A stretch of DNA of 64,000 nt from Chitinophagaceae bacterium (GTDB lineage: Bacteria; Bacteroidota; Bacteroidia; Chitinophagales; Chitinophagaceae), in contig JAYVUE010000024.1 in NCBI GenBank assembly GCA_043788195.1, positions 13,265 to 77,264 of the forward strand, given 5' to 3'. Position 1 is the stretch's first letter; each line of letters starts with the position of its first letter. Shown one piece after another: positions 1-64,000 of this stretch. The notes beneath the pieces were generated by a model. That model was given only the letters and a program-made list of their open reading frames with translations, was not told where the DNA came from and searched no databases. A program made the translations under genes and the position numbers.

Positions 1-555
1 TGCCAGTTCTCGTAATTTTAACGGGGTTGCATCAATACTCCTGTTTCTCCAGGCAATATCGGGTGGAGGTATCATTGTTCTTGCTTTAAATATCACTACG
101 CCAGGTTTTTTTATTCCTCTCGACAGGTCAGCCGAGTGGCAAGAGTCAGATATCCAGATAAATTGAACACCCTTTGGTATTTTGGAAAATATTTTTGCAA
201 ATTCTTTATCCCGCAGGGCGGTTTCATCGGTCCAGTCAAAATCATAAGGGCATATCACTTCATCCAGTTTATCCGGTTCGCCGGTTTTTGCCCTTGTTAC
301 CATTTGTGCACCATGGCCGCTGTAATGAAATAGTAATTGATCTCCGGCTTTTGCACCTGTTACAAGCCACTTTAATCTGTCACTTATATTTTCCTTTGTT
401 GCCCTATCATCTATAAGCAATCTTACATCGGGCATTTTAAAAGATCTTTTCTTAGTTATAAAATCAGCCATATCGGTTATATCATTGATACAGCCATTTA
501 ATTCATTGTCAGGATCGGGGTATTTATTGATACCTACTAAAACTGCTTTTTTCAT
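1..555 (-). CDS. Caspase-family (metacaspase, peptidase C14) protein, 3' end runs off the window; absent from the ORF track
   Basis: Manual translation from ATG at 555 stays open to position 1: MKKAVLVGINKYPDPDNELNGCINDITDM...LLFHYSGHGAQ...EVICPYDF...WISDSCHSAD. This has the HYSGHG/DSCHS catalytic His-Cys dyad. Confidence 0.93.
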   Translation of the reverse strand, partial: MKKAVLVGINKYPDPDNELNGCINDITDMADFITKKRSFKMPDVRLLIDDRATKENISDRLKWLVTGAKAGDQLLFHYSGHGAQMVTRAKTGEPDKLDEVICPYDFDWTDETALRDKEFAKIFSKIPKGVQFIWISDSCHSADLSRGIKKPGVVIFKARTMIPPPDIAWRNRSIDATPLKLRELA

Positions 556-973
556 GTTTGTAAGTTTAGTGTTTTAAAAATTTTGTGTAATTGGGCTTTA
601 AAAATTTCATCCCCTCATCGCATGCTATTACTGAGTTTAGGAACGCATTACCAGGATGAAATTTTTTCATGCTTCAGGTTTATTGAATACAGTAGATACA
701 CTTGGTTATTCAACTACGGCAGCAATAAAATGGCCGTAGATTAGCTGAGAACAATGGAAGAAGCGATTAAGATTGTATCTGTACCTGAACGATTAGCTAA
801 TATACTGTGATGTTTTTATAAATGCAATTATTTTCGCTGATTTTCTTTACCTGTACTTCGGGTTGATTCCTTTTTTTTAGGATTTGATAGCATATTTAGA
901 TGGAGTAAGGATTTGTTTAGAATAGATGTGGCATTTTAACAAAAAAATAAATTACAATCCGCTTACCAGGAAT

Positions 974-2230
974 TTACCAACCCATAAAACGTTTGGGATT
1001 TTCATAAGCGATAAGGTCAAATAATTTATCATCATTTAGTTCTGCCTTAAAAAGATTCAATAAATCATTTTCATCGGCAACACTGGCAACAACATAATAA
1101 TCTGTACCAAAGAGTATCTTCTTATTGATCGTTTCATCTTTCAGTAATTCTTTCAGTTCGGTATAAATAGATTTATCATGTAATGTAAAACTGATATCAG
1201 CATAAACGTTCTCATATTTTCTTAACAGGTCAATTATGATCAATAACCATTTGTATTTATCCTTTCCAAACCAGGGATGGTCGATCTGTAAGTAATTTGT
1301 ATCGGCCATTTGTTTTACAACTCTTCTTTTGAATAAATTTGTAAAAGAACGTTTTGTTAACCATTCTCCTTCCCCGCCAAAATGCCCAAGGCAAATTTTT
1401 AGTTTTGACAGATCGGGTGCATCCTGTCCCCAATAAGTTTTCAGAATCTGATGATTAAGCAGGCATTCATAATTGAGTGGGTGTGTCCAGTTGAGTTGAA
1501 ATTCATTGGCATCTTTACCAAACATTCCCTGCCCGCTGATTGGATGTTGCTGGCCCTGTGATGGATCTATTCGATAATACACTGAACCATCAATACAATG
1601 AGTAACCAATGGCAAATTTTTTTGTATGGCATACTCGTAAACTTCTTTCAGATTTTTATGAAAAGGAAAATAGCCCATAGCTGGGTATAGTTTTATTCCA
1701 CTGAAGGGGGCTGCTGCATCTTCAATACAATCTTTAACAATATTCAATACATCATCCCGTCTTGGATCTGCAAATACGAATGGATAAATAATATCTTTCC
1801 AAACAGGTTCCGCTTTTAGTAGTTTCAGTTGTTCCAGTTGCCGCAGGTAATTGGTAGCCGGCACACCTGCTTTCATAAAATCCATATCCATTGACAGTGG
1901 TACAAATTTAAAATTGGCATTGGGCATCCAGTTTTTATAATTCTGTTGCAAAATTTTAAGCAGGTCTTCCTGCACTCTTTTTTTTCTGAATTTCAATAAG
2001 CCTTTGAGTCGCGATAATTGTTTAGCCATATCATCTGAGAACCATCCAAATACAGTGATTATCACTGATCGTGTTAGTAACCATACCACAAAACTGTTGA
2101 TGCCTGGCCCCCGTAATTTACTCACACTCAAAAATTTTTTGCCTCCGATCAGTGAATTAAAGAATTCTTCAGGTACATGCGCCAGGGTAAAGCAATGGGT
2201 GTGCATGTTGATGTAGTAGGGGGATGGCAT
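974..2230 (-). CDS. Amidohydrolase family protein (TIM-barrel metallohydrolase, Amidohydro_2-like)
   Basis: N-terminal HTH metal motif (MHTHCF), GIKLYP, THC, LGHFGG, YADIS, ILFGTD, ENPKRF. Confidence 0.82.
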   Translation of the reverse strand: MPSPYYINMHTHCFTLAHVPEEFFNSLIGGKKFLSVSKLRGPGINSFVVWLLTRSVIITVFGWFSDDMAKQLSRLKGLLKFRKKRVQEDLLKILQQNYKNWMPNANFKFVPLSMDMDFMKAGVPATNYLRQLEQLKLLKAEPVWKDIIYPFVFADPRRDDVLNIVKDCIEDAAAPFSGIKLYPAMGYFPFHKNLKEVYEYAIQKNLPLVTHCIDGSVYYRIDPSQGQQHPISGQGMFGKDANEFQLNWTHPLNYECLLNHQILKTYWGQDAPDLSKLKICLGHFGGEGEWLTKRSFTNLFKRRVVKQMADTNYLQIDHPWFGKDKYKWLLIIIDLLRKYENVYADISFTLHDKSIYTELKELLKDETINKKILFGTDYYVVASVADENDLLNLFKAELNDDKLFDLIAYENPKRFMGW

Positions 2231-2371
2231 GGGATAATAATTTAAAAAATGATAATTGTATTTAAATGGTTAACTCAGTAATATTTGCTGAATGATCTAA
2301 CAAAATACATATAGATCGACTGAAATACAATATTGATTAAAATTAAATAAAACAGCATTAAAAACCGGCAC

Positions 2372-2818
2372 TCAATTACATGGCGCCCAGTCAATACAAT
2401 TTTCCTTCTCAGTTGTTTCTTTAATTTTTGTCATTGTGCAACTGTGTTTTTTATGTCCCGGTGTACTGGGAGTACAGCACCATAAATTTACCGGGATATT
2501 AACTCTATAAACGGTACGTATAAGCGAATCATAGGAAATAGATTTAATTATTCCTGTAATCTTATTATCAGCAAGTACCAGTTCATATTCATTATTGCCC
2601 CATACGCCGTTGATCTCCATAAGTTTCTTATTATTTTTATCCCTATCGTAAAAATCACCGGCATTAAGAGTTCTTATCTTATTACGTGTTTCAAGAGGGA
2701 TCAGTTCATTATCCAGTGAATTTATTTTTACCATTGCTTCAATTGTTCTATCTGGTACTCTTTGAGAAAACCCATTATTCCAGCTAAATGGGATCAAAAG
2801 GAAGAGAAGCTTTTTCAT
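2372..2818 (-). CDS. Hypothetical secreted protein with Cys-rich C-terminus
   Basis: Sec-like N-terminus MKKLLFLLIPF; five Cys in the last ~35 aa; 4-bp overlap with the upstream gene. Confidence 0.6.
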   Translation of the reverse strand: MKKLLFLLIPFSWNNGFSQRVPDRTIEAMVKINSLDNELIPLETRNKIRTLNAGDFYDRDKNNKKLMEINGVWGNNEYELVLADNKITGIIKSISYDSLIRTVYRVNIPVNLWCCTPSTPGHKKHSCTMTKIKETTEKENCIDWAPCN

Positions 2819-3375
2819 TTTGTAAATATTTTAGTGAAAAAATAATTTTCAACTTTTTTATAAAAGGCATCGTAATAAATGCCTGCAAAAAGGCAAAAAA
2901 ATACCAGTGAAACGGCATTTATTTCTATCCCCTTACCCGTTAGGATTATCGGTATCAGAGAAGCAATGCCCTGAACAACGATCCCTGTTAAAATGCCCAA
3001 TAAGGGTTCCAAGAAATATTTAATGGTGAGCAGAGATTGTTTTTTATAAACTATGCTCAAAAGTATCCGAATTAAAACCCCAAGCAGGCTAAAGGAAGAT
3101 CCTGTAATAATCAATGCCAGATAATCGGGGATTGATTTAAAAAATGGGACAACATTTTGGAATTTCTGAATCCTTTGTTCATCAATATATTTTCTGACAG
3201 CCCCCATGTTTTTAAATGGAATGCCTTCGTAAACTACTTTTGAAGTATCGCTAGTACTTAATTTATTTATTTCAGTATTTGCAGCGCTTATTTTCATCAG
3301 TGCGATGCCTCCGATACCAAAGTATAATCCGATGGACAGCCAGAAAATAAAAAGGCAACCGACCAGGTATTTCAT
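2815..3375 (-). CDS. Hypothetical membrane protein (~4 TM)
   Basis: N-terminal hydrophobic helix plus three C-terminal hydrophobic segments; translationally coupled to 2372..2818. Confidence 0.65.
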   Translation of the reverse strand: MKYLVGCLFIFWLSIGLYFGIGGIALMKISAANTEINKLSTSDTSKVVYEGIPFKNMGAVRKYIDEQRIQKFQNVVPFFKSIPDYLALIITGSSFSLLGVLIRILLSIVYKKQSLLTIKYFLEPLLGILTGIVVQGIASLIPIILTGKGIEINAVSLVFFCLFAGIYYDAFYKKVENYFFTKIFTK

Positions 3376-3585
3376 GTTTGCTATTTTAGTTTTTAAAGAC
3401 TGGTCTTGCTATTAATCAGTAATCCCTTAATATTAAAACCTGGTAACATTTTGAAATCAGCTACACAAAGATCATATTACTCATAGTTGAAATCAAGGGT
3501 TTATTAAACCGTAATTGTACCGTTAATTCACTGTATTTTTTTTCTACCAGCAATTCCTAATTACTTCTGTACCTATTTAATTAAT

Positions 3586-3777
3586 TTGGTGGTTCATTCA
3601 ACTACTGCGATGCCACCACTATTGGTAAAAACCAAGCTGCAATTAGATAAGGCGGTGGATCTTTGTTACCGCCCGCAGCCATTTATTAATGAAACTAACC
3701 CGATAGTGTTTTTGTTTGAGTTGTATGATAAGAATACGGCGGGGTTGTTTGTGAAGGAGAAGAAGAAAAAGCGATAA
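3586..3777 (+). pseudogene. Remnant of the extreme C-terminus of an MmeI-like (type IIL) restriction-modification protein
   Basis: MPPLLVKTKLQLDKAVDLCYRPQPFINET...FLFELYDKNTAGLF resembles the MmeI-family tail (MPxxLxKAHxxLDKAVDxxYRxxPFxxExxRxxFLFELY); no methyltransferase body upstream. Confidence 0.65.
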
Positions 3778-3857
3778 CATCTTTGGAAATATGTTATCGC
3801 TTATAAACATATTAACTACTATAGTGTACTGAAGTTATTTTTTGAAATGCAATGCTA

Positions 3858-4799
3858 TTATTGGAGGTTTTTTAATTCCTTTGTCCAGTACAGTACCGAG
3901 TTATTATATGAAATTTTATAAGTTTCGAGATATTTATTGAATGGGTTCTCGTCGGTTGGTTGAATCTTACTTTGTAGCAAATCCTTAAATCCATTATAAT
4001 CTGAAACAATAGCTGATAGTTGGTTACGTAACGGATCGTTGGGATTTAACTTATAAATAATTTCATTTGCTGCTTTGGTAATTTGTTCGTTTGCTGCCAG
4101 TTCGGCTATAACAAATGGTTCATTAAAACTTCCATACTTATAAAAATCGCCGGTTAAAAGAAAGGGGAAACAATTAGGAATTTTAATGGTATCTGTTACA
4201 TTATTACAACTCCATAAAAGCCCGGGCTGTAGGGTAACATAATTATGCCATACAGGGTCTAAAAATGTATAATAAGAATTGGGGGAATTTTGCAAAGCCA
4301 GCCATTCAGAAACCTTTAAAGGAAATACTGAAAAAGCAGGGTCAATTACCATCGTATCAATCCTTTTATCAGTATGGCTTTTTACAAGTAACGTAATTGC
4401 CACATGAAAATCCCAAAAGATTTTATTAGTTCTTAATTTGAGGGGGTCGCCTACATCCAGTGCATCCTGAGCATTAAAAATTGAAATTTTAAAAGGGTCA
4501 AAATTCCAAACTTTATAATGCTTTATACCCTGTTTCTGAAGGTAAAAAGACATAACGGATGCCCTGTTTTGGCATCCATTATAAATACACTTGAAATCAA
4601 GTTTTGAACTTTCGAGGAAGAATTTAATAACTTCCTGCGTTTTCTTTTCAGAGATAGCATCATCGCTTGTTAACATTGATGTTGTAGGTTTACTACCACC
4701 CCCAAGTCCATAAGTCCATGAAATTTTAAACTCATGATTTTGCGAAAAACTGCATATTGAAAGACAAAAGAAAATAAATAATATTGATACTCGTTTCAT
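3858..4799 (-). CDS. Secreted protein-glutamine glutaminase (protein glutaminase) family protein
   Basis: GCQNRA...WDFHVAI...VIDPAF parallels the GCxxRA/WxYHVA/IIDPS Cys-His-Asp triad motifs; signal peptide begins MKRVSILF (ATG 4799; ORF track starts at 4838). Confidence 0.75.
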   Translation of the reverse strand: MKRVSILFIFFCLSICSFSQNHEFKISWTYGLGGGSKPTTSMLTSDDAISEKKTQEVIKFFLESSKLDFKCIYNGCQNRASVMSFYLQKQGIKHYKVWNFDPFKISIFNAQDALDVGDPLKLRTNKIFWDFHVAITLLVKSHTDKRIDTMVIDPAFSVFPLKVSEWLALQNSPNSYYTFLDPVWHNYVTLQPGLLWSCNNVTDTIKIPNCFPFLLTGDFYKYGSFNEPFVIAELAANEQITKAANEIIYKLNPNDPLRNQLSAIVSDYNGFKDLLQSKIQPTDENPFNKYLETYKISYNNSVLYWTKELKNLQ

Positions 4800-4893
4800 A
4801 ATTGAAATTTTAATTTTTACAAAAATTAAATAAAACATACGAACTGCCTCTGCTTAAATAAGTGTTGCAAAGGCAATCCGTATAACAAAGGCT

Positions 4894-5109
4894 TTAACAA
4901 ATTTTTGATGCTACTGCATCGCCTGCGGCGATTACAATGCCAATTGCTGCCTTAGCAATAGGATTTTTAATGATGCCTTGTAAAAGCTCCAGAGCTGTTT
5001 TGGCACCGGGCCAAATTTCACAAAATTTATTTTTTGATCCGGCAGGTGCCGATACCAAACTAATGTCTTTTGCATTGCTGGTAATTGTTTTTGCATTAAA
5101 TGTTGCCAT
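4894..5109 (-). CDS. Small amphipathic two-cysteine protein (71 aa), function unknown
   Basis: Clean ATG with AT-rich upstream region; C-terminal half FCEIWP...IIKNPIAKAAIGIVIAAGDAVASKIC is helical and hydrophobic. Confidence 0.7.
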   Translation of the reverse strand: MATFNAKTITSNAKDISLVSAPAGSKNKFCEIWPGAKTALELLQGIIKNPIAKAAIGIVIAAGDAVASKIC

Positions 5110-5302
5110 GTGATTTAGTTTTATAGTTAAAAATGATTGTATAAATATTCTAAAATCAACAGCAGCTAAGCAATGTGAAAACCACCCAAATTGGTTAGGG
5201 TTAAAAAACGGTAAAAAAAAGGTGAAAAGATTGTTGCAGATTTGAGAAGTATTATAGACTTTAGTGGTCTGATAAAATCTCTTAAACTTAAAAATTATTT
5301 TT

Positions 5303-5734
5303 ATGACTAATTCTCAAAAGGCTAAAGATTCTGGTAATATACCATACCAGACAATTTTACAATTACATGACAGGTATCTGCAAAGAAAGCATAAGTTCTT
5401 AACTACAGATTTGGGAACAAAAGAGGAAACAAAAACTATCTGGTTTGAACTCAACGCTGATATGAGGAATTTTTTAACAGAGGTGCTGAATGATTCAGAT
5501 GTAAGCGGAATCCGGGTTTATTTTATGGCCTATCCAGAAAAACAAATTGAAATAGATGGCACTTTAATACCAATTGACCCAAATGATGTAAACCAGCTAA
5601 CAATAGGTTTAGTAACTACATCGAATGCAGCTGGAGGAAAACATCCTGACTATCCTCAATCAATAGGAGGAGTTAAAATGCTTGTAGCACCACCTATGAA
5701 CCACGGCGAACTTTGCCCTCAAAAATGTGATTAA
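5303..5734 (+). CDS. Hypothetical protein ending NHGELCPQKCD; first gene of a two-component operon
   Basis: SGIRVYFMAY core, C-terminal CPxxC; 5 bp upstream of the membrane protein gene. Confidence 0.8.
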   Translation: MTNSQKAKDSGNIPYQTILQLHDRYLQRKHKFLTTDLGTKEETKTIWFELNADMRNFLTEVLNDSDVSGIRVYFMAYPEKQIEIDGTLIPIDPNDVNQLTIGLVTTSNAAGGKHPDYPQSIGGVKMLVAPPMNHGELCPQKCD

Positions 5735-5739
5735 TAAGT

Positions 5740-6390
5740 ATGTTTCCCTTACCTCCATTTTATTATTTTGAAATAGGTGCTTTAATAATCAGCGTAGTGT
5801 TTTTGTATAAATTCAATCATAAACCACTACGCTGGTTTATACCTTTTTTACTGTTGATGGTTTGCACAGAGCTTGCCGCCAGGCATTTCCGTAAAGTGCT
5901 GCATGAACCAAACACCTGGCTGTATAATATATCCATACCTGTAGAATATTTATTTTATGGTTTTATAATCGGCAGCCTTTGCCTTACAGGTTCCTTTAAA
6001 AAAACAGTTATCTACAGTACAGTCATCTTTGCTGTTTTCGTAATCATTAATTTACTTTTCAAACAGGGTTTTACAAACCTGAATACAAATGTTCTCAAGG
6101 TGGGTTCCTGCCTGATGATTGTTTTCAGTTGCCTGGGGCTTGTTGACCTGTTTACTAGTGATAATCACAGTTCATTATTGAAAAATCCTTTATTCTGGAT
6201 AAGTACCGGCGTGTTATTTTTTAATACCGGTGAATTTTTATACTTGTTTTTCTTCGATACATTTTTACACAATGGGTGGGATAAAACAGCAAAACTTTTT
6301 GGTTCAATCAACAATAAACTGATTTATGTTCTTTATTCTTGTATTTCAATAGCCATTGTATGTTCAAAGAAATGGGAGAAGAAAGCCTGA
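5740..6390 (+). CDS. Polytopic (~7 TM) membrane protein, probable separate sensor for the adjacent kinase
   Basis: About seven hydrophobic segments; 3' end overlaps the probable kinase start. Confidence 0.75.
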   Translation: MFPLPPFYYFEIGALIISVVFLYKFNHKPLRWFIPFLLLMVCTELAARHFRKVLHEPNTWLYNISIPVEYLFYGFIIGSLCLTGSFKKTVIYSTVIFAVFVIINLLFKQGFTNLNTNVLKVGSCLMIVFSCLGLVDLFTSDNHSSLLKNPLFWISTGVLFFNTGEFLYLFFFDTFLHNGWDKTAKLFGSINNKLIYVLYSCISIAIVCSKKWEKKA

Positions 6391-7130
6391 CTACTTTAAT
6401 TGTGTTAGGAACTGTAATTGTAGTTTTTTTTGTAGCATTTGTAGTGCTTTTATCGTACCTGTTTACAAATAGAAAAAATAAACTCTTACAGGAAAAACAG
6501 CTCATGAAAACACAATTTGATCGGGAACTCCTCCAAACACAACTCGAAATACAAGAGCAAACTCTTAAAACCATCAGCGAAGAAATTCATGATAACGTGG
6601 GCCAGGTACTTAGCCTGGCCAAACTAAACCTGAACACTTTTGACATCAACCCAGAAAAAAAATTAAGCGATACCAAACAACTCATCAGCAAAGCCATCAA
6701 CGACCTGCGAGACCTGAGCCGCAGCATGCACGGCGACCGGATTGCCGAGTTGGGCCTGCATCAATCCATTACTGATGAACTGCAAATATTACAAAACAGC
6801 GGTGAGTTTGAAACCCATATAAAAATTACCGGCGAAACTTATAAACTGCTGCCACAAAAAGAAATGGTACTTTTCCGCATTGTGCAGGAGGCGCTTAATA
6901 ACTGTATTAAATATTCCAAAGCAAAAAGTATTTCTGTTGAGCTTGATTATGGAAAGGAAAAATTTTCTTTAACTGTTACCGACAATGGGATTGGTTTTGA
7001 TACCCATGTAAAAACAGGAATAGGTTTAAAGAGCATGCAAAACAGGGCTGCATTGATTGGCGGTGTTTTTAACTTACAATCAACATCCAATAATGGTACA
7101 ACCATATCTATTGAACTGCCAACGTCTTAA
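6372..7130 (+). CDS. Sensor histidine kinase (HisKA_3 + HATPase) with one TM and no sensor domain
   Basis: H-box ISEEIHDNVGQ, N-box IVQEALNNCIKYS, G-boxes DNGIGF and GIGLKSM; likely start ATG 6372 (ORF track 6339). Confidence 0.93.
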   Translation: MGEESLTTLIVLGTVIVVFFVAFVVLLSYLFTNRKNKLLQEKQLMKTQFDRELLQTQLEIQEQTLKTISEEIHDNVGQVLSLAKLNLNTFDINPEKKLSDTKQLISKAINDLRDLSRSMHGDRIAELGLHQSITDELQILQNSGEFETHIKITGETYKLLPQKEMVLFRIVQEALNNCIKYSKAKSISVELDYGKEKFSLTVTDNGIGFDTHVKTGIGLKSMQNRAALIGGVFNLQSTSNNGTTISIELPTS

Positions 7131-7139
7131 ACCTTAAAC

Positions 7140-7159
7140 CCTGTCTGCCGACAGGCAGG
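7140..7159. repeat. REP-like palindrome CCTGTCTGCCGACAGGCAGG inside CTTAAAC-type short repeats
   Basis: Imperfect palindrome of the CCTGCCTGCCGGCAGGCAGG type, between kinase and regulator genes. Confidence 0.6.
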
Positions 7160-7185
7160 CTTTTAAACCCTTAAACGTTTCTTCG

Positions 7186-7833
7186 ATGGCAATAATAGCT
7201 TTAACCGACGATCATAGTTTACTCCGCAATGGCCTGGCCGAACTGGTAAAAAGCCAAGGGCATACCGTTTTATTTGAAGCAGACAACGGTAAAGATTTTA
7301 TTGCAAAACTAAATGCAGCTAACTTACCGGAGGTAGTACTCATGGACATCAACATGCCCGAAATGGATGGCTTTGAAACCACTCAATGGCTTAAACAAAA
7401 TCATCCCGGTGTAAAAGTGCTTGCCCTCAGCATGTACGATAATGAAACTTCTATCATACGCATGATCAGGTTTGGGGCCAAAGGTTATATTTTAAAAGAC
7501 AGTGAACCAGCCGAACTGAGGGCAGCCATTGATGATGTAATGAGCAAGGGATTTTATTACAGTGACCTGGTGAGCGGTAAACTGATACATGCCATCAATA
7601 AACTGGATGAAGAAGGCAATGAAACGAAAAGCGGGATACACCTGAACGACCGTGAAACCGATTTTTTAAAATATGCCTGCACCGAACTTACCTACAAAGA
7701 AATTGCCGATAAAATGTTTGTAAGCCCCCGTACCATTGATGGCTACCGGGATGCCCTCTTTGAAAAATTACACGCCAAAACAAGGGTTGGGTTGGTGATG
7801 TATGCTATTAAAAATGGAGTAGTGAATGTGTAA
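7186..7833 (+). CDS. NarL/LuxR-family response regulator
   Basis: DDH...LMDINMPEMDG...GAKGYILK receiver; C-terminal HTH TYKEIADKMFVSPRTIDGYR. Confidence 0.95.
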   Translation: MAIIALTDDHSLLRNGLAELVKSQGHTVLFEADNGKDFIAKLNAANLPEVVLMDINMPEMDGFETTQWLKQNHPGVKVLALSMYDNETSIIRMIRFGAKGYILKDSEPAELRAAIDDVMSKGFYYSDLVSGKLIHAINKLDEEGNETKSGIHLNDRETDFLKYACTELTYKEIADKMFVSPRTIDGYRDALFEKLHAKTRVGLVMYAIKNGVVNV

Positions 7834-7852
7834 ATGATTTTTCTCTTCTTTT

Positions 7853-7909
7853 TTCTTGAAAAAAAAGAAGCAAAAATTCAAGAATGAAAGATATACAACG
7901 CTTTCATTC
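7853..7909. repeat. Double-hairpin intergenic element / probable terminator
   Basis: TTCTTGAA..TTCAAGAA followed by TGAAAG..CTTTCA inverted repeats between convergent genes. Confidence 0.4.
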
Positions 7910-8100
7910 AGCAGCTTTGTTCAACATTTGTTCTTTTATAGCTTCGGCATTTTATCTCTACTCTTAAGGATAATCAATCCAATTTAATTAATGAGTTCAA
8001 ATATTGAAAAGTAGCATGTTATATTTAGGAAGAAGTATTTAGTTAACAGGCAGCCAACTTCGGGTTCTCCCGATTATTTCGAGAGGTTGGGGTGAGGCGC

Positions 8101-9771
8101 TTATTTGCTTTGATACACTTTCTCCCCACTGATATAAGTTGCCAACACTTTTGTCTTTAAAATATCCATTAGTGGGCAAGCCATCAAATCAGTATCTACA
8201 ATAATAAAATCGGCAAACTTTCCTTTTTCCAAACTGCCTTTTTCATTTTCTTCAAAAGAGCCTTTGGCTGCCCAAAGCGTCATACCCCATATCGTTTGCT
8301 TACGCGTTAATGCATTTTCCATCTGATACCCCCCTGCTGGAAACCCTTTATTATCCTGCCTTGCTACCGCCGCAAAAAATGTTTTAAACGGGCTGATATC
8401 TTCTACCGGAAAATCAGTGCCCAATGGTATCCAGTTGTTTTGATCAAGCAATTGTTTGTAAGCATATGCACCCTTCACCCTTTCTGCCCCTAAGCGTTCC
8501 TGTGCCCAATACATATCACTGGTGCCATGCGTGGGTTGCACAGATGGAATGATATTGTAATCGCCAAAAAAATGAAAATCATTTTTATTTACTACCTGTG
8601 CATGCTCTACCCTCCAGCGGCGGTCGTTCTTTCCTTTTAAAACGGAAGCATATACCTGCAGTATCATCCTGTTGCCCGAATCGCCAATGGCATGTGTACA
8701 GGCCTGGAATTTTGATTTGTATATTTCCGGAATAATACGCTCAAAATATTTTCTGTCTTTCAACAAAAATCCCTGCCAGCCCGGCTTATCGGTATAAGGC
8801 AACAATAAGCAGGCACCCCTGCTGCCCAGCGCCCCATCGGCATATAATTTAAAAGCGTTTACATTTAACCGTTCGGTTTTGTATGGACCCGCTTTCAGGT
8901 AATACGCATAATTGGCAGGATCATCAGATAACATAATGTTCATGCGCATTTTTACAATACCTGCTTTTTGTAATGCGTCTACCCCTTCCACATCAGCCCG
9001 GCTGAGGCCACAATCAACAACAGATGTTAAACCCACTGCAAAGCAATTGGCCTGCGCTTCTTTGAGTGCCAAAGAAAATTGTTCTTTGGTTGAAACCGGA
9101 ATTGCAGCTCCTATTAAACGTTCAGCATTATCGATCAGTATACCAGTTAGTTTTCCATCAATGGTTTCAATAGTACCGCCTTCGAGTACACGCCCGGGTT
9201 GTATATGGGCAAGATCAAGCGCCTGCTGGTTGGCAATTAATGCATGCCCGTCGATCCGCACCAGTGCAACAGGATTTGAAGGAAAATTTTTATCAAGCAA
9301 TTCCTTTGTCGGAAAATTTTTTACCGGCCAATCGTTTTGGTCCCACCCCCTGCCCTGTATCCACGCACCTGGCTGTATATTTTTTTTGGCAACAAATTCT
9401 TTTATCCGGTCAATACAATCTTCCCAGCTTTTTGTAGCCACCAGGTCTACTTGTTGTAAACTTTTTCCATATCCCAAAAAATGGGCATGCGCATCAATAA
9501 ATCCCGGAAATATAGATCTTCCACCAGCATCTTTTTCTTCAGCACCTTCGTAGTTTTTTAAAATATCATCATTGGTTCCTACGGCAATAATTTTTCCATT
9601 GCTGACCGCCATGGCTTCTGCAACTGAAAAAGCTGCGTCTGCGGTGTATATTTTTGCATGATGAATGACCAGGTCGGCTTTCTGGCGGGATTTGCACGAA
9701 ACAGTTATTATAATCAGTAAGCAACAGGCAACAGGCAATAAAAAAAGAGTGGTGGATTTTCTGAACATCAT
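8101..9771 (-). CDS. YtcJ-like metal-dependent amidohydrolase (Amidohydro_3), probable lipoprotein
   Basis: PGFIDAHAH, KLYADGALGSRGA, HAIGD, RVEHAQ, GTDFPVE; lipobox-like TVSC. Confidence 0.88.
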   Translation of the reverse strand: MMFRKSTTLFLLPVACCLLIIITVSCKSRQKADLVIHHAKIYTADAAFSVAEAMAVSNGKIIAVGTNDDILKNYEGAEEKDAGGRSIFPGFIDAHAHFLGYGKSLQQVDLVATKSWEDCIDRIKEFVAKKNIQPGAWIQGRGWDQNDWPVKNFPTKELLDKNFPSNPVALVRIDGHALIANQQALDLAHIQPGRVLEGGTIETIDGKLTGILIDNAERLIGAAIPVSTKEQFSLALKEAQANCFAVGLTSVVDCGLSRADVEGVDALQKAGIVKMRMNIMLSDDPANYAYYLKAGPYKTERLNVNAFKLYADGALGSRGACLLLPYTDKPGWQGFLLKDRKYFERIIPEIYKSKFQACTHAIGDSGNRMILQVYASVLKGKNDRRWRVEHAQVVNKNDFHFFGDYNIIPSVQPTHGTSDMYWAQERLGAERVKGAYAYKQLLDQNNWIPLGTDFPVEDISPFKTFFAAVARQDNKGFPAGGYQMENALTRKQTIWGMTLWAAKGSFEENEKGSLEKGKFADFIIVDTDLMACPLMDILKTKVLATYISGEKVYQSK

Positions 9772-9804
9772 GGTAAATTTAGATTTCAAAAATACGTATT
9801 GTAA

Positions 9805-11916
<2,112 letters not shown>

Positions 11917-12019
11917 CAAAAAATTTATTTATATTTATATTTCGAGCCTATAATTCAATTAAAAATTTACTGTTCCGGCAGGCCCGTTTGCCGAAACATC
12001 ACATCTAAATCATTTTACT

Positions 12020-12583
12020 ATGATTAAAAAAAATGCAGGCGAAGTTTGGAAACAAATACTTTTCAGTGGCCATAAAAAACTTCGTAAAAAGTATGCCGTA
12101 TCATCTCATGGCCGAGCTGCAAGCTATACCCAAAACGCTGAAAAAGACGGCAAGTTATTGAACGGTTCATTAACCTCAGGATATAGAACCCTTAATCTTC
12201 ATGTTGAAGATGGCAATGGTACAATTTATATTCACAGGGAAGTAGCAAAACAGTTTTGCAAAAAACCTTCTCCAAAAAGTAAATATGTAATTCATACAAA
12301 TCATAAAAAACAAGACAACCATTTTAAAAATTTAAAATGGGCTACCCTGGATACGGTTAGCAGTCATCAGCAGGAAAGTCCTCACAAAATTGCTTATAAA
12401 AAACGCCAGGCCAACAGAACGGAAGGCCTGAAACTCAATGCCACACAGGTAAAAGCGATCAAAGACACCATTAAAAACCCTAAGCGTAAATTAACTTACA
12501 AGCAACTGGCAAAAAAATACAAGGTTAGTGAAATGACTTTATATCGCATTAAGAGCGGAGAGAACTGGGGCAGAATCAAATAA
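12020..12583 (+). CDS. NUMOD4 / HNH-like / HTH protein
   Basis: EVWK...YAVSSHGR (NUMOD4), IHREVA...VIHTNHKKQDNHFKNLKW (HNH_3-like), C-terminal HTH ending RIKSGENW. Confidence 0.8.
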   Translation: MIKKNAGEVWKQILFSGHKKLRKKYAVSSHGRAASYTQNAEKDGKLLNGSLTSGYRTLNLHVEDGNGTIYIHREVAKQFCKKPSPKSKYVIHTNHKKQDNHFKNLKWATLDTVSSHQQESPHKIAYKKRQANRTEGLKLNATQVKAIKDTIKNPKRKLTYKQLAKKYKVSEMTLYRIKSGENWGRIK

Positions 12584-12603
12584 AATAAAAACCAAATAAT
12601 AGT

Positions 12604-12637
12604 AAGGAACAGGTATTAATATCTGTTCCTTTTTTTA
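12604..12637 (+). terminator. Rho-independent terminator
   Basis: AAGGAACAG...CTGTTCCTT stem followed by a T-tract. Confidence 0.75.
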
Positions 12638-12643
12638 TTTAAG

Positions 12644-12651
12644 TAATTTTG
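12644..12651 (+). promoter_or_regulatory. Bacteroidota -7 promoter box
   Basis: TAATTTTG matches TAnnTTTG, 23 bp upstream of ATG 12675. Confidence 0.5.
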
Positions 12652-12674
12652 TCTGAAGAAATAACCAACTATTT

Positions 12675-13337
12675 ATGTTACAATTTGCAACCCTAAAATT
12701 TCTGAAAGAACTTAAAAAAAATAATAATAAAGCCTGGTTTGATGTTCATCGCAAAGAATACGAATCTGCCAGATCTGATTTTATTTATTTAATTGGCGGT
12801 CTAATAAAAAGTATTTCAGTTTTTGATTTCCCCATAGGTTTACTTACAGATAAAGAATGTGTTTTCCGTATAAATCGTGATGTCCGTTTTAGTAAAGACA
12901 AAAGTCCTTACAAAAATAATATGGCAGGCTATTTCAACAAAGCAGGGAAAAATGGAACTGGTGCAGGGTATTATCTGCATATTGAACCCGGTAAAAGTAT
13001 GGCTGCAGGAGGTATCTGGATGCCCTTACCTGCAGACCTGGCCAAAATAAGACAAGAAATAGATTATGATTTTACTGATTGGAAAAAAATAACCGCTAAC
13101 AATGTTTTTAAAAAACAATTTACAAAGAGTATTGTGAGTACGGATGTTTTAGTAAGGCCGCCAAAGGGCTATGCTGAGAACAATCCGGCCATTAGCTTTC
13201 TTAAAATGAAAAATTTTTTTGTCAGCAGATCATTTACTGATGCTGAAGTAATGGATAATTCCTTTACAAAGAAAGCAGCAAAAGTTTTTCAGGCGATGAA
13301 ACCAATGATCGACTTTTTGAATAAGGCGATTGAATAA
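12675..13337 (+). CDS. DUF2461 family protein
   Basis: FLKELKKNNNKAWF, FRINRDVRFSKDKSPYK, YYLHIEPG. Confidence 0.9.
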   Translation: MLQFATLKFLKELKKNNNKAWFDVHRKEYESARSDFIYLIGGLIKSISVFDFPIGLLTDKECVFRINRDVRFSKDKSPYKNNMAGYFNKAGKNGTGAGYYLHIEPGKSMAAGGIWMPLPADLAKIRQEIDYDFTDWKKITANNVFKKQFTKSIVSTDVLVRPPKGYAENNPAISFLKMKNFFVSRSFTDAEVMDNSFTKKAAKVFQAMKPMIDFLNKAIE

Positions 13338-13354
13338 TTAAAGTTAGCAATGAT

Positions 13355-14113
13355 TTATAATTTTGCAACCGGACATCTATAGGGGTCTTTTTTACCAAAT
13401 TTATATACCACGCCAACAGTATGAGAATGATAAAAATCTTTTCTTTTAGGATTGGCAGCCTTACTAAATCCATCAAGGTAATCAGTAAAAATATACCTGA
13501 AAGCGGTTTCTAATGTTACTGAAATTTTTGGTGAAATATAATACTCAACCCCCAACCCTGCGGGCAGAACAAGTATAGTAGAAGGTGGTTTTGTTGCCAT
13601 ATCTGTTGCAAGCCCTGCAGCCACTTCAGATCCCGAATAAAAAAAAGTTTTATTCATATTACTATAATCCCTTTTAATTTTTAATAAACTAACTCCTGCA
13701 CCAACATACATGTAAGGTGAAAAGCGCCTGTCGGATTGATTACCATTATTCTTAAATATATTCCAAACCAATAATTCAGAAAATTCTGTAACAGTTGAGG
13801 AAAACCTGAAATTCCTTTCTTTTCTCCACCACGGGCTTAGATAAGCCCCGTCATTCCCTTTTATTGTACCCCTTGCCACATTAGTGCGTAAAATAAAAGA
13901 AGGACTTAATACCCTGGAAATATAAAGCCCATAACCCGAGCTTAACGTTCTGTAAGAGCCAATTGGAGAAGGTGTAAGATCGCCCTGGTAAACAAATATT
14001 CCTCCATTTATTCCTACCTGCCATTTACTAAGGTTTAATTGTGCGGCTGCCGAACTAATACTGCTGATAAATACAATAATAGCAAAGCTTACTACAAGTG
14101 TTGGTTTGGTCAT
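13355..14113 (-). CDS. Outer-membrane beta-barrel protein (DUF6089/PorT-like)
   Basis: Signal peptide, YQGDL, FSPYMYVGAG, FRYIFTDYLDG, terminal amphipathic strand. Confidence 0.72.
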   Translation of the reverse strand: MTKPTLVVSFAIIVFISSISSAAAQLNLSKWQVGINGGIFVYQGDLTPSPIGSYRTLSSGYGLYISRVLSPSFILRTNVARGTIKGNDGAYLSPWWRKERNFRFSSTVTEFSELLVWNIFKNNGNQSDRRFSPYMYVGAGVSLLKIKRDYSNMNKTFFYSGSEVAAGLATDMATKPPSTILVLPAGLGVEYYISPKISVTLETAFRYIFTDYLDGFSKAANPKRKDFYHSHTVGVVYKFGKKDPYRCPVAKL

Positions 14114-14781
14114 GGTGAGTTATTTTAAGGATTAATAAAATATTCCCATGCAGTTGGTAAAGATTGGTAATTAAAATTTGGAGTAAAAATTTATCAGCGT
14201 AGATCTTGTAATTTTCGATTTAGATGTGGATTGTTAATATATAAAGTATATAGTTCCAAAAAATTGCGCCGAAAAATCATAATGAAATCATAAAATACAG
14301 GTTTATCAAAGACCCAGGTGTTTATGCTACCCGGGTAACCTGTTTTAACTTAAATACAGGCGTTGATTGTAATTGCGACGTTTGTAAAGGGAATTTCCTT
14401 AAAAAAAGATGGCCAGAGATAAAAATCTCCGGCCTTGCTTACCTCTGAAACCACAAGAAAAACTTACAAATATTTTTAACTACTTTTTTAAATGGTATTT
14501 AATGAAATTATAACCGATGATTACCTTTCAAAGGCAATCCCGTTAAGGTTTTTAATAAGATTGGAGAAGTTTTAGATAACCCAGCAGAGTGTAAAATTAG
14601 TATTTTTCTGCAATTATTATAATTTATTTTTCCCCAGCACCTTGTTTTTAGGTCAGATTATTATAAAAATTTATGCATTTAGCAATTTAACGGACATTTT
14701 ACTTTGCTACATGTGCTGTAACCAGAATTTTAGCCTAAAAGTCCAAAATATAAGGTTTAATATAAAAAATTGACCCAAAAA

Positions 14782-14797
14782 ACTAATAAGCGTTAGT
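14782..14797. promoter_or_regulatory. Putative TetR/PaaR operator
   Basis: ACTAATAAGCGTTAGT palindrome just upstream of the tetR ATG; near-identical copy upstream of paaA. Confidence 0.7.
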
Positions 14798-14813
14798 TTT
14801 ACAAAAAAAGTTA

Positions 14814-15404
14814 ATGGCTAAGATAAGGCCTGGTAAAAATGCCACTAAAAAAGATGTAATTATCCAAAAAGCATCTACCCTTTTTAAAACAAAAGGATTT
14901 AACGCTGCTTCTATGAGGGAGTTAGCTGAGGCGGTTGGCGTAGAGGCGCCAAGCCTGTACAATCATATCGGTAGCAAGATCGAATTATTGCAGTCTATTT
15001 GTTTTAAAGTGGCTAACCAATTTACATCGCAGCTTGATATCACAGAAAATGGAAAGGGAAACATCATTGAAAAGATTGAGTCTACCATACGTTTTCATAT
15101 ACGTATGATGCTGGATGAATTTGATGAAGTATTTGTAGCCAACCACGAGTGGAAGCATTTACAGGAACCATCGCTAAGCAATTTTTTGAATCAGCGACGT
15201 AATTATGAAAACCGACTGGTAGCTATTTTTGAACAGGGAATAAGAGATAAAGAATTAAAAAACATTAACCCCTATGTAGCTGTTCTTACCATGTTATCTT
15301 CTGTACGCGGACTTGAATTCTGGCAAAGGCATAAAAAAAATATCAGCATTCAGATGCTCGAAGATGATATGGTAACCCATTTATTAAAAGGTATCACAAA
15401 ATAA
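14814..15404 (+). CDS. TetR-family regulator (PaaR-like)
   Basis: HTH GFNAASMRELAEAVGVEAPSLYNHIGSK; first gene of the paa cluster. Confidence 0.9.
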   Translation: MAKIRPGKNATKKDVIIQKASTLFKTKGFNAASMRELAEAVGVEAPSLYNHIGSKIELLQSICFKVANQFTSQLDITENGKGNIIEKIESTIRFHIRMMLDEFDEVFVANHEWKHLQEPSLSNFLNQRRNYENRLVAIFEQGIRDKELKNINPYVAVLTMLSSVRGLEFWQRHKKNISIQMLEDDMVTHLLKGITK

Positions 15405-15409
15405 AAAAT

Positions 15410-16489
15410 ATGGCTGTACACTTTCATAAATTAAAAGTAAAACAGGTAAAAAAAGAAACCGCAGATAGTGTTTCTGTTGCTTTTGATATTCCCCCGGCAT
15501 TGCAAAAAGATTTTGTGTTTGCTCATGGACAAAATATTACAATCAAAAAAGATTTTAACGGTGAAGAGGTCCGCAGATCTTATTCTATTTGTACAGCTCC
15601 TTTTGAAAATGAATTAAGAGTTGCCATTAAAAAAGTAGAGGGGGGAAAGTTTTCTGTTTTTGCCAATGAGCTTTTAAAATCCGGTGATGAACTCGATGTG
15701 CTTCCGCCAACAGGAAAGTTTAATACAATACTTGATGCAGCTAATTGTAAAGATTATGTAGCTTTTGTTGCGGGTAGTGGTATTACGCCGGTGATCTCCA
15801 TTATTAAAACAACTTTACAAACCGAACCCTGCAGTAGTTTTACTTTAGTTTTCGGTAACCGCAGCCGTTCCTCTATTATTTTTTTTGAAGAACTGGAAGG
15901 GCTCAAGAATAAATATCTGCAGCGGTTCAATTTCATTAATGTGTTGAGCAGGGAAAAAACTGATGCGCCTGTAAATTCAGGAAGGATCAATGTTTCAAAG
16001 TTGACCGAGCTGACAAAGTTGATAAAGTATGATGCTATTGATGAATATTTTATTTGTGGACCAGAGGAAATGATCTTTTGTGTAAAAGATTTTTTAGAAA
16101 AAAAGGCCGTCGATAAAAAGAAAATTCATTTTGAATTGTTTACTACACCGGGGCAAAAGAAAACGACCGGCAACCGGCAACCGGCAACTGAAAATACAGG
16201 CCCTAAAAGTAAGATCACTGTTAAGTTAGATGGAAGAAGTTTTGATTTCGATCTTTCGCTTAACAGTGATACAAGTATTTTAGATGCGGCATTGGAACAG
16301 GGCGCCGACCTTCCATTTGCCTGTAAAGGTGGCGTATGTTGTACCTGCAAAGCCAAACTGCTGAAAGGAGAAGTAGAAATGGATGTAAACTGGGGATTAG
16401 AACATGAAGAAGTGGAACAGGGATTTATCCTTACCTGTCAAAGCCATCCAACAACAGAAAAAGTGATTGTGGATTTTGATATCAAATAA
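15410..16489 (+). CDS. paaE: Phenylacetyl-CoA epoxidase reductase subunit
   Basis: RSYSI, AGSGITP, ICGP, and a C-terminal 2Fe-2S domain CKGGVCCTC...LTCQS. Confidence 0.93.
   Translation: MAVHFHKLKVKQVKKETADSVSVAFDIPPALQKDFVFAHGQNITIKKDFNGEEVRRSYSICTAPFENELRVAIKKVEGGKFSVFANELLKSGDELDVLPPTGKFNTILDAANCKDYVAFVAGSGITPVISIIKTTLQTEPCSSFTLVFGNRSRSSIIFFEELEGLKNKYLQRFNFINVLSREKTDAPVNSGRINVSKLTELTKLIKYDAIDEYFICGPEEMIFCVKDFLEKKAVDKKKIHFELFTTPGQKKTTGNRQPATENTGPKSKITVKLDGRSFDFDLSLNSDTSILDAALEQGADLPFACKGGVCCTCKAKLLKGEVEMDVNWGLEHEEVEQGFILTCQSHPTTEKVIVDFDIK
16166..16190 (+). repeat. Three perfect ACCGGCA units in the paaE linker
   Basis: ACCGGCA x3 + ACTG; 21 bp keeps the frame (TGNRQPA). Confidence 0.75.
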
Positions 16490-16521
16490 TCCTTAATTTA
16501 GTGTTTGTTCAAGCAAATGTT

Positions 16522-17088
16522 ATGAGAAAAATAGATGGAGAAAAATGGGAAGTGCTTACTTTTCATAAAGCCGCAAATAAAAATAAATATGCAATATCTA
16601 ACTACGGCAGGTTAGTTTGTTTTACAAAAATTCCATTGGATGGTAACCAACTTAAGGGTTCTTTGCAGGAAGGATATCCTATCTGGCGATTTAAAAAAAT
16701 TAAAAGAAACGGTACAATTACTTATCCCGGAATTTTAATACACCGGTTGGTTGCTGAAAATTTTTTGCCTATTCCTAAAAAAGGTGAAAACAGGGTGATC
16801 CATTTTAACCATATCAAAAAAGACAATCATTTTACCAATTTGGCATGGGCAACAAAATACGAAGTTGCTTTGCATGCACAAGGCAGTCCAAGGGTTAAAA
16901 AAGCCCGAAAAAAATTAAGTGAATCCGGCATAAGCGGTAATTCAAAACTTACAGGTGAAAAAGTAAAAGTCATTAAATCTTTATTGGAGAAAGGAAAAAC
17001 TTTAAAAGAAATTGCTACACAATACAAAGTAAGTGATATGCAGATCCACAGAATTAAAACCGGTGAAAACTGGGGCAGTATAAAATAA
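16522..17088 (+). CDS. NUMOD4 / HNH-like / HTH protein, paralog of 12020..12583
   Basis: EKWE...YAISNYGR, IHRLVAENF...VIHFNHIKKDNHFTNLAW, RIKTGENW; likely ATG 16522 (ORF track GTG 16501). Confidence 0.8.
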   Translation: MRKIDGEKWEVLTFHKAANKNKYAISNYGRLVCFTKIPLDGNQLKGSLQEGYPIWRFKKIKRNGTITYPGILIHRLVAENFLPIPKKGENRVIHFNHIKKDNHFTNLAWATKYEVALHAQGSPRVKKARKKLSESGISGNSKLTGEKVKVIKSLLEKGKTLKEIATQYKVSDMQIHRIKTGENWGSIK

Positions 17089-17089
17089 A

Positions 17090-17114
17090 AGCCCTGCCAG
17101 CAACTGACAGGGCT
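17090..17114 (+). terminator. Stem-loop after the NUMOD4 gene
   Basis: AGCCCTGCCAG caa CTGACAGGGCT; no T-tract on +. Confidence 0.4.
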
Positions 17115-17195
17115 ACATGCTAAAAACGGGGATACACACTTTATTCAATAATTATTTTTTGTGTTTGTTTTTCATCATCTGCAATTAATTGTAAA

Positions 17196-17774
17196 ATGAA
17201 AAAACACCTCTTTCTTATTCTTCCCTTTTTTTATTTTAATGCCACCGCCCAAACAGAAGCTGATATAAAAAAACATTACCAGGAAGTAAATAAAAAAATT
17301 ATTGAGTCTATTGAACAAGGCTATGAAGGATCCTTGTACAACAACCAGTGGATCACCAATAAAAACTCAAAAAGCTGGGCTGCAGTTGGTAATTGTAATG
17401 AAACAACTGATTTCTGGTATGATGATGATCCTGTTCATTTACCGGCATCAGAACGTGACCCCAAAACTGTTTTATTAAAAGTATTGGTATCCCGAAAAGC
17501 TTCACACTTAATGACAAGTGAAGAGTATCTCTACAAGAACGGGAAACTTATTTTCTATTATTCACTTGAAGGTGAAGACGGGAAACAATGGGAAACAAGA
17601 ATGTATTTTAATACAAAGGGAATATTTAGAAGCAGTGTAAAGGTTGATGGAAAAGAACTTACCCCAAAAGAGCTGTCAACACCCGAATACAGCGATTGCA
17701 AACCTAAGCCTGCAAGTATTATGCAAACCGGGAAAAAACACCAGAACTTATTTGTGAAACAGATGGTTTACTGA
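17196..17774 (+). CDS. Hypothetical secreted protein
   Basis: Signal peptide MKKHLFLILPFFYFNATAQ. Confidence 0.7.
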   Translation: MKKHLFLILPFFYFNATAQTEADIKKHYQEVNKKIIESIEQGYEGSLYNNQWITNKNSKSWAAVGNCNETTDFWYDDDPVHLPASERDPKTVLLKVLVSRKASHLMTSEEYLYKNGKLIFYYSLEGEDGKQWETRMYFNTKGIFRSSVKVDGKELTPKELSTPEYSDCKPKPASIMQTGKKHQNLFVKQMVY

Positions 17775-17799
17775 TGATATTCTCTTTTTTTAAATACAT

Positions 17800-17830
17800 A
17801 CTAACAGTTGTTAGTTTTTTATTATTTTTG
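17800..17830 (+). promoter_or_regulatory. Second operator plus -7 box of the paaA promoter
   Basis: ACTAACAGTTGTTAGT (17800-17815) followed by TATTTTTG (17823-17830). Confidence 0.7.
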
Positions 17831-17848
17831 CAACATAAATAATTCAGC

Positions 17849-18796
17849 ATGCCAGTACAGGATTTTGAAAAAAATTTCCAGGATAAAATTGATAATGAAA
17901 TCAAGATCGAACCAAAAGACTGGATGCCGGATGCTTACCGCAAAACAAATATCCGGCAGATCAGCCAACATGCTCATAGCGAAATAGTAGGCATGCTGCC
18001 CGAAGGAAACTGGATCACAAGAGCACCCTCATTAAAACGCAAAGCAATTTTAATTGCCAAAGTGCAGGATGAAGCGGGCCATGGTTTATATTTATACAGC
18101 AGTGCAGAAACCCTGGGCAGTAGTCGTGATGAGATGATAAATGACTTGCACAGCGGCAAAGCAAAGTATTCTTCCATCTTTAATTATCCTTCGCTTACTT
18201 GGGCTGATATGGGTGCCATTGGCTGGCTGGTAGATGGCGCTGCCATTTTAAACCAGGTGATGCTATGCCGTACCAGTTACGGGCCTTATGCAAGGGCTAT
18301 GGTGCGTATATGCAAGGAAGAAAGTTTTCATCAGCGACAGGGATTTGAAACATTATTGGTTTTATCAAGAGGAACCGATGAACAAAAAGCCATGTGCCAG
18401 GATTCGATCAACCGCTGGTGGTGGCCTAGCCTGATGATGTTTGGACCAAAAGATTCGGAATCTACCAACAGTGACCAAAGTATGAAGTGGAAAATAAAAA
18501 GAAAAACTAATGATGAATTGCGCCAGCAATTTGTAGATATGATCGCAGAACAAATAAAGGTATTAGGAATGATCTTACCAGACAAAGATCTGCAATGGAA
18601 TGAAGAAAGAAAACATTACGATTTTGGAGAGATCAACTGGGATGAATTTTGGAACGTGGTAAAAGGAAACGGACCTTGTAATAAACAGCGTTTGGCAGCA
18701 AGAAATAAAGCACATGAAGAAGGTGCGTGGGTGAGAGAAGCAGCTGTAGTGTATGCAGAGAAAAAAGTAGCGAGACAGAAAGAGAAAGCAGCTTGA
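17849..18796 (+). CDS. paaA: 1,2-phenylacetyl-CoA epoxidase subunit A
   Basis: [45 protein letters not shown]. Confidence 0.97.
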
Positions 18797-18833
18797 TGAC
18801 CGATAATTAAAAATCAGTAATTAATAATTTAGT

Positions 18834-19214
18834 ATGAACATCAAGATCAAAAAAATCTACTACGGTGATATCCCCGAAGATAATGCCGGCGGTAGCGAAT
18901 TAAAAACTGTTGAAGTTTCCCCTTCAAGGGGCGGAGGGGCCTGGCCGCTCTGGGAAGTTTTTATCCGCAGCAAACAGGGACTCGATCATAAACATGTAGG
19001 AAGCCTCCATGCAACTGATGCCACTATGGCAATTGAAAATGCCAGAGACGTATATACCAGAAGACAGGAAGGCGTTAGTATTTGGGTAGTGGAAAGTAAA
19101 TATATTACTGCATCCAACCCCGAAGAAGCGGATGAGTTATATGAATCGGCTGCAGATAAAATTTATCGTCATCCAACTTTTTATCAATTACCGGATGAAG
19201 TGAATCATATGTAG
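18834..19214 (+). CDS. paaB: 1,2-phenylacetyl-CoA epoxidase subunit B with N-terminal extension
   Basis: WPLWEVFIRSKQGLDHKHVGSLHA...ARDVYTRRQEG...YRHPTFY. Confidence 0.95.
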   Translation: MNIKIKKIYYGDIPEDNAGGSELKTVEVSPSRGGGAWPLWEVFIRSKQGLDHKHVGSLHATDATMAIENARDVYTRRQEGVSIWVVESKYITASNPEEADELYESAADKIYRHPTFYQLPDEVNHM

Positions 19215-19220
19215 CCTAAC

Positions 19221-19299
19221 GAGTTGATAAAGTTGATAATGGGGCCTTCGAATTGAACAACCTTATCAACTCTATCAACCTTATCAACTTTATCAACTC
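19221..19299. repeat. Inverted 9-bp tandem repeat arrays (gene-less site)
   Basis: GAGTTGATAAAGTTGATAA (19221-19239) is the exact reverse complement of TTATCAACTTTATCAACTC (19281-19299); the right arm has four or more TATCAACyy units. Confidence 0.85.
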
Positions 19300-19305
19300 A
19301 AAAAA

Positions 19306-20109
19306 ATGACCAACCTGATAAACTACACTCTCCACCTCGCTGATAACTCACTCATTCTTGCACAAAGAAATGCAGAGTGGTGCGGACACGGACCTGTATT
19401 AGAACAGGATATTGCTATCACCAATATTTCTTTAGATCTTTTGGGGCAATCAAGAAATTTTTATCAGTATGCCGCACAATTAATAAATGATATTGCAAAT
19501 GCTAAAAGAGGTTCGCAAGTCCTCCCCTTCGGGGAGGATTTAGGTGGGGCATCAGAAGATTCATTAGCTTATCTTAGAAAAGAAAGAGAATTTAAAAACT
19601 GCCTGTTGGTTGAACAACCTAACGGAGATTGGGCACAAACCATTTTACGACAATTCCTGTTCAGCACTTATCAATATTTATTATATCAAAAAATGCAATT
19701 CAGCAATGATGATCAACTTGCTGCTATCGCTGTAAAAGCATTAAAAGAAGTAACCTATCATTTACGCTGGAGCAGCGAATGGGTAATAAGACTTGGAGAT
19801 GGAACTGCCGAAAGCCATGACAGAATGTTAAAAGCCATCAGTGAATTATGGCAATATACCGGTGAACTTTTTATAATGGCAGATTATGAACCAATGCTAC
19901 TTAAAAATGATATTGGTGTTGACCTTAATTCAATAAAAGATGAATGGGCTAAGAGAGTAACTGCAATTTTTGCTGAAGCAACCTTACCCATCCCCGAAAA
20001 GACTTTTATGCAAAGCGGCGGCAAAGAAGGATCGCACAGCGAATATATGGGATATATTTTAGCCGATCTTCAATTTATGCAACGGGCCTATCCAAACAGT
20101 GAATGGTAA
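19306..20109 (+). CDS. paaC: 1,2-phenylacetyl-CoA epoxidase subunit C
   Basis: LADNSLILAQRNAEWCGHGPVLEQDIA, KEVTYHLRWS, EWVIRLGDGT. Confidence 0.95.
   Translation: MTNLINYTLHLADNSLILAQRNAEWCGHGPVLEQDIAITNISLDLLGQSRNFYQYAAQLINDIANAKRGSQVLPFGEDLGGASEDSLAYLRKEREFKNCLLVEQPNGDWAQTILRQFLFSTYQYLLYQKMQFSNDDQLAAIAVKALKEVTYHLRWSSEWVIRLGDGTAESHDRMLKAISELWQYTGELFIMADYEPMLLKNDIGVDLNSIKDEWAKRVTAIFAEATLPIPEKTFMQSGGKEGSHSEYMGYILADLQFMQRAYPNSEW
19520..19550 (+). repeat. REP-like palindrome in frame inside paaC
   Basis: TCCTCCCC-TTC-GGGGAGGA-TTTAGGTGGGGC; related copies at 18917-18940, 20593-20616 and 53594-53626 (inverted). Confidence 0.75.
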
Positions 20110-20141
20110 ACAATACTTTTCTCAATTTCAATTAAAATGAA

Positions 20142-20459
20142 ATGATTGCAAATACACCAGTGCCTCCTTATTATGCTGTGATCTTTACTTCTGTTCGTAC
20201 GGATACGGAGAACGGATATGATGATACGGCAAAAAGAATGGCAGAACTGGCGGAACAACAACCGGGATTTTTAGGCGTTGAGTCAGCCAGAAATGAGACA
20301 GGCATTACTGTTAGTTATTGGGAAAGCCTGGAAGTTATAAAGAACTGGAAAAATAATGCCGAGCATTTAATAGCACAACAAAAAGGTAAAGATGTTTTTT
20401 ATAAAAACTATAAAACAAGGATCGCTAAAGTAGAGAGGGATTATGATCTTGAAAAATGA
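20142..20459 (+). CDS. Antibiotic biosynthesis monooxygenase (ABM) family protein
   Basis: YYAVIFTS, QPGFLGVESAR, ITVSYWES, EHLIAQ. Confidence 0.88.
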   Translation: MIANTPVPPYYAVIFTSVRTDTENGYDDTAKRMAELAEQQPGFLGVESARNETGITVSYWESLEVIKNWKNNAEHLIAQQKGKDVFYKNYKTRIAKVERDYDLEK

Positions 20460-20992
20460 CAACTGCTGATACGATATCAATTCAAAAGATCTGGTCAATA
20501 CTTGAAACAGTGGTAGATCCCGAAGTTCCTGTATTAACAATAATTGACCTGGGAATTGTAAGAGACGTAAAAATTATTGAAGATCTTCAAAATCCCCTCT
20601 TTGAGGGTGGGGGGGCTGAGATCATCATCACTCCTACATATACCGGTTGCCCGGCCATGGATATGATTGCCATGAATATCCGTTTGGCATTAATTGAACA
20701 TGGCTATAAAAATGTAAAGATCACTTCGGTTCTTTCTCCTGCATGGACAACAGATTGGATGAGTGAATCAGGAAAAGAAAAATTAAAAGCATATGGGATT
20801 GCTCCTCCACGGTCTGACCGTCCCGGTCTGACCGATACCTCAAAATTATTTATCAATCAGGAAACTATACAGTGCCCTCTTTGTAATTCCTACAACACCA
20901 AACTCATCAGCCAGTTTGGTTCAACTGCCTGCAAAGCCTTATATCAATGTGAGGATTGTAAAGAGCCTTTTGATTATTTTAAGTGCCATTAA
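20456..20992 (+). CDS. paaD: Phenylacetyl-CoA epoxidase subunit D (PaaD; PaaJ in alternative nomenclature)
   Basis: DPEVPVLTIIDLGIVR, TPTYTGCPAM, WTTDWM, CPLC...FGSTACKALYQC..C.EPFDYFKCH. Confidence 0.94.
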   Translation: MTTADTISIQKIWSILETVVDPEVPVLTIIDLGIVRDVKIIEDLQNPLFEGGGAEIIITPTYTGCPAMDMIAMNIRLALIEHGYKNVKITSVLSPAWTTDWMSESGKEKLKAYGIAPPRSDRPGLTDTSKLFINQETIQCPLCNSYNTKLISQFGSTACKALYQCEDCKEPFDYFKCH

Positions 20993-21074
20993 TGAAGCGA
21001 TTGGGGTGGCCCACCCTTTTTGGGGTGACTCACCCTATGAAAAATTCTTTCGTAATTTGTGTTAAAATAATTCA

Positions 21075-21854
21075 ATGATGTCTTCCATTCTTTTTGAAAT
21101 AAAAAACGGCGTTGCCTTCATTACCCTCAACCGTCCAGAAAAATTTAATTCCTTTAACAGGGAAATGGCCTTGTTACTTCAAACTAAATTAGATGAATGT
21201 GCTTCCCTGCATGAGGTACGCTGTGTATATATTACCGGTGCCGGCAAAGCTTTTTGTGCAGGGCAGGATATCAGTGAATTGGTGGGTGATGACAAAATTG
21301 AAATAAAGCAGATCCTTTCTGAACATTATAACCCAATAGTAAAAAGAATAAGAAACTTACCTAAACCTGTAATCGCAGCAGTGAATGGTGTGGCAGCAGG
21401 AGCAGGAGCAAATATGGCATTATGTTGTGATATTGTGGTGGCTTCTGAAGCAGCGTCTTTTATCCAGGCATTTAGTAAGATCGGTTTGATACCTGATAGT
21501 GGCGGCACTTATACTTTACCCAGATTGATTGGCTGGCAAAAAGCAAGCGCCTTAATGATGACAGGTGATAAAGTAAGCTCAACAGAAGCAGAAAGGTTAG
21601 GAATGATTTATAAAGTTTTTGCTGACGCTGAGTTTGAAGAAGCCGGTAAAAAATTAGCCGCTACCATTTCACAAATGCCAACAAAAGGATTGGCCTATAC
21701 CAAACATGCTTTGAATAATTCATTTCACAATTCCTGGGAAGAACAATTATTAATGGAAGATGAATTTCAGCAGAAGGCAGCGATGACATATGATTATAAT
21801 GAAGGGATAAATGCATTCCTCGAAAAAAGATCTGCAAATTTTAAAGGGAAGTAA
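21075..21854 (+). CDS. paaG: Enoyl-CoA hydratase/isomerase, PaaG-like
   Basis: AFCAGQD, VNGVAAGAGAN, FIQAFSKIGLIPDSGG; paa context. Confidence 0.85.
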   Translation: MMSSILFEIKNGVAFITLNRPEKFNSFNREMALLLQTKLDECASLHEVRCVYITGAGKAFCAGQDISELVGDDKIEIKQILSEHYNPIVKRIRNLPKPVIAAVNGVAAGAGANMALCCDIVVASEAASFIQAFSKIGLIPDSGGTYTLPRLIGWQKASALMMTGDKVSSTEAERLGMIYKVFADAEFEEAGKKLAATISQMPTKGLAYTKHALNNSFHNSWEEQLLMEDEFQQKAAMTYDYNEGINAFLEKRSANFKGK

Positions 21855-21861
21855 AAAAATT

Positions 21862-21935
21862 AGTTGATTGAGTTGAAAGAGTTGATAAAGGTATTACAGC
21901 CGAATCTCTTTCAACTCAATCACCTTTATTAACTT
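21862..21935. repeat. Left 9-bp repeat array / hairpin of a four-helix-bundle gene
   Basis: AGTTGATTG AGTTGAAAG AGTTGATAA; TGATTGAGTTGAAAGAG pairs perfectly with CTCTTTCAACTCAATCA nearby. Confidence 0.75.
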
Positions 21936-21970
21936 TGTTAACGTTATTTCGTTACCCAAAAACCGAAAAC

Positions 21971-22339
21971 ATGCCCTACCAAAGTTTTGAAGAATTAGAA
22001 GTATGGAAAAAATCAAGATCTTTAAAGAATGAGATCTTTGAGCTGGTAAATATATTTCCAAAAGTTGAGAAATTCAGATTATCAGATCAAGTGATCAGAA
22101 GCTCAAGGTCAATCGCTACACAAATAGTTGAAGGACACGGACGAAGGACATTCCCGGACAGATTTAGGTTTCGCATTATTGCAAGGGGTTCTTTAAGCGA
22201 AACTTTAAATCACTTAATTGATGCTATTGATTGTAAATATATAAGCGATGAGATATTGGGTCATTATAGAAATAAAATAAACGAAGTAGAAAGGTTATTG
22301 AACGGTTATATAAACTATCTCGAAAAAAATATAAAGTAA
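21971..22339 (+). CDS. Four helix bundle protein (23S rRNA IVP / Avd-like family)
   Basis: FEELEVWKKS, FPKVEKFRLSDQVIRSSRSI..QIVEGHGR, ARGSLSET; likely ATG 21971 (ORF track TTG 21935). Confidence 0.92.
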   Translation: MPYQSFEELEVWKKSRSLKNEIFELVNIFPKVEKFRLSDQVIRSSRSIATQIVEGHGRRTFPDRFRFRIIARGSLSETLNHLIDAIDCKYISDEILGHYRNKINEVERLLNGYINYLEKNIK

Positions 22340-22350
22340 CGATTGCCAGA

Positions 22351-22390
22351 CCTTTATCAACTTTATTAACCTTATCAACTATATCAACTT
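22351..22390. repeat. Right 9-bp repeat array abutting the paaI start codon
   Basis: CTTTATCAA CTTTATTAA CCTTATCAA CTATATCAA CTT then ATG; complementary to the left AGTTGATAA units. Confidence 0.8.
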
Positions 22391-22807
22391 ATGACCACCC
22401 CCCAACAAGTAGTTACCCACATGATGGAAAACGACCTCTTCTCCCAATGGCTAGGCATAGAAGTACTTGAAATAAAAGAAGGCTACAGCAGAATAAAAAT
22501 GACCGTGCGCAAAGAAATGATCAATGGTTTTGGTATTGTACATGGAGGTATTGCTTTTTCATTGTCCGACAGCGCTTTTGCATTTGCCTGTAATAACCGT
22601 AATATTTTATCAGTTGCTTTAGATACATCAATAAATTTTCTGAAACCGGTTCATGTTGGTGATGTGTTGACTGCTGAAGCAAAAGAATTGCATAATGGAA
22701 AAAATACCGGGCTGTATCATATTAGTATCAGCAATCAACATGGTCATATAGTAGCTCTCTTCAAAGGAACCTGTTTTCGCACCAATAAAGCATTGATTAG
22801 TAAATAA
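22391..22807 (+). CDS. paaI: PaaI-family hotdog thioesterase
   Basis: MINGFGIVHGGIAFSLSDSAFAFACN. Confidence 0.92.
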   Translation: MTTPQQVVTHMMENDLFSQWLGIEVLEIKEGYSRIKMTVRKEMINGFGIVHGGIAFSLSDSAFAFACNNRNILSVALDTSINFLKPVHVGDVLTAEAKELHNGKNTGLYHISISNQHGHIVALFKGTCFRTNKALISK

Positions 22808-22873
22808 AGTATATAGAGTTTATAAAGTATCTTTAATTTGAGCCGTATTATGAAAATTTAAATAATCTGTATT

Positions 22874-23272
22874 ATGACTACTTCAAATTTCGGTTTTGAA
22901 GAACTTGAACTTTGGAAAAAGGCGCAACAATATAAAAATGAAATCAGGAATCTTACTAAAACATTCCCTTCAGAAGAAAAGTTCAGATTAACCGATCAAT
23001 TAATCAGAAGTTCAAGATCAGTTACTGCAGTTATTTCAGAAGGACATGGAAGATTTACTTATCCGGATCAAATACATTTTTGCATAATGTCCAGAGGTTC
23101 GCTTACTGAAACAGTTAATCATCTAATTGATGCTTTTGATGAAACCTATATTACAAACAATCAGCTTATATCATTAAAAATAAATGCAAAAGAAGTTGAA
23201 CGGCTCATAAATGGTTATTTGATCTATCTCAGAAAAAAACGGGATGAAGAAAAGAAAAAGTCAGATTCCTAA
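22874..23272 (+). CDS. Four helix bundle protein, second copy
   Basis: FEELELWKKA, FPSEEKFRLTDQLIRSSRSV..VISEGHGR, SRGSLTET. Confidence 0.92.
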   Translation: MTTSNFGFEELELWKKAQQYKNEIRNLTKTFPSEEKFRLTDQLIRSSRSVTAVISEGHGRFTYPDQIHFCIMSRGSLTETVNHLIDAFDETYITNNQLISLKINAKEVERLINGYLIYLRKKRDEEKKKSDS

Positions 23273-23295
23273 AACCCTTTATTTACTTTCCAACT

Positions 23296-23901
23296 ATGAC
23301 ATACTCTTTCAATGAATATATTCCAGTAGTGCAAGAATCTTCTTTCATTCATCCGCAGGCATGTGTAACCGGTAATGTAATAATTGGCAGGGATTGTTAT
23401 ATTGGCCCGGGTGCAGCTATCCGTGGCGATTGGGGGCAGATCATTATCGAAGATGGTTGTAATGTACAGGAAAACTGTACCATCCATATGTTTCCGGGTG
23501 TAACTGTATTATTGAAAGAGGGTGCTCATATCGGGCATGGTGCAGTGATACATGGAGCAACTATTGGTAAAAACTGTTTGGTTGGCATCAATGCTGTAAT
23601 TATGGATAATGTGGTACTGGGTGATGAATGTATTGTAGGTGCTTTAAGTTTTATTAAAGCCGGAGAAATTTTTGAAAGCAGAAGTTTAATAGTGGGTAAT
23701 CCTGCAAATAAAATAAAAAATGTTACTGATGAAATGATCAAATGGAAAACTGAGGGTACAACTTTGTATCAACAATTACCAAAAAACATGTTTAACAATT
23801 GGAAAGAATGCGAACCCCTCAGAAAAATTGCTGCTGAAAAAAAAATAACTGACCCGCCTTCCGGACAGTCAGGATATAAAACATGGAATGAAATCAAATA
23901 A
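23296..23901 (+). CDS. paaY: PaaY-like hexapeptide-repeat (gamma-carbonic anhydrase family) protein
   Basis: IRGDWG, NVQENCTIH, HIGHGAVIHGA; paa context. Confidence 0.85.
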   Translation: MTYSFNEYIPVVQESSFIHPQACVTGNVIIGRDCYIGPGAAIRGDWGQIIIEDGCNVQENCTIHMFPGVTVLLKEGAHIGHGAVIHGATIGKNCLVGINAVIMDNVVLGDECIVGALSFIKAGEIFESRSLIVGNPANKIKNVTDEMIKWKTEGTTLYQQLPKNMFNNWKECEPLRKIAAEKKITDPPSGQSGYKTWNEIK

Positions 23902-24327
23902 TTATTTAACCGCTTTCCAGATCAGTTTTTCGCCGGTAACCATTTTATAAAAATCAGGTAATTTACCATCCCCTTTTCCGGTAAATCCACCGTCAGGAGA
24001 ACCTAAAAAATTACATTTATCGTCGTAAACTTCGTTAAAGAAATCGCAGCATGGCATTTCAATATAATATACTCTTTTACCCTTGTACATATATTCTACA
24101 ACCTTTCCGGGTTGTTCATGTACTGCCTTAAATTTAAAAGAGTCAATTTTATTTTTGATACACCTGGGTAAAGTAACAGTTGTTTCAGTCTTTTTTTCTG
24201 ATGAATCATTTATCTTTTTTTCTATTGGTATAATAACCCTTACAGAATCTGTATTTACGGAAGGTTGATTTGTTTTTACCGAACCGCAACTCAAGATGAT
24301 CAGCCCGGGTATAAATAATAATTTCAT
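23902..24327 (-). CDS. Hypothetical lipoprotein (DUF6970-like)
   Basis: Lipobox ILSC; CCDFFNEVYDDKC..LGSPDGGFTGKGDG. Confidence 0.7.
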   Translation of the reverse strand: MKLLFIPGLIILSCGSVKTNQPSVNTDSVRVIIPIEKKINDSSEKKTETTVTLPRCIKNKIDSFKFKAVHEQPGKVVEYMYKGKRVYYIEMPCCDFFNEVYDDKCNFLGSPDGGFTGKGDGKLPDFYKMVTGEKLIWKAVK

Positions 24328-24451
24328 TCCTAAAATTTTAAAATTAACTGTTACAAATATAGTATCATTAATAAGTATTCCCTTAAAGCAAAAGCTTAAT
24401 TAGCAGTTAACACGGTTTTATCATTAAAATTTACAGACCTTTGCGCCATAA

Positions 24452-25456
24452 ATGGAAAAATCAAATTTTGTTGACCAGATAAGAATTTTTTGTCGCAGTG
24501 GTCATGGTGGCGCTGGAAGTAAACATTTTATGCGTAATAAATTAACTGCTATGGGTGGCCCCGATGGTGGTGACGGAGGCCGTGGGGCACATATCATATT
24601 AAAAGGGAATTCGCAACTCTGGACATTACTTCACCTGCGATATTACAAAAATGTGCTGGCAGAAGATGGTGAGAACGGAAGCAAAAATAATTCCAGTGGC
24701 AAAACCGGCAAAGATATTATCATTGAAGTACCACTGGGTACTATTGCATTGGATGAAGAAACGGGTGAAAAAAATGCAGAGATCCTTGAGGACGGACAGG
24801 AAATCATTCTGATGAAAGGTGGCCGTGGAGGGTTGGGTAATAGTAATTTTAAAACGGCTACCAACCAGGCACCCGATTATGCCCAGCCGGGTGAAGACGG
24901 TGTAGAAGGGTGGAAAGTTTTGGAATTAAAAGTATTGGCAGATGTTGGCCTTGTAGGTTTTCCCAATGCCGGCAAGTCAACATTACTATCAAGCATAACC
25001 GCTGCAAAACCAAAAATAGCCGACTACGCTTTCACTACCCTGGTGCCCCAGTTAGGCATGGTAGAATACCGCGATGCTAAAAGTTTTTGTATTGCCGATC
25101 TGCCCGGTATTATTGAAGGTGCAGCAGAAGGCAAAGGATTGGGTCACCGTTTTTTGCGGCATATCGAACGAAATTCTATTTTACTTTTTTTGATACCTGC
25201 TGATAGTAAAGACCATAAAAAAGAATTTCAAATATTGCACAACGAGCTGGAGCAATACAATCCCGAAATGCTGCAAAAAGATTTTATTATTGCCATTAGT
25301 AAAAGTGATATGCTGGATGAAGAATTAAAAGCAGGTATTGAAAAAGAACTTCCAAAAAATATTCCGCATATTTTTATCTCTTCCGTTAGTGGTTATGGCC
25401 TGATCGGGTTAAAAGATCTGCTATGGAAAACCTTAAACAGTAATGTAAAAGCCTGA
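24452..25456 (+). CDS. obgE: GTPase ObgE/CgtA
   Basis: [33 protein letters not shown]. Confidence 0.98.
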
Positions 25457-25617
25457 CCTTTAAAAAACACCTGATGCACTTTATTGGCTAAGACAGGAAT
25501 GATAATTATTTGCTTCATTCTGTTTTCATTTTTAGTTAACTCTTTGCTGATTTATCGGTTTAAGTATTTATTATTATTGATTTAACCTTTACTCTATCTT
25601 TATAAAAAGAGCAGAAT

Positions 25618-26547
25618 TTGACAATTATTTTTAAATACATCGGGCAATTTTACAGAACTGGATTTAACTGGCTCTATTTTTCTTTTATCCTTTTAATGAT
25701 AGGTATTCTCATCTACCTGAATTACTGGCATTTCCTGGAAACAAAATTAGTTAACGGGCAAACAGCGTGGAGTAGATTTGCAGGATACTATGTTTTATAT
25801 TTTTCTCCTTTTGCGTTTGCTTTTTTTTTGCAGTTGATCTTTTTCCGGAACTGTCATTATTATAAAAATCGTTGGTTTTGGATCATCCTGGTTTTGGCCC
25901 CCGCGTTTTTTTCTTTTCGAGTAAATTTTGATCTCCAGGAGATCATCATCGCCAGGATCTGGAACGGGGATGAACAATATTTTTGGACCAGGAGCCTGAA
26001 TTGGGTAATAAGGGTATTTGTAGTATTGATACCCGTATTTATACTTTGGTGGATAAAAGACAAAAACAACCAACCCTTTTATGGAACAAGAGCACTTGAA
26101 AATATAAAACCATATCTGTTGATGTTGCTGATAATGGTTCCATTAATTACACTGGCCAGTACACAAAAAGATTTTCTTGAAATGTATCCTAAAGCAAAAT
26201 TTTTAACCTTGCTTGAACTCCCTTCAAAAAAATGGCATTATTTCTTATACGAATTATGCTATGGTTTTGATTTTGTAAGTATCGAATTCTTTTTTCGTGG
26301 ATTTTTAATTCTATCACTAATGAAGATCTGCGGAACACATTGCATTATTCCTGTTGCCTGTTTTTATTGCACTATACATTTTGGGAAACCGATGGGAGAA
26401 GCCATCAGTAGTTTTTGGGGCGGAATATTGTTGGGTATTGTCAGTTACAACACAGGTAGCATATGGGGTGGATTAATAGTTCACCTGGGTATCGCCTGGT
26501 TGATGGAAATAGGCGGATGGTTAGGATTTTTGTTGCAAAACAAATAA
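25618..26547 (+). CDS. CPBP (Abi/CAAX) family intramembrane metalloprotease
   Basis: IEFFFRG, IHFGKP, GLIVHLG; multiple TM segments. Confidence 0.85.
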   Translation: MTIIFKYIGQFYRTGFNWLYFSFILLMIGILIYLNYWHFLETKLVNGQTAWSRFAGYYVLYFSPFAFAFFLQLIFFRNCHYYKNRWFWIILVLAPAFFSFRVNFDLQEIIIARIWNGDEQYFWTRSLNWVIRVFVVLIPVFILWWIKDKNNQPFYGTRALENIKPYLLMLLIMVPLITLASTQKDFLEMYPKAKFLTLLELPSKKWHYFLYELCYGFDFVSIEFFFRGFLILSLMKICGTHCIIPVACFYCTIHFGKPMGEAISSFWGGILLGIVSYNTGSIWGGLIVHLGIAWLMEIGGWLGFLLQNK

Positions 26548-26769
26548 AATGTTCATTCAATCACCGGCTTACCAAACAGCATACCGGTTCTTATCAGGCA
26601 GCAGGAGTAGCTTAAAACGTATCTTGGTTTATATAAATAAAAACTTGTTGTACTGATCTGTAGTGGGTTAGTTTGTCATTCTTCCTTTAGCTCAATAGCA
26701 AACAGACCGCAATCACGTATTTATACTATTGATGAAATAGAAATTGATAGCTACTTTTAGGTGTTCAAA

Positions 26770-27303
26770 ATGAAAAATTTTTTAAACATTGCTGTATTAT
26801 TTTTTTTGAGTGCAATACTTTGTGCCTGTCCGTATAGTTCTGTATATAAACTGGATGATGAGCCTGCTGTTTTTGTAGAGGATACCCTGTTAGGTAAATG
26901 GGCAACTTATGTAAAAAAACCTGATACCGACAAAGAAGAACCCGTTAAACTGATACTCGGTAAAAAATCAGACACTGAATATAATATCACTTTCATTGGC
27001 TTCTTAAAAGACCTTCGTCCATACAATGTAGTTACTGCCGATTCTATCAAAGGAACAGCTTTCATGTCAACTGTAGGAGGTAAACAGTTTTTGAACATAA
27101 AAATAAAATCACAGACATATATTGCTGAATTAAAATTAAAAGACGATAATCTTTCCCTGCTTCCTCTTGCAGAACATTTTACAGCCAAAATGATCTTAAA
27201 TAACACTGCCCTCAGAAATTCTGTGGAATTACATTACAAAACAAGAGTACACCCTATGTTTGATGAAGATTTTTGTTTAAAAGGTATGGTAAGAGTTAAT
27301 TGA
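26770..27303 (+). CDS. Hypothetical lipoprotein
   Basis: MKNFLNIAVLFFLSAILCAC lipobox-like. Confidence 0.65.
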   Translation: MKNFLNIAVLFFLSAILCACPYSSVYKLDDEPAVFVEDTLLGKWATYVKKPDTDKEEPVKLILGKKSDTEYNITFIGFLKDLRPYNVVTADSIKGTAFMSTVGGKQFLNIKIKSQTYIAELKLKDDNLSLLPLAEHFTAKMILNNTALRNSVELHYKTRVHPMFDEDFCLKGMVRVN

Positions 27304-27442
27304 TCCCAATAAAGAATAGTGATTATCTGAAAATTATTATTCTTCCCCAAACCACCGGCTGTTAACCATAAATCTATAACAAATGAAAGAGTTGCAATTC
27401 TTATACTATTTTGTAAATTGCTTTCCCTAAACAAACGATTGT

Positions 27443-28492
27443 ATGGTAAGAAGTAAAATTGCAGGCCTGGGATATTATGTTCCTAAAAATATCTTTACTA
27501 ATAAACAAATGGAACAATATATGGATACCAGTGATGAATGGATCCAGGAACGAACAGGTATTAAAGAACGACATTATGCCGATCGTCTTGGCGAAACCAC
27601 TACTACAATGGGAGTAGAAGCCGCCAAAATTGCAATTGAAAGAGCGGGTATAACCGCACAGGATATAGATTTTATCGTTTTTGCCACGCTTAGCCCTGAT
27701 TATTATTTTCCGGGCTGCGGCGTATTATTACAACGGGCGCTAAAAATAAAAGAAGTTGGTGCACTGGATGTACGCAATCAATGCAGTGGATTTGTTTATG
27801 CGCTTTCTGTTGCTGACCAGTTTATTAAAAGCGGGATGTATAAAAATATTTTAGTAGTGGGTAGTGAAAAACATTCTTTTGGTTTAGACTTTAGTACACG
27901 GGGGCGAAATATTACTGTAATATTTGGTGATGGTGCCGGTGCTGTTGTTTTACAACCTGCTACCAAAGAAGGTCAGGGTATATTAAGTACACATTTGCAT
28001 AGTGATGGTGAAAGTGCAGAAATTCTGGCCATGTACAACCCTGGTACACATGCTAATCATTGGGTGCCGCAAGCGGTTGCAAAATATGAAAATGCTGAGA
28101 TGGGTGAGATGTTTATGAGTCATGCAATGATCGATGAATCACAGAATTTTCCTAATATGGATGGCCCGGCAGTTTTTAAAAAAGCGATAATAAAAATGCC
28201 CGAAGTAGTTGAAGAGGCTTTGGCTGCAAACGGGCTCAGTTCCGCGGATATTAATATGCTTATTCCTCACCAGGCTAATTTGCGCATTGCCCAATTTGTA
28301 CAACACAAATTAAAATTAAGAGACGACCAGGTATATAATAATATTCAAAAATACGGCAATACTACCGCTGCTTCTATTCCTATTGCGTTATGTGAAGCAT
28401 GGGAAGAAGGAAAAATTAAAGAAGGAGATCTGGTATGCCTTACGGCCTTTGGTAGTGGTTTTACCTGGGCAAGCGCATTGATCAGGTGGTGA
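27443..28492 (+). CDS. fabH: 3-oxoacyl-ACP synthase III family
   Basis: NQCSGF, FGDGAGA, PHQAN, GNTTAAS, FGSGFTW. Confidence 0.9.
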   Translation: MVRSKIAGLGYYVPKNIFTNKQMEQYMDTSDEWIQERTGIKERHYADRLGETTTTMGVEAAKIAIERAGITAQDIDFIVFATLSPDYYFPGCGVLLQRALKIKEVGALDVRNQCSGFVYALSVADQFIKSGMYKNILVVGSEKHSFGLDFSTRGRNITVIFGDGAGAVVLQPATKEGQGILSTHLHSDGESAEILAMYNPGTHANHWVPQAVAKYENAEMGEMFMSHAMIDESQNFPNMDGPAVFKKAIIKMPEVVEEALAANGLSSADINMLIPHQANLRIAQFVQHKLKLRDDQVYNNIQKYGNTTAASIPIALCEAWEEGKIKEGDLVCLTAFGSGFTWASALIRW

Positions 28493-28542
28493 TTTGAATT
28501 GTAATTAATTTTTATTATTTTTATACTCTAAAAAAAGTAAAC

Positions 28543-28989
28543 ATGAAACGTAAATCAATGCTGATCCTTTTGCTTACAATTTTTATCACTGGTGCTTATG
28601 CACAGGTTACTGTAGATGTATTCATCAATGGCATAAAGGGAGGCCAGTATGTAATAAAAGCAGGACAAATCGACAGTGGTGGTCTTTCTTACAAAAAATC
28701 AGTGTATAAAAACGTAGACCGTTTATCTATACAGATAAAAGGGCAGTCTGTTGACGGGGGATACTATAGAAAGGTACAGGTAATGGGAGATGATGCATCA
28801 TCACCTATTTTTATTGCTAATGAAACAGTGGGAGTTGCGGGTCAATTTATCCTGACCGACCAAAGTGTTTTAAAAAGATTATCTAAGGGAAAACCAATAA
28901 CATTGTTTGTAGAAAAAACACCTGCCAATACAAAAAGCAAAGAAGCTATCAGAATTATATATATAGGCAAACTCTCCAGGGTGAAATAA
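28543..28989 (+). CDS. Hypothetical secreted protein
   Basis: Signal peptide ending AYAQ. Confidence 0.65.
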   Translation: MKRKSMLILLLTIFITGAYAQVTVDVFINGIKGGQYVIKAGQIDSGGLSYKKSVYKNVDRLSIQIKGQSVDGGYYRKVQVMGDDASSPIFIANETVGVAGQFILTDQSVLKRLSKGKPITLFVEKTPANTKSKEAIRIIYIGKLSRVK

Positions 28990-28992
28990 TAG

Positions 28993-29892
28993 ATGAGCCG
29001 TAAGTTCATTTATTTTATTAATCCTATCGCCGGCACCGGAAGCAAAGAACTGGTGCCGGCGATCATTAAAAAAATTACCACCCTACACAATATTCCGTTT
29101 GAGATCCTGCCTACAAATGCTGAAGGGAATTATGCATATCTCCCCGAAAAAATTATTGCCGAAAAAATTACTGATATTATTATTTGTGGTGGCGATGGCA
29201 CAGTTAACCAGTTAGCCAATGCATTACAGGGCGTTGATATAAATATTGGGATAATACCGATGGGTAGCGGAAATGGATTGGCATTAGCAGCAAAAATTCC
29301 AAAAAAAATAATTAAGGCTTTAGCCATTATTTTTAATGGTAACACAACTTATATTGACAGTTTTTTTATAAATAAAAAATTCAGCTGTATGCTCTGTGGT
29401 ATTGGTTTTGATGCCCAGGTTGCGCATAATTTTGCAGCACAAAAAAAAAGAGGGCTTTTTACCTATATCAGGCAATCTGCAAAACATTTTTTTAAAGCAA
29501 AAACATATGTATTTGAAATAATGGTAAATGGCAATGCTATTAATACTGAAGCTTTTTTTATCAGTATTGCCAACAGTAACCAGTTTGGTAATAATTTTAC
29601 TATTGCGCCACAAGCAAGTTTGCATGATGGATTACTGGATATTGTTGTGGTAAATAAAATGAGCAAACTCAGAATGGTATGGTCTATTCTTAAACAAATA
29701 CGCAATGGACAGGTACGCATGTACGAAGACAAAAAATATCACCGGAGTGATATTCATTATTTTCAGACAAATAAATTAACTATCAAAAATCTCCAGCTGG
29801 CACCACTGCACATTGATGGTGACCCTGCAGAAACGGCTAACTATTTTGAGATCGAAATTATTGAAAAAGCGTTCCGGATGATAATTCCATAA
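28993..29892 (+). CDS. Diacylglycerol/lipid kinase family (YegS/BmrU)
   Basis: INPIAG, GGDGT, PMGSGNGLA, GIGFDA, IDGD. Confidence 0.92.
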   Translation: MSRKFIYFINPIAGTGSKELVPAIIKKITTLHNIPFEILPTNAEGNYAYLPEKIIAEKITDIIICGGDGTVNQLANALQGVDINIGIIPMGSGNGLALAAKIPKKIIKALAIIFNGNTTYIDSFFINKKFSCMLCGIGFDAQVAHNFAAQKKRGLFTYIRQSAKHFFKAKTYVFEIMVNGNAINTEAFFISIANSNQFGNNFTIAPQASLHDGLLDIVVVNKMSKLRMVWSILKQIRNGQVRMYEDKKYHRSDIHYFQTNKLTIKNLQLAPLHIDGDPAETANYFEIEIIEKAFRMIIP

Positions 29893-29897
29893 TCGTT

Positions 29898-32117
29898 TTA
29901 TTGTAGTAATTTTTTCAGCTGTTTCATCATTTCCTGGTTATATTCATTACTAAATGATTCTTTTACATCCCGTTTCTCTCTTGCTGTTAAATGAAAATTC
30001 AGTGCTGCGCCATTATCTTCTTTTTCAGGTACGTACATAAACACAATCCGATGCAGGTTAGCATCTATAGCGTCTTGTAAATAACTGTATTGGTCAGTTT
30101 CAGAATAGTCCTGCAATTTAAACCAGTTATGCTGCAGCATGGTGCCGGGTTTAATAATAATATCGGTGATGGCACCTGTTTCATAAGGTTGTTGCCAGTT
30201 GTCTTTTTTACGGTCGCGTAATTGTACAATTATTACACCTCCTGTATTTTGATTGATCCAATCTTTAAAATTTTCTATGAACCGAAGTGCTGTTTCCTGG
30301 CCAAAATTATCCCTTAATCCTGCGTCCATTACATCAATAACCGGATCAGTGGGCAACCAAACATTGGGTAACACATAAGGGAATGTGGCATTCATTCGTA
30401 AAGCAGTAAGTAACCGTACATTCAATGGTTTTTGTTTGGCAAATAAGGCAGCAAAGTCTACTGCATCCGGACTTGCAGTTGAATCATTTGAATAAAGCAA
30501 TGGCTTCATCATAAAACTTACGGGTTGAGAACAGAGCATCATACGCCGACCATCACTTGTAATAGTAGAATTAAATATCATCAAAGGAATAGTGGCCAAT
30601 TTTTCGTCATCATAATAATCTTTAAGTTGTTTGCCAAGTATCCCTTTGCTGTTTTCGTTTAATTTTTGTTCAAAGGCATAGCCCCTGTCTTTAACATATT
30701 TGTTTTCGCCAACTGTAAATTTTTGAGCCGGTGAAAAAATATCCCTTGCAATCATTGAAGAAAAAACCGGATTCAACAGGTCTTCAGCGATATTATCTGT
30801 ATACGCCGGGTTGTAAATATTTGCAGGATTCCCTTTTTGCTTAAGCAGGTATAACTCACGGTAATAAGTAGCTGCCAACATCCCTCCACTGGCACCACTT
30901 ATCATCATCGTATGCTGCATCAGGCCTCCATGCGTAAGACTGTCTATCTGTTGAAGAGTATTCATAACAAATGTACTGCTACGTAATCCTCCCCCACTTA
31001 CATTGATAAAGATCATTACAGGCTTATCTTCTTTTTGTTTTAATTTCCAGTTGTTAAGTATAGTGATCATATTGGCCCTGTCGGCCGTAATATTCCCGGG
31101 TAAACATAATTGCTGAAGAGAGTGCTTATTGTAAGCCGGTCTTTCGCTGATTTGGGTATAGTAAAGCCCATATGCTTTATTGCGTGGATCAATGATTTCA
31201 TTTTGGTAAAGTATATCCACAAAAAAAATAAATATGATAATAAAAGGAAGGCTCCAGCTTTCTAAAAAATAAGTGAGTGAACCAATTACTGCTGTCATTA
31301 GCGCAAAAAAAATAAATATACTTGCCGCTGCAGGTACCTGAAATAATTTTGCATCCATGAAAAAGCCAACTACTATTAAAAAAAGGAAAGCCAGTACAAT
31401 ACTGATGATGCCGGAGTAATGGTGTCCTTTAAAAACAAGGTCTAAAAAATTCTGGCTATAATGCTTTACGCTTCTTACTTTTCTAAACCTGAACCCGGTA
31501 CTCAGATAATAACTTACTTTCAATCCAAAACTTTCCTTTTGTAATTTCTCAAACTGGTAAATGCTAGTACCTGGTTGTTTCTCCGCACCGGTAAAAGGAG
31601 TGATGGATCGTCTTATTCTTTTTTCAGCACCAAAAAAATAAACAAAAGAAAAAGCCAGTAATAAAATAAACCCTCCCAGCATTCCCCCCATCACAACCAA
31701 TATTTCACCGGTACTCATTAATTCTTTGTGCTTATTAAAAATAAAAAGGCGGATAAAATAAAAAATAAGAAATACAAGGGGTAGCAAAGCATTATTGATA
31801 CAATATTCTAAAAAAGGCTGGCCTGCTGTTGCTAAAAATTTACAACGCTTACTGTGCATAATAAACGTAGTAATGTTCCAGCTCATAATAAAAATGCCCA
31901 ATGCAACCCCTACAATAGCGGCGCCAAATGCATTTACATTACCCAAATATTCAGGTACAAAAAACAATGCGTCGGCACCATAGTTTTTCATGAACCCGCT
32001 GTTAATTGTGCTGCCAATTAAATACCAAAACACCAATAACACCTGGTATTTACGAAAATGAAGAATGAAAAGCTGAATGGGAAAAGAGTAAAAAATATTT
32101 TTAACCTTTGTCAGCAT
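29898..32117 (-). CDS. Membrane-anchored patatin-like phospholipase
   Basis: Multi-TM N-terminus; SGGGLRS, GASGG nucleophile, DAG. Confidence 0.8.
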   Translation of the reverse strand: MLTKVKNIFYSFPIQLFILHFRKYQVLLVFWYLIGSTINSGFMKNYGADALFFVPEYLGNVNAFGAAIVGVALGIFIMSWNITTFIMHSKRCKFLATAGQPFLEYCINNALLPLVFLIFYFIRLFIFNKHKELMSTGEILVVMGGMLGGFILLLAFSFVYFFGAEKRIRRSITPFTGAEKQPGTSIYQFEKLQKESFGLKVSYYLSTGFRFRKVRSVKHYSQNFLDLVFKGHHYSGIISIVLAFLFLIVVGFFMDAKLFQVPAAASIFIFFALMTAVIGSLTYFLESWSLPFIIIFIFFVDILYQNEIIDPRNKAYGLYYTQISERPAYNKHSLQQLCLPGNITADRANMITILNNWKLKQKEDKPVMIFINVSGGGLRSSTFVMNTLQQIDSLTHGGLMQHTMMISGASGGMLAATYYRELYLLKQKGNPANIYNPAYTDNIAEDLLNPVFSSMIARDIFSPAQKFTVGENKYVKDRGYAFEQKLNENSKGILGKQLKDYYDDEKLATIPLMIFNSTITSDGRRMMLCSQPVSFMMKPLLYSNDSTASPDAVDFAALFAKQKPLNVRLLTALRMNATFPYVLPNVWLPTDPVIDVMDAGLRDNFGQETALRFIENFKDWINQNTGGVIIVQLRDRKKDNWQQPYETGAITDIIIKPGTMLQHNWFKLQDYSETDQYSYLQDAIDANLHRIVFMYVPEKEDNGAALNFHLTAREKRDVKESFSNEYNQEMMKQLKKLLQ

Positions 32118-32161
32118 GAACAGAGCAGTTTACTAAAAGTACTACAAAAAAAGGAAGTTTA

Positions 32162-33214
32162 TTATGACCTGTTTTTTTTAACGGTATATATCAAAGTCAC
32201 GATTGCCATTAATAATAACATTGCAACAAACTGGTGCATTACACCAAATATAACAAGGCGTGAGGGATGAGTAGCGTTTACAACTGTTATAACTCCCAAT
32301 ACAACCTGAAGTGAAACAAGTAATAGCAAAACAGAGCGTAAAAAACTGAACAATTTATTACCCCTGATCGTTCGTGATCTGTACCACCAGGCGCCTATCA
32401 ATAAAAAAAGTAAATAGGCCAGGCCCCTGTGAATAAAATGAATTGTGATATTATTGGCGATCAGATTTTTTGACCATGGCGAAAGTTCATTCATTGAAGA
32501 TGGTATCAGTTGGCCATTGATACCAGGCCAGTTGGGTGCCGAAACGGCTGCTTTTAATCCTGCCATAAAGGCCCCGTAAATCAACTGGATAATTAATACC
32601 GACAAGATCAGCAATAAAAATATCTGCAATGATCTGTTTATTACTTTCTGATCATTTTTTATTAGCAGGCTTAAAGCAAACCACAAAGTATAACTCAGCA
32701 AACCTACTGCTGCAATAAAATGTGTAGCTAATTCAATATGGCCTACAAAATATTTTTCGGGAACCAGTCCGCTTTTAACCATTAACCAGCCAATAAGACC
32801 CTGCAATGCTCCTAATAAAAATAAGATCACCATTGGCCTGATCATTTTTTTATTGAACTGTTTTTTAACAAGGAAATAAATAAACCCGGTTAAAAAAACC
32901 AACCCCATTAACCTGGCCCAAAGCCGGTGAAACCATTCCCAGAAAAAAATAAATTTAAATTCAGACAGTGAAAAATTTTGGTGTACATATTTAAACTGGT
33001 CTGTTATTTTATACTTGTCAAATTCTGTTTGCCAGGCTATATCATTCATTGGCGGCAGTGTTCCTGTAATAGGTTTCCACTCGGTAATAGAAAGCCCGGA
33101 TTCGGTTAACCGGGTGATGCCTCCCAGCAATACCTGTATAACTATCATCACCACGCCAATCAATAACCAGGTGGCTATATGTTTTGAAGAACCCGGTGTT
33201 GTTAATTTATTCAT
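32162..33214 (-). CDS. ctaA: Heme A synthase (COX15/CtaA)
   Basis: GGITRLTESGLSITEWKP, WEWFHR, GWLMVKSGL, HFIHR, HQ. Confidence 0.93.
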   Translation of the reverse strand: MNKLTTPGSSKHIATWLLIGVVMIVIQVLLGGITRLTESGLSITEWKPITGTLPPMNDIAWQTEFDKYKITDQFKYVHQNFSLSEFKFIFFWEWFHRLWARLMGLVFLTGFIYFLVKKQFNKKMIRPMVILFLLGALQGLIGWLMVKSGLVPEKYFVGHIELATHFIAAVGLLSYTLWFALSLLIKNDQKVINRSLQIFLLLILSVLIIQLIYGAFMAGLKAAVSAPNWPGINGQLIPSSMNELSPWSKNLIANNITIHFIHRGLAYLLFLLIGAWWYRSRTIRGNKLFSFLRSVLLLLVSLQVVLGVITVVNATHPSRLVIFGVMHQFVAMLLLMAIVTLIYTVKKNRS

Positions 33215-33299
33215 TGTGATCACAAATTTAACTCAGGAAATGTTGTTAACTCATTGATAGCAGTTTTTTTATCATTTTGACAGATATTTGTTAAACAAA

Positions 33300-33902
33300 A
33301 TGCTAGCCCCTTTCTTATATACAGATCTGCTTGAAGCCGGTATAGATGAGGCAGGGCGTGGTTGCTATGCAGGCCCGGTTGTTGCGGCAGCTGTACTATT
33401 GCCAAAAAATTTTCATCACCCGTTATTAAATGACAGTAAACTATTGAGTGAAAGGCAAAGGGACATTTTAAGGCCGGTAATTGAAAAAGAAAGCATTGCA
33501 TTTGCAGTTGCATTTATAAATAATATTGAAATTGACCGCATCAATATTCTACAGGCCACTTTCAATGCTATGCACCTGGCGATAAATGATCTGAAAGTAA
33601 TACCCGAAATGTTATTGATTGATGGTAATCGTTTTAAACCATACAAAAATATAAAACATCAATGCATAATTAAAGGAGATGGAAAATATTCTTCTATAGC
33701 TGCTGCCAGCATTTTAGCTAAAACATACCGTGATGAGTTTATGAAGAAACTTCATCCTGATTTTCCCTATTATGGTTGGGAAAAAAATAAAGGTTATGGC
33801 ACAGCTTTTCACCGGCTGGCTATTGAACAATATGGCTTATGTTATCATCACCGAAAAAGTTTTAATATACAACTGGCTGTAGCTGCTGTTATAAAAAATT
33901 GA
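33300..33902 (+). CDS. rnhB: Ribonuclease HII
   Basis: GIDEAGRG, DSK, IDGN, KGD, AAASILAK, NKGYGT. Confidence 0.97.
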   Translation: MLAPFLYTDLLEAGIDEAGRGCYAGPVVAAAVLLPKNFHHPLLNDSKLLSERQRDILRPVIEKESIAFAVAFINNIEIDRINILQATFNAMHLAINDLKVIPEMLLIDGNRFKPYKNIKHQCIIKGDGKYSSIAAASILAKTYRDEFMKKLHPDFPYYGWEKNKGYGTAFHRLAIEQYGLCYHHRKSFNIQLAVAAVIKN

Positions 33903-33971
33903 TGACCAGAGATAACAAGGATGGCTATTTTATTTATTTGCTAAATGAATTAAAAAATATTTACGAAAATT

Positions 33972-34583
33972 TTACTCAAAAATAATTTCACCCAATCCCT
34001 GTCTTAGTATTGTCCAATCCGAAGTAGTACAATCCACCATGGTGGAGGGTATCATACCGCCTATTCCGCCATCAACAACAAAATCAACAAGATGCCCGAA
34101 TTTTTCAAAGATCACTTCAGGGTCGGTATATTCTTCTACCATCTCGCCGGGTAAAGAGGCACTTAAAATGGGATTGCCAAGGGCATCTAAAATGTGCTGA
34201 CAAATAACATTACCCGGTACCCGAAGACCAATAGTTGATTTTTTACTTTGTAATATTTTAGGCACTTCTTTACTGGCCGGCAAAATAAAAGTATAGGGGC
34301 CGGGTAAATAACTTTTTAACATCCGGTACAAGGGTGTATCAATACTTTTTGTATAATCACTCAGGTGGCTGAGATCGCGGCAAATAAAAGATAATCGTGC
34401 TTTTTGCGAATCAATATTTTTTATTTTATAAATACCATTGATGGCTTTGTGCTGTGCAATATCACATCCTAACCCATAAATTGTATCAGTTGGATAAATG
34501 ATGATACCGCCATCTTTCAGGCATTCCGCCACCTGTTTTATCAGCCTGGGTTGAGGATTATCCGGGTGTATTTTTAATAACAT
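33972..34583 (-). CDS. Sua5/YciO/YrdC family protein (YciO-like)
   Basis: IHPDNPQ, YPTDTIYGLGC, PGPYTFIL, IGLRVP, PSTMVD. Confidence 0.9.
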   Translation of the reverse strand: MLLKIHPDNPQPRLIKQVAECLKDGGIIIYPTDTIYGLGCDIAQHKAINGIYKIKNIDSQKARLSFICRDLSHLSDYTKSIDTPLYRMLKSYLPGPYTFILPASKEVPKILQSKKSTIGLRVPGNVICQHILDALGNPILSASLPGEMVEEYTDPEVIFEKFGHLVDFVVDGGIGGMIPSTMVDCTTSDWTILRQGLGEIIFE

Positions 34584-34805
34584 AAATTAAATTGATTATT
34601 TACATTGCAATACCGGTTGTTTCATTATAATTCTTTTCTCCGGAAAATTGGCACTTATTGTTCCAGCAGAATCTGTCGTTCTCCCACAGGAAGAATCCCC
34701 TGAAATGCACGTATATCGGACTGTACAAGGTTGTTCTTCATCACAACAAAACAAACTGACCTGGTACCATAATTATCGCAACTTACAAAAATCATTTTAA
34801 TCAAT

Positions 34806-34813
34806 TACTTTTG
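34806..34813 (+). promoter_or_regulatory. Bacteroidota -7 promoter box
   Basis: TACTTTTG upstream of ATG 34855. Confidence 0.5.
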
Positions 34814-34854
34814 CATCAGTTTAATAATTCAATACATTAAATTCAACATTTTAT

Positions 34855-35778
34855 ATGTCAGTTATTACATTGGGTACCATGGCGTTTGACTCTATTGAAA
34901 CACCTTTTGGTAAAGTTGATAAGATCATTGGTGGGTCGGCTACTTATGTTGCTTATGCAGCCAGTAATTTTGTAACCCCTATTCAACAAATATCTATCGT
35001 GGGTTACGATTTTCCAAAAGAAGAAATGGATGAACTAAAAAAACGCGGAGTTGAACTTGATGGTGTTGAGATTGTAGCGGATAAAAAATCATTTTTCTGG
35101 AGTGGCAAGTATCATATCGACATGAATACCCGTGATACGTTGATTACCGACCTGAATGTGCTGGAAGATTTTAATCCTGTTGTACCGGCATCATACCAGG
35201 GTGCAGAATTTTTAATGTTGGGTAATCTGATGCCGAAATTACAGTTAAGCGTGATCAATCAGTTAACGGTTCGTCCCAAGCTGATTGTAATGGACACTAT
35301 GAACTTTTGGATGGAAGTAGCGATGGATGATCTGAAAGAAGTATTAAAAAAAGTAGATGTGCTTTTAGTAAATGATGGAGAAGCAAGACAATTAAGTGGT
35401 GAATTTTCACTTGTAAAAGCTGCTCATATAATTTTAGCAATGGGGCCAAAATTTTTAATAATAAAAAAGGGAGAACACGGGGCACTTTTATTTCATGACA
35501 ACCATGTTTTCTTTGCACCGGCCCTGCCATTAGAAGAAGTGTTTGATCCAACAGGTGCCGGCGATACTTTTGCAGGTGGTTTTATTGGACACATTGCCAA
35601 AACAAGGGATATCAGTTTTGATAATATGAAAACCGCCATCATTGTTGGAAGCGCCATGGCCAGTTTTTGTGTTGAAAAATTTGGGGCCGAAAGACTGAAA
35701 GAAATTACTAAAAAAGATATCGATGCCAGGCTAAGTGAATTTGTACAACTGGTGAATTTTGATATCGACCTGGTTTAA
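34855..35778 (+). CDS. PfkB-family carbohydrate/nucleoside kinase
   Basis: GGSATY, NDGEA, DPTGAGDTFAGG. Confidence 0.92.
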   Translation: MSVITLGTMAFDSIETPFGKVDKIIGGSATYVAYAASNFVTPIQQISIVGYDFPKEEMDELKKRGVELDGVEIVADKKSFFWSGKYHIDMNTRDTLITDLNVLEDFNPVVPASYQGAEFLMLGNLMPKLQLSVINQLTVRPKLIVMDTMNFWMEVAMDDLKEVLKKVDVLLVNDGEARQLSGEFSLVKAAHIILAMGPKFLIIKKGEHGALLFHDNHVFFAPALPLEEVFDPTGAGDTFAGGFIGHIAKTRDISFDNMKTAIIVGSAMASFCVEKFGAERLKEITKKDIDARLSEFVQLVNFDIDLV

Positions 35779-35833
35779 TAATTTGCATACAAAAACTATT
35801 ACTACAATTCATTCCCGAATTTACTAAAAACTT

Positions 35834-36130
35834 ATGTTAGAGATCATTGCCCTTATCCTCCTGACCAGGTACATTGGAAAAAAAGCTGAAATGAAAAATT
35901 TGAAGCCCGGTACATGGAAACTATATACTGTGCTTTGCTGGATCGCAGGTGAAATAACAGGCATTATAGTTGGAATGGCCTTATTTGGAAAAGACATTGT
36001 CAGTATTGTCTTGGTAGCATTGGCAGGTGCAATTGGTGGCTTCCTTATTCTTAAATCTGTGTTGGATAAAAAGCCCGATAATTTTGATGATGATATTAAT
36101 AAAATTGGAGTGGATGATCTGCAGCCTTAA
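35834..36130 (+). CDS. Small hypothetical membrane protein
   Basis: Three hydrophobic segments. Confidence 0.65.
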   Translation: MLEIIALILLTRYIGKKAEMKNLKPGTWKLYTVLCWIAGEITGIIVGMALFGKDIVSIVLVALAGAIGGFLILKSVLDKKPDNFDDDINKIGVDDLQP

Positions 36131-36160
36131 TTATTAAACGGGTATCTTTGGGTAGCGCTT

Positions 36161-36493
36161 TTAAAGCCCTTTAGCACCTACAATAATTGCAACTATTACT
36201 CCAAACATGATTACCAACCCTGTCAGGAATATTAATTTATTTAAGTTTATAAATCTTCGTTGTTGAAATCTTGCATACATTGAACCCAAAAACGACATTA
36301 TACAATTGGCCATAAAAAATACTGTTGCAATTGCTGTTAGCTCATCTATTTTAGTTGTATCTGCAAGTTTTGTCGCCTGCAAATAAGATATGATCACAAA
36401 ACAAAAGCCCAACATTGTTGATGAGTTGGAAAAAAGGCTATTCTCTACATCTGCTGAGATGCTTTTATTTTCATAGTTTTTTTTCTGTTCCAT
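36161..36493 (-). CDS. Small hypothetical membrane protein (3 TM)
   Basis: SSTMLGFCFVII...IDELTAIA; three hydrophobic segments. Confidence 0.6.
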   Translation of the reverse strand: MEQKKNYENKSISADVENSLFSNSSTMLGFCFVIISYLQATKLADTTKIDELTAIATVFFMANCIMSFLGSMYARFQQRRFINLNKLIFLTGLVIMFGVIVAIIVGAKGL

Positions 36494-36575
36494 ATGATAA
36501 ACTAATATATAAATACAATTTTTTCTTAGCCATTTCTATTAATGAAACACTTTCCAAAATGAAATTTGATATTGA

Positions 36576-38192
36576 TCAGTCGTTTTGAGGAGCGTCACCC
36601 CATGTTCCATAACCAATGGGTTTTGCGCCTGATGGATTTGAACCAAAAGCATTCCACATTAAACCTTCAGTATAAGATGCTGCTGAAATAACAAATGTAA
36701 TATCCCTTTCTCTTACACCATATTTATTTCTCCACTCATCTGGCAATTGGTACCAGTTTCCCGAGTACCAAAGTTTTAAAATATTTCTTGTTACCGGCCC
36801 TGATTGAGGATCATTCAACAACTGTATTTTAATTTGTTCTTCTGTTTTTTGCAAGTCATCTTTATATTCCGATTGAATTTTTTTATACGTTTCTAAAATT
36901 TCAATAATAATTTCTTTTCCAACAATATCAATTATTTCTGATAAATAAACTTTTGCCAGGCCCGTTCCTTGTAATTGGTAAACAGAAAAGCCTGTTAATG
37001 GAACTGATAAGGCAAGAAAAGAATCTAGTTCACTTAATTTAAGATCAGCATTTAAATTTTTATTAACGGTTGTATCGTTTTGCAAATTTATTTGGGATGC
37101 AATGTTTACTTCAAATGTAGGCGCACCATTAAACTCTTCATTTCCAGGTATCGGGTTTCTAACCAAAGTATTAATCAGCGCTTTGATATGAAACATTTGG
37201 CTAACTGCAGGCATTAAAAGTTTGGGCTCGCCATTAAAAGCTTTCGTAAGGTTTTGTAAAAATTTACTGTAAAAATCATTGAACTGTTTTGATGCTGTTC
37301 CTATTTCGGAATCCGCTGGGTAATCATTTTGAACAATATTCTTTTTTATGGGATAAACAGCCGACCAATCAACCACTAAAGGTCCGCCACTTGGTTTACC
37401 TGGCTGATCACCAGGTTTATAATACTGTCCAAGTTTTAATTGTTCAAAACGATAATAATGTGCAATTTCTTTATCCGTATCTTCTATTGAATTTCTACTT
37501 CCTTCGCCCTGTTCTATAATTTGATCTATGGCTTCAATGGCCGACTCCATGTCATAAACAGGAATGATTGCTCCTCCGCTGGAATAATAATATTCTGAAG
37601 TGATCTGCCGGGCAATATCTCCGCTGAAAAGTTCATTCGGATATTTATTGTGTAAAAATTTAAATCCTTCAATTATTGCATCATAAAATTCTCCAATGGT
37701 ATAATAGTTCAGTTCGGGTGCTTCTTCATTTTTTGTTGCTTCATCCGTTTTAGCAAATCCTTTTGTATTGATAAGTGATTTTTTTCTACCTGGTCCCCCG
37801 GAAACGGGCTCTTTTCCTTTGTTTACTTTTGAAGGACGTTCTATCTTTAAAAAGGTTTCAAGTGTTTCTTTTGAAAATCCTGCTCTGCTAACCTCAAAAT
37901 CTGTTTCACCATCGGGCAAATGCGTTGGGTATTGTGCAACGAATCCTGGGTAATTTAAATCGGGTTGTCCGCCAATAGCATTCAATAAATTAACAGCAAG
38001 TGTTAAATGAAGCATTTCTTCAACTACTACAGTACGAATAATATTTGTAGCATCAAGGTTGGCAGTTGGTTTAATTGAATAAAGAGCAATTAAATAAGGT
38101 GGAATTGTTGCATGTTCTAATTGCATTGCAACTTTCAGGTAATATTGTAATTCCTTAATTGTTTGTATCGTATTTGAAGTATTATTTGCCAT
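36576..38192 (-). CDS. Ferritin-like (VioB-type) domain fused to a FAD-sorbitol-dehydrogenase small-subunit-like domain
   Basis: N-terminal AMQLEHATIPPYL...VVEEMLHL...EQGEG...AHYYRF; C-terminal FLALSVPLTGF...ILKLWYSGNW...YTEGLMW...GYGTW. Confidence 0.82.
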   Translation of the reverse strand: MANNTSNTIQTIKELQYYLKVAMQLEHATIPPYLIALYSIKPTANLDATNIIRTVVVEEMLHLTLAVNLLNAIGGQPDLNYPGFVAQYPTHLPDGETDFEVSRAGFSKETLETFLKIERPSKVNKGKEPVSGGPGRKKSLINTKGFAKTDEATKNEEAPELNYYTIGEFYDAIIEGFKFLHNKYPNELFSGDIARQITSEYYYSSGGAIIPVYDMESAIEAIDQIIEQGEGSRNSIEDTDKEIAHYYRFEQLKLGQYYKPGDQPGKPSGGPLVVDWSAVYPIKKNIVQNDYPADSEIGTASKQFNDFYSKFLQNLTKAFNGEPKLLMPAVSQMFHIKALINTLVRNPIPGNEEFNGAPTFEVNIASQINLQNDTTVNKNLNADLKLSELDSFLALSVPLTGFSVYQLQGTGLAKVYLSEIIDIVGKEIIIEILETYKKIQSEYKDDLQKTEEQIKIQLLNDPQSGPVTRNILKLWYSGNWYQLPDEWRNKYGVRERDITFVISAASYTEGLMWNAFGSNPSGAKPIGYGTWGDAPQND

Positions 38193-38226
38193 AATATTTA
38201 TATTTTAAACTCAACTTATTATTTTA

Positions 38227-40062
38227 TCATGCTTTTTTAAGATCATTAATTATACTTTCGGCTGAAAGAAAAGCTACAGCAGCTAATGTTAATGTAGGAT
38301 TGGATGTAGATATACTGACCGAACTTCCACATCCTACCAGGTAAAGGTTGTCGTGATCCCAACTTTTTTGGCGGTAATCAACAACGGAATTATTCTTATT
38401 TGTTCCCATGATATGTGTTCCGGCAAAATGATTTCCACCAAAACAAGAATATCCCTGGCCCTTGTAAGTTAAATAGCCAAAATCGGTTTCATTAAATTTT
38501 GTAAAATCCTGAGCACCTAATCGCTGAAACATTTCTTTTGAAAGTTCTCTGGCAAATGCCACGCTAGCCCGGGTATAATCTGAAATGCCATAAGTCAATA
38601 CCGGCTTATAGTTACCTATTGCATCTTTGTAATTGGGGTCTATTGTAACCTGGTTACTTTCTTCTGGCAACTGTTCAATCATATAAGTAAAAAGAAGTTG
38701 ATTGGAAACCCTGTTGATCATTCCTTTTTTTAATTCTTTTCCAAACATGTTTTTCATATCTACAAATTCTGTCAGGTCCGTATATGGGGAACCGGTAGCC
38801 CAACCCCATCCTAAATTCTGAATTTCTGCCCTGAAGGCAGCTCTATGTTTTCTGAAATTTCCGTTACGTAACTCATCAAAACCAGAAGTAGCCTGCGGAC
38901 CTCTCATTGTTCCGGCAGGTTCAGGTAATAATCCCCAGTTAAGAAAATAAGTATGATCCATTAAATTTTTTCCCATCAACTTACTTGTACCCGGAAGCTC
39001 TGATGCCAACATCAGTTTTGGATTTTCTACAGCATTAGTGGCAAGTACAAATATTCGTCCTTTTACTTTTCCTTCAGTGTATTGCGGAGAATTAGCCTCT
39101 TTATAATTTTTAAAATGAATGCAGGAAACTCTTCCGGTAGCTGTGTCAACTTCAACACGGGAGGCAACTGTTTGGCCAATAAAATCAATTTGCCTCGTTT
39201 TATCTATAGAAAATAAAGTTCTTCTTGCATCGTATTTTGCCTGCACCGGACATATAGGTGTGCAATTGGCATTGCCCTGGCAACGCTGACCATAATCCAC
39301 CTGGTGAGAGCTTGTTGCTCTTGTGGGAATATAACCTTTTCCTCCATCATAATTTTTATTGGGAACACCATTGCGGGCCTGTGGAGTTGTTCGCATTTTT
39401 AAAGTAAAAGATTCTCCATCTGATTCTACCTTCATACCATTAACGCCTTTTGCAACGATCTTATCAAGATAAGAAGGAGGAATTTCGTTCATTGGAAATA
39501 CATAACCGGGCTCAAACTTTAATCCATGAAAATTTTGTGATTCAACATCTCCTGAAACACCTAATTCAAATTCAGCCTTTCTATAGTAGGGCTCTAATTG
39601 ATCATAGGTAATTGGCCAGTCTTTTCCCTGTCCATATAATGTTTGTGATTTGAAATCATCTGGTAACATTCGAAAAGCACATGCCTGCCAATGCATAGTT
39701 GACCCTCCTGTAGATCTTAAATAAGTACTGTCTGTTGAGATTGGGCCATTATGAACAAAATAGCCATTAACGTTTGGAGGACCAGGTTTATATTTTGTTA
39801 CTTCATTGGCTTGCGGACTGTCTGCATTGGGATTGTGCGTGTATGGAGAGTTATTGTTTTTAATAACTTGCTTATAAAAAGTAACCAGGGAATCATGATA
39901 ACCTTCTATACTCAGATCGCCACTTTTTCCTGCTTCCATAACAAGTACTTTACGGCCGGCATTAGCTAACTCTTTTGCAACAATGGCACCTGCAACTCCG
40001 GCGCCAACTATTACAACATCGTAAACTGTATGTTCTAATGTTGAGATATCAATTTCTTTCAT
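38227..40062 (-). CDS. GMC-family FAD oxidoreductase with Cys-rich Fe-S motif
   Basis: GAGVAG Rossmann motif, GGSTMHW, CQGNANCTPICP, NLMDH, HFAGTHIMG, NPTLT. Confidence 0.92.
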   Translation of the reverse strand: MKEIDISTLEHTVYDVVIVGAGVAGAIVAKELANAGRKVLVMEAGKSGDLSIEGYHDSLVTFYKQVIKNNNSPYTHNPNADSPQANEVTKYKPGPPNVNGYFVHNGPISTDSTYLRSTGGSTMHWQACAFRMLPDDFKSQTLYGQGKDWPITYDQLEPYYRKAEFELGVSGDVESQNFHGLKFEPGYVFPMNEIPPSYLDKIVAKGVNGMKVESDGESFTLKMRTTPQARNGVPNKNYDGGKGYIPTRATSSHQVDYGQRCQGNANCTPICPVQAKYDARRTLFSIDKTRQIDFIGQTVASRVEVDTATGRVSCIHFKNYKEANSPQYTEGKVKGRIFVLATNAVENPKLMLASELPGTSKLMGKNLMDHTYFLNWGLLPEPAGTMRGPQATSGFDELRNGNFRKHRAAFRAEIQNLGWGWATGSPYTDLTEFVDMKNMFGKELKKGMINRVSNQLLFTYMIEQLPEESNQVTIDPNYKDAIGNYKPVLTYGISDYTRASVAFARELSKEMFQRLGAQDFTKFNETDFGYLTYKGQGYSCFGGNHFAGTHIMGTNKNNSVVDYRQKSWDHDNLYLVGCGSSVSISTSNPTLTLAAVAFLSAESIINDLKKA

Positions 40063-40118
40063 GGTTTTTATTTTTTGAGTTATTTATACTTATAAATAAT
40101 TTATTAAGCGCAGTAAAA

Positions 40119-40760
40119 TTATTGTGTCGAAGAGTTCTGAACAGTTCTGACGGGCCTTACATGAAACAGGTAAATTTTTTGATCTTTGGCTTGTTTACCA
40201 TTAATGAAACCTTGTATACATGGGCTTCCCGGTATAATTTCTGTGGCTCCCCAATAGAAACTATTAACAAAATTTCCAATTTTGTCTTTATTGAGGAAAA
40301 GTATATTTAATTCATCCACTGTAGGTAAGCGCCATCCGGTACCCAATTCAGTGCAGGCCTTGTTGGCCGCATCCCATTCCAGTGTTGCCATATCTGTACT
40401 CAATATTTCTAAATTTCCGATAGTAATTGTAGTTACAGAACGTACTGCCCGAACATGAAAGAGATAATTTTTATCATCGTTGGCTGTTTTGATTTCAACG
40501 AAGCTTTGAATATTTGCATTTGCAGGAGCCACTTCAACAGAGCTCCAGTAAAGGCTATTAACAAAGCCGCCAATTTTTTCTTTATTCATATAAAGTATAA
40601 GTAATTCATCTACTGTAGGTAAACGCCAACCAACGCCTAAAGCAGCGCAGGCATTTGAGGCATCCACCCATGGTTGAGTTGCTAAATCGTTTTTCATTAT
40701 TTCTAAATTGCCTATAATAATTGTGTCGTTAGCTGAAACCGAATTGATTTGATTGCTCAT
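40119..40760 (-). CDS. Tandem DUF1566/Lcl (C-type-lectin-like fold) domain protein
   Basis: Two ~97-aa repeats, each with W..A..AC..LG.GWRLPTVDEL...YW...VR.VR. Confidence 0.82.
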   Translation of the reverse strand: MSNQINSVSANDTIIIGNLEIMKNDLATQPWVDASNACAALGVGWRLPTVDELLILYMNKEKIGGFVNSLYWSSVEVAPANANIQSFVEIKTANDDKNYLFHVRAVRSVTTITIGNLEILSTDMATLEWDAANKACTELGTGWRLPTVDELNILFLNKDKIGNFVNSFYWGATEIIPGSPCIQGFINGKQAKDQKIYLFHVRPVRTVQNSSTQ

Positions 40761-40802
40761 TTTTTTTAATTTTTATATTATTGATAAAATTTTGATCTAA
40801 TG

Positions 40803-42188
40803 CTATGCAGTACTATTATTCCAAACAGGTATTGTACCACTTTCTGCTGAAACAGCATACACTTGTTCAGTAATTTTATTTTCATTTAATGTGATCATAA
40901 CAAATCCATTCAACACTCTTTTTTCAAGGCCGGGTTCATTATTTGGATTAGGCATTGGAGTTGTAGCATAATGATCAACGCCTTTTACAGGATTCCCTTC
41001 CGCATCATTTAATCCAAAAGCATTACCTATAGGAATAGCTGCATGGCCAAAACAACGAAGCTGTGGCGAAAGACCTGAAAGGCATTTATAGTTTCCCTGT
41101 GCCGAAGAATCGTTATAAACAATACCATTATGTATATGTCCATAATACCAATGATCGGGATAACGGTTTCCCAAAGCTGTATAAATTTGACTGAACAAAG
41201 GATCGTTAATCTTTGATCCATCAAAAGGCATTCCGGGGTGATGAGTCAACAAAACTATTCTTTGATCCTCTTTAATATTTAAATTTTTGATAAAAGTAAA
41301 TTGATCGGGATCATCCAATGCGCCGTTCAAATACAAAAAACTTTTATCATAATAACCGGTATCAAGACCAATAATTACCCAGTTACTATACAAAATGGCA
41401 AAGTAACTTGTATTATTTTGTTTAGTAAAAACAGGGTGAGTAAGTGCAGTTTTAAAATATCCATTGGCACCATCAAACATTTCATGATTACCAATCATTG
41501 TATAACTGGCAAGGCTGCCCGAAGGAAAATCAGGCAACAGGTTATGGGCCATCTGTTCTTCCCAACCGGCATAATATACATCGCCCAAATGAACGGTTAT
41601 ATCAGGACACAAATGGGTTATTGCTTTACTTACAAGTGATGAGGGTGATGAAAATCCAAAATCATTATATTTACCGGTGCCCCAATCTCCCATGATAGCA
41701 ATGGAAAGCGGTTTATCATAATCAATATTTAAAACAGAAGGTGTAGTTGCAAAAGGGGCAATTTCATTTGGAAATTCCTGGAATACTATATAAGAGATAA
41801 ATAGTTCAACCCAATTAGGGTCTAATCCTGCATAAGGTGAATTCTGGCAAAGTATTCCGTCAACTTCAACATAGCCGGGCTGATCTGTAACTGTTGACAA
41901 AAAAGAATCCATTGTATCTTTAGTTATCTCACTATCCGGCAATCCAAGTAACTTTAATGTATTGAAAACATCTGCATCAATTTCATTGTTTAATGTGTAA
42001 AGCAAATTGGCTGCTACAAGGCTTTCCGTTTTTTCAAGATCCATATTAAGCATAAACTTCACAAGAAATTGTTCATACTGCCCTAATGAATTCCAATAAG
42101 TTTGAAACCTTGATTTCGATGGAGGATCATTTTGTAGTCCTTTCAATCGTAGAATCATTGATTTTATCCTATCAGATAATTGTACCAT
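40803..42188 (-). CDS. Calcineurin-like metallophosphoesterase with N-terminal extension
   Basis: GDWGTG, HLGDVYY, GNHEM, THH, YGHIH. Confidence 0.88.
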   Translation of the reverse strand: MVQLSDRIKSMILRLKGLQNDPPSKSRFQTYWNSLGQYEQFLVKFMLNMDLEKTESLVAANLLYTLNNEIDADVFNTLKLLGLPDSEITKDTMDSFLSTVTDQPGYVEVDGILCQNSPYAGLDPNWVELFISYIVFQEFPNEIAPFATTPSVLNIDYDKPLSIAIMGDWGTGKYNDFGFSSPSSLVSKAITHLCPDITVHLGDVYYAGWEEQMAHNLLPDFPSGSLASYTMIGNHEMFDGANGYFKTALTHPVFTKQNNTSYFAILYSNWVIIGLDTGYYDKSFLYLNGALDDPDQFTFIKNLNIKEDQRIVLLTHHPGMPFDGSKINDPLFSQIYTALGNRYPDHWYYGHIHNGIVYNDSSAQGNYKCLSGLSPQLRCFGHAAIPIGNAFGLNDAEGNPVKGVDHYATTPMPNPNNEPGLEKRVLNGFVMITLNENKITEQVYAVSAESGTIPVWNNSTA

Positions 42189-42277
42189 AAATTATTTTCT
42201 ATAGTATTATTTGCCCGTATAAGTTTAAATTCCGGTTCTTTGATAGGGTAGCAGATTTTATTGTTTATTCAACAGTT

Positions 42278-43528
42278 CTATTTATTGTTATTGATAAACC
42301 TGGGTCCGTAAAAAACCGGTTTTGAAAGATCCGTGTATTTACTAATGAATTCAAATTCATCAGGATAGAGTGATGGTAATTGTTGAATAATGGAATCAGG
42401 TATTTGCTGACGGTTAATATTAAACGCAGTAAAAACCCTGAAGTCCATCATTCCATGAACAGCAGAACCAAGGCCTTTAGCCGTTTGTTGCATATTTGCA
42501 ACATCCTGAAATACATTATAATTGATCATTTTGCTTGCTGATGTGCTTAATGGGTTCCAGGCGCCGGTTGTTGCAGGGTTCCAAACCAGATCAAGTGTCA
42601 TCATCATATTTGAAAAGGCGGTATCAAAAGCCGTCAGCTGGGCACTTACATTGGGTCCGGCAACAGTATCAGGTGCATTAGGGTCTAAGGCCAAAATTTT
42701 TGCAAAGCCATCTGAAGGCATTGCCATAATATTAATTACGGCCGGCCAGCCGATTGCGGGGCCTTTGAAAAATTCCGATTCATTTTCACTGGTAAGTTTA
42801 CTGCCATCTGCCGGATCAAGATAGGAGTTGCCATAATGTAATGAGGCAAATTTGGCATAGTGTGATTCTTCGTATTCAAATTTTGCATTGGTTACAATAG
42901 AGTTGTTTGATGTTCCTTCGCCCTGTTCCGTTATTTCATCAATTCCCGAACACAACATTTCTACAGTATCTATATTTTTATTATAAATAAATTTGGGCAA
43001 CCCAATTGAATCAGGAACCTGTTTAGAAGCAGTTTTATTATTAGGATCTGTAGCTTGCTGACAAGCAGCAGTTATTTGGGGGCCATTTTCAATTATCGCT
43101 TTTTTTATTTTTTCATAGAATACACCAATTGTAGGATACTCCTCGGGAAGTTCCAATGCATCAATCAGAAATTTTGGCCTTTCTATCCGCATAAAATTTA
43201 GTAATTGAGCTTTGGAAAACTGTGCCAGGCCAATATTCAGATCGGGTTCAACACCACCGGGTAAACCTTTTACCGGGTAATTCACTTTAATATTCCTTAT
43301 GCCTGGAGTACCTCCAATAGCCGCAAGTAAATTTGAAGCAATTGCCATATGTACCATTTCTTCCATCGCCACACTTCTGATAAGATTGTAAGCGGTATAA
43401 TTTTGCACTTCAAGTGAAAACATAGCACACAGGTATGGAGGTAAGGTAGAAAACTCCAATTCAATGGCTGATTGTAATGATTGTTTGATCCAGTTCAGGT
43501 CCCTGGTATCTGTAGATGAATTAGTCAT
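42278..43528 (-). CDS. Ferritin-like (VioB-type) protein
   Basis: LQSAIELEFSTLPPYL, AMEEMVHM, FMRIERP, TIGVFY, EQGEG, ESHYAKF. Confidence 0.85.
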   Translation of the reverse strand: MTNSSTDTRDLNWIKQSLQSAIELEFSTLPPYLCAMFSLEVQNYTAYNLIRSVAMEEMVHMAIASNLLAAIGGTPGIRNIKVNYPVKGLPGGVEPDLNIGLAQFSKAQLLNFMRIERPKFLIDALELPEEYPTIGVFYEKIKKAIIENGPQITAACQQATDPNNKTASKQVPDSIGLPKFIYNKNIDTVEMLCSGIDEITEQGEGTSNNSIVTNAKFEYEESHYAKFASLHYGNSYLDPADGSKLTSENESEFFKGPAIGWPAVINIMAMPSDGFAKILALDPNAPDTVAGPNVSAQLTAFDTAFSNMMMTLDLVWNPATTGAWNPLSTSASKMINYNVFQDVANMQQTAKGLGSAVHGMMDFRVFTAFNINRQQIPDSIIQQLPSLYPDEFEFISKYTDLSKPVFYGPRFINNNK

Positions 43529-43548
43529 AGCATTCTTTATTTTTTAGA

Positions 43549-44478
43549 TTAAGCATATAAAAGAATATAGGAAATGTTATTTAAGCGGTAGGATAACATT
43601 TGACTGGATGCCGGAACAGGAGTTGTATTCAGGTTGGTCCATCCCTGGCAATCCGCATGAATTTTGTAAAAATTTATATTTTTTGCTTTAGCATCAAATG
43701 TGGCAAGGTAGGGCTCACCGTTAGACCATGGAACTATTGTAGAAAGAGAAACATCCAGTGCATTGGGAAGTAGTTTTTGCAGGTAACTGCCGATCTCTAC
43801 CGTTCCCATGGCAGGATTATCAAGGACATGATCAATATTTACATTCAGCTTAGATTTATTTATTTTAAAAAAGAAATTAGACTGGCCCAGTTGGAAAAAA
43901 GAAAAATCTTCCCAGCCTTTTGCCCACTGATGATACCAAACATTGAGCATGTTTAGTGGCGGAATTCCGCCGGCTGAAGATGATACAACTTCCAGGCTGA
44001 AAATAGCAACGGTACCCTTTACATCATCATATCCTAATACATATAATAACCCGGTAGCAACAAAAGGTGTGGTTTCACTGAAGTTCTGTGTAGGCCATGA
44101 TCTCATATTTGAAAATAAATAAGGTTTGGAAAGTGTATAATCTTTATTTATTTCATAAAATGCAAAAAATCCACCTTTGCTTTCATATCCCATCAGGTAA
44201 GGTTTATTACCAAGAACAAACATTTTTAAATTATCAAATTCATATAGATCCAGGTCGTTTGAATTTGAAATTAACTTTGTAATAAATGGTGCATCGCCGG
44301 TTATCTGGTAAACGTCTGTTTGCTTAAGTGTTTTATTATAAGCGTACAAAATGCAGTTATTTTCATCCCCCATTGTTACCATAGACGAATAACCTTCAGG
44401 CAAAATATTTGGATCTACTGAAACGTTTTGCAGTGATACACCTGCTGATGAAGATTGAACGGAAAGAATATTAATCAT
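43549..44478 (-). CDS. Hypothetical protein, beta-rich (possible propeller)
   Basis: Recurrent PYLMGYE / YVLGYD / PYLATFD strand motifs; no signal peptide. Confidence 0.65.
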   Translation of the reverse strand: MINILSVQSSSAGVSLQNVSVDPNILPEGYSSMVTMGDENNCILYAYNKTLKQTDVYQITGDAPFITKLISNSNDLDLYEFDNLKMFVLGNKPYLMGYESKGGFFAFYEINKDYTLSKPYLFSNMRSWPTQNFSETTPFVATGLLYVLGYDDVKGTVAIFSLEVVSSSAGGIPPLNMLNVWYHQWAKGWEDFSFFQLGQSNFFFKINKSKLNVNIDHVLDNPAMGTVEIGSYLQKLLPNALDVSLSTIVPWSNGEPYLATFDAKAKNINFYKIHADCQGWTNLNTTPVPASSQMLSYRLNNISYILLYA

Positions 44479-44560
44479 AATTGTGTTTTTAATAGTTAAT
44501 AATAATTTATGTTTAGATCAATGATTCAACATATAATTGAAATGGATCATCATACAATTT

Positions 44561-45358
44561 TTATATCACCGGGTTGGTTTTAAGCGGCCGGTTTAATTGA
44601 ATATTCAGTGATGCGTTTTCGGGTTTGGTATAATCAATACCATTCCATTTATTCCATAAGCCTGCTTTTAGTTTCATTGTAAGAGGGATGGTTTTTAATT
44701 GAACCTGAACCAGGGCTACAAAAGGATCAAGGCAGTTTGAAAAATTTTTGACAGTGGTTGCCGCATGCACCCATGCAACAGCATAATCATTGCCGCAACA
44801 AACTAATGTTGCATCAATTCCTTTGGGTGCGTTCTTTTGGAAATCGGCGGCCCATTTATAAACTGAAGAAATAAAACCGGCAACAGTTTGAGATGCGGGC
44901 CTTGCGCCAACAACATGCAATGTTTTTCCAAACATCCAATCGGCAGGATTATTAAAAAGAAAATAAGGTTGTTCTATTTTGAATCCTGTAGCTGCAGTTG
45001 GAAATGCTACCGGCACTTCTGATGTGGCACTGCGAGTCATATCATATGCATCACCATGTAAATTCGAATAGATGCGAACAGCGGTAGCACCTTCGGCAAG
45101 ATCATGCGATTGGGGAGTAGCCCAAAACATAAGTGCAGTTTGGTCAGGCACACCGGCAGGTTTATTGGTATTTGGTACAAGTGTTGGCACATAGGCACGG
45201 AGGCCAACTGTTGGTTGCAAGAGTGCACATGCAGGAACAAATACACTGCCAAGAAAAGCTGCAAACTTTGCATAAGTTAATGGTGGTGGTGCCATGTATC
45301 CCCGCCAAACATAAACCGAATCAGGAGCGACAGGATAAGATTTTATTTTTGTTGCCAT
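44561..45358 (-). CDS. Hypothetical protein, paralog of 45373..46158 (possible EthD-like alpha+beta barrel)
   Basis: Shared motifs PD.V.VWRGY, AKF...LG.VF.PA, PD.TA..FW, ADWM.G, N.Q..R. Confidence 0.7.
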   Translation of the reverse strand: MATKIKSYPVAPDSVYVWRGYMAPPPLTYAKFAAFLGSVFVPACALLQPTVGLRAYVPTLVPNTNKPAGVPDQTALMFWATPQSHDLAEGATAVRIYSNLHGDAYDMTRSATSEVPVAFPTAATGFKIEQPYFLFNNPADWMFGKTLHVVGARPASQTVAGFISSVYKWAADFQKNAPKGIDATLVCCGNDYAVAWVHAATTVKNFSNCLDPFVALVQVQLKTIPLTMKLKAGLWNKWNGIDYTKPENASLNIQLNRPLKTNPVI

Positions 45359-45372
45359 GATAAATTATGATT

Positions 45373-46158
45373 TTAAAAGTTAGTATCTCTTTCAAATTGT
45401 AAATTAAAACTGCTACCCGGCTGTACATCCATTCCGGCCCAAACATCATAAATATCAATTGGCAGAAAAGTAGGAGAAGGTGTAAAAACCTGGTTCCACC
45501 CTGTAAGCATCGGAAGTAATAAAGGAATACCCGTTACCGGTGTATTAGTGCCGGGCGAAGCTGAGCATAATTCCCAATAAACTAAATATTCATCACCTAT
45601 GCATGCAATGGCGCCATCCAATCCTGGATTAAGATTTTGTATTTTAGTTAAAGCTGCTGCTACATTAGTTCTGAAAGTAGCTATGTCTACATCCCGGGGA
45701 CGTTCGGCCACAATATGAGAAATTGTTCCATTCATCCAGTCTGCATCTTTATTGATAAGGAACACAGGAGCATCGGGATTCAAAGAAGATACTCCTGAAA
45801 ACAAAACAGGAAAATCAGCCCTGCTTAATGGTTGCCCGGTGGTGATATAAACTCCGCCATGAGTGATTGTATAAGTTCTGACAGCTAATCTTTTAAACCC
45901 ATTCCAATATGTTTCCTGTGATTTCCAGAAATTTATTGCTGTCTCATCCGGCACCCAATCGGGCTTGCCTGCTAAACCTGCAAGTGCCGTGGGTGTGTAG
46001 GAATGAAAGCCTGCATTGATCTGCAACTTAACTGTTGCCGGAATAAAAACAGTTCCCAGTAAAGAATAAAATTTTGCCAAAGGAAGTGTTGTTAATCTAT
46101 ACCCTCTCCATACCCTAACTGCATCAGGTGCTGTTAAAACGATATTACTTTGTGCCAT
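45373..46158 (-). CDS. Hypothetical protein, paralog of 44561..45358 (possible EthD-like alpha+beta barrel)
   Basis: Same shared motifs as its neighbour. Confidence 0.7.
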   Translation of the reverse strand: MAQSNIVLTAPDAVRVWRGYRLTTLPLAKFYSLLGTVFIPATVKLQINAGFHSYTPTALAGLAGKPDWVPDETAINFWKSQETYWNGFKRLAVRTYTITHGGVYITTGQPLSRADFPVLFSGVSSLNPDAPVFLINKDADWMNGTISHIVAERPRDVDIATFRTNVAAALTKIQNLNPGLDGAIACIGDEYLVYWELCSASPGTNTPVTGIPLLLPMLTGWNQVFTPSPTFLPIDIYDVWAGMDVQPGSSFNLQFERDTNF

Positions 46159-46190
46159 GTTTAATCATTTTTTATTTGAAAATATTTTTG

Positions 46191-49064
46191 TTAAGGTTTC
46201 CCATTTTCAACAATATAGGCTGCAACTTTTTCAAGAAAACCTGCAGGGGGAGATTGTTCGGCAGGCTTATCATATTTACATCCCAGCGGAAATTGCCAGT
46301 ATTGATTTACACAAAACTTACAGGCGCCTCCTGTACGGCTTAAATATTGTTTAGTTTCATCGTAGGTCAATTCATGGTTATCATACATATTTATCAATAC
46401 TGCAGCCATCGATTTATGCGCATCATAATAAAAAGGCTCAAGCTGATGATATAAGTCGGGGTAATTTTCTTTCAGCTTCTTTTTTGATTCTGCTGCTGTA
46501 TCAGTTTGCATTTGAATTTCGCGATAATAATCAGGATGTTTTATGTCTTCAGGCAAAATCGTGAAACCGTTAATTGGGATCATTGCATTTTGAAAATCTG
46601 TTAATGCTGCTATCTCTTTAAATTTATCAGGACTTAATCTGTATTGAGGAAGGAAAAAAACATTGAATGAAAAATGCGGGGTAATAACCAGCCTTGTTTT
46701 ACTTTTATAAGCTATACCATCAATGGTAAAATCAAAATTTACATATACCGGGTCATTGGGCCTGCTTGTTTCCCTGAGAAGGGTATAGGATTGATCTGCG
46801 GGGTGTTCTGATATTTTTCCGGGCTCAACAAATTTGCCAAAAATACTATAAAACATTTTCCAGCTGGATTCGCTGACAATAAATAATACTGCCGGCATTG
46901 ACTGAACAAATTGTTTTACAACCCAGGCATTTTTTGAAACGCAATTATCAACAATGGTCTCCATCTGGTTGCCCAAAAATCCCTGTGTCCAATGCGGCGA
47001 TGCACATGCTACCATATCTATCTGCGAAACATCTTCACCGATATGTAAATTCGCACTTGTAATTCCTTTTGCTTTTAAATAGTTTTGGAAATCCAGTAAT
47101 GGATAGCCAAATTGCATATAATAGCTTTGTTGTTCCTGCATGATCTCCAATTGTATTCCTTCGGGAACTGCAACTTTTCCGGCAATAATATCACCTGCTT
47201 TAAACTCACTGGTAGCGCCCATTGTATCATAGAAAAGCATGTATGGAAAATCACCCTTTGCTGCATTAAGTGAAATAACATTATCGGTGGCAAAGCCTTC
47301 ATACCTAACACTAAAGCTCCAGCTTGGGTTATCATCAGGCCTTGGTGCATTGGTAACTTTACCATCATGCGGGGCATATACTGCACCGTCGGGTAAAATA
47401 TATTTTTTTATAAAATCAAAAGAAACTTTTTCCTGGTACACTGAACGATAACGATAATACCAGGCATACTTAGCCCATTCATTGGTATTATCATCCGATG
47501 TGAAATTTGGATAAGCCCATGCCGCTCCGTTTTGTCCGGGTGCAAATGCAGTAAGATTAGGATTGATTCCAATGGTCATGATCGGCGCTTTTCGGCAACC
47601 GTCAATTACTTCGCCATTTGGGAACGAAGGTGGCCTTGTACGACCGGTAGCCCATGGTGCGTTGTATGTATCAGGTGTACGATTGGCCTGATAAGGAACG
47701 TTGATATCAAAACTAAATGCGGTATAGGGTCCGTACACAGCGTCTTGTTTATCATCTGGCCAGAAAAATTTGCAGGTACCGCATGACCTGACTTCGTAAA
47801 CTAATTTTATTTCCAGCGGATCATCTGTCCCTGGTGATTTTGTAAATCGAACGGGATTATAAACAGCAGAACCTTCACCGGCAATAGTTGCCCATGTGGC
47901 CAACGCCCCGTTGAAACTTGTATATAAACCAAAGTTAGAATAGATCAGACCTGACCAGTCACCTCTTACTGTATCTGCAATAGTTGCACCCGACTGTGTT
48001 TTATTGGGTACAACAGGATCTGAAATATTTCGAATACATGCAAATCTCACACCCATTGCATTGGCTTGTCTTGCAATGATAGCATCATCCATTTCAAGAA
48101 AGGCATATGTATCTGCTTCATCTCCATCAGCAATAAAATAAAAATCGGTAGTGAGCAGGGGGGCATCTTTAAGTGACTGAATTTTTGGAGTACCTAAACA
48201 AGCCGGATCAATACCATTATTCACCAGGTCTGATAATTGTAAAGAACTTACTGAAGGATCATTTTTATGTTTAGCCAAAAGTTGCTTAAATAAATTTTCA
48301 AGCACCTCATGTGTAACAACCGTATTTAACTTCATCAAAAGATTATCCTGAACTTCATTAATAATAGCAGTTGCCGGATACCAGGTAGGACACCTGTACG
48401 AACTGCCGTTGCCGGCATCAATAGTATTTTGAGGACGTTGCAGATCCAGTATTGCTGAATTGGCAATTACTGAATCGCCCAGGTATTGATTTAATCTTGC
48501 ACCACCTGCTGTACCAATTGTATAAACTACATTAGCTTTTGTGTCTGTTAATATACATTTCATCATAGCCGAAAGACCGTCTATCCATGGTGAATGAGCC
48601 AGGTGAGAATTTGATTTAAACAACAATACACGCCAGGGGCGATGACTTTGATCAGTAATTTCTACCATTTGAAATAATCCCCAAAGAGTTCCTGATTTTG
48701 GATCAGCAAAATAGTTTTCAGCTCCCCTTGTATATTCATGCCATTCTTTTCTCCATTCCTTATCATAAGAACCGGATTCAGTTGAACTGTTTAAAAAAAT
48801 ATGATCAAAGGCCTGCCATTCTGCACTTGTCCAGGTTATTACAATCCAGTCTGCAGCAGGTAATGGATCACCCGGCTTCCTTTTACCAATATCAATTTTT
48901 TTGGGTGCTTTATGGCCAATCACCCCCCAGTCAATAACAGGCAATTTTACATTTACGGAATAAGTGGATTCTGTTAAAGCATCTGTATGACGGTTGGGAA
49001 TTGCAGTTGCTGCATTCAACTGTAAAGAACTTATGTTTGTTGAAGACTCAAAAGTTTCACTCAT
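46191..49064 (-). CDS. 957-aa fusion: nucleoside phosphorylase/nucleosidase (PNP_UDP_1-like) domain plus Cys-rich, possibly UDG-like domain
   Basis: N-half YTIGTAGG...GDSVIAN...LEMDD...IRNISD; C-half CGTC, MTIGINPN, DMVACAS, ITPHFS, CKFC...GC. Confidence 0.7.
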   Translation of the reverse strand: MSETFESSTNISSLQLNAATAIPNRHTDALTESTYSVNVKLPVIDWGVIGHKAPKKIDIGKRKPGDPLPAADWIVITWTSAEWQAFDHIFLNSSTESGSYDKEWRKEWHEYTRGAENYFADPKSGTLWGLFQMVEITDQSHRPWRVLLFKSNSHLAHSPWIDGLSAMMKCILTDTKANVVYTIGTAGGARLNQYLGDSVIANSAILDLQRPQNTIDAGNGSSYRCPTWYPATAIINEVQDNLLMKLNTVVTHEVLENLFKQLLAKHKNDPSVSSLQLSDLVNNGIDPACLGTPKIQSLKDAPLLTTDFYFIADGDEADTYAFLEMDDAIIARQANAMGVRFACIRNISDPVVPNKTQSGATIADTVRGDWSGLIYSNFGLYTSFNGALATWATIAGEGSAVYNPVRFTKSPGTDDPLEIKLVYEVRSCGTCKFFWPDDKQDAVYGPYTAFSFDINVPYQANRTPDTYNAPWATGRTRPPSFPNGEVIDGCRKAPIMTIGINPNLTAFAPGQNGAAWAYPNFTSDDNTNEWAKYAWYYRYRSVYQEKVSFDFIKKYILPDGAVYAPHDGKVTNAPRPDDNPSWSFSVRYEGFATDNVISLNAAKGDFPYMLFYDTMGATSEFKAGDIIAGKVAVPEGIQLEIMQEQQSYYMQFGYPLLDFQNYLKAKGITSANLHIGEDVSQIDMVACASPHWTQGFLGNQMETIVDNCVSKNAWVVKQFVQSMPAVLFIVSESSWKMFYSIFGKFVEPGKISEHPADQSYTLLRETSRPNDPVYVNFDFTIDGIAYKSKTRLVITPHFSFNVFFLPQYRLSPDKFKEIAALTDFQNAMIPINGFTILPEDIKHPDYYREIQMQTDTAAESKKKLKENYPDLYHQLEPFYYDAHKSMAAVLINMYDNHELTYDETKQYLSRTGGACKFCVNQYWQFPLGCKYDKPAEQSPPAGFLEKVAAYIVENGKP

Positions 49065-49121
49065 AAATATTAGTTTTATTAAATTGACAATAATTTATGT
49101 GACAATAAATTTGTTATACAA

Positions 49122-50333
49122 TTATTTTTTCTTCGCAGCCTTTGCTTTTGTTTTCGGTTTTTTTGCAACAATTTTTTTCATTGGCGCTTTTTTCTTCACG
49201 GCTTTTTTTGCCGGCGCTTTTTTTACTTTGGTAATTTTTTTTTGATTAACGGATCGGGGATTACTTGTTCTGAGCGTAACATCGGAAAGCATTTTATCAA
49301 GGTCTTCTACAAGGTCGTCGCATATAAATGCTACTGTTCCTCCACTTCGATTTTCCATTGTTATGGTGAAATTGATATCACCAACACATATAAATCTTAA
49401 TTTTTCATTTGCTGCAGAAACCGCAAGTTTTGCATGATCATTTTCTTCTGACCATTGCCAGGGGGGCTTAATACCCAGGGGGCCGGTGTTAACCCATTTC
49501 ATCTCCTGAATGGTATGCACTTTACTCCCCTTTTCAACAGAACCAGGTGGTTTACCATGTTCCCATGTTTCTACATCCAGCGTTTCTGCAAGTGTAGGGC
49601 CCACGAGGTCATTATAAAAGTCATCGTCGCCCCTGGTATCCCAGAATTTATTTTTTGCAAAACATTTAAAAACCTGTCCATTTTTTGATTGAAAAGGAAT
49701 AAAATTTGCGTAAGCGGTTTTGGCAGGTGTAATTTTATTATTTATTAATAGTGCTCTTGGATCAGTTGCTTTTAAAGCTGCCGGAACTTTAGATGCTAAA
49801 TATACATTGGGTTGTTGTGCAACATACTGTTGCGTAGCAATTGCAGTGGCGGTATCTGCATTTTTTAACGTAATACATAAAAAAGTTTGTGCATTTCCCA
49901 TGGCTGTTGCCGGAAAACCGTATTTGCCCTTGAGTGGAAATTTTGGCGCTGAATGGATCAACCAAAAAGCAGAGTTTGTTTTCAGGTTAAAACAAATTAC
50001 CCCCTTTGTATGGCCCCTGATCCCATTGGTTTTTCCTGAGATCGGATCTTCATCATTATAAAAATACCAACCCATATCAGGATCGCTTAAGTTATTGTAG
50101 ATCTGGTTAAGTGTGCTGGAAACTGCCCCGTTTTTAGGATCAGTGATCTGGTTTTCAGAAAGATCCAAATCTTTATCTGTTGGTCCGCTGGAGTCATAAT
50201 AAAGGTACTCGGATCCCTTTGGTTTTTTTCCATTTATGGCAACCGATTTTCCGGCAATTTTGTAAATAAACCACCAGTCAACTGGTTTACCATCATCCCC
50301 CATTGCCGAAAGTTGTACACTAGTGTTTCCCAT
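49122..50333 (-). CDS. Deoxyribonuclease II family protein with Lys/Ala-rich C-terminal tail
   Basis: GKPVDWWFIYK, GHTKG and DHAK (two PLD-type HxK motifs), WLIHSAPKFP, QTFLCIT, CVGDIN...RSGG; tail KKAPAKKAVKKKAPMKK. Confidence 0.88.
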   Translation of the reverse strand: MGNTSVQLSAMGDDGKPVDWWFIYKIAGKSVAINGKKPKGSEYLYYDSSGPTDKDLDLSENQITDPKNGAVSSTLNQIYNNLSDPDMGWYFYNDEDPISGKTNGIRGHTKGVICFNLKTNSAFWLIHSAPKFPLKGKYGFPATAMGNAQTFLCITLKNADTATAIATQQYVAQQPNVYLASKVPAALKATDPRALLINNKITPAKTAYANFIPFQSKNGQVFKCFAKNKFWDTRGDDDFYNDLVGPTLAETLDVETWEHGKPPGSVEKGSKVHTIQEMKWVNTGPLGIKPPWQWSEENDHAKLAVSAANEKLRFICVGDINFTITMENRSGGTVAFICDDLVEDLDKMLSDVTLRTSNPRSVNQKKITKVKKAPAKKAVKKKAPMKKIVAKKPKTKAKAAKKK

Positions 50334-50425
50334 ATATTTTGTTTTAATATTTTTTTATTGAATGCAATTAATTTTTTTTGATCAGTTGTTGATGCTGGCT
50401 TATTGATCTTCATCGGTATAAAAAA

Positions 50426-50488
50426 TCACAGGTCAATTGGTTTTCCATTATGATCAATTGCCGTTAATGGCGATTTTGAATTTCCCAT
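50426..50488 (-). pseudogene. Degenerate duplicate of the DNase II 5' end (20-codon ORF)
   Basis: MGNSKSPLTAIDHNGKPIDL* aligns without gaps to MGNTSVQLSAMGDDGKPVDWW. Confidence 0.6.
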
Positions 50489-50777
50489 ATTTATATTTTG
50501 TGTATATCATTTTTTAGGGGCAGATCAACCATGATTTAATGTTATATAACAAAATTAATGGGTGGAATATTAATTTAAATTGGGAGGATTATTTATATAA
50601 TAAAGAAGTAATGTAGAGTTAAATAATTTAAAATGCAAATATATTAGTGGCTTTTTTTTATGTTGATGGAATGGTAAGATTACAGAAGGTCAACAGGATC
50701 AACAGGACCTATATTGACAACAGGTTATAGAAATTTACTATGCTTTTTTTGAACTTTTAAATAAAATTATAGCGTCA

Positions 50778-52496
50778 TTAACTCCTCCTCGCCAAAACAA
50801 TCGCCTGTTTAAATTGTTTTTTCTTTCCGTCAATATTAAATATTTCGATATAAATAATATAAATGCCTACCGGTAATTTTTGATCTTTTTCGCCCAGGCC
50901 ATCCCAACGATAATTGCCTTTTATACCGCACAGTGCATTGCGTTGCAGGTACCGTACTGCTCTTCCGCCGGCATCAAAAATGGTAATATTAGCCAGATAT
51001 CCCGGCGTTGGAAAACTATATTCAATTGTTGCAAAATCATCCATTCCATCATTATCCGGAGAAAATATTTCGGGTATAGCTTTTACTTCGCCTTTTAGTT
51101 CCTGGTCATTATGGTACTGCGAATTTTTATACGTCGGCGTACCATAGCCAACACTGGTTGCAGCTGAATGCCAATTATCCTGATGTTGGGTTATACCGCT
51201 ATAATCTATCCTTTCCAGTGCTACACCTTCTGGATTGTTGATCAGTTTAAAATGCCATTTTTCGCTATACGCCAGTTCATCAACTATTTTACCCTGTGCA
51301 TTTAAAACGACCACGTTCCCTTTATCATCATTAAAAGAAGGCATGCTGCTTAGTTCCGAAAAAGCATCTGTATTATGTATTATAAAATCTCTTTTCACAA
51401 TTGATACATCAGTAGTGATGACCATAAATTCTTCAGGAAAAAATAAATAATTTTCTTGGCTCAGTTGAGTGATACTACTAACGGTGCCAGAAAAATTTCT
51501 ATTGGCGATATAAATATTTTTCAGATCAATGATCTTTTTTCCACGGTTATAAATTTCTACATAATCCACGCCATTGGCTACAGGATTAAATAACACTTCA
51601 TTGATCACAATATCAAAACTATCAGCAGCAACAGGTAAGCCCACCCTTGCCATGTTTTTAGCACCAATGCTATTGCCCGTACAATCTATAACACCATTGG
51701 CGGTAATGGTATATATTTTATTTTGTTGCAATGGCGTGCCCGTTTTTACAAATACCCTGTTGAATAATGGCGATTGAACAATTATATTTTGCGGCATCCC
51801 AATACCATCACTGATATTGTAATTTGCTACAGGTGCAGCTTTCAAACTATCCAGGGGCTCATCAAATACCATGGTAATGTTTACACTATCGGTTGCGTAT
51901 GCCCTCAGTAATACAGGCGCTGTTTTATCGGTATTAATCCCGTCGACCGAATTTTTTTTACCGGGCGTTCCTCCTTTTATATCGGTACCGGCGCTCCAGT
52001 TTACAGATCCCTGGCATGGATTTTTTGAATCGATCATCTCTAAAGTCCAGCCACCATCTTTTTTTAATTCATTTTGATACCAGGCATCGCTATAATTTAC
52101 CGCATGAATTATTTTATTTTGTGCAGATCGTAAAAAGATGATATCGCCGGTATTATCCAAAGTAGGAAAACCGGTTACAGAAATTACCGGTCCATAAACA
52201 GACATAGCAATAACAGCACTTGCAGTACAAACAATTACAACACTATCGGGCTTTAAATTATAATTGGGCAATGGCCCGCTTAGGCTTCCGGGATCGCCGA
52301 TCCTCCATCCCAGTAAATTGATTGTTGCTGAAGAAGTGTTTCGCAATTCGATCCATTCATTATTAGGCAAACCAACCTGTGGCGAGGGATCGGCCATCAG
52401 TTCGTCAATAACAACATCGTAACGGTTAGGGGTTTGTGCAAAGAGGCTGGCATGCAAAAATAAGCATACCAATACCAGGGTACTGATCTGTTTCAT
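50778..52496 (-). CDS. Lamin-tail-domain protein with T9SS type-B (CHU_C) C-terminal domain
   Basis: Signal peptide; VVIDELMADP..EWIELRN and IVINEVLFNP..DYVEIYN; FSPDNDGMDD...WDG...GIYI. Confidence 0.85.
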   Translation of the reverse strand: MKQISTLVLVCLFLHASLFAQTPNRYDVVIDELMADPSPQVGLPNNEWIELRNTSSATINLLGWRIGDPGSLSGPLPNYNLKPDSVVIVCTASAVIAMSVYGPVISVTGFPTLDNTGDIIFLRSAQNKIIHAVNYSDAWYQNELKKDGGWTLEMIDSKNPCQGSVNWSAGTDIKGGTPGKKNSVDGINTDKTAPVLLRAYATDSVNITMVFDEPLDSLKAAPVANYNISDGIGMPQNIIVQSPLFNRVFVKTGTPLQQNKIYTITANGVIDCTGNSIGAKNMARVGLPVAADSFDIVINEVLFNPVANGVDYVEIYNRGKKIIDLKNIYIANRNFSGTVSSITQLSQENYLFFPEEFMVITTDVSIVKRDFIIHNTDAFSELSSMPSFNDDKGNVVVLNAQGKIVDELAYSEKWHFKLINNPEGVALERIDYSGITQHQDNWHSAATSVGYGTPTYKNSQYHNDQELKGEVKAIPEIFSPDNDGMDDFATIEYSFPTPGYLANITIFDAGGRAVRYLQRNALCGIKGNYRWDGLGEKDQKLPVGIYIIYIEIFNIDGKKKQFKQAIVLARRS

Positions 52497-52568
52497 GATA
52501 GGGTAGATTAATGTTTACCCAAGATAATTAATTCATCTTTATTTTCAAATAATTAACTGCGGTATAAG

Positions 52569-52576
52569 TACTTTTG
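52569..52576 (+). promoter_or_regulatory. Bacteroidota -7 promoter box for asd
   Basis: TACTTTTG 18 bp upstream of ATG 52595. Confidence 0.55.
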
Positions 52577-52594
52577 CGTTCTAAATTTTATGCA

Positions 52595-53590
52595 ATGAAA
52601 GTAGCTGTTGTTGGGGTAACCGGTTTGGTAGGCAGTAAAATGCTGCAGGTGTTGGCAGAAAGGAATTTTCCTGTTACAGATCTCATCCCTGTTGCCTCTG
52701 AAAGATCTATTGGAAAAGAAGTGCAGTTCAAAGGGAAAATGTATAAAATTGTTAGTGCCAATGATGCCATCGTAGCCAAACCGCAGCTGGCCCTGTTTTC
52801 AGCCGGTGGTAGTATTTCTCTGGAGCTGGCGCCTAAATTTGCTGAGGCCGGTATCACAGTAATTGATAATTCATCTGCATGGCGCATGGACCCTTCAAAA
52901 AAACTAGTGGTACCCGAAGTAAATGCAGGTGTTCTCACTGCAGCAGATAAGATAATTGCCAATCCTAATTGTTCTACTATTCAAATGGTAGTGGTATTAA
53001 AACCGTTGCATGATAAATACAAAATAAAAAGAGTGGTAGTAAGTACTTATCAAAGTGTAACAGGTACGGGAGTAAAAGCCGTAATGCAATTAATGAACGA
53101 AAGAAAAGGTATTCAGGGAGAAATGGTTTACAAATATCCTATTGACCTGAATGCTATTCCACATATCGATATTTTTTTGGAAAACGGGTACACCAAAGAA
53201 GAAATGAAAATGGTGAATGAGACCAGGAAAATCATTGGTGATGATTCCCTGCAAGTAACAGCTACCTGTGTACGCATCCCCACCATGGGTGGCCATAGCG
53301 AAAGTGTTAATATAGAATTTGATAATGATTTCAACATTGATGAACTAAAGGAGCTGCTTATCCGATCCCAGGGTATTATAGTGAAAGATGATATAGCCAA
53401 TTTTATTTATCCCATGCCATTAACAGCCCATGAAAAAGATGAAACATTTGTTGGGCGGATCCGTCGTGATGAAACCCAGGCCAAAACTTTAAACTGCTGG
53501 ATAGTAAGTGATAATTTGCGCAAAGGTGCTGCTACAAATGCGGTGCAGATAGCGGAGTATTTGGTGGAGAAGGGGCTGTTAACCCCCTAA
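52595..53590 (+). CDS. asd: Aspartate-semialdehyde dehydrogenase
   Basis: VGVTGLVG, DNSSAWRM, NPNCSTIQ, STYQSVTG, DNLRKGAA; likely ATG 52595. Confidence 0.97.
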   Translation: MKVAVVGVTGLVGSKMLQVLAERNFPVTDLIPVASERSIGKEVQFKGKMYKIVSANDAIVAKPQLALFSAGGSISLELAPKFAEAGITVIDNSSAWRMDPSKKLVVPEVNAGVLTAADKIIANPNCSTIQMVVVLKPLHDKYKIKRVVVSTYQSVTGTGVKAVMQLMNERKGIQGEMVYKYPIDLNAIPHIDIFLENGYTKEEMKMVNETRKIIGDDSLQVTATCVRIPTMGGHSESVNIEFDNDFNIDELKELLIRSQGIIVKDDIANFIYPMPLTAHEKDETFVGRIRRDETQAKTLNCWIVSDNLRKGAATNAVQIAEYLVEKGLLTP

Positions 53591-53593
53591 AAT

Positions 53594-53626
53594 GCCCCAT
53601 CCTATCCTTCCCCAAAGGGGAAGGGA
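53594..53626 (-). repeat. Intergenic REP-like palindrome (same family as the paaC insert)
   Basis: Reverse complement reads TCCCTTCCCCTTTGGGGAAGGATAGGATGGGGC; another composite copy at about 53766-53818. Confidence 0.7.
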
Positions 53627-53683
53627 AAAGGAGAAGATCGTTGGGAAGATAGAAGCGGAGAATGTTGCAAAATTAAATAGATA

Positions 53684-53730
53684 TATTAATAGCAAAGAGC
53701 CATGAAAATGATGGCTCTTTGCTATTAATA
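53684..53730. terminator. Perfect 20-bp stem-loop between convergent asd and korB
   Basis: TATTAATAGCAAAGAGCCAT - 7 nt - ATGGCTCTTTGCTATTAATA. Confidence 0.7.
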
Positions 53731-53818
53731 ATAAAACATAATCCTCGCTTTGTTCTACTCCATTTCCTCCCCCTTTGGTGTTCCCTGCTAAGGGAACGAG
53801 CGAAGCTCAAGAGGGGGC

Positions 53819-54853
53819 CTAGCTGATCACCCAGGTTTCATTACCTCTTAATAATTTATCAAGATCGCCTTTTCCTTTTTTAGCAATTGCTTCTTCAATT
53901 TGCATAGTCATCGCATCTTCATAACAGGTTCTTTCGGTTTCATAAAAAACACCAAAGGGCCTTGGTAAATGGCCCTGTAGTTTAGGGTCATCAAACATGC
54001 GAATTAAAATTTGCGCTTTATAAAAATCCCTGTCATCATGTATCCACAGATCATCAGTAGATGCTCCTGCTGCAAGGTCAACAATTACGGGTTTAAAACC
54101 ATCCAGCTTTATTCCTTTATTCTGCGTGGCGCCAAATATCAATGGCTTTCCTTGTTCTAAAAATAGTACTTCATCTGCTTTGGTAGATTTTTCAGTAAAC
54201 ATTTCAAATGCACCGTCATTAAAAATGTTACAGTTTTGATAGATCTCTAAAAATGAAGCTCCTTTATGTGCCTGCGAACGTAATAACATTGCCTGCATAT
54301 GTTTGGTGTCGCGGTCCATTGTACGTGCAATAAAACTGGCATCTGCACCCATGGCCAGCGCCAAAGGATTAAATGGATGATCTATACTTCCAAAAGGTGT
54401 ACTCTTTGTAATTTTATGTTCTTCTGATGTTGGAGAATATTGCCCCTTGGTTAAACCATAGATCTGATTATTAAACAATAAAATATTCACATCAAAATTT
54501 CGGCGCAATAAATGAATTGTATGGTTACCGCCAATGCTTAACCCGTCGCCATCACCCGTTACTATCCAAACACTCAATTCCGGCCTGGATGCTTTTAACC
54601 CGCTGGCTACAGCAGTTGCCCTGCCATGAATGCTATGCATACCATAGGTATTCATATAATATGGAAAACGGCTACTGCAACCAATGCCCGAAATTATCGC
54701 AATATTTTCCCGTGGAATACCCAGCGTAGGCATAATTTTTTGCACCATGGCCAATATGGCATAATCACCACAACCCGGGCACCAGCGGACTTCCTGGTCG
54801 GTTACAAAATCTTTGGCGGTAAGCGGCGGGGCTGTGGTTATAGTATCACTCAT
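53819..54853 (-). CDS. korB: 2-oxoacid:ferredoxin oxidoreductase beta subunit
   Basis: WCPGCGD, GIGCSSR, HGRA, GDGD, NNQIYGLTKGQYSPTS. Confidence 0.93.
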   Translation of the reverse strand: MSDTITTAPPLTAKDFVTDQEVRWCPGCGDYAILAMVQKIMPTLGIPRENIAIISGIGCSSRFPYYMNTYGMHSIHGRATAVASGLKASRPELSVWIVTGDGDGLSIGGNHTIHLLRRNFDVNILLFNNQIYGLTKGQYSPTSEEHKITKSTPFGSIDHPFNPLALAMGADASFIARTMDRDTKHMQAMLLRSQAHKGASFLEIYQNCNIFNDGAFEMFTEKSTKADEVLFLEQGKPLIFGATQNKGIKLDGFKPVIVDLAAGASTDDLWIHDDRDFYKAQILIRMFDDPKLQGHLPRPFGVFYETERTCYEDAMTMQIEEAIAKKGKGDLDKLLRGNETWVIS

Positions 54854-54888
54854 ATTTCTTGAATTGTTTCATAAAGTTAATTAAAATA

Positions 54889-54926
54889 AATACTCAATAA
54901 TCAATGTCCAACGCTCAATATTCAAT
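54889..54926. repeat. 7-bp repeat array downstream of the third four-helix-bundle gene
   Basis: AATACTC AATAATC AATGTCC AACGCTC AATATTC AAT. Confidence 0.75.
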
Positions 54927-54970
54927 TTAGCAGCCTGATAACAGGAATAGCTAAAGCTACAAAAGTAAAA

Positions 54971-55351
54971 TCACGGCTTTGTGAGTAAACCAGTTTTCTT
55001 TTTTGCGGTTGAAATACCTTTTCCATTTATGGCGATTAATTCTTCTGTTTCTTTATACACTCCATCTAATTTCGAGACAGGCTTTATCAATTCCTTTCTT
55101 CTTACAACTTTAAGTACCGTTCTACATTCCTTCAATTCTTTTAAGATTATTCCTATCTTATGGACAAAATCTTTTGTTGATTCTGCAGCCTGCGCTTCGC
55201 CATAATTAAAAGTTGGAGAATGGCAGGATCTGACCAATTGCCCGGCGATGTAATTTCCTGTTCTTGTATTGGGTAATGTTTCTACTACATCAATCATACG
55301 GCAGGTATAATCAACAAGCCTGTCTTCAAGATCGTAATTTCTGTTTTGCAT
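54971..55351 (-). CDS. Four helix bundle protein, third and divergent copy
   Basis: DLEDRL, IAGQLVRS..SPTFNYGEAQAAES.KDFVHK...LKELKE. Confidence 0.92.
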   Translation of the reverse strand: MQNRNYDLEDRLVDYTCRMIDVVETLPNTRTGNYIAGQLVRSCHSPTFNYGEAQAAESTKDFVHKIGIILKELKECRTVLKVVRRKELIKPVSKLDGVYKETEELIAINGKGISTAKKKTGLLTKP

Positions 55352-55382
55352 AAGGGGTACATTGATTTCTAAAATTAATACA

Positions 55383-55429
55383 AATGTTCAATATACTCTT
55401 CTCAACTTGAAAATTGAATATTGAATATT
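55383..55429. repeat. Inverted 7-bp repeat array upstream of the third four-helix-bundle gene
   Basis: AATGTTC AATATAC ... CTTGAAA ATTGAAT ATTGAAT ATT; complementary to 54889-54926. Confidence 0.7.
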
Positions 55430-55463
55430 TCCTAAAACCAAGGAAACTGCTTTATATTGGGAT

Positions 55464-56927
55464 ATGAATGATTGGTTTAAAAAATATCGCAAAGAGCTGG
55501 CACTCATAACGGGTATTTTTATTGCTGTACTCTTCTTTTTTATAAATCCATTCGGAGTTGATGCCAAAGCAAAACTTGTATTATCAGTAGCCATTTTGAT
55601 GATCGCATGGTGGGTATTGGATGCCCTCCCATTGGCTGTAGTTGCATTGGTACCTTTGGTACTATATCCTTTACTGAATATTAATTCCATTAAAGAAACC
55701 TCCAAAGCTTATTCCGACTCCATCATTTATCTTTTTTTGGGAGGCTTTTTTTTGGGCCTGGCTATCGAAAAATGGAACCTGCATAAACGTATTGCATTAA
55801 CTATTATTAAATTAACCGGTACAAACGGAAATAATATTATACTCGGCTTTATTTTATCAACAGGGTTTATAAGTATGTGGCTTAGCAATACGGCTACTGC
55901 CATGATGATGTATCCAATTGCAGTATCTGTAATTCTTGTGATGAGTTTAAACACCAACCCCGGTGCCAACATAAAAAATTTTTCATTAACGCTCATGTTG
56001 TCTATTGCCTATGCAAGCAATTTTGGCGGTATAGCCACCATCATCGGCACTCCTCCTAACGTTGCTTATGTAAGGCACCTGAACGATCACTATAAACATG
56101 GGATTGATTTTGTAAACTGGATGATGCTTTGTATGCCGTTGGCAATTATTTTATTATTTGTTTTGTATTTGGTAATGGTAAAATGGCTGTACCCCAATCA
56201 CATTGCACATAGTGTAGATGGCAAAAATTTTATAACGTCGGAATTAAAAGGAATGGGGCCTTTGTGCCGCCAGGAGAAAAGAGTTTTAATAGTTTTTTGC
56301 AGTACTGCTTTTTTATGGATCACTAAAGATATTATTAACGCCAATCAAAAATTATTTCAATTAGATGATTCAATGATTGCCCTGATCGGCGCCATAAGCT
56401 TATTTATTGTACCCAGTGGAAGAAGTAAAGAAGAGCCGGAGGAAAGACTGCTGGAATGGAGTGACACTAAAAAAATGGCATGGGGAATTTTATTATTATT
56501 CGGTGGTGGTATTGCATTGGCCAAATCCCTCGAAGAAGCAAAGTTGATGGAAAGCCTTGGGCAATACATTGCTTCTTTTGCTACAAATAATATATTACTG
56601 CTGATCTTTATTGTAACACTGATCTCTGTCTTTTTAAGCGAAGTGATGAGCAATATTGCACAGGTTATTGTTATGGCCCCTGTAATTTCAGCAGTGGCAG
56701 ATGCTTTGCATATCAATCCTTTATTATTGGGGATACCAATGACGCTTGGCGCCAGTTGTGCTAGTATGTTGCCGATGGGTACCCCGCCTAATGCCATAGT
56801 TTTTGCGAGTGGCCATATTAAATTAGGGCAAATGATAAAAACAGGTTTTGTACTTAATATAATTTGTGTGATACTGATCACATTATTTAGCTGGCTGTTG
56901 ATACCATTGATAATGCCATCAATGTAA
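55464..56927 (+). CDS. SLC13/DASS family sodium:dicarboxylate/sulfate symporter
   Basis: SMWLSNTATA, IGTPPN, SEVMSN, MLPMGTPPNAIV. Confidence 0.92.
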   Translation: MNDWFKKYRKELALITGIFIAVLFFFINPFGVDAKAKLVLSVAILMIAWWVLDALPLAVVALVPLVLYPLLNINSIKETSKAYSDSIIYLFLGGFFLGLAIEKWNLHKRIALTIIKLTGTNGNNIILGFILSTGFISMWLSNTATAMMMYPIAVSVILVMSLNTNPGANIKNFSLTLMLSIAYASNFGGIATIIGTPPNVAYVRHLNDHYKHGIDFVNWMMLCMPLAIILLFVLYLVMVKWLYPNHIAHSVDGKNFITSELKGMGPLCRQEKRVLIVFCSTAFLWITKDIINANQKLFQLDDSMIALIGAISLFIVPSGRSKEEPEERLLEWSDTKKMAWGILLLFGGGIALAKSLEEAKLMESLGQYIASFATNNILLLIFIVTLISVFLSEVMSNIAQVIVMAPVISAVADALHINPLLLGIPMTLGASCASMLPMGTPPNAIVFASGHIKLGQMIKTGFVLNIICVILITLFSWLLIPLIMPSM

Positions 56928-57015
56928 CTCGGGTACTGAATTTGGTGGTTCCCAAAAGGGCAAAAATTAATGGCTAACTTTATTAAAATTTTTATTTACT
57001 CCTATACAACAGATC

Positions 57016-60000
57016 ATGAAACAATTTACACTGACAAAATTTTTTATTACAATTATTCTATTATCATCCGCAAATTTATTTGCACAATCATATGATGCAA
57101 AATATTTCAATAGTATGCAATGGAGAATGATAGGCCCCCATCGTGGAGGCAGAACAGTGGGGGCTGTAGGTGTTCCTTCTCAACCAAATGTATTTTATAT
57201 CGGCGTAAATAACGGTGGCGTGTGGAAGACAAATGATTTTGGCAGAACATGGAAACCTATTTTTGATGATCAGCCAACAGGTTCAATAGGAGATGTTGTT
57301 GTTTCGCCAAGCAACCCCGATGTAATTTATGTTGGCAGCGGTGAAGGAATCCAACGCCCCGATCTTTCCGTAGGCGATGGAATATATAAATCAACAGATG
57401 GTGGAAAAACATGGATCAACACCGGACTTAAAGATGGCCTGCAAATCGGGGGGCTAGCCATCGATCCTAAAAATGAGAACCGCGTTTTTGCTGCCGTGCT
57501 TGGGCATCCTTACGGACCCAATATAGAACGTGGAGTTTATCGTACCATTGATGGCGGGCAACACTGGGAAAAGGTTTTATATAAAGATGAAAACACCGGT
57601 GCCATTCAGGTTACCATCGATCCTAATAACAGCAATATTATTTATGCCGATATGTGGGCCGGGCGTCAAGGCCCTTGGGAAAACGGTGCCTGGAACGGTA
57701 CAGAAAGCGGGCTTTTTAAATCAATAGACGGTGGTACCACATGGAAAAAATTAACAGCCGGATTACCAACAACTGAACAAGGCCTTGGAAGAATTGGATT
57801 TTGCATTGCTCCCTCCAATTCAAATCGTTTATACGCCACCGTAGATGCAGGCAAAATGGGTGGCATTTACAGGAGTGATGATGCAGGTGAATCATGGATA
57901 AATATAAATGCAGACGAACGCCTTTGGGGAAGAGGCAGTGATTTTGCAGAAGTGAAAGCAGACCCTAAAAATGCAGATATCGTTTATACAGCCGATGTAG
58001 TGGTATGGAAAAGTACAGATGGCGGAAAAACATGGAAAGCTTTTCGTGGTGCACCCGGTGGAGATGATTATCACAGGATCTGGATCAATCCCGACAACAC
58101 AAATATTATTTTAATTGCCAGCGACCAGGGAGCGATAATCACTGTAAACGGTGGCGAAACTTTTTCATCCTGGTACAACCAGCCCACTGCCCAGTTTTAT
58201 CATGTAAGTGCTGATAATGCATTCCCATACAATGTTTACAGCGGCCAGCAGGAAAGCGGATCTGTGGGTATTGCCTCACGTGGTAATGACGGACACATCA
58301 ATTTCCGCGACTGGCACCCTGTATCAGCAGAAGAATATGGTTATGTAGTAGCCGATCCATTGGACAATAATATTATCTATGGCGGAAAAATTTCCAGGTA
58401 TGATAAACGTAACGGGCAATCGCAGAATATTTCTCCTGAAGCAGTACGCAGCGGTAAATACCGTTTCTTAAGAACAGCTCCTGTTTTATTCAATCCTATT
58501 GATAAAAAAACATTGTATTATGCCGGTAATGTTCTGTTTAAAACAAAAAATGGTGGAATGAACTGGGATATCATCAGCCCTGATCTGTCGAGAGAAAGTT
58601 GGGATATACCAGCAAGCGTTGGCATTTATACAAAAGAGGATATGAAAAAAATGCCAAGGCGTGGAGTTATTTATACTGTTGCCCCATCGTACATTGATAC
58701 CAATACAATTTGGTGTGGTACTGATGATGGACAGATACAGGTTACCCGTGACGGCGGAAAAATATGGACAAATGTTACCCCTCCTACTATTACAAGCTGG
58801 AGTAAAATATCATTGATGGATGCCAGTCATACTGATGTAAATACCGCTTATGCTGCGGTTAACCGTATCCGTTTAGATGACCTGAAACCTCATATTTATA
58901 AAACAACGGATGGTGGAAAAACATGGGTAGCAATAGTTAATGGATTACCCTATGACCCGATCAATGTTGTAAAAGAAGATCCGATCAGGAAAGGATTATT
59001 ATTTGCAGGAAGTGAAAGAGCCGTTTATGTTTCTTTTAATGACGGCGAAAACTGGCAAAGCCTTAGATTGAATATGCCGGCCACTTCTATCCGCGACCTG
59101 GTGATTAAAGATGATGACCTTGTGATTGGCACACATGGCAGAAGTTTTTGGATACTGGATGATATGACATCGCTGCGGCAACTTACTGATCAGCTTATTA
59201 ACTCATCCCATATTCTTTACAAACCACAAACAGCCTACCGCGTAAGATGGAATATGAACCCCGATACACCGATACCACAGGAAGAACCTGCCGGACAAAA
59301 TCCGCCGGATGGGGCTGTCATTAATTATTACCTTGATAAAAAAGCATCGGCTGTTAGTTTGGAAATTTATGGTCCTGCCGGAAATCTTATCCGTAAATAT
59401 TCCAATAAAGACACACTATATAAAATTCCGGATGTAAATATTCCATTCTATTGGATCCGTCCGCAACAAATTCTTTCTGCAGAAGCAGGTTCGCATCGGT
59501 TTACCTGGGATATGCATTTTACACCATTAAATGTTCCGGCCTCCTATCCTATTGCAGCAACTTATTTGAACACCGCACCCAATGAAACATCGCCATGGGT
59601 AACGCCCGGGATTTATACTGCTAAACTTACTGTTGATGAAAAAACATATGCTCAATTGTTTGAGGTAAAAATGGATCCAAGGGTAAGTACCAGTAACTCC
59701 GATCTTGAAGGGATCCGTAACCTGGCTTTTTTATGTTATGATGGCAGACGAAGATGTATGCAGTTATTAAACCAGGTAAACAATCTGCACCAGCAGATAA
59801 AAGATCTGTTGCCAAAAGCCAATCCTGTTCTTGTCAAACAACTAAATGAATTTGAAAATAAATTGTCCGCACTTGAAAAAAATGAACCGGGTAACCCTAA
59901 CCGTGGAATTAATAAAATGAACAACGATTTTGCCGGGCTTTTTAACATCATTAACGATAGTGACATGCTCCCCACTACGCAAACAACTGAAGCCGCTTTA

Positions 60001-60117
60001 AAGACAAAATCGGATATGGAATTATTATTGATAAAATGGATGGGGCTAAAACAAAATGAAATAAAAACACTGAATATAGATCTTGCCAATGCCAAACTGC
60101 CGGCGTTGAATCAGTAA
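57016..60117 (+). CDS. Secreted BNR/Asp-box repeat (VPS10-like) glycosyl hydrolase-like protein
   Basis: Signal peptide; WRMIGPHRGGR; many S/T.DGG.TW Asp-boxes. Confidence 0.85.
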   Translation: MKQFTLTKFFITIILLSSANLFAQSYDAKYFNSMQWRMIGPHRGGRTVGAVGVPSQPNVFYIGVNNGGVWKTNDFGRTWKPIFDDQPTGSIGDVVVSPSNPDVIYVGSGEGIQRPDLSVGDGIYKSTDGGKTWINTGLKDGLQIGGLAIDPKNENRVFAAVLGHPYGPNIERGVYRTIDGGQHWEKVLYKDENTGAIQVTIDPNNSNIIYADMWAGRQGPWENGAWNGTESGLFKSIDGGTTWKKLTAGLPTTEQGLGRIGFCIAPSNSNRLYATVDAGKMGGIYRSDDAGESWININADERLWGRGSDFAEVKADPKNADIVYTADVVVWKSTDGGKTWKAFRGAPGGDDYHRIWINPDNTNIILIASDQGAIITVNGGETFSSWYNQPTAQFYHVSADNAFPYNVYSGQQESGSVGIASRGNDGHINFRDWHPVSAEEYGYVVADPLDNNIIYGGKISRYDKRNGQSQNISPEAVRSGKYRFLRTAPVLFNPIDKKTLYYAGNVLFKTKNGGMNWDIISPDLSRESWDIPASVGIYTKEDMKKMPRRGVIYTVAPSYIDTNTIWCGTDDGQIQVTRDGGKIWTNVTPPTITSWSKISLMDASHTDVNTAYAAVNRIRLDDLKPHIYKTTDGGKTWVAIVNGLPYDPINVVKEDPIRKGLLFAGSERAVYVSFNDGENWQSLRLNMPATSIRDLVIKDDDLVIGTHGRSFWILDDMTSLRQLTDQLINSSHILYKPQTAYRVRWNMNPDTPIPQEEPAGQNPPDGAVINYYLDKKASAVSLEIYGPAGNLIRKYSNKDTLYKIPDVNIPFYWIRPQQILSAEAGSHRFTWDMHFTPLNVPASYPIAATYLNTAPNETSPWVTPGIYTAKLTVDEKTYAQLFEVKMDPRVSTSNSDLEGIRNLAFLCYDGRRRCMQLLNQVNNLHQQIKDLLPKANPVLVKQLNEFENKLSALEKNEPGNPNRGINKMNNDFAGLFNIINDSDMLPTTQTTEAALKTKSDMELLLIKWMGLKQNEIKTLNIDLANAKLPALNQ

Positions 60118-60129
60118 AATGAAAAACAA

Positions 60130-60870
60130 ATGAGTTTTTTTACAACACTTATATTTGGCACCAACCGGCCCGAAAGCAAACCGCGTAGTGTTTACCAAAA
60201 AGAAATAATTGCCTTAAGACGAATATGGAGTAATAAGGCTTATAATGATTTTGGGCTGGAGAGGATACTGCGGCTAACACTTCAGTTACTATCATTTATT
60301 ATGCCCGGCACCATCATTCGCCAATTATGTGGCAGAAAACATTTACTGTTTAGAAAAGTAGTGATCGAAATATACAGCCTGTTTAAAATAAGTTGGTACT
60401 TTTTTTTGTTTAAAATGGACTTTACAACTTCCTTAATTGGACTTGTAATTTCCATCATTCTAACTATCGATACGGTACATTTCATGTTCAGTAAAGTATT
60501 TCTTAATGATATCCACCAACAGCCGATCAGTTTCAAGCGAACACTTTTAATGACATTGATCAATATAGTTGAAGTGATACTTTGCTTTGCTTTCATTTAT
60601 TCATATATCGATGACACAAACAATGTGCCCGGAAAATTTGCTTTTTCAACAGGACATACATTAACAGACCTTCAAACTATTTATTTCAGTTTTATAACTT
60701 CTGCTACCATTGGTTATGGCGATATTGCACCAACCAATCCGATAGTAATAAAATTGGTAGTACTTCAGATCATGCTATCTCTTTTCTTTTTGGTAATTGT
60801 GATCACTACTATTACCAACCGGTTGCATGATGATACTTTTTATAACAAGCGAAAAGAAACTTACCGCTAA
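60130..60870 (+). CDS. Potassium channel family protein (Ion_trans_2)
   Basis: YFSFITSATIGYGDIAP pore/selectivity filter. Confidence 0.88.
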   Translation: MSFFTTLIFGTNRPESKPRSVYQKEIIALRRIWSNKAYNDFGLERILRLTLQLLSFIMPGTIIRQLCGRKHLLFRKVVIEIYSLFKISWYFFLFKMDFTTSLIGLVISIILTIDTVHFMFSKVFLNDIHQQPISFKRTLLMTLINIVEVILCFAFIYSYIDDTNNVPGKFAFSTGHTLTDLQTIYFSFITSATIGYGDIAPTNPIVIKLVVLQIMLSLFFLVIVITTITNRLHDDTFYNKRKETYR

Positions 60871-60920
60871 ATATTAATATATCACTTTGCCAAAGTTTTA
60901 CCTGGTGGTAAATCTTTATT

Positions 60921-62000
60921 ATGCAGGAAAAAATACATTTAAAGGGATTGAACGGGTTAAGAGCTATTGCGGCACTTAGTGTAGTATTATCACATGTTGC
61001 ATTACCGGGTATTAATCTTCCTTATCTGATCCCACTGGCCAGCCTTGCTCAATATGGAGTAACAATATTTTTTACTTTAAGTGGTTTCCTGATCACATTT
61101 CTTTTATTTAAAGAAAAAATAAAAACAGGAGTCAATATCAAAAAATTTTATATCCGGCGCATTTTAAGGATATGGCCATTGTATTTTGCCTATTTGCTTT
61201 TAGTAATAGCAATTTCATTTATCGCTGATCATGGTAAATTACCTGCACTTTTGCCATGGTATTTATTTTTTGCGGCCAATGTGCCTGCTATGCTTCATAT
61301 TTATATCCCGTTTTTATCTCATTACTGGACGTTGGGTGTTGAGGAACAATTTTATATTTTTTGGCCATGGATTATTAAAAAATCTTCAAAGATTTTAAAA
61401 GCTTTGATTATTTTTACTGTATGTTTTTTTGCATTGAAATTTTTTTTCCGTTTCATCTATTTTCAATGGGGTAATATCACTCCTTTATTTATTCTTTCAA
61501 TCAATCGGTTTGAATGTATGTCATTAGGTGGAATTGCAGCATTATTATGCCTGCATGGTCATCGGTCTTTTTTACAAATAACAACACACCGGATCACAGA
61601 AATTATTTGCTGGCTTTGCCTTGGAGTTATGTGTGTAAACAAATTTTACATTACACCATTACTTGACCATGATATTGCTGCACTTGTTACCGTTGGTTTG
61701 ATCATAAATCAAAGTTTCAACAAAAGGCCACTCATCAACCTGGAGAACCGGTTTTTTGATTTTTTAGGGAAATTATCTTATGGCATATATATCATTCATC
61801 CGTTGGTTATTTATTACTACTATTTATTATTGAGCCTTTTTAAATTTGAAGATCTAACAAAAGTAATTGTGTTTTACATTGGTTCGGTATTGATAACAAT
61901 TTTTATTGCCTGGTTATCCTATGAATTTTTTGAGAAAAGATTCCTGCGGATGAAAGACAGGTTCAGTGTAGTAAAAAGTTCAGATAGTAAGTTCAATTAA
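60921..62000 (+). CDS. Acyltransferase-3 (OafA-like) membrane O-acyltransferase
   Basis: LNGLRAIA, FFTLSGFLI, FYIRRILRIWP, WTLGVEEQFY, SYGIYIIH. Confidence 0.92.
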   Translation: MQEKIHLKGLNGLRAIAALSVVLSHVALPGINLPYLIPLASLAQYGVTIFFTLSGFLITFLLFKEKIKTGVNIKKFYIRRILRIWPLYFAYLLLVIAISFIADHGKLPALLPWYLFFAANVPAMLHIYIPFLSHYWTLGVEEQFYIFWPWIIKKSSKILKALIIFTVCFFALKFFFRFIYFQWGNITPLFILSINRFECMSLGGIAALLCLHGHRSFLQITTHRITEIICWLCLGVMCVNKFYITPLLDHDIAALVTVGLIINQSFNKRPLINLENRFFDFLGKLSYGIYIIHPLVIYYYYLLLSLFKFEDLTKVIVFYIGSVLITIFIAWLSYEFFEKRFLRMKDRFSVVKSSDSKFN

Positions 62001-62011
62001 AATAATTTATA

Positions 62012-63751
62012 CTATTTTTTTTCTTTACATTTTTCTAAAAAATCTTTTATTCCTAAAATAATTTTATCCGCTATTTGTTGCTGAAATTCTTCATCCAGTA
62101 TTTTCATCTCTTCTTCAGGGTTACTTAAAAAAAGCATTTCCACCAATGCGTTGGGATATTCAATGGGGCTGTTAAGCATAAAGTTAAATGAGCCGGTATT
62201 TCCATATTCTTTTAACCCCAACTCCAGCATGCGTTTATAAATATCAAGGCTCAGGTTACGAAAGCCGACATAACGGTAATATGTACTTGTACCACCCACA
62301 TGTATAGGATCTGCCGCAGAGTTAAGGTGTAAGCTTACTAAAAGATCGGGCACACTATCGCGGTAAAATAAAATGCGGTCTTTATTGTCAACAAATTTTT
62401 CAGTGCTCCTTGTCATGATCACTTTAACACCAAGTGCCGTCAGTGTTTTCTGCAGCTTTAACGAAACGGCCAGGGTAAGCATTTTTTCTGATGAACCCGT
62501 TGGGCCTCCGGCACCCGTGTTGCTGCCGCCATGTCCTGCATCAACAGCAATGGTTAAATTGCTTATTGATAAATTTTCAGGTTGCCTTTTTATTTTTATT
62601 ACGAGTGTATTGCCTTTGTAATAGACCAGGTGGCCCCAGTGCTGCCGATGTTTTAGTTCAATAGTGATCCTAAAAACTTCGTCTTCTATCTGCTCGTAAG
62701 AAACGTTTTTTATTTCCTTTACATTTTCCAATTGTGTGATCCAGTTGGTATTATTGGTGGCGCCAAAAATATCAACAATAATTTTTGATGGGTCTACCAG
62801 TTGAAATGACTGGTATGGTAACCTGGAAAATAATCCAACATTTACATAATCAAATGCCGAATCACCAAATATACGCCATGTGTCTGTGAGAGACTCAGGG
62901 CTAAAAGTACCCTTGGGTAAAAACTGTATAAGATCATCAGGAATAAATGCAGAGTGATATTTAGATAACTTCACTTTATAATTGCTGCCAACCTTACCCG
63001 TTACATTTAATAATACCAACGAATCAAGGTAACCGATCTTGGCCCCGCCCAATCTGTCATCTCCCAAACCAAATAACAAATGCGCCAACCTGCCTTTTGT
63101 AACAGCAATATTGGGCGCCAATGGACCAAACATTGAAACCCACGTTGTAGTTTGTTTTGTAATTGTATTCCCGGTTTTATCAGTAAGCGTTATCGGTATT
63201 TTTGAAACTAAGAAGCTATCTGTTTCTTTTATCGTATACTCTCCCTGGTAAATACCCGGCATCTTATTTTTGAGCATTTCATACAAAGGAATATTGCTAT
63301 TGGCTGTAATAGTACAACCGGTTAATGCCTTTACTATAAATTTTATTTTATCCCCGGCCTGAACAAATAAATTTCCTTCAGGAAAAGTTTCAATGCTTGC
63401 AATCTCCGGCAATTTGACAGTATCAGGTGGTAACGGCAATGAATAATGATAAATTATTTTTTTGTCCATGGATCTGTCCGGCGCAGCAAAAGCTATTATA
63501 TTAAATGAAGTGTCGCCTGGTTTTAAATTTAGTTCGTAGGCAAATGCACCTGTTGAATAAACTTTTACAGGTTTTCCATTAATTGTAAGGTTACAATTTT
63601 TACAAGTATTGCCTATTAAAAAATGCTTTGCTGTTTTTGTATTAATGATCTCTTTTGTTGGATCAACCAATCTTATAAACGGTTTATCGGTATTTTGAGA
63701 AAAGCCAAATTTAAAAACAGACGCCAATAATATTGTACATATAAATTTCAT
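62012..63751 (-). CDS. N-acetylmuramoyl-L-alanine amidase (Amidase_3) with N-terminal accessory domains
   Basis: VDAGHGG, SEK, SLHLNS, LVEMLFLSN; signal peptide from MKFICTILL (ATG 63751). Confidence 0.9.
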   Translation of the reverse strand: MKFICTILLASVFKFGFSQNTDKPFIRLVDPTKEIINTKTAKHFLIGNTCKNCNLTINGKPVKVYSTGAFAYELNLKPGDTSFNIIAFAAPDRSMDKKIIYHYSLPLPPDTVKLPEIASIETFPEGNLFVQAGDKIKFIVKALTGCTITANSNIPLYEMLKNKMPGIYQGEYTIKETDSFLVSKIPITLTDKTGNTITKQTTTWVSMFGPLAPNIAVTKGRLAHLLFGLGDDRLGGAKIGYLDSLVLLNVTGKVGSNYKVKLSKYHSAFIPDDLIQFLPKGTFSPESLTDTWRIFGDSAFDYVNVGLFSRLPYQSFQLVDPSKIIVDIFGATNNTNWITQLENVKEIKNVSYEQIEDEVFRITIELKHRQHWGHLVYYKGNTLVIKIKRQPENLSISNLTIAVDAGHGGSNTGAGGPTGSSEKMLTLAVSLKLQKTLTALGVKVIMTRSTEKFVDNKDRILFYRDSVPDLLVSLHLNSAADPIHVGGTSTYYRYVGFRNLSLDIYKRMLELGLKEYGNTGSFNFMLNSPIEYPNALVEMLFLSNPEEEMKILDEEFQQQIADKIILGIKDFLEKCKEKK

Positions 63752-63815
63752 TGAGGAAAGGTAAAAAGAAATTAAAGTATAAGCCATAATTTATTTATAA
63801 ATAAAGCCTCTAATT

Positions 63816-63867
63816 GCACGAATTAACACGAATAAAAACATTACTGGCCATTCGTGTTATTGGTGGC
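63816..63867. repeat. Short inverted 9-bp-type repeat pair
   Basis: CACGAATTAACACGAAT ... ATTCGTGTTATTGGTG. Confidence 0.5.
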
Positions 63868-63928
63868 TGTATATTTATAGCCGAAGGTTATAAAAAATTG
63901 ACTACGAGAAAAAAAACGCCTTTTCTTT

Positions 63929-63953
63929 GTTTATCCTGAGCAGAGTCGAAGGG
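63929..63953. repeat. REP-like element
   Basis: GTTTATCCTGAGCAGAGTCGAAGGG resembles the common CCTGAGCnnAGTCGAAGG Bacteroidota repeat. Confidence 0.5.
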
Positions 63954-64000
63954 CTCTTCTTTGTTCTCTTCGCCAAAAAAAAAGCCACCGCATATCGGTG

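What the first reader, a model, noticed from the sequence alone, without database searches (positions are those of the whole stretch)
36576..50488. Ten-gene cytoplasmic cluster joining DNA/nucleoside-attacking enzymes with a ferritin-like/GMC redox module
Seen: ten co-directional genes with 14-89 bp gaps, inserted between housekeeping genes behind a very AT-rich leader, none with an evident Sec or Tat signal. Order: DNase II, PNP/UDG-like fusion, two paralogs, beta-rich protein, ferritin-like, phosphoesterase, 2xDUF1566, GMC, ferritin-like/small-subunit fusion. Established: DNase II leaves 3'-phosphates, calcineurin-like enzymes remove phosphates, PNP-fold enzymes cleave N-glycosidic bonds, GMC enzymes oxidise sugar hydroxyls; PNP and calcineurin-like domains are also known anti-phage effectors; VioB-type ferritin-like domains do oxidative coupling. 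Inference: the activities chain as DNA to nucleotide to nucleoside to oxidised product. Alternatives are (a) anti-phage or suicide defence, (b) biosynthesis of a nucleoside/base-derived metabolite, (c) catabolism of modified DNA. I know no described system with this composition.
Basis: partly seen in the sequence, partly recalled or inferred. Interest (0 to 1): 0.88.

Follow-up and report, generated by a model that had tools for sequence, protein, structure and literature searches.

The report
DNA-to-base disassembly line with swappable oxidases
A rare gene cassette shared by distant bacteria joins an acid-type DNase, a phosphoesterase and a predicted two-headed base-releasing enzyme to interchangeable oxidases, and likely strips DNA or nucleotides down to free bases and oxidises them; it is the genomic home of the one bacterial DNase II structure found in the PDB search.

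Summary
The ten co-directional genes are real, but they are two modules. A seven-gene core (DNase II, nucleosidase-glycosylase fusion, two EthD/ABM-like barrels, beta-propeller, ferritin-like protein, metallophosphoesterase) recurs in Bacteroidota, Acidobacteriota and Burkholderia; in B. thailandensis it is BTH_II0389-0383, headed by the crystallised pH 4-5 DNase II. The GMC plus ferritin/small-subunit pair is a separate sugar-dehydrogenase module found on about 100 plasmids; this GMC joins the core in 1 of 88 related loci. Structure prediction gives an MTAN-type hydrolase fused to an unannotated UDG-fold domain with eight invariant cysteines. A distant variant replaces DNase II/phosphoesterase with GDPD/HAD. 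Best reading (0.45): a phosphoester-to-free-base-to-oxidised-product pathway, with an acid-gated DNA entry step. Anti-phage defence is possible (0.2) but no PADLOC model matches. No description was found in ten literature searches. No activity beyond the orthologous DNase II is shown.

The parts
50426..50488 (-). 20-codon remnant resembling the DNase II N-terminus; not the gene start
49122..50333 (-). DNase II, both HxK motifs intact (H108/K110, H300/K302), no signal peptide, Lys/Ala-rich C-terminal tail
   Evidence: Pfam E 6.5e-70; PDB 5i3e/5unb E 1.6e-57; alignment
47871..49064 (-). N-terminal domain of the 957-aa fusion: MTAN/PNP-fold, predicted nucleosidase (E82, R345, S348, D349)
   Evidence: AF2 pLDDT 90.5; Z 18.6, rmsd 3.4, 217 aligned to 4l0m; residues invariant in 40 of 40
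46191..47870 (-). C-terminal domain of the fusion: expanded UDG-fold, GINPN and HFS motifs, eight conserved Cys; a separate gene in many loci
   Evidence: Z 9.7, rmsd 4.4, 192 aligned to 2d3y; Atlas
45373..46158 (-). Paralogue A: duplicated dimeric alpha+beta barrel (EthD/ABM-like)
   Evidence: AF2 pLDDT 93.7; Z 9.7 to 3mcs, 9.4 to 9lmn; Foldseek 5f9p E 1e-5
44561..45358 (-). Paralogue B of the same family; fused to A in L009
43549..44478 (-). Probable lectin-like beta-propeller of ~50-residue repeats; fused to a PNP domain in two database proteins
   Evidence: repeat profile matches up to 96%; Atlas features
42278..43528 (-). Ferritin-like protein of the core (PF12902), conserved E25, E56/E57, H60, E204, E220/H223
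40803..42188 (-). Calcineurin-like metallophosphoesterase, a non-orthologous stand-in for the usual core enzyme
40119..40760 (-). Two Lcl_C (DUF1566) domains; accessory
   Evidence: 1 of 88 loci
38227..40062 (-). FAD glucose/fructose-dehydrogenase-type GMC subunit with the three-Cys 3Fe-4S motif; accessory module
   Evidence: PDB 6a2u E 1.3e-66
36576..38192 (-). Second ferritin-like domain fused to a small-subunit-like domain; two separate genes in rhizobia and Persicobacter; accessory module
36161..36493 (-).

Best explanation
The conserved core is likely a cytoplasmic disassembly line that would take DNA or nucleotides to free bases plus sugar and then oxidise the products, while the GMC/ferritin/small-subunit pair is a sugar-dehydrogenase module added locally. 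Inferred steps: DNase II cuts DNA only once the surroundings turn acid (shown for the B. thailandensis orthologue) and leaves 3'-phosphates; the metallophosphoesterase removes phosphates; two N-glycosidases of complementary specificity, an MTAN-type hydrolase (purines) and a predicted Fe-S UDG-fold enzyme (deaminated or modified bases), release the bases; a di-iron ferritin-like enzyme and two cofactor-free barrels oxidise or rearrange the base, a job given to a Mo-hydroxylase, DyP or GMC in other lineages; here the added dehydrogenase would oxidise the freed sugar. With no transporter or regulator in the cassette, it most likely acts on the cell's own or engulfed-cell DNA during stress, death or lysis rather than on imported food.
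For: Same seven genes in Acidobacteriota, Bacteroidota and Burkholderia with shuffled order; 15 of 88 loci hold PNP+barrel+propeller+ferritin despite short contigs. Fusions tie the parts: PNP-UDG, A-B (L009), propeller-PNP. Catalytic residues invariant. A redox gene lies beside the UDG-like gene in 33 of 46 loci of 10 kb or more: ferritin-like 18, XDH-like 7, DyP 4, other GMC 4, and XDH and DyP types each fall in more than one branch of the tree. A distant variant in Azospirillum and Pyrinomonadaceae has HAD, GMC + small subunit, GDPD, PNP and UDG-amidohydrolase in one run. This genome's second PNP copy follows XDH genes. High cross-phylum identity (42-72%) suits small-molecule enzymes. All seven B. 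thailandensis genes rise 1.4-3.2-fold in stationary phase.
Against: No substrate or product is shown for any gene except the orthologous DNase II. DNase II is in only 15 of 46 long loci, and in 3 of 400 sampled genomes of this phylum it sits in an unrelated cluster, so DNA need not be the input. The UDG match is modest (Z 9.7, 12% identity). The stationary-phase rise is small, one gene is not significant (FDR 0.24), none is on the paper's DEG sheet, and the opposite-strand neighbour rises 2-fold too; six accessions searched are absent from the proteome file. Related loci include near-duplicates, so counts overstate independence. Some loci have conflict-type neighbours (TIR/STAND, type I RM, MBL-peptidase pair).
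Confidence: 0.45

Rival explanations
1. An abortive anti-phage system: infection acidifies or de-energises the cell, DNase II and the nucleosidase destroy DNA and (d)NTPs, the UDG-fold domain senses or excises modified phage bases.
For: PNP-fold ATP nucleosidases are proven defence effectors (bioRxiv 10.1101/2023.01.24.525353, passages). Rare and patchy: 0 of 60 relatives with the UDG half, 0 of 400 others in the phylum of G061. No transporter or regulator. A few loci have TIR/STAND, RM or NucC-like neighbours.
Against: No PADLOC model matches beyond an FAD motif. Only 12 of 125 flanking ORFs hit PADLOC at 1e-10, nine of them generic kinase, MBL, ABC or radical-SAM domains (no background run). 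The site is not a clear defence hotspot: one of 18 syntenic relatives has another insert. Repeated pairing with XDH, DyP and GMC is not explained.
Confidence: 0.2
2. A biosynthetic cluster for a nucleoside- or base-derived specialised metabolite, with DNase II and phosphoesterase only supplying precursor.
For: EthD/ABM barrels and PF12902 proteins resemble tailoring enzymes; BTH_II0386 rises 6.7-fold with trimethoprim, which wakes secondary metabolism; DNase II is optional.
Against: No exporter, ligase, transferase or resistance gene in the core; only 1 of 6 tags searched passes the 5-fold list; swapping among four oxidase chemistries fits one defined product poorly.
Confidence: 0.15
3. An acid-armed cocktail released on lysis inside a predator's food vacuole or in acid biofilm, harming the predator or competitor by DNA breakdown and peroxide.
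For: Acid optimum with no signal peptide; the propeller's distant relatives are tails on astacin, M64, C1, S8 proteases and tyrosinase; reb (R-body) and tyrosinase genes flank L010.
Against: reb genes were found in L010 only, among all loci then held and not in this genome; no delivery device is conserved.
Confidence: 0.1
4. Ordinary salvage or catabolism of environmental DNA for C, N and P, or a chance pile-up of unrelated modules.
For: XDH and class II aldolase neighbours; the window is demonstrably mosaic.
Against: No uptake or secretion genes; low expression; fusions and cross-phylum synteny exclude chance for the core.
Confidence: 0.1

Closest known systems
Burkholderia thailandensis DNase II, BTH_II0389 (PDB 5i3e/5unb; PMC5449587)
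   Same: Homologue (E 1.6e-57); both HxK motifs; no signal peptide; first gene of the same seven-gene cassette.
   Different: The paper's passages treat the enzyme alone; the word operon does not occur in it. The window's copy has a basic tail.
MTA/SAH nucleosidase (MtnN) and Cap17/Detocs ATP nucleosidases
   Same: NP-I fold, Z 18.6; N-terminal Glu and R-x-x-S-D motif kept.
   Different: About 380 aa, 9-17% identity; EMEA becomes EMDD; fused to a UDG-fold; no sensor, STAND or cyclase partner.
Family 4/5 Fe-S uracil-DNA glycosylases (2d3y, 1l9g, UdgX 6ail)
   Same: Fold match over about 190 residues; CxxC...C...C pattern and motif-B His in the expected order (pattern recalled).
   Different: 560 aa with large insertions and four further Cys; motif A reads GINPN (family-2-like, recalled); no Pfam UDG hit; not in a repair context.
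FAD glucose/fructose dehydrogenase alpha-gamma-beta complexes (6a2u, 8hdd, 7w2j)
   Same: Catalytic subunit E 1e-66 with the three-Cys motif.
   Different: No cytochrome c subunit, no Tat signal; a ferritin-like domain is fused to the small-subunit-like domain.
VioB/RebD-type ferritin-like domain (PF12902; 3hl1)
   Same: Domain and acidic/His ligands conserved.
   Different: Stand-alone domain; 23 bits against 1250 for VioB; no tryptophan-oxidase partner.

Membership tests
DNase II | Pfam match and two HxK motifs | tested here: met
DNase II | Metal-independent cleavage at acid pH | not testable with these tools
   shown only for the B. thailandensis orthologue (PMC5449587 passages)
MTAN/PNP (NP-I) nucleosidases | NP-I fold | tested here: met
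   Z 18.6, rmsd 3.4, 217 aligned; Foldseek E 6e-10
MTAN/PNP (NP-I) nucleosidases | Catalytic Glu, ribose-binding EME, R-x-x-S-D | tested here: inconclusive
   EMDD and RNISD align to MTAN EMEA/RAISD; E82 invariant but its match to MTAN Glu12 is by recalled motif; the second Glu is Asp
Cap17/Detocs ATP nucleosidase clade | Placement in the Cap17 clade | not tested
   no reference sequences were held; preprint supplements closed
Cap17/Detocs ATP nucleosidase clade | Enrichment next to defence systems | tested here: inconclusive
   12 of 125 flanking ORFs, mostly generic domains, no background
UDG superfamily | UDG alpha/beta fold with motifs A and B | tested here: met
   Z 9.7/8.9/8.6 to three UDGs; Atlas TM 0.74 by target and feature score 0.90; GINPN and H797 conserved. 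Modest scores.
Family 4/5 UDG | Four-Cys 4Fe-4S site | tested here: inconclusive
   C428, C431, C687, C708 invariant in 82 of 82 (C687 partly forced by the search pattern, but also conserved in the unbiased protein set); geometry not measured
Family 4/5 UDG | Excises uracil from DNA | not testable with these tools
   needs assay
EthD/ABM dimeric alpha+beta barrel | Ferredoxin-like barrel fold | tested here: met
   fold only, function not implied
VioB | Full-length ~1000-aa synthase above cut-off | tested here: not met
FAD-GDH/FDH complex | Catalytic subunit with 3Fe-4S Cys motif | tested here: met
FAD-GDH/FDH complex | Adjacent cytochrome c subunit | tested here: not met
   none among the ORFs of the insertion
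FAD-GDH/FDH complex | Small (gamma) subunit | tested here: inconclusive
   no Pfam hit for the window domain; a 39%-identical rhizobial ORF has FAD-SLDH E 0.006, below cut-off
Catalogued anti-phage systems (PADLOC 2.0) | Component models match | tested here: not met
   0 of 11 proteins beyond a 30-residue FAD motif

The most novel reading that the evidence does not exclude
A new class of bacterial system, a lysosome without a membrane: a pH-gated DNase II feeds a fused pair of N-glycosidases, one a new two-metal-site UDG family acting on nucleotides or modified DNA, and swappable oxidases turn the freed bases into a toxic or signalling product when the cell is infected, dying or eaten.
Probability: 0.25. 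Interest if true: 0.92.

Novelty: categorically new. Interest (0 to 1): 0.76.

Why it matters
Bacterial DNase II has been read as a lone gene taken from eukaryotes; its place at the head of a conserved cross-phylum cassette makes its role directly testable in a laboratory strain that already has the structure. The 560-residue UDG-fold family (658 proteins) matches no Pfam, NCBIfam or PDB sequence and is labelled 'GTPase' or 'hypothetical' in databases; a UDG-fold enzyme working in small-molecule metabolism, or on modified DNA, would extend a much-used enzyme fold. The repeated exchange of oxidases points to unknown base chemistry. The novelty rating concerns composition; the mechanism is unproven.

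Tried and rejected
Ten genes as one conserved unit: rejected. R-body link: one locus only. Phage origin: no match in 50,697 phage records. Defence hotspot at this site: not supported. Promoter/terminator scan: 71 and 16 sites against 59 and 11.7 by chance, uninformative, and sigma-70 rules may not fit this phylum. Sequence searches of PDB with the fusion, UDG, barrel and propeller profiles: nothing significant. Complex prediction of barrel A with the propeller: no answer, score 0.00. Sequencing runs: no RNA holder listed; in one of four DNA runs 36.3-39.9 kb (GMC module) is almost uncovered while the core is covered, but no contig joins across it, so nothing is concluded. Direct comparison of the small-subunit-like domain with a Gluconate_2-dh3 protein: no similarity. 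The two halves of the barrel protein show no sequence repeat. The propeller was not folded; no Atlas answer was obtained for the barrel family. Supplements of PMC10272358 and PMC10100664 gave no row for the cassette; four files of PMC7042699 were unreadable scans. Four look-ups of earlier scan findings returned nothing.
Full report
Observation. Ten minus-strand ORFs of 403, 957, 261, 265, 309, 416, 461, 213, 611 and 538 aa lie between 50333 and 36576, 14-89 bp apart, behind a 25% GC leader. An eleventh, 110-aa membrane gene follows. The host is inferred to be Bacteroidota from a type IX signal domain next door; the DNA is held by four sediment runs of one study. The block is an insertion: of 25 same-genus genomes from which I fetched the region, 18 have the LTD and pfkB flanks in one stretch, several directly adjacent, and none of the 26 stretches carries the cassette. 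Among 60 relatives one has the PNP half only.

What the genes are. Gene 1 is DNase II with both HxK motifs. Gene 2 folds confidently (pLDDT 90.5). Residues 70-398 match MTA/SAH nucleosidases (Z 18.6); E82, R345, S348 and D349 are invariant in 40 of 40 close homologues and the EMDD/RNISD stretch aligns with MTAN, which points to a hydrolase (the role of each residue is recalled). Residues 416-900 match family 4/5 uracil-DNA glycosylases (Z 9.7, 8.9, 8.6; 12-16% identity), and the Atlas agrees for a stand-alone homologue. GINPN, HFS and eight Cys are conserved in 79-82 of 82 sequences; DMVAC and C490 were part of the search patterns, so their conservation there is partly circular, but the independent protein set shows the same. 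Genes 3 and 4 are paralogous duplicated alpha+beta barrels of EthD/ABM type. Gene 5 has ~50-residue repeats and lectin-like Atlas neighbours (leads at 0.87-0.95); of 30 longer proteins sharing the domain that I scanned, two carry a PNP domain, six a protease domain and one a tyrosinase. Genes 6 and 10 are PF12902 ferritin-like, far below the VioB cut-off. Gene 7 is a calcineurin-like phosphoesterase, gene 8 has two Lcl_C domains, gene 9 is closest to FAD glucose dehydrogenase.

Two modules. The core recurs in a Pyrinomonadaceae, Spirosomataceae, Aquimarina, Saprospiraceae and Flavobacteriales genome (some split over contigs) and on two Burkholderia plasmids. Of 88 loci with the UDG-like gene, 59 hold the PNP gene, 45 barrel A, 36 the propeller, 20 the ferritin-like gene, 20 the phosphoesterase, 17 DNase II, 5 any GMC, 1 Lcl_C (many contigs are short; the metagenome scan kept 80 of 167 confirmed places). 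In contrast the gene 10 region matches 99 plasmid records at 80% cover or more and gene 9 matches 104, against 2 for the core; the three inspected lie among glycosidases and sugar isomerases with no core gene. Five core-bearing genomes have no close gene 9 or 10 with these queries (best E 1e-17; several are incomplete). The window is mosaic: genes 1-5 are closest to L004/L005/L013 (65-77%), genes 6, 8 and 9 to L051 (65-69%), and gene 7 has only 21-23% identity to the usual core phosphoesterase. An earlier scan note, e1-2466947, describes the GMC module on its own; it agrees with what I had already found and is not counted as evidence.

The redox link is general. In 33 of 46 loci of 10 kb or more a redox gene lies beside the UDG-like gene: ferritin-like 18, xanthine-dehydrogenase-like 7, DyP 4, another GMC type 4. 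XDH-like and DyP neighbours each occur in more than one branch of a FastTree of 82 UDG domains (no test of order or direction was run; several loci are near-duplicates). A distant variant in Azospirillum and in a second locus of the Pyrinomonadaceae genome runs HAD, small subunit, GMC, GDPD, PNP, UDG-like fused to an amidohydrolase, subtilase: phosphoester hydrolases replaced by unrelated ones, same order of chemistry. This genome's second PNP copy follows XDH genes.

A model organism has it. The crystallised DNase II is BTH_II0389 (PMC5449587, passages): active at pH 4-5, inactive at neutral pH, no signal peptide. A supplement of PMC12322963 (table rows only) lists BTH_II0389-0383 on one strand with lengths 1053, 2907, 783, 804, 1623, 939, 1155 nt and matching labels; L010 has 1056, 2943, 783, 804, 1626, 930, 1149, and B. 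thailandensis proteins fall in the homologue clusters. I matched them this way, not by DNA alignment. Counts are low (33-220) and all seven rise 1.4-3.2-fold in stationary phase; one is not significant, none is on the DEG sheet, the opposite-strand neighbour also doubles, and six accessions searched are absent from the proteome file. With trimethoprim one of six tags searched rises 6.7-fold (PMC7042699, table S2 part 1). This is weak support for co-regulation.

Mechanism. Shown: gene content, conservation, fusions, predicted folds, intact motifs, and acid DNase activity of an orthologue. Inferred: phosphoester hydrolysis, base release by two N-glycosidases, oxidation of base and sugar. I put this pathway reading at 0.45. 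DNase II is optional (15 of 46 long loci) and occurs in an unrelated cluster in 3 of 400 sampled genomes, so the fixed point is the nucleosidase-glycosylase pair, not DNA. Defence (0.2) has precedent in ATP nucleosidases (bioRxiv 10.1101/2023.01.24.525353, passages) and fits rarity (0 of 400 others), but no PADLOC model matches and 12 of 125 flanking ORFs hit, nine generic (125 of 161 listed ORFs were sent, no background); against my reading, TIR/STAND, type I RM, NucC-like and MBL-peptidase neighbours occur in some loci. Metabolite biosynthesis (0.15), an anti-predator cocktail (0.1) and plain catabolism (0.1) remain.

Novelty. Ten full-text searches returned no paper whose listing describes the cassette; the locus tags BTH_II0386-0391 occur only in the structure paper. 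Other hits were seen as listings and abstracts only. The library lacks most subscription journals and bioRxiv supplements were closed, so a description in a large supplementary table cannot be excluded. Verdict: the ten-gene unit is a local mosaic, the seven-gene core and its oxidase swapping are real and undescribed in what I could search; interest 0.76.

Noticed in passing
window 49122-49260 (-): DNase II ends in a ~45-residue Lys/Ala/Pro-rich, histone-like tail that the closest homologue (L004, 368 aa) lacks.
   Followed up: no
window 50426-50488 (-): 20-codon remnant resembling the DNase II N-terminus upstream of the real start; possible trace of duplication or of the insertion.
   Followed up: partly
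L157 2269-10728 (G000:C47): Second operon in this genome: 308-aa unknown, cytochrome P460-like protein, two XDH genes, stand-alone PNP paralogue (44%); the P460-like/PNP pair recurs in G014 (L002).
   Followed up: partly
L114 421-13140 and L012 8940-20271: Distant sister system: (UDG), HAD-hemerythrin, small subunit, GMC, GDPD, PNP, UDG-like fused to amidohydrolase, subtilase.
   Followed up: partly
L125 3712-18672, L127, L129-L130: A different conserved DNase II cluster in one Bacteroidota genus: STAND kinase-cyclase, glutathione synthetase, DNase II, GCS2 ligase, HAD; the G848 DNase II has an in-frame stop.
   Followed up: partly
L010 28751-32286: R-body (rebB) genes with Crp and ECF regulators directly downstream of the core, tyrosinase upstream; only in this locus.
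   Followed up: yes
L017, L018, L034, L037, L044, L052, L059: An MBL-fold protein plus a ~640-aa unannotated protein repeatedly flank the PNP-UDG fusion.
   Followed up: partly
L041, L073, L077, L078, L086, L088, L092: DyP-type variant carries two further unannotated conserved genes (~128 aa and ~234 aa).
   Followed up: no
L133 3009-8147: One relative has a different insert at the same site, starting with an ORF that looks DUF262-like (recalled motif, not scanned).
   Followed up: no
L010 18834-21776: RefSeq names the PNP-UDG fusion 'GTPase'; neither the fold nor Pfam supports that.
   Followed up: yes
B. thailandensis BTH_II0381-0382; L014 16906-18159: A class II aldolase lies next to the core in both, and a UDG-superfamily gene in B. 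thailandensis; could handle the sugar product.
   Followed up: no
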